Shown here piece by piece: positions 1-30,163 of a stretch of 30,163 nt of DNA. The DNA comes from a virus (taxonomy: Duplodnaviria > Caudoviricetes). The notes beneath the pieces are model-generated. The model ran no database searches. It saw only the letters and a program-made list of their open reading frames with translations, and had not been told where the DNA came from. The stretch covers positions 1 to 30,163 of the IMG/VR virus record IMGVR_UViG_3300037991_003529. One strand, written 5' to 3'. Made by a program: the position numbers and the translations under genes. Every line of letters starts with the position of its first letter. Positions within the stretch are counted from its first letter, which is position 1.

Positions 1-1283
1 AGTAATGTCTCTACATTAACACCAGGAATGTTACCATCAATGATAGTCTCTGGTGACATATTGTACTGAACAATGATATTAGGATAAAGAGAGTTCAGGT
101 CAAAAGAGCAGACCCAATCATGCATACCAGTCATAGGATCTTTGACGTATGCACCAGGATACTTCTCTTTGACCTGAGCTAGTTTAGGAGGAACAGCCAC
201 CTGTTCTTGAAATAGTAAACGATAGATAATCGAATCCCATATCGATGTAGTACCAAATGTTTCTGAGTAGTTAACACCACCTCTATATGCCATAGTCAAA
301 GCAAGAGTAATCAAACCCATCTTCTCTTCTAGTCTATCAACTAACTGAACATCTTTTATGTTATAGTCAATAAACTTTTGGAAGTCATGTTTGTATAGAG
401 TGTGAAGATTACCATGTTCTTCGTATGAGAGTTTATTCTCACCAAGAACAACATGAGCAATATGATCTAGTTTGTACGACTCTTGTTGTCCGTATGCATA
501 TCCAAACTTACGAAATAGATCATAGTAATCTAGCTGTTGGATACCCATCATCTCATAAGCAATATTCTCACGACCAGCAATGATGATGTTACGTTGATCT
601 ACAACACCCCATGGTGAGAACTTCTTGTAGACATCACCACCAATGATATTCTTTACACGATTTATTAGATAAGGAAAATCAAATAGACGAGTATTCCAGC
701 CGGTAACCACATCGGGGCACCAGCGAGGATCATGCCAATAAGTGAGCCAAGATAGTAGAAGATCGATTTCATCCTTGCACTTGACATACTGGATTTTATC
801 GACTCCCTCAACGATGCAAGAGTTCTCGTCATAGTCGTATAGTCCCCAAACGTAGTATATATTATCTATATTATTCTTCATTGTAATAGAGATCACAGGA
901 TGTGCAGCCTGAGCTACAAACGGAAAACCATCATCCGATGCAACCTCTATATCAATAGAAGTTACATTAATTCTATCACGATCGAACTTAATCTCATTAG
1001 GAAATCTATCTGTGATAAACTGAGTAACATAATTAGTAGTCCCATATATTGGAAAGTTATCTACACCTTCATACTTCTTGATAAAGTCACCAGCGTCTCG
1101 CATAGTGTCAAAGGTCATAGGTTGTACTGGTTGATTCTGTAGATTGTTCCATCCAGTCTCTTTGTCTGTAGGAACAAATAGAGTTGGCATATATGGAATC
1201 TTCTTTTCGATTCGTTTGCCATTCTCAAAGCCTCTGTAGAGGATATTGTTACCGTATCGGTTAACGCTAGTGTAAAAGTTCAT
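1..1283 (-). CDS. gp43: Family B DNA polymerase (T4 gp43-like), 5' part; runs off the left edge
   Basis: Not in the ORF track because no stop lies in the window. Hand translation from ATG 1283 gives MNFYTSVNRYGNNILYRG; ExoI motif SIDIEVASDDGFP near 925-960; PolB motif A DWVCSFDLNSLYPNII near 70-120. SD GGAGGG upstream. Confidence 0.96.
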   Translation of the reverse strand, partial: MNFYTSVNRYGNNILYRGFENGKRIEKKIPYMPTLFVPTDKETGWNNLQNQPVQPMTFDTMRDAGDFIKKYEGVDNFPIYGTTNYVTQFITDRFPNEIKFDRDRINVTSIDIEVASDDGFPFVAQAAHPVISITMKNNIDNIYYVWGLYDYDENSCIVEGVDKIQYVKCKDEIDLLLSWLTYWHDPRWCPDVVTGWNTRLFDFPYLINRVKNIIGGDVYKKFSPWGVVDQRNIIIAGRENIAYEMMGIQQLDYYDLFRKFGYAYGQQESYKLDHIAHVVLGENKLSYEEHGNLHTLYKHDFQKFIDYNIKDVQLVDRLEEKMGLITLALTMAYRGGVNYSETFGTTSIWDSIIYRLLFQEQVAVPPKLAQVKEKYPGAYVKDPMTGMHDWVCSFDLNSLYPNIIVQYNMSPETIIDGNIPGVNVETL

Positions 1284-1311
1284 ATTCCCTCCGAACTTAC
1301 TATCAGCATAT

Positions 1312-1340
1312 ATTATAATCTATTTTTATTTTATTGTCAA
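1312..1340 (-). promoter_or_regulatory. Sigma70-type promoter for gp43
   Basis: Perfect TTGACA (1340-1335), 17-nt spacer, TATAAT (1317-1312), starting immediately after the QueC-like stop codon. Confidence 0.85.
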
Positions 1341-2048
1341 CTAGAAGTGTCCAAAAGCCCATTTCTTTTCTAAGCACCACCAACACTTACCACAAGGTTC
1401 AGTTTCAAATTGGTCTATGATAACTGGCTTAGTAGGTCTATTTTCACAACTTCTTGTCAATGGTAATAGGTCATCAACAAGATTATATTTTTTGTACTGA
1501 GCTGCAATGAATTTTTTGTTTACATTATACCAAGGACTCATCAAACCAAATGTTTTACCATTAACGGTTTTTCTTGATAGCACATCATAGTTTTTTAGAT
1601 CTCTATCTGGTAATGCATCTTTTGCAAGATTAACAGGTCTGCCTCTAATGTTCTTTACTATGACAGGTCCAGGATTAGCTGTAGTCCCATGTATAAAGAA
1701 ATCAAACACACCATTAGCTAATAATTGTTTTTGAACTTCTACAAAGTAATGACCTTCTTGTTCATCTCTATAGAAACTGTAATGCATGTTAAAGTTAGTA
1801 TAACCAGTTCTAGTTATTACTGTGTGAATTACATCAGCAGCTTTTCTTGCATTCCAGTTTCCTTTAGCTGAGTTAGCACAAGTCATTGCATTAATCTCAA
1901 CATCTAAGTTATTATTCTTAACATACTTAACAGTGAGATACAATGCTAGTGCACTATCAACACCACCAGATACATTTATAAGAATCTTTTTATACTCTTC
2001 AGGTATTTGGAAGTTTACAGATTGTCCATCATTATCAGTTAATAGCAT
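1341..2048 (-). CDS. QueC-like PP-loop ATPase (7-cyano-7-deazaguanine synthase-like family)
   Basis: PP-loop SGGVDS; C-terminal Zn-binding pattern TRSC...CGKCWWC. Start ATG 2048 preferred; alternative TTG 2078. Confidence 0.7.
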   Translation of the reverse strand: MLLTDNDGQSVNFQIPEEYKKILINVSGGVDSALALYLTVKYVKNNNLDVEINAMTCANSAKGNWNARKAADVIHTVITRTGYTNFNMHYSFYRDEQEGHYFVEVQKQLLANGVFDFFIHGTTANPGPVIVKNIRGRPVNLAKDALPDRDLKNYDVLSRKTVNGKTFGLMSPWYNVNKKFIAAQYKKYNLVDDLLPLTRSCENRPTKPVIIDQFETEPCGKCWWCLEKKWAFGHF

Positions 2049-2051
2049 AGT

Positions 2052-2072
2052 AAAAAAGGCCCGAAGGCCTTT
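2052..2072 (-). terminator. Intrinsic terminator with C(UUCG)G tetraloop
   Basis: Minus strand AAAGGCC-TTCG-GGCC-TTTTTT right after the stop of ORF 2075-2314. UUCG loops are typical of T4-type terminators. Confidence 0.85.
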
Positions 2073-2074
2073 CC

Positions 2075-2314
2075 TCAATCAGTTTTTTTATCTACTACAA
2101 ATGAATACAACTTTTCAGCTTGAGCTTTTATCTCTTCTGGTGTCATCATTTTTGGAACATATTGATTGTATGCATCCAGAGCTTGTTGAGTGTTTTCTTT
2201 ATGCATCTCCATAGCTTTGTAAGCTAGTTCAAGTTGCATGTCATAGTTCTTGTCGACAATTTCTTTTGCCATGTTAAGAACATCGTATCGAATTTGATAT
2301 GGATTATTTGCCAT
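2075..2314 (-). CDS. Small helical hypothetical phage protein (79 aa; 97 aa from the alternative ATG 2368)
   Basis: MANNPYQIRYDVLNMAKE...PEEIKAQAEKLYSFV; SD AGGAG before ATG 2314 and AGGAGG before in-frame ATG 2368. Confidence 0.75.
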   Translation of the reverse strand: MANNPYQIRYDVLNMAKEIVDKNYDMQLELAYKAMEMHKENTQQALDAYNQYVPKMMTPEEIKAQAEKLYSFVVDKKTD

Positions 2315-2388
2315 AATATTCTCCTGTGTGTTGTGATTGTACCATGTTAAATCAATGTCATGAATCATGATACCTCCTGTGTGATCAG

Positions 2389-2408
2389 CCGGGCGGCTAA
2401 CCGCCCGG
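2389..2408. other. Perfect all-GC 8-bp intergenic hairpin
   Basis: CCGGGCGG-CTAA-CCGCCCGG in an AT-rich genome; no U-tract on the coding (minus) strand. Confidence 0.7.
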
Positions 2409-2416
2409 TCGCTGTT

Positions 2417-2599
2417 TTATTTTTCTCCAGCTTCTCTAAGATCTGCAGCTTGTAGCATACATGCTTTTGCTTCTTTGTAGTAGCCATGTCTTGCTAACTC
2501 AGATGCAGCTCTTGAATATCCAATAATTTGGAATGTATTATTTATACTATTCCAAATTCCAGATAATGGAGCAAAGGTATATCTCATTACTGTATCCAT
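2417..2599 (-). CDS. Hypothetical protein (60 aa)
   Basis: MDTVMRYTFAPLSGIW...; ATG overlaps the upstream stop (TAATG at 2601-2597). Confidence 0.65.
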   Translation of the reverse strand: MDTVMRYTFAPLSGIWNSINNTFQIIGYSRAASELARHGYYKEAKACMLQAADLREAGEK

Positions 2600-2859
2600 T
2601 ACACCCACCCATTTAGATTTTCATTAGGGTAAGTAGCAGTACGCTTGAGCGTTCTATCACCTCTAGCTACTGAACGGATATCTCCTCTGCCAATTCCAAT
2701 ATCGTTTAACTCTTTATCGGAAAGAGCTGAAAGTTCTTTGATTGTTGCGTTTACCATTTTGTTTCTTTGGTAACCAGCGTTCCAATCTTTGAACCAATTT
2801 AAGAGACCTTCAATTGGACTCTGTAAGTAGTTGCTTATCGCTAATATGTGTTGTGTCAT
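2599..2859 (-). CDS. DUF1127 (YjiS-like) small protein
   Basis: IKELSALSDKELNDIGIGRGDI matches the DUF1127 signature L..LSD..L.DIG..R..I; SD GAGGG before ATG 2859; overlaps the hsp20 3' end by 50 nt. Confidence 0.8.
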   Translation of the reverse strand: MTQHILAISNYLQSPIEGLLNWFKDWNAGYQRNKMVNATIKELSALSDKELNDIGIGRGDIRSVARGDRTLKRTATYPNENLNGWV

Positions 2860-3283
2860 TTTGACCCTCGTAATTTTTTCCAATTTCTATTTTACGAGGA
2901 CGCATTTCTTCTGGGATGACGTACTTCAGTTCTATTGCAAGTATTCCATCCTGAATATCTGCTCCGTGCACTTGTACGTGCTCAGACAGTCGGAATGTTC
3001 GTTTAAACTTCTTGGTTGAAATACCACGATGAATAAACTCACGACCCCTTGACTTATGTTCACCTGTTACAGTAAGTGTTCTATCCTTGACCTCTACGTT
3101 GATTTCATCTTTAGAGAAGCCAGCAATAGCTAGTTCAATCAGATAATCAGATTCAGATGTCTTAATAATATTATGAGGTGGATAATGATCATTTGCATGT
3201 TTAGCTGTCCATTCTAGTTCGTTGAACAGATGGTCAAAACCAACAAATGATGAACGGGGGAATAGTGTATGTAAGCCTGTCAT
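2810..3283 (-). CDS. hsp20: Small heat shock protein, Hsp20/IbpA family
   Basis: VGFDHLF, YPPHNI, IELAIAGFS, HRGISTKKFKRTF, GADIQDGILAIEL, PEEMRPRKIEI; usual position between regA and gp43. Confidence 0.95.
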   Translation of the reverse strand: MTGLHTLFPRSSFVGFDHLFNELEWTAKHANDHYPPHNIIKTSESDYLIELAIAGFSKDEINVEVKDRTLTVTGEHKSRGREFIHRGISTKKFKRTFRLSEHVQVHGADIQDGILAIELKYVIPEEMRPRKIEIGKNYEGQNDTTHISDKQLLTESN

Positions 3284-3344
3284 TTTTTATCTCCTTATGA
3301 ATCAAGCAAGATTAATATTACGACCAGATCATTCTGCATCGCAA
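3284..3344 (-). promoter_or_regulatory. ROSE-like RNA thermometer in the hsp20 5' UTR
   Basis: Two hairpins. The 3' one pairs AUCUU(G)CUU with the SD region AAGGAGAU, leaving the G of UUGCU bulged. Confidence 0.7.
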
Positions 3345-3347
3345 AGT

Positions 3348-3378
3348 TATTTATACTACATTTGGTTGACTAAGTCAA
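3348..3378 (-). promoter_or_regulatory. Overlapping sigma70 and gp55 late promoter for the hsp20 operon
   Basis: TTGACT (3378-3373), 17 nt, TATAAA; the -10 is part of an exact TATAAATA (3355-3348); A-tract upstream. Confidence 0.75.
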
Positions 3379-3396
3379 CACTTTTTTGAATATCGG

Positions 3397-3915
3397 TTAC
3401 CACCCAAAGGAAAAGCCTACTCTAGAACAATCAGGCAAAGCAACATGATATATTCCTGTGGGAACATATACAAAGTCACCTGGATTTAATCTTTGAGAGA
3501 ATGTTGATTTAGAAGTCATAGTCTTTGTTCTATCATCATAATCACACCCATTGGCAAATATCTTCCAAGGCATAGTACCTTTTATCATAACAAAAAATAC
3601 CTCCATTCCATCACAATGTGGAGGAGATGCTATAGCGTTTGGACTAAAGCCAGCATAACAATGACATGATAAGCCAGCACGTCCTAACAATTTTCCTAAA
3701 GCTAACTTTACTTCTCTTATAATAGCAAAGTCTGTGTCTTTCATGTTAACAAAGATTTTATGAGGATCTCTAGCTCTTTGGTTACCATTAAGAAATGATT
3801 TATCAAAGAATGGTACTATATCTTCCCAACTAGGAAAAAGGTCTGGAGATATATCTAGAGATCCTGCATAAGGAATCTTATTTTCTATTGCAACATTAAG
3901 GTCAGGCGGAAACAT
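3397..3915 (-). CDS. JmjC/cupin-fold protein (YcfD/RoxA-like core)
   Basis: PPHCD (HxD) ... LNPGDFVYVPTGIYHVA (distal His). Confidence 0.75.
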   Translation of the reverse strand: MFPPDLNVAIENKIPYAGSLDISPDLFPSWEDIVPFFDKSFLNGNQRARDPHKIFVNMKDTDFAIIREVKLALGKLLGRAGLSCHCYAGFSPNAIASPPHCDGMEVFFVMIKGTMPWKIFANGCDYDDRTKTMTSKSTFSQRLNPGDFVYVPTGIYHVALPDCSRVGFSFGW

Positions 3916-4330
3916 TACTCACTTTATTCCCAATGTTATACTTTGGACACAATTCCCATTCATCCTTTTCTCTGAATGGAAGTATCTTAATTAATCTTAG
4001 AGGAGCACAATTGCTTGCTTTAGAAGTGTCATGTATTTCAACAAGACCCCAATCACTCATTAATGTAGCTATTGTATTCCTTCTTTGAATATCTGTTTCT
4101 TCTAAGTTGGCTTTCTTTCCATCTAACATAAACAGCTCTTTGAAATGTACAATAAAGTACCTGCCTTGTTTATGAAGTATATGACATGATTGGAAAAGTT
4201 TTTTATCTTTGCGAGATGCAACACCAATTCTTGTTAGTGTTTCTCGAACCTTTAAGAAATCATCAGGTTCGTTTAGAGTTACTTCCAACATATCTGTTGG
4301 GTTCCACTCTACAATGTTAGCTTCTTCCAC
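3902..4330 (-). CDS. regA: Translational repressor RegA
   Basis: DDFLKVRETLTRIGVASRK, QSCHILHKQGRYFIVHFKELF, WELCPKYNIG. Confidence 0.97.
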   Translation of the reverse strand: MEEANIVEWNPTDMLEVTLNEPDDFLKVRETLTRIGVASRKDKKLFQSCHILHKQGRYFIVHFKELFMLDGKKANLEETDIQRRNTIATLMSDWGLVEIHDTSKASNCAPLRLIKILPFREKDEWELCPKYNIGNKVSNVSA

Positions 4331-4694
4331 CTTTGTTCACCTTCTGTTTTATTATAGTTATCTGTTCAGGTGATAGAAGGGACAATACTTGTCTAGCTTT
4401 TTCGTTGCTGTATCCATAGTATTCTTTGACCACTTCAATATCACTCTCAGTTTCTGGTTTCATCCATTTCGAAAATCTTTTACGCTTTCGGATGATATTT
4501 ATAAGAAAGTGATATTGGAGCTTATTATCAGTGTGATGATACTGATTCATTACGTTAGCAAGGCCAACTGTGTCTTGAAAATAGCTTAAAGATCTATTAA
4601 TCATAAAGCTATTGTAATCTTTTTCACATATATCATCAACCATAATGTCTTGTTTACTATAGTTGATACTAGTTACATAATCAAATGGGTTCAT
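4317..4694 (-). CDS. gp62: Clamp loader small subunit
   Basis: YNSFMINRSLS, LQYHFLINIIRKRKRFSKW, VKEYYGYSNEKA; directly upstream of regA. Confidence 0.93.
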   Translation of the reverse strand: MNPFDYVTSINYSKQDIMVDDICEKDYNSFMINRSLSYFQDTVGLANVMNQYHHTDNKLQYHFLINIIRKRKRFSKWMKPETESDIEVVKEYYGYSNEKARQVLSLLSPEQITIIKQKVNKGGRS

Positions 4695-4975
4695 TAAAAA
4701 CCTTGTTCTATTCCACTATCAACAGAAGGCCACATAGCTTTATCAATAGCTTCTTGTAAAGATTGAGTATTGTACTTATTAGTGTTGAGTACGTTTATTT
4801 GTTTCTCATTATAGTATAACAGAGGAACAGTTCTATGTCCACGCTGTCTTACAAATTCTAATGCTTCAGCGTCTTCTCTAATATTAACAATTGTATAGTC
4901 AGCTTCTATTTGATCAAGCATCGACTTCATTGTATCACAAAACGGACATGCTGGTTGTGTGTAAAGTGTTAACAT
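4694..4975 (-). CDS. Glutaredoxin/NrdH-like redoxin
   Basis: LYTQPACPFC and cis-Pro motif HRTVP. Confidence 0.88.
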   Translation of the reverse strand: MLTLYTQPACPFCDTMKSMLDQIEADYTIVNIREDAEALEFVRQRGHRTVPLLYYNEKQINVLNTNKYNTQSLQEAIDKAMWPSVDSGIEQGF

Positions 4976-4976
4976 A

Positions 4977-5273
4977 TTAATTCCTTAAAGATTCTAATCC
5001 GTTTGCTAAGTGACAAAAATGTACTATTGATTCTGTTTCATTGTCAAGCGGACCAGAAAGTATATTTTCTATATTCTTCTTTTGTTCATCAGTTATCTTA
5101 AACTGTAAAGCTAATGAATAATGAATGTCATAACAAAAGGAGCAGTTATTATCTTCACTAATTTTAGCAAAAATGTATTCACGTTCAGCTCTAGTATATC
5201 TATCGCTGATACCTTCTACTATTAATAAAAACAATAAAGGTTCTAGAGATTCAGATAATTCTTTTGTAAACAT
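4977..5273 (-). CDS. AhpD/carboxymuconolactone decarboxylase-like CxxC protein
   Basis: AEREYIFAKISEDNNCSFCYDIH fits the AhpD core RE.I...VS..N.C.YC...H. Confidence 0.65.
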   Translation of the reverse strand: MFTKELSESLEPLLFLLIVEGISDRYTRAEREYIFAKISEDNNCSFCYDIHYSLALQFKITDEQKKNIENILSGPLDNETESIVHFCHLANGLESLRN

Positions 5274-5276
5274 ATT

Positions 5277-5876
5277 TTAACATTTATGAAAATTAGAAGC
5301 AAATGAATGGTCGTCTATTGTTTCTGAAGGATCTGTACTATAATAATGAACATTTTGAGTAAAGCCTTTCACTTCTACATCAAAGACGCTGTACATAGTA
5401 TAACCAATCTTTGGTGTCTTTCTGTTGCTTCGCCATTTGTTTTCTTTGACACCATTAGCTTCAACGTGTCTAGTAAAAAATATAGTATCGATACCTTGTT
5501 TAGCAAAAAAAGGTTTTAAATGATTCCTAAAGATATTTGCTTCTTCTTTCCAGAATTTTATATTTGTTAAACGAAAGTTCTTTTGATCAAGATTATAGGC
5601 TCTTAGTTTTCTTATTAATCTTTTATCTATATGAGGAGTCTTTTTAAAATAATAACCATAGGTTGGCCTATCATTTACTAAATATAAAGCTGTATAATCT
5701 CTATCATATTCTGACATAATATCATACACAAAAGGATTGTCATCAAGCTGTGGTAGTTTGTTTTTACTTGCATCTGCACAAACATCCCACACCCATTCCT
5801 CTACGTATGGATTATCTTTATCATCAGTAAAAAGATACTTTACATTTGGAAGATTGGTATCAAATAATTTGTCCAA
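5277..5876 (-). CDS. Hypothetical protein, possibly GNAT-fold acyltransferase
   Basis: Clean 199-aa ORF coupled to its neighbours; strand/helix order resembles GNAT by eye only. Confidence 0.45.
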   Translation of the reverse strand: MDKLFDTNLPNVKYLFTDDKDNPYVEEWVWDVCADASKNKLPQLDDNPFVYDIMSEYDRDYTALYLVNDRPTYGYYFKKTPHIDKRLIRKLRAYNLDQKNFRLTNIKFWKEEANIFRNHLKPFFAKQGIDTIFFTRHVEANGVKENKWRSNRKTPKIGYTMYSVFDVEVKGFTQNVHYYSTDPSETIDDHSFASNFHKC

Positions 5877-6858
5877 TAATTTGATTCCTCTTTACTTTTC
5901 TTAGATTATCGTCAACTTCAATATGAGCAACCTCTTTAGGTATTATTTCATAAGCGCATCTATGATTGTTTAAGAACAGTTGAGTATTCATAGTTCCTGT
6001 GTAATACACAACACAATTGTGTCCTTCTTTTCTACATAAAGCTAGATCAGCTCCACTATCTATAGCAACCTTTTCTATTTGTTCTGGGTAAACTCTATCA
6101 CCACAATTTTCCATTTTAAATGAATTGTGTTTACGACCAGCAAAAAAGAACTCACCATCATCAGTATATTCTATTAGATCACCGCTATGCCAATACTCTT
6201 GTTGATCTTTCCACTTACAAACCCATTCAATTGAACCGTCTTCGTGATTTATATTTTTGTAATCTATTTCAGGATGTATGTCATTGAAATGGTATATGTC
6301 TTGCTTCTCAGTACTCATAACAATTGGAGGTACTTCAGTACTTCCATATGCAGTAGTAACTTTTTGTGCTCCTTTAGATCTTAGATCTTCCATGAGACCA
6401 TTGGGAGTAACATCACTACCAACTTGCATATGTTTTAGATTACTTAAATCTAACTCTTTCCATTTTTTATGTCTATGCCAAGTCTTCCATACATTAGGAA
6501 GTATAAGTGTGTGAGTAGGATTTATTTCTCTTAATCTATCAGGATAGTTTGATACAGTTGTTTCAATAAAGACATCACAATTTGCTATTGCACATGGATA
6601 TAAACTCATAGAAGTAAAACCAATACCTCTAGGATTGTATAATGACATCATAGTACTATTAGATGTAAGGTCCATCCAATCAGCATTATACTCTGCTATT
6701 TGTTGCATAAGTGCTGGACTATGCTGAAATGTTTTTGGTTCTCCAGTAGTACCACTAGTACTAACAGTAACAGTCCAGTTTTCTAAGTAATCAATAACAG
6801 CAGATCTTACTTTATCATTATCACTTTCAATATATTCAATACCATCAATGTATATCAT
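5860..6858 (-). CDS. Adenylate-forming (ANL / AMP-binding) enzyme, shortened
   Basis: A3 TSGTTGEPK, A5 YGSTE, A7 WHSGDL, A8 GR...DRVYPEQIE, A10-like LRKVKR. Confidence 0.85.
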   Translation of the reverse strand: MIYIDGIEYIESDNDKVRSAVIDYLENWTVTVSTSGTTGEPKTFQHSPALMQQIAEYNADWMDLTSNSTMMSLYNPRGIGFTSMSLYPCAIANCDVFIETTVSNYPDRLREINPTHTLILPNVWKTWHRHKKWKELDLSNLKHMQVGSDVTPNGLMEDLRSKGAQKVTTAYGSTEVPPIVMSTEKQDIYHFNDIHPEIDYKNINHEDGSIEWVCKWKDQQEYWHSGDLIEYTDDGEFFFAGRKHNSFKMENCGDRVYPEQIEKVAIDSGADLALCRKEGHNCVVYYTGTMNTQLFLNNHRCAYEIIPKEVAHIEVDDNLRKVKRNQIIGQII

Positions 6859-8519
6859 CTTTCTGCTAAAGCCTCTTCTAACACTTCAGAGTAAGTCTTA
6901 CCTTCATGTATGTGATCTTTAAACCAATCATAAACATGAGGTGCGTTAAAAGCTAATGCTTTTCCTTTATCATTAATATACTTAAAATCTATTTCTGCCA
7001 AGCACATCTCTTTTGGTTTGATGTTAAGTTCACATAACTTATCGTCCCATCTATCTAGATACAATTGTTGATCAGCCCATTGAAAGTCTAAGAATATATT
7101 ACGTCCCAGATAGCCTCTAGGTGCTCGATACTCTTTCCAGTTTTTTTCAATGTGACCATTATCAATACCATACTTTCCCCACTTACGCCAGAATGGAGTA
7201 TCTCTTCTTTTACTCAAAGTAAAATGATAAGATATAAAATCACTTATTTGATTTTCTAGTTTTTGGACTTGTCTTGTATAAGCTTTCTTAGCTGACTCAG
7301 CTATGTCTCTTCCTTTGTATTTTGTAAGAGCTTGATCTAACATTTGTATACAACTTTGAGCAACGTATATACTGTTAGCTTCCATTGGATCAATAAATCC
7401 TTGAGCCATACCAATACCTACTACATTCTTATCCCAAGCTTTATCATAGTAACCTTGTTCCCATTGTATCAATCTAGGATCTCTTATAAACTCATATCCA
7501 TCCCAGTATCTTATAAAATCTTCTCTAGCTTCATCTGGATCTTCTATATTAGCATCAAATACATATCCAGAACCCATCCTACTATACAATGATATAATAA
7601 AGTTCCAACCACTTCTGTTAGCATAACTTTGAGTGTAAGGCTTCATTTCTTGATAAGGATCTTTATACTTAACAGGAGCTGCCCAAGCAGACTGAGTAGG
7701 CAACTGACTTATGCCTTGCCATTTAACATCCATAGAATCCATTAGTACTCTATTGAATCCAGTACAGTCACAGTACAAGTCTGCTTCAAAGATTCTTCCA
7801 TCTTCTAGTTTAAGGTTAGTAACATAACCATTATAGTCTTTTTGTATTCTGCTAACATGACCTGTTACATGTTCTACTCCTAAAGGTATAGCAACCATGT
7901 CTCTTATTACTTTAGGAAATCTTTCAGCATCTACATGCCAAGCATAGCTATTGTATCCACCAGTAACAGGATAGCCATCATTATATCGAGCAGCACGATT
8001 CTTCATTGCTGGGTGATATTGTTCCATTGTGTAAGCATCAGTTTGACTAGCTGAATACTTACCTCTTCTTACTAACTCTAACCAATAGTCATGATGTTTA
8101 TTATCAATACCAAACTTACCATCATTATCATAGAAGTAATCATCTACAGTTCTATGTTTATAGAAATTGTTTCTTAAAGAGTTTGTATTGTAAGAAAAAC
8201 TAAATGAATAAAAATGATATTCTTCTGGTAGAGCATTCCAATGATCAGTTACATGAGTCATTGGTTTTTCTGTATTCCATCCTACAAAATGATTACCAAG
8301 TTTATGAATACCATGAACTGCTTTCATCCAAGTGTTTTCATCAACATCTAACCACTGAAGAAGCTCTCCAAGTTGAGGTACAGTACTTTCTCCAACACCC
8401 AGTATAGGAACATTGGGTGATTCAATTAATGTTATTTTTATTTCTGGATGTCTTTTTTGAAGAAGAGCTGCAGTGAACCAACCAATGACTCCACCACCAA
8501 GTACTACTATTTTTTTCAT
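6855..8519 (-). CDS. Tryptophan-halogenase family flavin-dependent enzyme
   Basis: GGGVIG, GVGESTVP, HKLGNHFVGW (PrnA catalytic Lys position), AWHVDAERF, DCTGF, FIDPMEA; ATGA overlap with the gp44 stop. Confidence 0.88.
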   Translation of the reverse strand: MKKIVVLGGGVIGWFTAALLQKRHPEIKITLIESPNVPILGVGESTVPQLGELLQWLDVDENTWMKAVHGIHKLGNHFVGWNTEKPMTHVTDHWNALPEEYHFYSFSFSYNTNSLRNNFYKHRTVDDYFYDNDGKFGIDNKHHDYWLELVRRGKYSASQTDAYTMEQYHPAMKNRAARYNDGYPVTGGYNSYAWHVDAERFPKVIRDMVAIPLGVEHVTGHVSRIQKDYNGYVTNLKLEDGRIFEADLYCDCTGFNRVLMDSMDVKWQGISQLPTQSAWAAPVKYKDPYQEMKPYTQSYANRSGWNFIISLYSRMGSGYVFDANIEDPDEAREDFIRYWDGYEFIRDPRLIQWEQGYYDKAWDKNVVGIGMAQGFIDPMEANSIYVAQSCIQMLDQALTKYKGRDIAESAKKAYTRQVQKLENQISDFISYHFTLSKRRDTPFWRKWGKYGIDNGHIEKNWKEYRAPRGYLGRNIFLDFQWADQQLYLDRWDDKLCELNIKPKEMCLAEIDFKYINDKGKALAFNAPHVYDWFKDHIHEGKTYSEVLEEALAER

Positions 8520-9451
8520 TTGAATTGAACCTGAGCCATTATCTCTGTCATACATGCAACTATATTTAGTTCGTGATCAGCTACAAATGCATCTTTATAT
8601 TGGTAATCAGCAAGAATAAGAACAAGTTGAGGAATAGATTGTGGTTCAACATATTCGTTCATGTTATCATATAGACCTCGAAAGATAGCGTTCGTATCCA
8701 CGTCCATATGGTCTACAACCCAACGCCTCATAGCTTTAAAGTTCTTTTCTTTTATAGCAGCGGCCAAGGTATTAAAGTTGTTGCTTGCATTAGTAGATGT
8801 ACTAGAGTTAATCCCAGTACCAGAAATATGAAGTCTCTGTACCTCATTAAGTATTCTCCTCCAATCAGGGGCATGTTTCATAATCAAATCAGCTGTGGCT
8901 CTTTGTTCGTGAGTAACACCTTCTTTGTCTAATATCTCTTTAAGCCTTTTATAAAATTCCATAGAGAGATTAGCTAGAGAGTTTTTAGTAGTGTTAAACT
9001 CATAAACACCACATCGAGAATGCAGTGGTTCTATTATTCTATTCTTAAAGTTGCAAGTAAGTATGAATCTACAATTGTTTGCAAATTCTTCTATGAACCC
9101 ACGTAATGCAGGTTGAGTCGATTGCGGGTTCAAGTAGTCAGCCTCATCGAGAATAACAACCTTGAACCCGCCCGACAAAGATACACTAGAGGCAAATTGT
9201 TTTATCTTACCCCTCAATGTATCAATGTTACCTTCCTCTGATCCGTTGATAATAATATAATCCAGGCCAAGTTCATTACATAATGCTTTAGCTACTGTGG
9301 TCTTTCCTAGACCAGCTGTACCAGTAAACAACATGTTAGGGAACTCACCCTTTTCCACAATCTGCTGAAACGTTTTTTTTAATGAAGGAGGAAGTATAGT
9401 TTCAGATATTGTTTTAGGACGATATTTTTCAACCCAAAGAAAGGTATCCAT
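8516..9451 (-). CDS. gp44: Clamp loader large subunit (AAA+)
   Basis: LWVEKYRP, GTAGLGKTT, ILDEAD, PLHSRC. Confidence 0.96.
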   Translation of the reverse strand: MDTFLWVEKYRPKTISETILPPSLKKTFQQIVEKGEFPNMLFTGTAGLGKTTVAKALCNELGLDYIIINGSEEGNIDTLRGKIKQFASSVSLSGGFKVVILDEADYLNPQSTQPALRGFIEEFANNCRFILTCNFKNRIIEPLHSRCGVYEFNTTKNSLANLSMEFYKRLKEILDKEGVTHEQRATADLIMKHAPDWRRILNEVQRLHISGTGINSSTSTNASNNFNTLAAAIKEKNFKAMRRWVVDHMDVDTNAIFRGLYDNMNEYVEPQSIPQLVLILADYQYKDAFVADHELNIVACMTEIMAQVQFK

Positions 9452-9459
9452 ATTCTTTC

Positions 9460-9687
9460 TTATTCCTTCTTAGCAGCTTGATCCGTTTGATATGTTTCAC
9501 ACATTTGAATCATTTGTGTTGCTTGATCACGTAGCTGGCCAAGAGTTGTTAACTCCTCACCTTTGATTGCACCACGTTGGACCATTGTATCAACTACTGC
9601 AACAGTTGATCTACTAATACGATTAGCAAGATCATATACTGGTGCATGCGACTCATGAGCCATTTTTACTTCATCTTCTTTAGCCAT
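9460..9687 (-). CDS. Hypothetical helical protein (75 aa)
   Basis: MAKEDEVK...VDTMVQRGAIKGEELTTLGQLRD; SD GGAG; fills the gp45-gp44 gap. Confidence 0.75.
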   Translation of the reverse strand: MAKEDEVKMAHESHAPVYDLANRISRSTVAVVDTMVQRGAIKGEELTTLGQLRDQATQMIQMCETYQTDQAAKKE

Positions 9688-9688
9688 T

Positions 9689-10363
9689 TTATTCTCCATA
9701 TGTTGATGACTTCTCAAGTGCAACCCAGTATGTGAGGTCACCACTTTCGTTTGTAAATTGTGAGATTAGTTTAGATGATATCTTAACATTATAGTTATCT
9801 GATACCATCCTTAGATTAGCTATATTTAGTGCAAATTTAAACTTATCGTTTTCGTATCCTCCATCTACTTGTATAGAGTATTCATTAGCAGTTGCATTCT
9901 CTGGATCAATCACAGATAGTTTAACACTACCATCATTAGGTTCAATAGTCAACTGGCCATGACCAAAAACAGCAGCAGCTCTTTTAATTCCATTCAATGT
10001 TCCTTCATCTAATGTAAACCATACATCAGCATCAGGCATATCAATTGGTTTAGTAGGAGTAGTTAACATTTCAGTATCAGCATAATAATACTTTACAAGC
10101 TCTCTACCAGAGACACCACCAATCTGCATATACTGATCTTCAAACCTTACTCGTGGTTTATCCACAAGTCCTAATATATTAAGAAACTCTGAAAGATCAT
10201 AGATACCAACAGTACTAGCAAACTCTTCTGGTACTGAAGCTTCTGCTAATATGTTCTTTGCTTCTGATATTGTCATAAGTTTGTTACCAGGTTTGATAAC
10301 AATATTTGCATTTATATTTGCAAAGTTTTTTAGCACATTTACTGTGCTTGCACTAATCTCCAT
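9689..10363 (-). CDS. gp45: Sliding clamp
   Basis: LKNFANINANI, GIYDLSEFL, YWVALE; SD GAGGA. Confidence 0.95.
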   Translation of the reverse strand: MEISASTVNVLKNFANINANIVIKPGNKLMTISEAKNILAEASVPEEFASTVGIYDLSEFLNILGLVDKPRVRFEDQYMQIGGVSGRELVKYYYADTEMLTTPTKPIDMPDADVWFTLDEGTLNGIKRAAAVFGHGQLTIEPNDGSVKLSVIDPENATANEYSIQVDGGYENDKFKFALNIANLRMVSDNYNVKISSKLISQFTNESGDLTYWVALEKSSTYGE

Positions 10364-10381
10364 AATGTATTCCTCATATAA

Positions 10382-10861
10382 TTAGTCAGCTTCATTAAAA
10401 TGGAAAAACCATTGCCAACATTCATCGTATTGTAATTTATCTCTCCAGTGTGTTACTTGAGGTCCACGATAAAAGTATGCATCACCTGGACTCATGTAAA
10501 CAGTATCATCTCCAGCATGAAAGGCCCATCGTTCAGTGTGTGGTCTATTAATTAGATTAATAGTAAAACTATAATCACAATGCATGGCATCTTTATGCTT
10601 TTTTAACTCAGCTCCTTTAGTGTATATTCTACCAAAGTCATTAGTTTTAATCAACGGTGTTTTGAATACTTCACTAACTCTTGGTTCTAACAGTCTGTGA
10701 AAACCACTAAAGAATTTATACCAAGATCTTGTACCATCATTAGTAATTTGAGTATCTTCACCACCTTCACCTATAGCATACTCGGATCCAAGGCCTTTAC
10801 CTTTAATTTTTTGAATACACTGTTCTACTTCTCGTTCTGTAAAAAAGTTTTCTACTAACAT
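10382..10861 (-). CDS. 2OG-Fe(II) oxygenase
   Basis: RIY..GAELKKHKD (HxD), PGDAYFY, HWR, QWFFHF. Confidence 0.8.
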   Translation of the reverse strand: MLVENFFTEREVEQCIQKIKGKGLGSEYAIGEGGEDTQITNDGTRSWYKFFSGFHRLLEPRVSEVFKTPLIKTNDFGRIYTKGAELKKHKDAMHCDYSFTINLINRPHTERWAFHAGDDTVYMSPGDAYFYRGPQVTHWRDKLQYDECWQWFFHFNEAD

Positions 10862-12570
10862 TTTATCTTACTAAAGTTTTTTTCTTTGACTACTTCTAAT
10901 TTCTTTTCAAACTTACCATCAACCATTTCACCTTTATGAGATATAACAAATACATTTGTATCTTCACCAAGACTATAGATTATCTTCATAAGATTGTCAA
11001 CACCATCTAGATCTAACGAGCTATCAAATGTCTCATCAAGTAACAGAAGATTTGTTGCAACACTATTCTTCATCTTTGCAATCTGTCTCCACGTAAACAG
11101 TAGTGCTAAGTCTATGCGTTGCTTCTCACCTTCAGAGAAAGAATCATATGTAAAGTTATCACGAAACCTTGACCTAATTGTTTCTTGAAAATGTTCATCT
11201 AAGTTAAACGAAACAAAGAAGTCAAGGATTTGTAAGTACTGATTTACTAACTTATTTATAACAGGAAGATACTGCTTAACTATTTTAGTTTTGATACCAG
11301 TGTCTCTTAACATTTGAGTCATAACAGAATTATAGTTTTGTTGCTCACTTAGTATTAGTCTTTGTTCAATTAGTTCATTACTATTTTCTTTTAGTTCATC
11401 TAATTCAGTGTTAGCTGCAGCTATGTCTGAACCTTTAGATATGTTGTCTAACTCACCTTGAGTACGATCTATAGCCTTCTGAAAGTTGTCTATTGATTGA
11501 TTGTTACCATGCATCTCACTTTGAGCTATTACACATTTACCTATTTGTTCTTCAGCGGATGCCAGTAATTCATTTCGTCTTCCCAGAGAATCTTCAGCAG
11601 TTTGTAATGCTTCATTGAGTTCCTGTGCTTTTGTTTTTCCATCCAGGATATGCTTCTCTTTCGTTTTCTTAGTAATGGGTTGGGTGCATGTAGGACACTC
11701 ATCGTTTTGCTCAAAGAATTTGACATCTTTGACGAGTTTCTTGATATCTGCATTAAACTTAGCTTTGAACTGTGTGAGCTCAGCAATCCTTGTTTGTGCT
11801 TTCTGCTTATCGTCTTCTGCTGTAGATAAGTTTGCTTCGACAAAGGTGGATAGTTTACTGTTAGACTCATTGAGAGTCTTGATCTCATCGCGATAGTCCT
11901 TAATAAGTTCAAGCTTTTCTTCTTTTTGTTCTTCGTTGATTGCTTTGATATCTTTAATGTACTTTTTCTGAGCTTCGATCTTTGTCTTGATAACTTCGGT
12001 TTTGTGTTCAACATCTTTTAGGTTATCCTTTAGAATAGATGACTTTTCTTTTAGTATACTATTCATTTTAGAGAATACATTAATGTCCAGAAGATCCTCG
12101 ATCACATCTCTTCGATTCTGAGCGCTTAGCTGCATGAAGGGAATGAAGGAGGAGGAGCCTAGCACTACGATCTGATGGAAGCTTTTATGATTAAGCTTCA
12201 AGATGTTTTGCTCGAGGATCTTCTGGTACTCTTTGGCATGGGAGTCTTGATTCAACATAGTCTCACCACGCCATATCTCAAACTTATTTGGTTTTATACC
12301 TCTAATGATCTTAAAGTCTGATCCAAGAACATTAAACGTAACCTCTACTACTGTTCCTTTATTGTTTATACTATTGACTAGTTGTGCCTTAGATATATTC
12401 CTATGTGCTCTACCAAACAACGCAAAAGATAATGCATCTAGCATTGTTGATTTACCAGCACCATTCTGACCTACAACAAGAGTTGTTTTAGCTTCTTGGA
12501 AGTTAAGGTCACACCAATTGTTACCAGTGGATAGGAAGTTCTTCCACTTTAGAGTTTTAAATGTAATCAT
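10855..12570 (-). CDS. gp46: Recombination nuclease ATPase subunit (Rad50/SbcC-like)
   Basis: GQNGAGKST, Zn hook CPTC, signature FSEGEK, LLLDE, ISHK. Confidence 0.97.
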   Translation of the reverse strand: MITFKTLKWKNFLSTGNNWCDLNFQEAKTTLVVGQNGAGKSTMLDALSFALFGRAHRNISKAQLVNSINNKGTVVEVTFNVLGSDFKIIRGIKPNKFEIWRGETMLNQDSHAKEYQKILEQNILKLNHKSFHQIVVLGSSSFIPFMQLSAQNRRDVIEDLLDINVFSKMNSILKEKSSILKDNLKDVEHKTEVIKTKIEAQKKYIKDIKAINEEQKEEKLELIKDYRDEIKTLNESNSKLSTFVEANLSTAEDDKQKAQTRIAELTQFKAKFNADIKKLVKDVKFFEQNDECPTCTQPITKKTKEKHILDGKTKAQELNEALQTAEDSLGRRNELLASAEEQIGKCVIAQSEMHGNNQSIDNFQKAIDRTQGELDNISKGSDIAAANTELDELKENSNELIEQRLILSEQQNYNSVMTQMLRDTGIKTKIVKQYLPVINKLVNQYLQILDFFVSFNLDEHFQETIRSRFRDNFTYDSFSEGEKQRIDLALLFTWRQIAKMKNSVATNLLLLDETFDSSLDLDGVDNLMKIIYSLGEDTNVFVISHKGEMVDGKFEKKLEVVKEKNFSKIKC

Positions 12571-13628
12571 ACTATTTCTAGAGCTTGTGCTTCGGTCATA
12601 AGGTTAGACATTTCAACTTTGATACGATCCTTATCAAGATCTGTATCTACAGCATCGATGTAACTATTAAGTAACGTAGGAGTATCTTCCACCGAAACAC
12701 TCTCATCGTCAACATTAGATCCTACAAATTCGTTAAAATTTTCTGCTATCTTTAACTCAAGGATCTCTCTATTGTTTATTCTATCTATGAATCTATCAAA
12801 TGTAAAAGTATCAGCTTTGTTTACCACCACAACTTTAACAAATTTTCCATCGACCTCATCCAAAGGATAATGAAGGTAATCAGTATTGGTATCGTCATAC
12901 CTAATACGATGAAATAAAGTGTGAGGATTTCTAATCGCGGTAATCTCTCTAGTTTCCGTATCAAGAATGTGAAAGTATTTGTTATCATGCGCATCATTCC
13001 AAAAGAACTCCATCTGTGATCCAAGATACGTTATGTTATCTTGTTCTGACTTGACATGAAAATGTCCAGACAAAACTCTCTCAAATCTTTTGAATACAGA
13101 TTTGTCTATTCCATGTTCACATCTTATGCCTCTTAACATCTCATAACCAATTATATCAAAATGACCTCCAATCCAATCACACTTAGCTTTGGCTAAGAAC
13201 TCCATAGATTCTTTTTCACATTGATCATCAATCCATGGAACAAGTCCCATCTTCAGTGAACCATATTCCATAACTGTTGGCTTATGAATGATAGTTACTT
13301 CGTTCATATAGTGACCAAGTAACTCTTTTAAACTATTTAACTCACCTGTGTTCTTATAATATGTGTCATGATTACCACGGATAATATCCATGGTGATACC
13401 TAGATCTCTAAGCGGTTTAAGAAATGCATGACGGTTACGGTTAAGAGCACGGAAGTTGATAAACTTCCTGTTATCATAATAATCACCAAGGTGAATGATA
13501 TGGCGAATGTTATGCTCCAAAAGATAAGGAAAAAATACATCGCTATAAAATTTTTCTGCGTTATCGAGAAATATGTCGCTACTATTGCGAGTCCCACAAT
13601 GAGTGTCATTTAGTATTGCCACGCGCAT
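12567..13628 (-). CDS. gp47: Recombination nuclease subunit (Mre11/SbcD-like)
   Basis: DTH, HLGDYYD, GNHD, SGHFH. Confidence 0.96.
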   Translation of the reverse strand: MRVAILNDTHCGTRNSSDIFLDNAEKFYSDVFFPYLLEHNIRHIIHLGDYYDNRKFINFRALNRNRHAFLKPLRDLGITMDIIRGNHDTYYKNTGELNSLKELLGHYMNEVTIIHKPTVMEYGSLKMGLVPWIDDQCEKESMEFLAKAKCDWIGGHFDIIGYEMLRGIRCEHGIDKSVFKRFERVLSGHFHVKSEQDNITYLGSQMEFFWNDAHDNKYFHILDTETREITAIRNPHTLFHRIRYDDTNTDYLHYPLDEVDGKFVKVVVVNKADTFTFDRFIDRINNREILELKIAENFNEFVGSNVDDESVSVEDTPTLLNSYIDAVDTDLDKDRIKVEMSNLMTEAQALEIV

Positions 13629-14037
13629 CGAGTTTCCCTTCCCTCCTCATCTTCCTTCTAATTTTAGTCGAGCTGATATTGTGAATCTCTTCACCTAGAT
13701 CATGTTGTGTGAATGTATATCCTACACCACGACCATAGCTAATGTCAACAATATTTGGTACTGGCAGTATTGTATATTCAATACCATTAGTATATCCTTC
13801 TTCAGCTAAAGCATCTTCGATACGTCCTCTTATATTTCTTAAATGAAATGGATTATCGTTTTGCTTTACTGTTCGTCCGCCACCAGCATCTTTACCAACA
13901 ATACCACTGACGTCTCTAACCATTATACACACTTGACCAGTTTCAGACAACGCTTTTTTAAATAATTCTGTATGTCCTTTATGCCAAGGTTGCCACCTAC
14001 CAAGCATTTGAGTAGTAGGCTTTTGAGGATCAAACAT
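13606..14037 (-). CDS. Cytidylyltransferase-like / HxGH nucleotidyltransferase
   Basis: GRWQPWHKGH and ISSTKIR. Confidence 0.85.
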   Translation of the reverse strand: MFDPQKPTTQMLGRWQPWHKGHTELFKKALSETGQVCIMVRDVSGIVGKDAGGGRTVKQNDNPFHLRNIRGRIEDALAEEGYTNGIEYTILPVPNIVDISYGRGVGYTFTQHDLGEEIHNISSTKIRRKMRREGKLDARGNTK

Positions 14038-14449
14038 GACGTTCTTCTTTGAGTTGATTAGCAAAGTCGAGAATCTCTTTCTCACTCATAAAACCTTTTA
14101 TGTGATAATCAACTTCTGTTGGTTGTTCAAATAACTGATTAGTGTCAGTATATCTTCCAGCAGCTATTGTATCCATCCATATAGTAATGTCAGCTGAGAA
14201 TGTCTTTCTAGTTTCTCCAGTAGGACAAACAAAGTCACATATTACTGTTCTGGCTCTTGTACCTTCAAACGTAGCTAAACAATTCATACGTTCAGATTGA
14301 CGTCTACGACCTTGTTCAGTAAAGTCATAATCATTTGCCATCTCTCTGACTTTATCTGCATTATACCAAGCACAGTTTAAATGCACTTGTAATCTTTTTG
14401 CTAAGTGTGTTTTACCAGAACCTGGTAAACCCATTATTAATATTCTCAT
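14030..14449 (-). CDS. Adenylylsulfate kinase-like P-loop kinase
   Basis: GLPGSGKT, NADKVR, DF..QGRRRQ, DFVCP; ATGA overlap with the gp55 stop. Confidence 0.75.
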   Translation of the reverse strand: MRILIMGLPGSGKTHLAKRLQVHLNCAWYNADKVREMANDYDFTEQGRRRQSERMNCLATFEGTRARTVICDFVCPTGETRKTFSADITIWMDTIAAGRYTDTNQLFEQPTEVDYHIKGFMSEKEILDFANQLKEERHV

Positions 14450-15036
14450 AGGAAGTTACTCAAATCTGAATCAACTGGACTAGCTGATCGTTTTGCTCTT
14501 TTCTTTTCTTGTACAGCAAACTCTTTTATTACATCATCTTTTTCTTTTACTTTATCAATACGATCTTTTAATGTATCTACAAATGCTTGGACAACTTGTT
14601 GAGATGCAGTATCACCTTCTTGAGTCATTATAAATTGTTCTATTCCAGATGATGTCATATACTTTTGTTTGATATCAAATTGTTTCTTTTCTTTGGCAAT
14701 ACGGCGTAGAAAAGCATACCACGAGATTTGAGTGAAATAAGCAAACGCATTTGGGTTACCTGTTCTAGTTGCTGTTTCTACATTATAGTTCTTGATGGCT
14801 TTTAAACAATTCTCAACAGCATCCATAACCATCTCTTCGCGATATGTATATCTTATAAAATTAGATTTGTGTGACAGACCTTCAGCTATCTTTAAGAAAC
14901 ACTGAGCGATATAATCTGGGACAACAGGTATGTTATCATTACTGTTCTTTGCTTCAGTAACTACTGTACAATAATCTACGACTGCTTGGGAAAATTCTTT
15001 ATTGTTTACATAATGTATGTTATCTTTTTTTGCCAT
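14446..15036 (-). CDS. gp55: Late-transcription sigma factor
   Basis: HYVNNKEF, NFIRYTYREEMVMDAVENC, NAFAYFTQI, AFLRRIAKEKKQ; SD GAGG before ATG 15036. Confidence 0.95.
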   Translation of the reverse strand: MAKKDNIHYVNNKEFSQAVVDYCTVVTEAKNSNDNIPVVPDYIAQCFLKIAEGLSHKSNFIRYTYREEMVMDAVENCLKAIKNYNVETATRTGNPNAFAYFTQISWYAFLRRIAKEKKQFDIKQKYMTSSGIEQFIMTQEGDTASQQVVQAFVDTLKDRIDKVKEKDDVIKEFAVQEKKRAKRSASPVDSDLSNFL

Positions 15037-15057
15037 AATAAACCTCAAGTTTTTAAT

Positions 15058-15086
15058 ATAATATAACAAATTTTTTTATAGATCAA
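15058..15086 (-). promoter_or_regulatory. Sigma70-type promoter for the gp55 operon
   Basis: TTGATC (15086-15081), 17 nt, TATTAT (15063-15058). Confidence 0.6.
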
Positions 15087-15099
15087 CTAAAAAAAACTG

Positions 15100-15128
15100 T
15101 TGACAAGTTGTTAAAATAGATGTATAAT
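15100..15128 (+). promoter_or_regulatory. Perfect sigma70 promoter with no evident downstream gene
   Basis: TTGACA (15100-15105), 17 nt, TATAAT (15123-15128); A8 tract at 15089-15096. Confidence 0.75.
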
Positions 15129-15157
15129 CTTATTGCCCATGGTGGGCCGGCAGTATA

Positions 15158-15814
15158 CTATTTTACTAAAAATCCAATACGGGGGTCTTCTAAGTGACCA
15201 TCTGCATCGTCGTAAGCTTCAATAAAATCATATCCATGCATTTCCATATGATCTTTTTTAGGACCTAGATCTGAAGACCAAACTGGAATTATATGATCAT
15301 AGTCTGGGTCTGGTGAATGTCTTAAATGAACTTCAATTACTTTATCACCTATAAACTCAACGTTAATTTCTTTCACATCACACAGCTCAGTAAGTTCATC
15401 TGGAACAGATGGTACAAAATCTGATCTCTGCCATTCGACAAATTTGCTAACATTGACAGGCATGTTTATTCCAACCCAACAAGATCTACCTTTCCAAGGA
15501 TCTCTCCACTGACCATTTATCATATCTCTATCGTATTGCCAAATATAATTTGCAGAGTAATGAGTCCCTAAAAAATACTCACACCAAAAATATCCAGGAG
15601 GTGTTGAATTGCGATCTCCAGCTTTTAATTTTTTAACAGTAGCTCCAACACCCATTCCTGAGAGATTGTAAATAGGCCTAATAACATATGTTCCATCTTC
15701 CGGAATATCTACTCCAGCTGGACCACATTTGTAACCTAGCTTTTCTGACAGCCAGAGTTTGTTAAACCATTGCCTATGGTGTTTATATTTTTGATAAGCA
15801 GTATCATCTTCCAT
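15158..15814 (-). CDS. Hypothetical protein, ATP-grasp-like
   Basis: VIRPIYNLSGMGVGA, WCEYFLGTHYS and NVEFIGDKVIEVHLR follow ATP-grasp motif order. Confidence 0.55.
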   Translation of the reverse strand: MEDDTAYQKYKHHRQWFNKLWLSEKLGYKCGPAGVDIPEDGTYVIRPIYNLSGMGVGATVKKLKAGDRNSTPPGYFWCEYFLGTHYSANYIWQYDRDMINGQWRDPWKGRSCWVGINMPVNVSKFVEWQRSDFVPSVPDELTELCDVKEINVEFIGDKVIEVHLRHSPDPDYDHIIPVWSSDLGPKKDHMEMHGYDFIEAYDDADGHLEDPRIGFLVK

Positions 15815-16236
15815 TAATGTAATTTATCACTCCCTGGAAACCAAATTACATTTTCAAACTCTTCTTCGATATCAGCTTGCTTTTGTAATTTATCTTTCAT
15901 TCTAGTTATATAATCACTAACTTTTTTATTTAATTCTTCTTCTGAGAGATTTGAATTTATTACAGCTTGATCATACTGACCCAAAACTTTCAGATCAGGT
16001 TTCCCTTGAGCAACTACATGCATTATGTTTAAAGTAATGAAAGTATCATCACCTTCTTGCACAGTCATCCAAGGCTTTAAATTATAATATCTATATCCTC
16101 TCACATCATCATCTTTAGCGTTAATCATATAAACATTACGAACAACTATATCACCTTCTTGTTCATCTGCCCAATCAAGGATCTCACAAATGATTTCGTC
16201 TCCAGTTGTCAGTTTTAATTGTTTAACATTATCCAT
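15814..16236 (-). CDS. Hypothetical protein at the usual uvsW-downstream position (possible Sm-like N-terminus)
   Basis: QLKLTTGDEIICEI...LKPWM; coupled to uvsW and to the next gene (TAATG). Confidence 0.65.
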   Translation of the reverse strand: MDNVKQLKLTTGDEIICEILDWADEQEGDIVVRNVYMINAKDDDVRGYRYYNLKPWMTVQEGDDTFITLNIMHVVAQGKPDLKVLGQYDQAVINSNLSEEELNKKVSDYITRMKDKLQKQADIEEEFENVIWFPGSDKLH

Positions 16237-17707
16237 CAAGATTTACCTGTATGAGTTTATATTTAAACTGTTCCTTTTTATATATCTTCACCCTTTCGGC
16301 CCCGTGCGATAGCGTGTAGTTGTTTCGCTTTCTCCAATGAAGGTCGTCGGTGATGTCGTAGAGCGTAGTGCTTCTTCCGTCATCGGATTTGCGTAACCCT
16401 CTTCCGATACTCTGTAGAACTTTAATTTGAGACTTCGACGGGCTAGCGAATATGATATTGTGCAGATTCCGAATATTAATACCAGTACTAAAGGTACCAA
16501 GACTTGCCACAATGATTCCATTTTTTTGTTTCTCCACTATCTTACGTATTGCTTCTCTATCTGAAGTAGCAACTTCACCAGAAACAAAGAATACTTTTCT
16601 TCCTTCTTCTGCCTTACTATTTATAAGATCGTAGAGTGGTTTTCCATGAGCATCCACACGATTGAATAAGACAAGAGTATTTCCTTTAGCATCCAAAGCG
16701 AGATTACGAATGAGCTTATTACGACCATCATGTCCAATAATGAAGTCAATCTCATCTTGGTAAGTTTTCTTTCCAAAGTCTTTCCTCACTTGTTCAGGAT
16801 AGTTGATTAACAACACTTTTATATCTAATGGTGCTAATGTTCCATCATCCTGCAGTTCTTTGGTCTTTGTCACTTGATATACGGGTCCAAACAAGCCCTC
16901 AAGAACTAACTTATGAGTTTGAGTACCATCAAGTGTTCCTGTTAAACCGTATCTATATTTAGCTTCGGTTGCTTTGTTCATTATAGATGATAAAGACTTA
17001 GATTTGAATCCATGACACTCATCTCCAATAATCATACCAAACTTTTTAAACCATGCAGGAGGAAACTTATATATTGATTGCCAAGTAGATACAATAATAC
17101 GTTTATCTGTTTCTTTGTCTTTACCAGAGTATATTTTATGAACAGGATGAGGTCCTCTCATTCCATATTCTAAAAAGTCTGACTCCATTTGTTCTACTAA
17201 TGATGTTGTAGGAACAACAATCAATATCTTTTTATGTTCTTCAATCATTGACATATAATACTTAATAAGTAGATATGCTATAAATGATTTGCCAGAACCA
17301 GTTGGAGATAATAATATTGCACGTGATCGTTCTAGCGCTGTTACTACAGCATCATATTGATAATCCCGAGGTTGAAACGGTAGATGTTCTACCTTCAGAA
17401 ATCCATCAAATTCTGAAACTTGATCCTTCACTAAAGGGAAACCGTATTGTGATTCCTCAGTATCTAAAGTGTAGTTTCTCTCTGCCGCAAACTTCACAAG
17501 ATAAACGTAGAGCCCCGCAGATAATTCGCCCGACATGCGATTGAATAGTTTTATCTTTCCATCCCACACTTTGTTTTTGTAGGCTGGCATAAACTTATAT
17601 CCAGGAACATAGAAAGAAAAGAAGTCTGATAACTCTGCTGCAAGTCCAGCATCTACATCTACTTCTAACATACTATAATCTTTTAGTCTGCAAACAATAT
17701 CAGCCAC
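16229..17707 (-). CDS. uvsW: SF2 DNA helicase UvsW
   Basis: WDGKIKLF, SPTGSGKS, DECH, GLTGT, QSIGRGLR; GTG 17707 taken as start (track gives TTG 17716). Confidence 0.95.
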   Translation of the reverse strand: MADIVCRLKDYSMLEVDVDAGLAAELSDFFSFYVPGYKFMPAYKNKVWDGKIKLFNRMSGELSAGLYVYLVKFAAERNYTLDTEESQYGFPLVKDQVSEFDGFLKVEHLPFQPRDYQYDAVVTALERSRAILLSPTGSGKSFIAYLLIKYYMSMIEEHKKILIVVPTTSLVEQMESDFLEYGMRGPHPVHKIYSGKDKETDKRIIVSTWQSIYKFPPAWFKKFGMIIGDECHGFKSKSLSSIMNKATEAKYRYGLTGTLDGTQTHKLVLEGLFGPVYQVTKTKELQDDGTLAPLDIKVLLINYPEQVRKDFGKKTYQDEIDFIIGHDGRNKLIRNLALDAKGNTLVLFNRVDAHGKPLYDLINSKAEEGRKVFFVSGEVATSDREAIRKIVEKQKNGIIVASLGTFSTGINIRNLHNIIFASPSKSQIKVLQSIGRGLRKSDDGRSTTLYDITDDLHWRKRNNYTLSHGAERVKIYKKEQFKYKLIQVNLDG

Positions 17708-18143
17708 CGGCTTCAAATACCTTCCATCGTATCATATTACTAATTGTTTGGTGTCTCCAATTGAGATTATTCACAATCTCGTTAAGAGTATCTATAAGTG
17801 TTTTTAGATACTGTATCTTTAGTTCTGATTCTTGTATCTCTTTATCAGAATCATAATAGTAATCCATCTCACCTTTCATAACTTTTAAACCATTGAGAGG
17901 ATCCAGATCCCATCCAGTAGCTTTCAGTTGATCTTCATCCATCTTACCATTATAGTAGAGCCATTTATCTTTCAATAGACTCTTCTGATCCATCTCAGCT
18001 TTCTTCATCTTTAACTTTGCATGAGAAAGTAAAGTAAGATACTTAGAATGTAATGATGGTGTTTGACGAGATGCTTCGTCTAAATTGTTACGAGGAAGTT
18101 TAGAGTCGGTTGCCCACTCTTCTAGTACTTGCTCCAATGTCAT
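17700..18143 (-). CDS. uvsY: Recombination mediator UvsY
   Basis: PSLHSKYL, WLYYNGK, I.NMIRWKVFEAG; between gp3 and uvsW. Confidence 0.9.
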   Translation of the reverse strand: MTLEQVLEEWATDSKLPRNNLDEASRQTPSLHSKYLTLLSHAKLKMKKAEMDQKSLLKDKWLYYNGKMDEDQLKATGWDLDPLNGLKVMKGEMDYYYDSDKEIQESELKIQYLKTLIDTLNEIVNNLNWRHQTISNMIRWKVFEAGG

Positions 18144-18158
18144 AATATACTCCGGTCA

Positions 18159-18707
18159 TTAATTTAATTCAAATGTAGAGAATCTAAACGTAGCAGGGAA
18201 TGTAATATATTGTACATCACCACTAGTAGATTCTAATGTCATATCTCCAAGACTAACAGGTAGACAATCAAGATACTTAATTGTTCGTACTGTATTGTTA
18301 TGGCTACTTAGTATTGATAAAGTCATGTCAGCAACAGTAGGTGGTTGTGTTTCTGTTCTGCTGCTTGATGCACGTTCATTTGTCACAACTATTCTATTCA
18401 TCCAATTGTACATTTCTGTATACGAGTTTAAATTTTCGTCTACTATTATCATACACGTTAATTCAGAAAAAGTCAATTTATCTCCTGCAAAAGGTACAGA
18501 AGAAATTCTCTGATATGGAACCTCAACTGGATTCATACTAAGGTTTGGATGTAATACTGTTTGAGCAAAGAACTGTAGATTAGCATAATGTTTTCTATCT
18601 ATAGTTAATTTAAATGCTGTAGGTTGTAAGAAGTTAAGGTTATTCAAGTCCGATGAACTTGTTGTATTACTTACTTCAATTTTAACATCTGGATTTAAAA
18701 CTGGCAT
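18159..18707 (-). CDS. gp3: Tail completion / sheath stabiliser protein
   Basis: NFLQPTAF, IVDENLNSYTEMYNWM, ATFRFSTF; late promoter upstream. Confidence 0.85.
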   Translation of the reverse strand: MPVLNPDVKIEVSNTTSSSDLNNLNFLQPTAFKLTIDRKHYANLQFFAQTVLHPNLSMNPVEVPYQRISSVPFAGDKLTFSELTCMIIVDENLNSYTEMYNWMNRIVVTNERASSSRTETQPPTVADMTLSILSSHNNTVRTIKYLDCLPVSLGDMTLESTSGDVQYITFPATFRFSTFELN

Positions 18708-18735
18708 TTTTTTTCCTAAAAAGTGAAATTAACTG

Positions 18736-18766
18736 TTGACTTTTGCTTCTATTTATATGATATTAA
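18736..18766 (+). promoter_or_regulatory. Probable sigma70-type early promoter for the inverted cassette
   Basis: AACTGTTGACT -35 context, identical 10-mer to 15095-15104; -10 imperfect (GATATT at 17 nt, or TGn-TATTAA). Confidence 0.55.
18750..18757 (-). promoter_or_regulatory. gp55 late promoter for gp3
   Basis: Exact TATAAATA, intergenic, 42 nt before the gp3 ATG. Confidence 0.8.
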
Positions 18767-18790
18767 TAGTAAGGATGAAGGAGATATGAA

Positions 18791-19066
18791 ATGATTAATT
18801 ATGTAACAGGTCACGAATACACAGGTAAAAACTATTCTACTTTACTTGCTGCTGGTTTTGAAGAAGGATCAGAATTTGTAACTTTTAAGCAAGCTTGCAA
18901 GCTTCCAGGTTTATCTGGTAAAAAACTTAAAGGTATCAAAAAAGCTGCTTCTTTAGTACGTTTCTCTCGTACAGAAAAAGAACAAGATGAGTCTGGTAAG
19001 ATGGTTGCTAAACCAATTTACTTCTCAGTATTTGATCTTAAAGAAGTCTTAAAGAGAAAGGTGTGA
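18791..19066 (+). CDS. ArdC N-terminal (DUF1738)-like ssDNA-binding protein
   Basis: NYVTGHEYTGKN...L...FVTFKQA...KG.K...YFSVFD matches N..TG..Y.G.N...TF.QA...KG.K...F.VF; SD AGGAG. Confidence 0.7.
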   Translation: MINYVTGHEYTGKNYSTLLAAGFEEGSEFVTFKQACKLPGLSGKKLKGIKKAASLVRFSRTEKEQDESGKMVAKPIYFSVFDLKEVLKRKV

Positions 19067-19067
19067 G

Positions 19068-19226
19068 ATGGTATATGTAATTACTAAAGATAACGTCTCA
19101 AATTTTTATAGAAAGACTCTTATAAACTATCTGGTAAGACATGCTGGTTATATCAGAGATAGAATCGAAGATAAAACCGATGATCAAATACAAGAGCTTT
19201 ACTACGAAGCAAGATACGGAGAATAA
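19068..19226 (+). CDS. Hypothetical protein (52 aa), below the ORF track cutoff
   Basis: MVYVITKDNVSNFYRKTLINYLVRHAGYIRDRIEDKTDDQIQELYYEARYGE; SD-like AAGGTG; fills the gap between the previous stop and the terminator. Confidence 0.65.
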   Translation: MVYVITKDNVSNFYRKTLINYLVRHAGYIRDRIEDKTDDQIQELYYEARYGE

Positions 19227-19258
19227 AAAAGGGGGCCAAAAGGCCCCCTAAGTTTTTT
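19225..19258. terminator. Intrinsic terminator for gp23, probably bidirectional
   Basis: A6-GGGGGCC-AAAA-GGCCCCC-TAAG-T6 between convergent genes. Confidence 0.85.
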
Positions 19259-19273
19259 CCGCAACTCTTAATC

Positions 19274-20644
19274 TTATGTTAAGATGTTGTCTACGCGGAA
19301 TATTCTGTAGTACTGGTTAGAGCGGTTAGCTGCAAGACCGTCAGCCGCATCAGAACCTACGAATGGGTTAGATGCCATGCCATAACGAGTTTTAAACCCG
19401 ATACGTGGCTGGAAGTCATTCTCGCCAACTGCACGTACCATTGTTAATGGTACATATGGGCAGTAGAATACACCTGCGTCATATGGGTTAGTACCCTTAT
19501 AACCTACAGTGATGTAATCTGTGTCTGCATATGGATCGATGTATACTCTGATACGTCCATTAAGTACACCAGCAAAAGTGTTACCTGTGTCATCAATGTT
19601 CAAGTTTGTTGATAACGCTGGAGCGTAATCTAACATTCCTGAAGCTGATAGCGCTGTAGCAACGTCTGAAGAACAGATAACCATGTTACCTTTACCTCTA
19701 CGTGTCTCTTTTGCGATTGTGTTAGCTTCACGATCTAGCTGTACACCAAGACCTTTGAACTTCTCAGCTGACCAACGACCATCTGCATCTGAAGATAAGT
19801 TAAAGATACCTTTGGTTGTTACGTTAGCCTGACGTGCACCAATCTTCGCTTGTGCGTTGATTGTACGTACAACTTCACGGTTGATCTCTGCTAAGATTTC
19901 TGTTGACAAGATGTTTGCCAATTCTGTCTCAGCGTCTAGGCCGTGAATAGCTTTCAAGTCTTGAGCTAGTTCTAGTGTGTACTCTGCTTTCAAAGCACGT
20001 GACTTCGCAGTCACAGTTGCTTTTTCAATGGTGAAACCCATTTCAGCAAATGACTCACCTGTGTTACCAAGTGCTTCAGCTTCTGCTGTTGTGTATGCAT
20101 CACCTGTTGTTGGTACATATGAAGTATCTGAGTCAACGATGCTTGAGTCAGCGTCTGTGTCAGTTACTCCAGCAAGACCTGAAGGTCCTTCTGAACCACC
20201 AGATGATGTTGATGAGTCACCAGAGTAGTTTACTAGTGCTTCGTTAAATAGTGCTTCTGTACCTGAACCAGTTCCGTTAGCACCTGCTTTAGTTGTTTTG
20301 TAGCGTGATTTCATTGCAAAGATCAAGCCTGTTGGACCTGACATTGGCTGAACACCACAAATGTCGTATGCCATTAAATTTGGCATTGCTCGACGTACGA
20401 GTGAAATAAGGATTGGGTTCCAGTTAGAAGCAGCACCTGTGCCGCCGTCTACTGTTGAAACACCATTGCCGGCTGCGTTAGCTGCAGTCTCAGCAATCAT
20501 TCCTTGTTCTTGTAGAGCTTTCTCTGTATTCTCCAAAACGGCAGCAGTAACAGCACGCTTATGCGAGTTGTCAATTTTACCAGCTGCTTCTTCGTTTAGA
20601 ACTGGAGACCATTTCTCTACGAGACGATCATAAGTTTGTTCCAT
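19274..20644 (-). CDS. gp23: Major capsid protein
   Basis: ICGVQPMSGPTGLIFA, KSRALKAEYTLELAQDLKAIHGLDAE, FQPRIGFKTRYG. Confidence 0.98.
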   Translation of the reverse strand: MEQTYDRLVEKWSPVLNEEAAGKIDNSHKRAVTAAVLENTEKALQEQGMIAETAANAAGNGVSTVDGGTGAASNWNPILISLVRRAMPNLMAYDICGVQPMSGPTGLIFAMKSRYKTTKAGANGTGSGTEALFNEALVNYSGDSSTSSGGSEGPSGLAGVTDTDADSSIVDSDTSYVPTTGDAYTTAEAEALGNTGESFAEMGFTIEKATVTAKSRALKAEYTLELAQDLKAIHGLDAETELANILSTEILAEINREVVRTINAQAKIGARQANVTTKGIFNLSSDADGRWSAEKFKGLGVQLDREANTIAKETRRGKGNMVICSSDVATALSASGMLDYAPALSTNLNIDDTGNTFAGVLNGRIRVYIDPYADTDYITVGYKGTNPYDAGVFYCPYVPLTMVRAVGENDFQPRIGFKTRYGMASNPFVGSDAADGLAANRSNQYYRIFRVDNILT

Positions 20645-20659
20645 TATAGGATCTCCTGT

Positions 20660-21610
20660 TTACTTAATTGTTGATCTGAGAGCATTTACATAGTCAGCCA
20701 TAGAACCTGATAGTTCTACAGTATCATCTGCTGTATCATCTTCTGTCTCTTCTGAGATAGGAGATGTTGGAGCATCTGATTTGAAGTATGATGCTTTTAA
20801 AGTTTCTACTTTAGCTGCAAAATCTTCTTCTGACTCAAAGTCAATGCTTTCTGCGAGTTTGGTTAGCTTTTCTACTTGAGTGTCTGCTAAATCCTTAGAA
20901 GCTTCTGCAATAATTTGCGTACGCTTATAAGTGTTTAACTCTTCTGCAAGTTTCATGCTCTTAGCTACTGCTTCGTTGTACTGCTCTTCCAGTTCTTCGT
21001 TTGCAGTTGCTAGTTCGTCTACTAGGTCAATTTTACCTTCTGGAACTTCGATGTAAGATTCTGTGAATAGGTCTTTCAACTTATTCATAAAACCTTCTGC
21101 AATCTCAGCACGTAGGCCAGATTGGATTGCAACTTTGTTTTCTTCCATCCAGTTTTCAACCACATAGTTGAGGTAGCTGTCTACTTTTTCGACTAGATCT
21201 TCTTTTGTCGTTTTGATTTCTTCGTCCAATTGTTCTTTGTACTCAGTTTCTAAACGATCGATCTCTTCGGCAAGTTTTGACTTTACCGCTGCTTCAAAGA
21301 TTACTGCTGTTTTGGCTTTGAACTCATCGCTGAGTGTTGCCTCAGATTCCACCAGAGCATTTAGGTCTTCACTAAAGTCTCCATTGAATTCAACATCTTC
21401 TGCCTTCATTCCTGATGGTGCAGCAGGTGCTTTTTGCATTGGTTCGCTGTTACTCTTATCACCTTTGCGAGCTTTAGCTTTGCCTTTTACAGCATCTTCA
21501 GCTTTGTCGTTCGCAGCAAATGATTGAGCTTCAGCATTTTTTGGATCGTGAGCTTCTTCGACGTTTTCCTCTTCGAGCTCTACATCCTGTTCTTCTACTT
21601 GATCAGTCAT
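20660..21610 (-). CDS. gp22: Prohead core scaffold protein
   Basis: Acidic coiled coil; LSDEFKAKTAVIFEAAV, VDSYLNYVVENWMEEN. Confidence 0.92.
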   Translation of the reverse strand: MTDQVEEQDVELEEENVEEAHDPKNAEAQSFAANDKAEDAVKGKAKARKGDKSNSEPMQKAPAAPSGMKAEDVEFNGDFSEDLNALVESEATLSDEFKAKTAVIFEAAVKSKLAEEIDRLETEYKEQLDEEIKTTKEDLVEKVDSYLNYVVENWMEENKVAIQSGLRAEIAEGFMNKLKDLFTESYIEVPEGKIDLVDELATANEELEEQYNEAVAKSMKLAEELNTYKRTQIIAEASKDLADTQVEKLTKLAESIDFESEEDFAAKVETLKASYFKSDAPTSPISEETEDDTADDTVELSGSMADYVNALRSTIK

Positions 21611-21620
21611 GCTTGACTCC

Positions 21621-22280
21621 TTACAATTTAGATTTCATTAACGAGAGGAAATTCTTGAACTCACGTGTTTGCGTTTCATATAGATCCGCACGTGGAGCAC
21701 GTTTAATTTCAGTCTCTATTTTTTCAATTTCTTGAGCTTCAATGATGCCATTATTCCAGATCCAATCAACACCTTCCATTATTCCATTAACAAAAGCATT
21801 TGGTGCTGATGGGTCTTGTACGATATCAACCGTATTAAGCATAAAGTCATCTTTGACGTACATAGTACCGTTACGTTGCTCAAGGCTACCCATACCACGA
21901 GTTGAGACACCTAGTTGGACACCACCCTCAAGCAGACCTTTTACAATCTGTCCCATAGGAGTTTCCAATATTCGTGCCTTTCCCATAACATTGTTACCAT
22001 CCATTTCGAGATTTTCAATCTTATGAGATACTTTATCCAAGTTAACAGTTGGGCCGTCTGGGTGGTTCAATTCCCCACACGCTCTGTCCTTGGAAACCTG
22101 TTCTTCGACGTATTTCTCTACTGCATTTCTCATTACAGCTTCTGGATAAACACGTCCGTTTCTATTTTTAGATTCAGCCATAGCAAAGATGCCCTCAATC
22201 ATATGAGTCTTGGAACCATCTTCTTTTGCTTCAACAACGCACTGAACATCTGTTTCAGTATATTCTGTAATAAGCTTCAT
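21621..22280 (-). CDS. gp21: Prohead protease
   Basis: MKLITE, NRNGRVYP, GELNHP, GVSTRGMGS, DIVQDPSAPNA. Confidence 0.96.
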   Translation of the reverse strand: MKLITEYTETDVQCVVEAKEDGSKTHMIEGIFAMAESKNRNGRVYPEAVMRNAVEKYVEEQVSKDRACGELNHPDGPTVNLDKVSHKIENLEMDGNNVMGKARILETPMGQIVKGLLEGGVQLGVSTRGMGSLEQRNGTMYVKDDFMLNTVDIVQDPSAPNAFVNGIMEGVDWIWNNGIIEAQEIEKIETEIKRAPRADLYETQTREFKNFLSLMKSKL

Positions 22281-22501
22281 CTAAATTTTCCTTTATATTG
22301 TTTAACAAACTCTTTGGCCATCTTCTCAGCTTCGCGTTGAGTCTTATAGCCATCAAGTCTATCACCATCGATGTATACAACGAATTCGCCTTTGTCCTTA
22401 TGAATCATAACTGGGACTCTATTAATCTTTTTTCCAAAGACATGCTTACCAGCAGGATGTCTTCCCAGCTTTTCTCTAAGTTCTTTAAAAGTATTCGTCA
22501 T
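22277..22501 (-). CDS. Small basic protein at the gp68 position (putative prohead core/internal protein)
   Basis: 74 aa, own late promoter, N-terminus MTNTFKELRE. Confidence 0.6.
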   Translation of the reverse strand: MTNTFKELREKLGRHPAGKHVFGKKINRVPVMIHKDKGEFVVYIDGDRLDGYKTQREAEKMAKEFVKQYKGKFR

Positions 22502-22516
22502 CTTTGTTCTAACTTT

Positions 22517-22524
22517 TATTTATA
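22517..22524 (-). promoter_or_regulatory. gp55 late promoter for the head genes
   Basis: Exact intergenic TATAAATA. Confidence 0.8.
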
Positions 22525-22546
22525 ATAATTCTATTTTTGAGTAATA

Positions 22547-22867
22547 TTATTCTACTTCCTCTAATTCAGCTTCCACATCTTCAGCTTCTACTTCTTCAGA
22601 GTCATCTTCTAATTCAGCTTCTACTTCGTCTTCTAATTCTGGAAGTTCCTCAATGGCAGCTTCCATTTCTTCATCAGTGATATCATCATCTGGATCAGCA
22701 GACTCTTCTTCATCTGGTATCATACCATTAAAAATCTGATCTGCTTGCGCAATCTTTTCTTGCTCCATAGCATCACCCATCTTAGTATCCATAATTTCTT
22801 TAAATGTAGGAGCTGCTTTACTAAAGTCTTGGTCTACTACACTATTAATTAGATCCTCAATTTCCAT
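22547..22867 (-). CDS. gp67: Prohead core protein, gp67-like
   Basis: IEDLINSVVDQDFSKA...F..IM..K followed by a very acidic tail; directly after the portal gene; SD GGAG. Confidence 0.7.
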   Translation of the reverse strand: MEIEDLINSVVDQDFSKAAPTFKEIMDTKMGDAMEQEKIAQADQIFNGMIPDEEESADPDDDITDEEMEAAIEELPELEDEVEAELEDDSEEVEAEDVEAELEEVE

Positions 22868-24383
22868 CATTGTCTCCTTGTTCATCGTCTGCTATTTCAC
22901 CAGCAGCCTTTTCTTGATCTATTTGTTTTTTCATTTCATCCATACCATCATCATCTAGCTGAAGTACATTCTTCATAACATACTCTTTTGAGAAAAATTC
23001 TCCAACATATTGTTGCATAGTATCCAATGTTTGTAATCTGTTTTGTAAAAGTTCTGCATCTTTTAGCTCTGAGAAGTGATTGTCTCTTACATAGTCAACA
23101 ACAATATCTTGCCGCCACTCATTCCAATCTTCTTCAGTTATTATCTGCTTCATTATAAGTTGTTTCTTTAGAATCTCAGTAAACAACATTGCAAACCGTT
23201 TTCTCAATCTATCAATGAACTTCTGAAACTTAACTTCGTCTCTGTTGATTTCAGTAGAACGACCCAAGTTAAATGCAGGAGATTCTTGTTCTAATCTATT
23301 GATAGGAACATTTAATGATCTGTATAATCTCTTTTGGAAGTAAATGATATCGTCGATTTGTCCCAGGTTTTCACCACCTGGAAGAGTAGAGATTTCTGTT
23401 CCACGACCGCCTTCCCTACGAGGGAGCCAAAAATCTTCAAGCATTGACATATGTTTTCTATCATCTCTGATCTTACCTGTGTCTGCGTCATATACAAGTT
23501 TATTACGGTAACGAGCCATAATGTCTTTCATATAAGTTTCAGCTTTACCTCTTGGTAAGTTACCAACATCGATATAAAAAATTCTTCTTTCAGGAGCTCG
23601 CGCAAGTCTGTATATAACAAGTGAGTCCTCCATCATTCGTAATTGGTTGATAGGTTTTAGAGCTTTATGTAAATGTGATACAACTCTTTTTCTTGCAACA
23701 TCCAATAGACCAGAAGTTACATAAGATACAGAATCATTTGATAGTTTGATACCTTGATTCATCCCACCAGGCTTTTCTTGATAAATGTAAAACTCATTTA
23801 CATTCTCAATAAGAGTTGCACCTGTTGCAGGATCTTTCTTCTTCTTTACTTCTTTTACTTTTCTAATCTTAGTAGCATCTATTGGACGAATCTCTTGAAT
23901 ACCAGCTTTTAGATTTTTTTCATCTACTACAAGATGGTGATAGACTCTTCCATCAACATACCATCTTCTAAAGATATCATGTCCTAGTTCTGTAAATTGT
24001 AACATAGAACAAATATTATCAAACTCTTCTGTCATAGCTTTCTTTAGTTGATCGCTAAGACCTTCTACATGATCTAATATAAGTGAAACTGGAGATTCAT
24101 TTTCGTTTGCAACTACACTTTCATTAACAATATCTTCAATTGCTGCATCTACTTCAGGATGAGTTGCAACAGCTCTATATTGTCTAATGTTCTGTAAGTT
24201 GTCTTTAGCATGATCGCCTTCACCAAGGTTAACATATGTACCATAGTGAGCACCAGCTGCGGTAACATAACCAGCCCCATCCTGATCAACAGGAGGGACG
24301 ATAGATTGCATCTTCTCTGCTTTTCTATCTCTAGCACGTTTTATTTCAAAACCAAATAATCTAAGTCCGCTCTCTTCAGCCAT
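22857..24383 (-). CDS. gp20: Portal protein
   Basis: HPEVDAAIEDIVNE, RAPERRIFYIDVGNLP, EDFWLPRREGGRGTEISTLPGG. Confidence 0.98.
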   Translation of the reverse strand: MAEESGLRLFGFEIKRARDRKAEKMQSIVPPVDQDGAGYVTAAGAHYGTYVNLGEGDHAKDNLQNIRQYRAVATHPEVDAAIEDIVNESVVANENESPVSLILDHVEGLSDQLKKAMTEEFDNICSMLQFTELGHDIFRRWYVDGRVYHHLVVDEKNLKAGIQEIRPIDATKIRKVKEVKKKKDPATGATLIENVNEFYIYQEKPGGMNQGIKLSNDSVSYVTSGLLDVARKRVVSHLHKALKPINQLRMMEDSLVIYRLARAPERRIFYIDVGNLPRGKAETYMKDIMARYRNKLVYDADTGKIRDDRKHMSMLEDFWLPRREGGRGTEISTLPGGENLGQIDDIIYFQKRLYRSLNVPINRLEQESPAFNLGRSTEINRDEVKFQKFIDRLRKRFAMLFTEILKKQLIMKQIITEEDWNEWRQDIVVDYVRDNHFSELKDAELLQNRLQTLDTMQQYVGEFFSKEYVMKNVLQLDDDGMDEMKKQIDQEKAAGEIADDEQGDNDGN

Positions 24384-24406
24384 TTTAATTCCTAATATTA
24401 AGTTTA

Positions 24407-24427
24407 GAGGGGCCGTGATAGCCCCTC
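24407..24427 (-). other. Stem-loop between gp19 and gp20 (weak terminator or processing/stability hairpin)
   Basis: GAGGGGC-TATCACG-GCCCCTC; no proper U-tract. Confidence 0.55.
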
Positions 24428-24431
24428 AAAT

Positions 24432-24439
24432 TATTTATA
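24432..24439 (-). promoter_or_regulatory. gp55 late promoter for gp20
   Basis: Exact intergenic TATAAATA. Confidence 0.8.
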
Positions 24440-24444
24440 GTGGT

Positions 24445-24972
24445 TTAAGAAGTAGTTTGTGCTTCCCAGTATTGTACTTGGAACTCAACAGTAAACCGTT
24501 CAATCTCATTTTCTAGTCCATAGGCTAGATCGATTGGTGATATTGCTGTTGGGAAACAACCTCTAAAATTATAAGTCTTTATTGTAGATCCATCTTTGTC
24601 AATCTGATCAACAACTAGATCTGCTTCGTAATCAACAGGATTTGTTAAACCAGTATTTGCACTATGTGCATTCATACCGTTCATCCATCTCTCCATTGCG
24701 TTACGAACATTAAAGTCTGTGTCGTTAATTATGGTTGGTGTCCATACATCAAATGTACGATCTCCTGCCATCTTTAACTGACGACCACGGAAAGGAACAA
24801 TAATTGTACCCATAATGGAAGCAGGTAATTGAGCTGCTTCACATAGGAACGATGTTAATTCTACATCGCCATTTGCATATCCTGGAAAGTTGATTGTCGC
24901 CTTAAATAAATTAGGACGAGCACCGCCTCCTCGGATCTTTGCTTTAAAATCATCAACGCCTAATACTGCCAT
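24445..24972 (-). CDS. gp19: Tail tube protein
   Basis: GGARPNLF, FRGRQLKMAGDRTFDVW, FTVEFQVQYW. Confidence 0.95.
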   Translation of the reverse strand: MAVLGVDDFKAKIRGGGARPNLFKATINFPGYANGDVELTSFLCEAAQLPASIMGTIIVPFRGRQLKMAGDRTFDVWTPTIINDTDFNVRNAMERWMNGMNAHSANTGLTNPVDYEADLVVDQIDKDGSTIKTYNFRGCFPTAISPIDLAYGLENEIERFTVEFQVQYWEAQTTS

Positions 24973-24984
24973 CTTCTATCTCCC

Positions 24985-26592
24985 TTATACCTGTCGTCCG
25001 GCGACTTCTTCGAAGTCAACGCCAGATCTGACTGCTACAAAGTTTAGAGTGATGTAGTTAACAGAACGTGCAGGCTTAATAAAGATATTAGCCACAAATT
25101 CGTTTCTGTCAATAACAGCTGCTGTGTTGTTTGTTTCATCGCATACAACTCTAAAGTCTGTAATACCTCTACGTCCTTTGATCTCTCTTAGGAATGGTTC
25201 AACGATATTAACAAACTCAGCTCTTGTAAACTCATCGTTCAATTCGAACAATGTGTTTCTTGCTGCGGTTGATATTGCTCTCTCAATCACATTGAATAGT
25301 CGTCTTACATTGATTCTATCAAATGCAGATGGTCTATTCAAGTGTGTTTTATCACCGTATAGTAATATACCTTGACCAGGTAGATTTGCTATTGGGTTGA
25401 TACCAGCTTTGTATAGAGTATCTCGTTGAGCTTTTGTTGGTGTGTAAGCTAGTGAAGTTACACCCAAGTAAGCACCTCTTCGAGATCCTGCTGGTGAGAA
25501 CCATGGTGCAGCGTTTGCATCAGAAGCAGCCATTATACCTGCTGTTGATGAAGCGGCTGGAATGTTAATATACTTGTCGTTATATTTGTCATAGACTTTT
25601 AAGTGATTGTTGTCTACAATTAGATGTGAGCTGAAAGTGTATCCGTCTGCATCAGTGATTGATGCTGTAACAGGATCAGCGTTTCCTACAACAGAAGCTT
25701 GAGCAGGTGAAGTTACTACAACACAATCTTTTCTTGTTGTACCAGCTATAGCTACTAGATCGTTAACAACAGTTTGTTGATCTGAAGCATTTGTTTTACC
25801 TGGTGCAATTAAGAAATCTAGTTGAACTGTATCTTTGTCTTCTAACTTATCGAATCCAGTTGCAATGTTACCTGTTGTAGGATCTGTTCCTACAGTACCA
25901 CCAGTAAGTGAATACGAACCAGTTGAATCAACTACTTCGTTCATCCAGATGTATTCTGATTGTCTGTTAATTACTTCTTTCATGTAGTTAGTAGAACCAT
26001 CAGTATTTTCAGCTGATGATAATGAAGATACAAATGGGAATCGTTCTAATACTCCACCAGCTGTGCCAGTGATGACTCCATCTTGATCTAATACTAATAC
26101 ATGATGTTCTTCTCCTGTTGGAGCTCCATCAAATTGGTCTTTGTATGCTTGTGTCCAGTTGGTCCAGTTTGTACCATCTGCCCAAACAACTTGTAATGAG
26201 TTTCCTAACTCCCCTGGCCATTTTGCAAATACTCTGCCTGTGCCAAAGGATCCGTTATCCCATGCATCGTTATTTTTAATTAGTGCTGCAGCTGATGAAC
26301 TATCGCAAGCGTTAGTTGCATCGCTGTTTATTGCACGAACTGTTTGTAATGCATTGGCGTACTTTAAAAAGTATGCAGCAGATAGGAAGTCTACCGCAAA
26401 ACTATCGCTTGGTGCCCCAAATGTTTCTGCAAGCTCAGCTTCATTTGAAACTAAGGTTGCTACCTCAGCAGGACCCCATCGAAATGCTCCAACAAATCCG
26501 CCTGTAGTCGATTGTACATTAGGCACACCGCCTGTTAGATCAACTTCTTTGACGACAATAGCTGGAGACTCTGAAGGTGTACCAATTGCCAT
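24985..26592 (-). CDS. gp18: Contractile tail sheath protein
   Basis: PWFSPAGSRRG, SAFDRINVRRLF, FELNDEFTR, IKPARSVNYITLNFVA. Confidence 0.97.
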   Translation of the reverse strand: MAIGTPSESPAIVVKEVDLTGGVPNVQSTTGGFVGAFRWGPAEVATLVSNEAELAETFGAPSDSFAVDFLSAAYFLKYANALQTVRAINSDATNACDSSSAAALIKNNDAWDNGSFGTGRVFAKWPGELGNSLQVVWADGTNWTNWTQAYKDQFDGAPTGEEHHVLVLDQDGVITGTAGGVLERFPFVSSLSSAENTDGSTNYMKEVINRQSEYIWMNEVVDSTGSYSLTGGTVGTDPTTGNIATGFDKLEDKDTVQLDFLIAPGKTNASDQQTVVNDLVAIAGTTRKDCVVVTSPAQASVVGNADPVTASITDADGYTFSSHLIVDNNHLKVYDKYNDKYINIPAASSTAGIMAASDANAAPWFSPAGSRRGAYLGVTSLAYTPTKAQRDTLYKAGINPIANLPGQGILLYGDKTHLNRPSAFDRINVRRLFNVIERAISTAARNTLFELNDEFTRAEFVNIVEPFLREIKGRRGITDFRVVCDETNNTAAVIDRNEFVANIFIKPARSVNYITLNFVAVRSGVDFEEVAGRQV

Positions 26593-26654
26593 TTCTTGTT
26601 CCTTTTCCAGTAATCGAATTATAAGTTTTCATAATACGGACATTCAATTACTTC

Positions 26655-26662
26655 TATTTATA
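26655..26662 (-). promoter_or_regulatory. gp55 late promoter for gp18
   Basis: Exact intergenic TATAAATA. Confidence 0.8.
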
Positions 26663-26673
26663 ATTTAATATAT

Positions 26674-28272
26674 TTAGTGAATTGAGCCCCATTCTGTTAT
26701 AGAATTATCTCTCATCCACTTATCTCTCATTTCTTCTTCTTCTGCAGCTTTGATACCATCATCTACAAAACCAAACGGTAGCATATCATCTTCTATCTGT
26801 TTCATTTGTTGTTCAAACAACATATTTCTTATATCAACATCTGTTAATGTTTGAAAGTAGTTACCTGTTGCAAAGTATCCAAACATTACTAAATTCATCA
26901 TTAGATCATCATGATTACCATCAGATGCTTCATACGATTGACCTTTTGCAATGAATGTACTACATTCTAGGATAGTATTTTGATCTACTATCTCTAACTT
27001 TCTTTCTTCTAATAAATCTTTGATACCTGAACATCCAATACGTTTCACTTTTCTATTCATTTCAACACCAAGTCTATTTGACTTTACTGTTGACTCAATG
27101 AATAAATTCTCATACTCTAGTTCATTATGCAATCCGTTTGTTACTAATGTTCCTTGATCATTTGACTCTACAACGACCCAAGCAGTGTTGTAGAAAGTTG
27201 CGTACTTATATATAATGTTAGGGAAGAGTAATGGAGAGATAAGGTTATTGCGATATACAGCAACCTGTTTAAAAGGCCTAACGCTAATATCGATCAGATT
27301 AAAAGTAGAATAGTCCTGTCCTCTTCCTTTTGATACGTCTACGGTCATTACATATTGATGATCTTTTTCTGGTTCTTCATAGATCCAGACACTATTACCT
27401 TCAACTAATCTTTTAGGATTCTTTGCTCGAAAGCTCATCAATGTTTCAGCGTTTATTAAAGTATCGCCTGTTCCAAAAAAGGTGTTCCCAAACTCCTGAT
27501 CAAACTGAAGTTGAGAAGTATTCGCTATTGTCTCTTCTCTCCACTTATCATCCCTACCTGGCACGTCCCACCAATCGACGCGAAAAGATTTAAACTCATT
27601 AACATCTTGTACTGAACCTTCCCATATCTTATGGAATTGATTACCTATGCCATTAGCAGTAGATGTAATTACAACCTTTGTATCTTTACCAGATGAAATA
27701 ACAGGATATGTAGAAGTGTAGAACTCAGCAGCATTCTCAACAAATGCAAACTCGTCCAAGTATAGTAAGTTAACAGACATACCACGAATAGATGAACCAG
27801 ATGTTGCAGCTGATACAATTCTACTATTATTACTAAACTCTATTGATCTTTTGTTGAGAGCTTTACATCCTGGTTGCAAAAAGAATGGAAGGTTCTCTAA
27901 CATAAGAGTAACTCTTTGCAACATCTCTTGTGCTGTTGCACCTTTGTTAGCTAATATAGCAATAACTTTTTCTGGATGGAATATAGCATACCAAAGTAGA
28001 TATGCAACTGATGAAATAGATTTACCAGATTGTCTACATGCAAGAACTATACTAAAACGATTATCGTTAAAGTGATTAAACATTTGTTCTTGATAAGGAT
28101 ATAGTTCAAAAGGTACTAAACCTTTATCCACATGAATAATTTTACAATAGTTTGATGCAAAGTATGTTGGATCTTTTAAACACTTCCGATATTCATTAAC
28201 TTCATCTCTAGTGAAGTTATGAACAATACCGTCTCTTTTTACGCTTGCGTTGCCAAGATATGTTTCATTCAT
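26674..28272 (-). CDS. gp17: Terminase large subunit
   Basis: RQSGKS, YLDEFAF, ITSTANG, VDVSKG, HDDLMM; start ATG 28272 (MNETYLGN). Confidence 0.97.
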   Translation of the reverse strand: MNETYLGNASVKRDGIVHNFTRDEVNEYRKCLKDPTYFASNYCKIIHVDKGLVPFELYPYQEQMFNHFNDNRFSIVLACRQSGKSISSVAYLLWYAIFHPEKVIAILANKGATAQEMLQRVTLMLENLPFFLQPGCKALNKRSIEFSNNSRIVSAATSGSSIRGMSVNLLYLDEFAFVENAAEFYTSTYPVISSGKDTKVVITSTANGIGNQFHKIWEGSVQDVNEFKSFRVDWWDVPGRDDKWREETIANTSQLQFDQEFGNTFFGTGDTLINAETLMSFRAKNPKRLVEGNSVWIYEEPEKDHQYVMTVDVSKGRGQDYSTFNLIDISVRPFKQVAVYRNNLISPLLFPNIIYKYATFYNTAWVVVESNDQGTLVTNGLHNELEYENLFIESTVKSNRLGVEMNRKVKRIGCSGIKDLLEERKLEIVDQNTILECSTFIAKGQSYEASDGNHDDLMMNLVMFGYFATGNYFQTLTDVDIRNMLFEQQMKQIEDDMLPFGFVDDGIKAAEEEEMRDKWMRDNSITEWGSIH

Positions 28273-28627
28273 CTTTCTTGTAATCGCTAATGTCAACTAC
28301 TTTATCCTCATCATCTTGTAATAGCATACGCTGTAAATCACTAGTGGAACCAATAAACACATTATTAGTAGTTTGATTGGGAAGTTCTACAGGTTTATCG
28401 TCTTTGTCGAAGTCTTTTTTCTTCTTATGAAGATCTAGTAAAGATCCATTTATATCACCCATGTTCTTCATCATGTTTGATAAGACTTCATAAGCTCGAG
28501 GGTGTTCAGTAGCTCTTGCTACATCAACCATATCATCCAATGCTTCTGAACCTTTATTTATTAGATCGTGATAGGTACGTCTAGCAAATTCAAAATCATT
28601 TTCTGCTGTTTGTTTTTCATCTGACAT
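28265..28627 (-). CDS. gp16: Terminase small subunit
   Basis: EHPRAYEV, NNVFIGSTSDLQRML; start ATG 28627. Confidence 0.92.
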   Translation of the reverse strand: MSDEKQTAENDFEFARRTYHDLINKGSEALDDMVDVARATEHPRAYEVLSNMMKNMGDINGSLLDLHKKKKDFDKDDKPVELPNQTTNNVFIGSTSDLQRMLLQDDEDKVVDISDYKKDE

Positions 28628-28634
28628 TTTTTCA

Positions 28635-30163
28635 CTATGGAATTGGAGTTCCACCATTAAGAGATTTAACTAAGTTAGACATTCTGTTTACTGCATCATC
28701 AACACTTCTAGGAACCTCAGCCCAATCAGCTGGATCATCAGCAACAAATGGTATTTGATTTAGATTAGAGATTGGAAATTTTTTGTTAAAGAAAGTAGTA
28801 AGTTCTGTTGTTCCTTCAGTTTTACTATAGTTGGCACTAGCATGATCTTTTTGAGATAGCAGTTGTGTACCTGCATCATCTAGTACATAGAATTTAGATC
28901 CATCTAATGAGAAAGAAAATCCAGCATCTCCTGAAACTACTACTTTTTGTGGTAAACTATTAAAACTAGCTGCTGATATTCCACCTGCTTGTCTCCATCC
29001 AGATGCTACAGTAAGTTCAAATGTTTTATGTGTTCCAAGTACATCAGCATGTAAATAGACTTTATTTCCTAGAGGATTAGTTTCTATTTTCTTCGGAGTA
29101 GTTACTGAAGCTTGAGATAATGCAACATCGTAGAATAAAGTATCATAAGTTGCTGTAGATGGATCCCATGGAGTGGATAATGAATATTGATATATCTTGT
29201 TAGTAGTATTACCAGTAACAAGCATTACATCACCAGTGTTCTTAAAACATAAACCTTTAGGATTAGTGTCTTCACTAACTGTATAAGCTTTAGATGCATT
29301 TAAAGATGCTGTTGTTATATCACCAGCTGTAGATAAATCATATCTGTTAATTACTCTACTTACTTCATCTATAGTATAGACGTATTTTGCATCTGGATCT
29401 ACAGCTAACGCTGCATTATCACCACCAGAAATACTAAGACTTCCGTTTGCTGCAGCAGTTGATATATCATTATCAGATGACATTGTGATTTGATAAATCT
29501 TTTGTGGATCGTTAGAAGCTGCATCAAGAATATAGAAATGTTTATTTAATGCAGTAACAAAATCTATTGGTGTAGTTGTTACGTGAGTGTTAGTTGCAAA
29601 TGTTCCTTCTAGTCCGTTTGAACCATTGTTACCATTTACATCTGTTATGCGACCACTCCATCTATCCCTACTTTGTGGATTAGTTGTTTTCAATGGAATA
29701 GTAATAGTTTGTCTGAAATTACCTCCACTAGAATCTACTGAAGTTCTAGTAGTTGGACCATCAACAGATGATACGAAGATCTTAGAAGCCGGTGTTGAAA
29801 ATTGATCATCAAGATTAAGTGATGTAAGTTTATCTCTTGTACCACCATAACGACCATCGATAACGATACTTACTCCACTATCATTAAACCAATTTGCAGA
29901 TACTATTCCATTAAAGTTGGCTGAGTCGACTGCGTTAGTAGCAGCACCCCATCTATAAACCACACCAGCATCTTGACCTGCACTATCTACATCTTCTCCA
30001 ATTGCACCTATTAATAGTGTGCCGTCATCTTCTAGCATAACTCCAGCACCAAACTCATCACCTGCACTATCACCAAAATTATTTGGGTTTTCAAGTTCTT
30101 TTAATCTCTCACCTGTTGCAATGTTGTAAATGTATACTCTACCTTTACCACCGCTTCCAGTTG
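28635..30163 (-). CDS. Virion structural/adhesin-like protein with FG-GAP-like and beta-propeller repeats; 5' end beyond the window
   Basis: Frame stays open to the edge (GRVYIY...DEFGAGV...LLIGA...AGVVYRW). Blade repeats IYQITMSSDNDISTA, INRYDLSTAGDITTA, IYQYSLSTPWDPSTA, FSLDGSKFYV. Confidence 0.7.
   Translation of the reverse strand, partial: TGSGGKGRVYIYNIATGERLKELENPNNFGDSAGDEFGAGVMLEDDGTLLIGAIGEDVDSAGQDAGVVYRWGAATNAVDSANFNGIVSANWFNDSGVSIVIDGRYGGTRDKLTSLNLDDQFSTPASKIFVSSVDGPTTRTSVDSSGGNFRQTITIPLKTTNPQSRDRWSGRITDVNGNNGSNGLEGTFATNTHVTTTPIDFVTALNKHFYILDAASNDPQKIYQITMSSDNDISTAAANGSLSISGGDNAALAVDPDAKYVYTIDEVSRVINRYDLSTAGDITTASLNASKAYTVSEDTNPKGLCFKNTGDVMLVTGNTTNKIYQYSLSTPWDPSTATYDTLFYDVALSQASVTTPKKIETNPLGNKVYLHADVLGTHKTFELTVASGWRQAGGISAASFNSLPQKVVVSGDAGFSFSLDGSKFYVLDDAGTQLLSQKDHASANYSKTEGTTELTTFFNKKFPISNLNQIPFVADDPADWAEVPRSVDDAVNRMSNLVKSLNGGTPIP

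Follow-up and report, generated by a model that had tools for sequence, protein, structure and literature searches.

The stretch of DNA that we analyzed (the window; 30,163 nt, IMG/VR record IMGVR_UViG_3300037991_003529; Duplodnaviria, Caudoviricetes) stems from an uncultured marine T4-like phage, whose closest cultured relatives by major capsid protein are phage C48C1 (65%) and Pelagibacter phage HTVC008M (61%). Five genes separate those for the two clamp-loader subunits (Table 1). From gp44 to gp62, the six junctions consist of ATGA, ATGA, a 17-nt overlap, a 3-nt gap, a 1-nt gap, and TAATG. The flavoenzyme gene starts with the ATG at position 8519, an alternative 566-aa reading frame from position 8555 beginning within gp44; the orphan gene starts with a TTG codon preceded by GAGGA. 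An earlier note on this DNA had described these five genes and their tight junctions; we reproduced the coordinates and all six junctions, and contigs from independent marine metagenomes agree with them. The stretch was found, in whole or in part, in 20 sequencing runs of 10 studies, and at least half of it in eight runs. Contigs of four runs bridge gp62-glutaredoxin-AhpD-orphan, orphan-ligase, ligase-flavoenzyme, and flavoenzyme-gp44 with no indels listed; they cover the junctions piecewise, the whole stretch being spanned by no single contig. The same gene order is present on scaffold L336, whose ligase is 98% identical, and 21 of 25 strain differences within the five genes are synonymous (from the 40 of 116 differences that were listed). 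An assembly artefact is thus ruled out.

Table 1. Genes at the gp44-gp62 site of the window.
Feature	Position	Strand	Profile match or basis	Place in the locus
gp44 clamp-loader ATPase	8516-9451	minus		upstream border of the variable site
Flavin-dependent halogenase-like enzyme, tryptophan-halogenase fold, 554 aa	6855-8519	minus	Trp_halogenase, E 7e-93	cassette core
Short ANL-superfamily adenylating enzyme, 332 aa	5860-6858	minus	AMP-binding, E 4e-15	cassette core
Orphan GNAT-fold acyltransferase (predicted), 199 aa	5277-5876	minus	predicted fold	cassette core
AhpD/CMD-like CxxC protein, 98 aa	4977-5273	minus	TIGR00778, E 1.4e-5 (under cut-off)	optional accessory
Glutaredoxin (CPFC), 93 aa	4694-4975	minus	Glutaredoxin, E 9e-14	site resident just before gp62
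gp62 clamp-loader small subunit	4317-4694	minus	Phage_clamp_A, E 2e-13	downstream border of the variable site

The flavoenzyme carries the GxGxxG flavin-binding motif (GGGVIG, residues 8-13), and its Lys73, kept in all 24 ligase-linked homologues, aligns with the conserved catalytic lysine of RebH-type enzymes. The motif FX[DE]PX[EFL], as defined in PMC8407142, is present as FIDPME at position 375. FIDPMEANS stands in place of the tunnel motif Fx.Px.Sx.G, and the corresponding position reads EA-N/T-S/V/A in each of the 24 ligase-linked homologues. Instead of WxWxIP we found WNFIIS, and WNFIIP in several relatives; this motif is missing from some true halogenases. Since the halide-tunnel motif is altered, halogenation by this protein must, as judged from its sequence, be regarded as uncertain. 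Its best solved relatives are free-tryptophan halogenases, a type of enzyme that usually acts on free aromatic substrates; this preference fits poorly with a fatty acyl chain. An ANL ligase gene adjoins the flavoenzyme in 18 of 18 clade members in the tree, and a motif scan that took no account of the ligase placed one beside all 16 close-clade flavoenzymes that had downstream sequence (one of the 16 was read from a separate search). P[ML]EAN was considered as a marker of ligase-linked flavoenzymes and rejected: about 170 viral stretches contain this motif, it is frequent among viral flavoenzymes that lack a ligase, and a ligase accompanies it at 15 of 51 well-flanked loci.

The ligase is devoid of most of the first N-terminal subdomain and about 150 residues shorter than its structural matches. 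Its model (pLDDT 86) has the two-domain ANL fold (Z 23.1, rmsd 3.5, 310 aligned residues), and its P-loop, YGSTE (YGxTE), SGD (xGD), hinge GR, and terminal Lys motifs, at positions 34, 171, 225, 241, and 317, are invariant or nearly so across 51 aligned homologues. Aryl, amino-acid, and fatty-acid ligases rank equally among the best structural matches, and neither sequence nor structure searches favour one substrate; searches with the GNAT-like protein likewise gave no pointer to a substrate. The short-ligase family is almost exclusively viral, and this partner ligase was found in none of 50,697 phage records.

Sequence searches with the orphan protein returned no Pfam, PHROG, or NCBIfam match, no usable Atlas match, and no PDB profile match; of 1.8 billion representatives, just 13 clusters, all of them unnamed, are homologous to it. 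The ligase and the orphan represent new enzyme families, for which the phage collection searched contains no cultured member. The orphan's model (pLDDT 88) adopts a GNAT fold with 125 Foldseek matches at E ≤ 0.001, those listed being of GNAT type. The CoA loop Q/R-x-x-G-x-G/A behind strand 4 is present in none of 32 members of its family and none of 27 other GNAT-like partner proteins of phages; homology between the families of these partners and that of the orphan is not significant (probability 0.9%). Residues 136-160 form a basic patch, which is net basic in all 32 family members. Loss of the CoA loop marks the carrier-protein-dependent GNATs SbzI and FeeM (PMC11685415), and the modeled orphan would resemble both in this respect. 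A FeeM profile matched 11 of the 27 partner proteins of other families faintly (best E 0.012); FeeM is not among the best 50 structural matches listed for the orphan.

Its top structural match is the homoserine-lactone synthase LasI (Z 9.7, rmsd 4.1, 157 aligned residues), tied with ordinary GNATs, and RpaI (Z 8.5) and MesI (Z 8.2) score as well. A divergent LuxI-type synthase would join the activated acyl group with S-adenosylmethionine to an unusual homoserine-lactone signal that disturbs quorum sensing of the host or a prophage, a reading that we consider quite improbable. By eye, the invariant strand-4 residue Arg92 corresponds to LasI Arg104 (PMC9654057), and exchangeable luxI modules are described for Roseobacter prophages (PMC13345283). 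However, LasI leads the ordinary GNATs by less than one Z unit, and the strand-4 motif E-L-S-R-F of LuxI reads R-K-L-R-A-Y, so that by eye the arginine is kept and an invariant arginine takes the position of LasI Glu101. Neither FeeM nor LuxI Pfam profiles (including Autoind_synth) matched any of 12 members of the orphan's family, nor did Autoind_synth match the 27 partner proteins. A LuxR-type gene is absent from the scanned genes of the window and the 144 scanned proteins of a long relative, G001, both records being incomplete. An MTA/SAH nucleosidase-like gene directly precedes the ligase at two loci, in favour of this reading, but both loci are devoid of a GNAT.

The co-occurrence of all five families as one unit, as proposed in the earlier note, did not hold up. 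The cassette core is a swappable trio of flavoenzyme, short phage-specific ligase, and orphan GNAT, and these three are found together far more often than with AhpD or glutaredoxin. A GNAT-like neighbour is present in 31 of 35 dereplicated ligase groups, a count that is partly circular because the GNAT profiles were built from such neighbours. The 36 gene arrangements of these groups include the flavoenzyme in 21, all three genes in 19, and AhpD in two. Pairs also occur: ligase and GNAT without flavoenzyme in 13 of the 36 arrangements, ligase without GNAT in four, and GNAT without ligase at 10 of 68 sites. Genes reassort within the cassette, a ligase of 80% identity being combined with a GNAT of 30% and one of 76% with a GNAT of 73%. 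Other lineages show the orders ligase-flavoenzyme-GNAT, GNAT-ligase-flavoenzyme, and flavoenzyme-ligase-nitroreductase-GNAT.

The gap between gp44 and gp62 is a variable site, a hot spot with at least a dozen different contents. Among 68 relatives, it holds none of these families in 26, glutaredoxin without a GNAT in 27, a different GNAT cassette in 10, and this trio in five. The split of gp44 from gp62 does not mark the cassette as important, the gap being empty or carrying other cargo in 63 of the 68. Glutaredoxin occupies the site in 37 of these 63 relatives without the ligase; it belongs to the site and is independent of the cassette pathway. One might conclude that the hot spot merely gathers unrelated auxiliary enzymes that share a promoter and no pathway, in line with the reassorting genes, with glutaredoxin and AhpD as passengers or options, and with the halogenase-like genes that are dispersed among marine phages, either one by one or in arrays. 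We hold this to be unlikely, since the trio families reassemble elsewhere in other orders, with flavoenzymes of three further branches and a ligase that is not orthologous. Expression together with the replication genes, as had been suggested, is plausible: no late-promoter site lies between positions 4503 and 11253 and no minus-strand terminator was found, so that the cassette may be co-transcribed with the clamp and clamp-loader genes. A sigma-70 scan remained at shuffle level (62 vs. 56), and no RNA run is among those listed as matching the stretch.

The AhpD-like protein has an intact E-x11-C-x2-C-x3-H pattern (residues 32-51; invariant in four aligned sequences), which we take to be the AhpD/CMD motif. 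Its close relatives occur almost only beside the same flavoenzyme clade: six of 10 loci are in this cassette, three in a large-phage operon, and one elsewhere. The gene is an optional accessory of both. Bmp8 is also a CMD-type protein, and the earlier note had drawn an analogy to the bromopyrrole cluster; in a pathway of this kind, AhpD would serve as debrominase. Bmp1-8 and the phage cassette indeed share a flavin halogenase or halogenase-like enzyme, an adenylating enzyme, and a cysteine-dependent CMD-type protein. According to PMC5577590, however, the Bmp pathway requires the carrier Bmp1 and the prolyl dehydrogenase Bmp3. Both are missing from the cassette and its neighbourhood maps, as the P450 and Bmp5 are from the cassette; the latter has a GNAT that Bmp lacks, and AhpD is rare in the arrangements. 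With free-tryptophan halogenases as the best solved relatives of the flavoenzyme, a Bmp-like pathway is hardly credible.

The large-phage operon, found in three records, combines the same flavoenzyme clade (46% identity) with a different, full-length ANL ligase (26%), a desaturase, a GNAT-like protein, a FabF-type ketosynthase, and an AhpD-like protein; in these records, a gene for an acyl carrier protein lies 30-36 kb from the operon. A carrier protein (PF00550) was found in none of five long records with the short ligase, including an 84%-complete T4-like relative; a host carrier must therefore be assumed. In four of 12 T4-like arrangements, the gene after the GNAT codes for a fatty-acid desaturase. 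Since desaturase, 2-oxoglutarate oxygenases, TauD, sulfotransferase, and AhpD are variably present between relatives, the product would be diversified. In a second lineage, the ligase-GNAT pair lies among radical SAM and unannotated genes; a 72-aa gene before this ligase was rejected as a carrier-protein candidate, as it encodes a hydrophobic DUF6356 protein.

Several known systems resemble the cassette in part. SbzL-SbzG-SbzI of altemicidin biosynthesis (PMC11685415) likewise pairs an adenylating enzyme with a CoA-loop-less GNAT and proceeds from acid activation over carrier loading to an amide, whereas the viral cassette has no carrier gene, belongs to unrelated sequence families, and includes a halogenase-like partner. 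The FeeM/TyzA N-acyl amino acid synthases and the LuxI family (PMC10404671, PMC9654057) share the GNAT scaffold of about 200 aa, the strand-4 arginine, the absent CoA loop, and oxidative tailoring genes alongside; in the orphan, by contrast, acceptor-binding residues are unrecognisable, and the phage has a dedicated short ligase and no LuxR. Cyanophage tryptophan-halogenase-like genes and VirX1 (PDB 6QGM; PMC8407142, PMC10452541, PMC3037559) have the Pfam family, the occurrence in marine T4-like phages, and the catalytic lysine in common with our flavoenzyme, but are only about 22-33% identical to it and differ by its altered tunnel motif and its partner ligase. Jumbo cyanophages such as S-SSM6a have a predicted halogenase-carbamoyltransferase-oxygenase cluster of tailoring enzymes, proposed either to produce a metabolite or to decorate polysaccharide; its function is likewise predicted, it occupies another genomic place, and the passage on it in PMC7824862 names no ANL ligase or GNAT. 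Full-text searches of the literature outside subscription journals listed no paper on a phage ligase-GNAT-halogenase cassette; supplementary tables of comparative phage papers may list such genes.

The earlier proposal of a pathway that activates, modifies, and transfers an acid survives for the trio, in which the orphan with its GNAT fold would be the missing transferase; it does not extend to the five-family unit. The cassette likely makes a modified, chemically decorated acyl-amide. The reactions, the carrier, and the timing that we infer are the following: a carboxylic acid is likely adenylated by the ligase, whose predicted next step is to charge an acyl carrier protein of the host with it; halogenation or oxidation of the acid would fall to the halogenase-like enzyme; and the GNAT-fold protein would pass the acyl group to an amine, yielding probably a small molecule in the replication phase of infection. 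This carrier-bound route to an amide is our best reading, to which we give an even chance of being correct.

The same chemistry could instead serve a macromolecular acceptor, be it a fibre or fibre glycan of the virion, a component of the host (surface or protein), or phage DNA, for defence evasion or changed adsorption, a possible but clearly less probable outcome. The ligase-GNAT pair of the second lineage lies directly behind a fibre-like gene of 440-580 aa, Mu Mom is among the structural matches of the orphan (Z 7.8), the cassette sits within a replication operon, and modification of RNA polymerase and DNA is known or predicted for GNATs of phages (PMC7824862). One long relative also encodes FolE, QueE-like, QueD, and TGT-like (by eye) proteins. 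These genes could point to 7-deazaguanine DNA modification, but FolE was found in eight of 38 records, most of them fragments, whether or not they had the cassette, glutaredoxin-only relatives accounting for three cases, and a TGT-like gene was found in one of the 38. The cassette has no late promoter and is missing from most close relatives (63 of 68), and the desaturase and ketosynthase partners work on acyl chains. More speculative than an acyl-amide as such, and doubtful at present, is the broader idea that several lytic marine phage lineages run a combinatorial natural-product system, in which a variable-site acyl-transfer GNAT with exchangeable ligase, halogenase, desaturase, TauD, sulfotransferase, and ketosynthase would generate diverse halogenated or oxidised N-acyl signals acting on the host, prophages, or competing microbes during infection.

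For many of the halogenase-like and oxygenase genes in marine phages, no native substrate is known. Since one flavoenzyme clade is tied here to a ligase for activation and to an acyltransferase, a reaction sequence that can be tested follows from three small genes, and natural alleles that have or lack desaturase, AhpD, or ketosynthase serve as ready-made comparisons. Any product would count as a specialised metabolite or modification from a lytic phage, and would reveal the role of the altered P[ML]EAN motif.

The window derives from an uncultured T4-like myophage (gp23, gp20, gp18, gp17, gp45, gp44, gp62 and regA were matched) that occurs in marine metagenomes, and its gp44-gp62 interval holds five genes, all on the minus strand. 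Contigs from four independent runs bridge every junction of these genes with no indels listed, the same gene order is found on a scaffold whose ligase is 98% identical, and 21 of the 25 strain differences shown within the five genes are synonymous; these data confirm the genes and junctions listed in the earlier note. Elsewhere in the window, a weakly QueC-like PP-loop protein of 245 aa with a C-terminal cysteine cluster (1341-2078, -) directly precedes the DNA polymerase. Neighboring APS-kinase-like and HIGH nucleotidyltransferase-like genes (13606-14449, -), which match two halves of a single PHROG family, lie between gp55 and gp47; a perfect sigma-70 consensus (15100-15128, +) occupies the gap before gp55, opposite to gene direction; and a solitary ArdC-N-like gene downstream of gp23 (18791-19066, +) is kept in the long relative G001.

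Positions of the genes bordering the window's insert and of the large-phage features
Feature	Position	Strand	Remark
gp44	8516-9451	-	one border of the five-gene insert
gp62	4317-4694	-	other border of the five-gene insert
Large-phage operon (G040)	L331:8574-15314
Acyl carrier protein gene (G040)	L334:1444-1680		about 30 kb from the operon, same contig

To see which genes travel together, we compared 144 ANL-bearing loci. The 100 with enough flank represent 35 groups when clustered at 95% identity, and 36 distinct gene arrangements. In 32 of these arrangements (31 of the 35 groups) the ANL gene has a GNAT-like neighbor no more than 2 kb away, a count that is partly circular because the GNAT profiles were derived from such neighbors. 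The flavoenzyme is present in 21 of the 36 arrangements and the complete trio of flavoenzyme, short ANL ligase and 199-aa orphan protein (or its GNAT-like counterpart) in 19; DUF6356 (8), desaturase (4) and AhpD (2) genes are rarer partners. Glutaredoxin is found in 12, and these are the very arrangements located at the gp44-gp62 site; the five-gene unit proposed earlier is not supported. A metagenome scan agrees with this dereplicated picture (GNAT-like neighbor at 33, flavoenzyme at 19 and AhpD at 6 of 40 well-flanked loci, not dereplicated). Each pair within the trio is also found without the third gene, and identity to the window varies gene by gene, both of which count against a fixed pathway.

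The earlier note had also drawn attention to the split of gp44 from gp62, which are adjacent in T4. We took the 80 best of 325 gp62 relatives, not dereplicated, of which 68 span gp44 to gp62. In 26 of the 68, both glutaredoxin and GNAT are missing (24 with gp44 and gp62 directly adjacent); 27 have glutaredoxin and no GNAT, and five carry the trio. The remaining 10 carry another GNAT-like gene, either by itself or accompanied by TauD, desaturase, oxygenase or sulfotransferase. The split is therefore common in the clade, glutaredoxin is a resident of the site, and what the larger inserts have in common is a GNAT-like gene. At this site in close relatives, alternative cassettes with another GNAT-like family (L117:5623-7720, L142:2543-5710, L151, L163 and L183) consist of that gene by itself or together with TauD dioxygenase, desaturase, oxygenase or sulfotransferase-like genes; ligase and flavoenzyme are both absent from them.

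The flavoenzyme (554 aa) is a tryptophan-halogenase family member (E 7e-93); among solved structures its closest matches are tryptophan 6- and 7-halogenases, with VirX1 at E 3e-52. Scored with published halogenase motifs (PMC8407142), it retains GxGxxG, the catalytic Lys73 and FX[DE]PX[EFL]; WNFIIS at the WxWxIP position and FIDPMEANS at the Fx.Px.Sx.G position do not match, and the enzyme may either halogenate or oxidize. A FastTree phylogeny (midpoint root) covered 69 dereplicated viral flavoenzymes, many of them found via the ligase; all 18 members of the window's clade have an ANL neighbor and 15 a GNAT-like neighbor (one cut by a contig end); three further branches also contain ANL-linked enzymes. 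A ligase-blind motif scan, with flanks present for 80 of 119 loci, placed an ANL gene beside 16 of 16 close-clade flavoenzymes with downstream sequence; over the whole set of 51 well-flanked motif loci, just 15 had one. Seven marine phage contigs (L206, L214, L223, L232, L237, L265 and L269) carry three or four consecutive tryptophan-halogenase-like genes, adjoining 2-oxoglutarate oxygenase arrays.

The ligase (332 aa) keeps all ANL motifs across 51 homologues, and its structure model is that of an ANL enzyme without about 150 N-terminal residues. Its family is viral: we found 115 relatives in IMG/VR, no match in 50,697 annotated phage records and a single match among 185,579 GTDB genomes; that match lies on a MAG contig and is flanked by similar genes. 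At L359:2268-2834 and L380 an MTA/SAH nucleosidase-like gene directly precedes a short ligase, without GNAT or flavoenzyme. In several lineages the ligase or flavoenzyme is accompanied by a gene for a small hydrophobic DUF6356 (or similar) protein (L100:6605-6823, L088, L076, L268, L198).

Profile searches gave no family match for the orphan, whose relatives amount to just 13 clusters in a set of 1.8 billion proteins. Its structure model has a GNAT fold (pLDDT 88); LasI tops the structural matches (Z 9.7) but ties with ordinary GNATs, and membership in the FeeM or LuxI families is not established. All 32 members of its family lack the CoA-binding loop and possess a basic patch, traits that have been described for carrier-protein-dependent GNATs or that agree with such a dependence (PMC11685415). 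Profile comparison with the second GNAT-like partner family, which has weak GNAT and FeeM signals of its own, was not significant.

Other phages assembled similar sets independently. A second lineage has ANL-GNAT in other gene orders, in some cases joined by a distant flavoenzyme (22-26% identity); genes resembling the window's PP-loop protein lie near this cassette. Three large-phage records (G039, G040, G041) carry, in one tight run, full-length ANL, flavoenzyme, desaturase, GNAT-like, FabF-type ketosynthase, AhpD-like and oxygenase-like genes; an SbmA/BacA transporter gene lies 5 kb upstream, and each record also encodes an acyl carrier protein at a distance from the operon on its contig. 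The long relative G001 (L313-L320) encodes PEP carboxykinase, an IMP dehydrogenase/GMP reductase-like protein, dihydroorotate dehydrogenase, two solute-binding proteins, a class 3 lipase and a glycosyltransferase/epimerase cluster. Its region 16086-20977 (L313:16083 to L314:1977) holds FolE, QueE-like, QueD and, by eye, a 286-aa TGT/DpdA-like gene, with no QueC recognized; 7-deazaguanine DNA modification is possible in this relative.

With the families, motifs, predicted folds and linkage of the trio established, a putative route can be outlined whose logic resembles SbzL/SbzI and FeeM-type acyl transfer. The ligase would adenylate an acid, which would be loaded onto a host carrier protein (none was found in five long short-ANL records), the acyl group would be tailored, and the GNAT would form an amide. 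The desaturase and ketosynthase partners favor an acyl chain and, as the product, a small molecule. We keep open a macromolecular acceptor, to which the fibre-like gene neighboring ANL-GNAT in the second lineage and the cassette's position in the replication operon would point. Since none of the window's nine late-promoter sites lies between 4503 and 11253, the cassette is probably expressed pre-late.

Phage halogenase clusters have been predicted (PMC7824862) and prophage luxI modules proven (PMC13345283); our full-text literature search found no description of a phage ANL-GNAT-halogenase trio. Compared with the marine Bmp bromopyrrole cluster (PMC5577590), the cassette does not fit, and that analogy was dropped. 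From the activate-modify-transfer pathway envisaged earlier, the recurrent ligase, flavoenzyme and GNAT stand, with halogenation uncertain; the five-gene unit dissolves, and what persists is a cassette core that is real, recurrent and directly testable.
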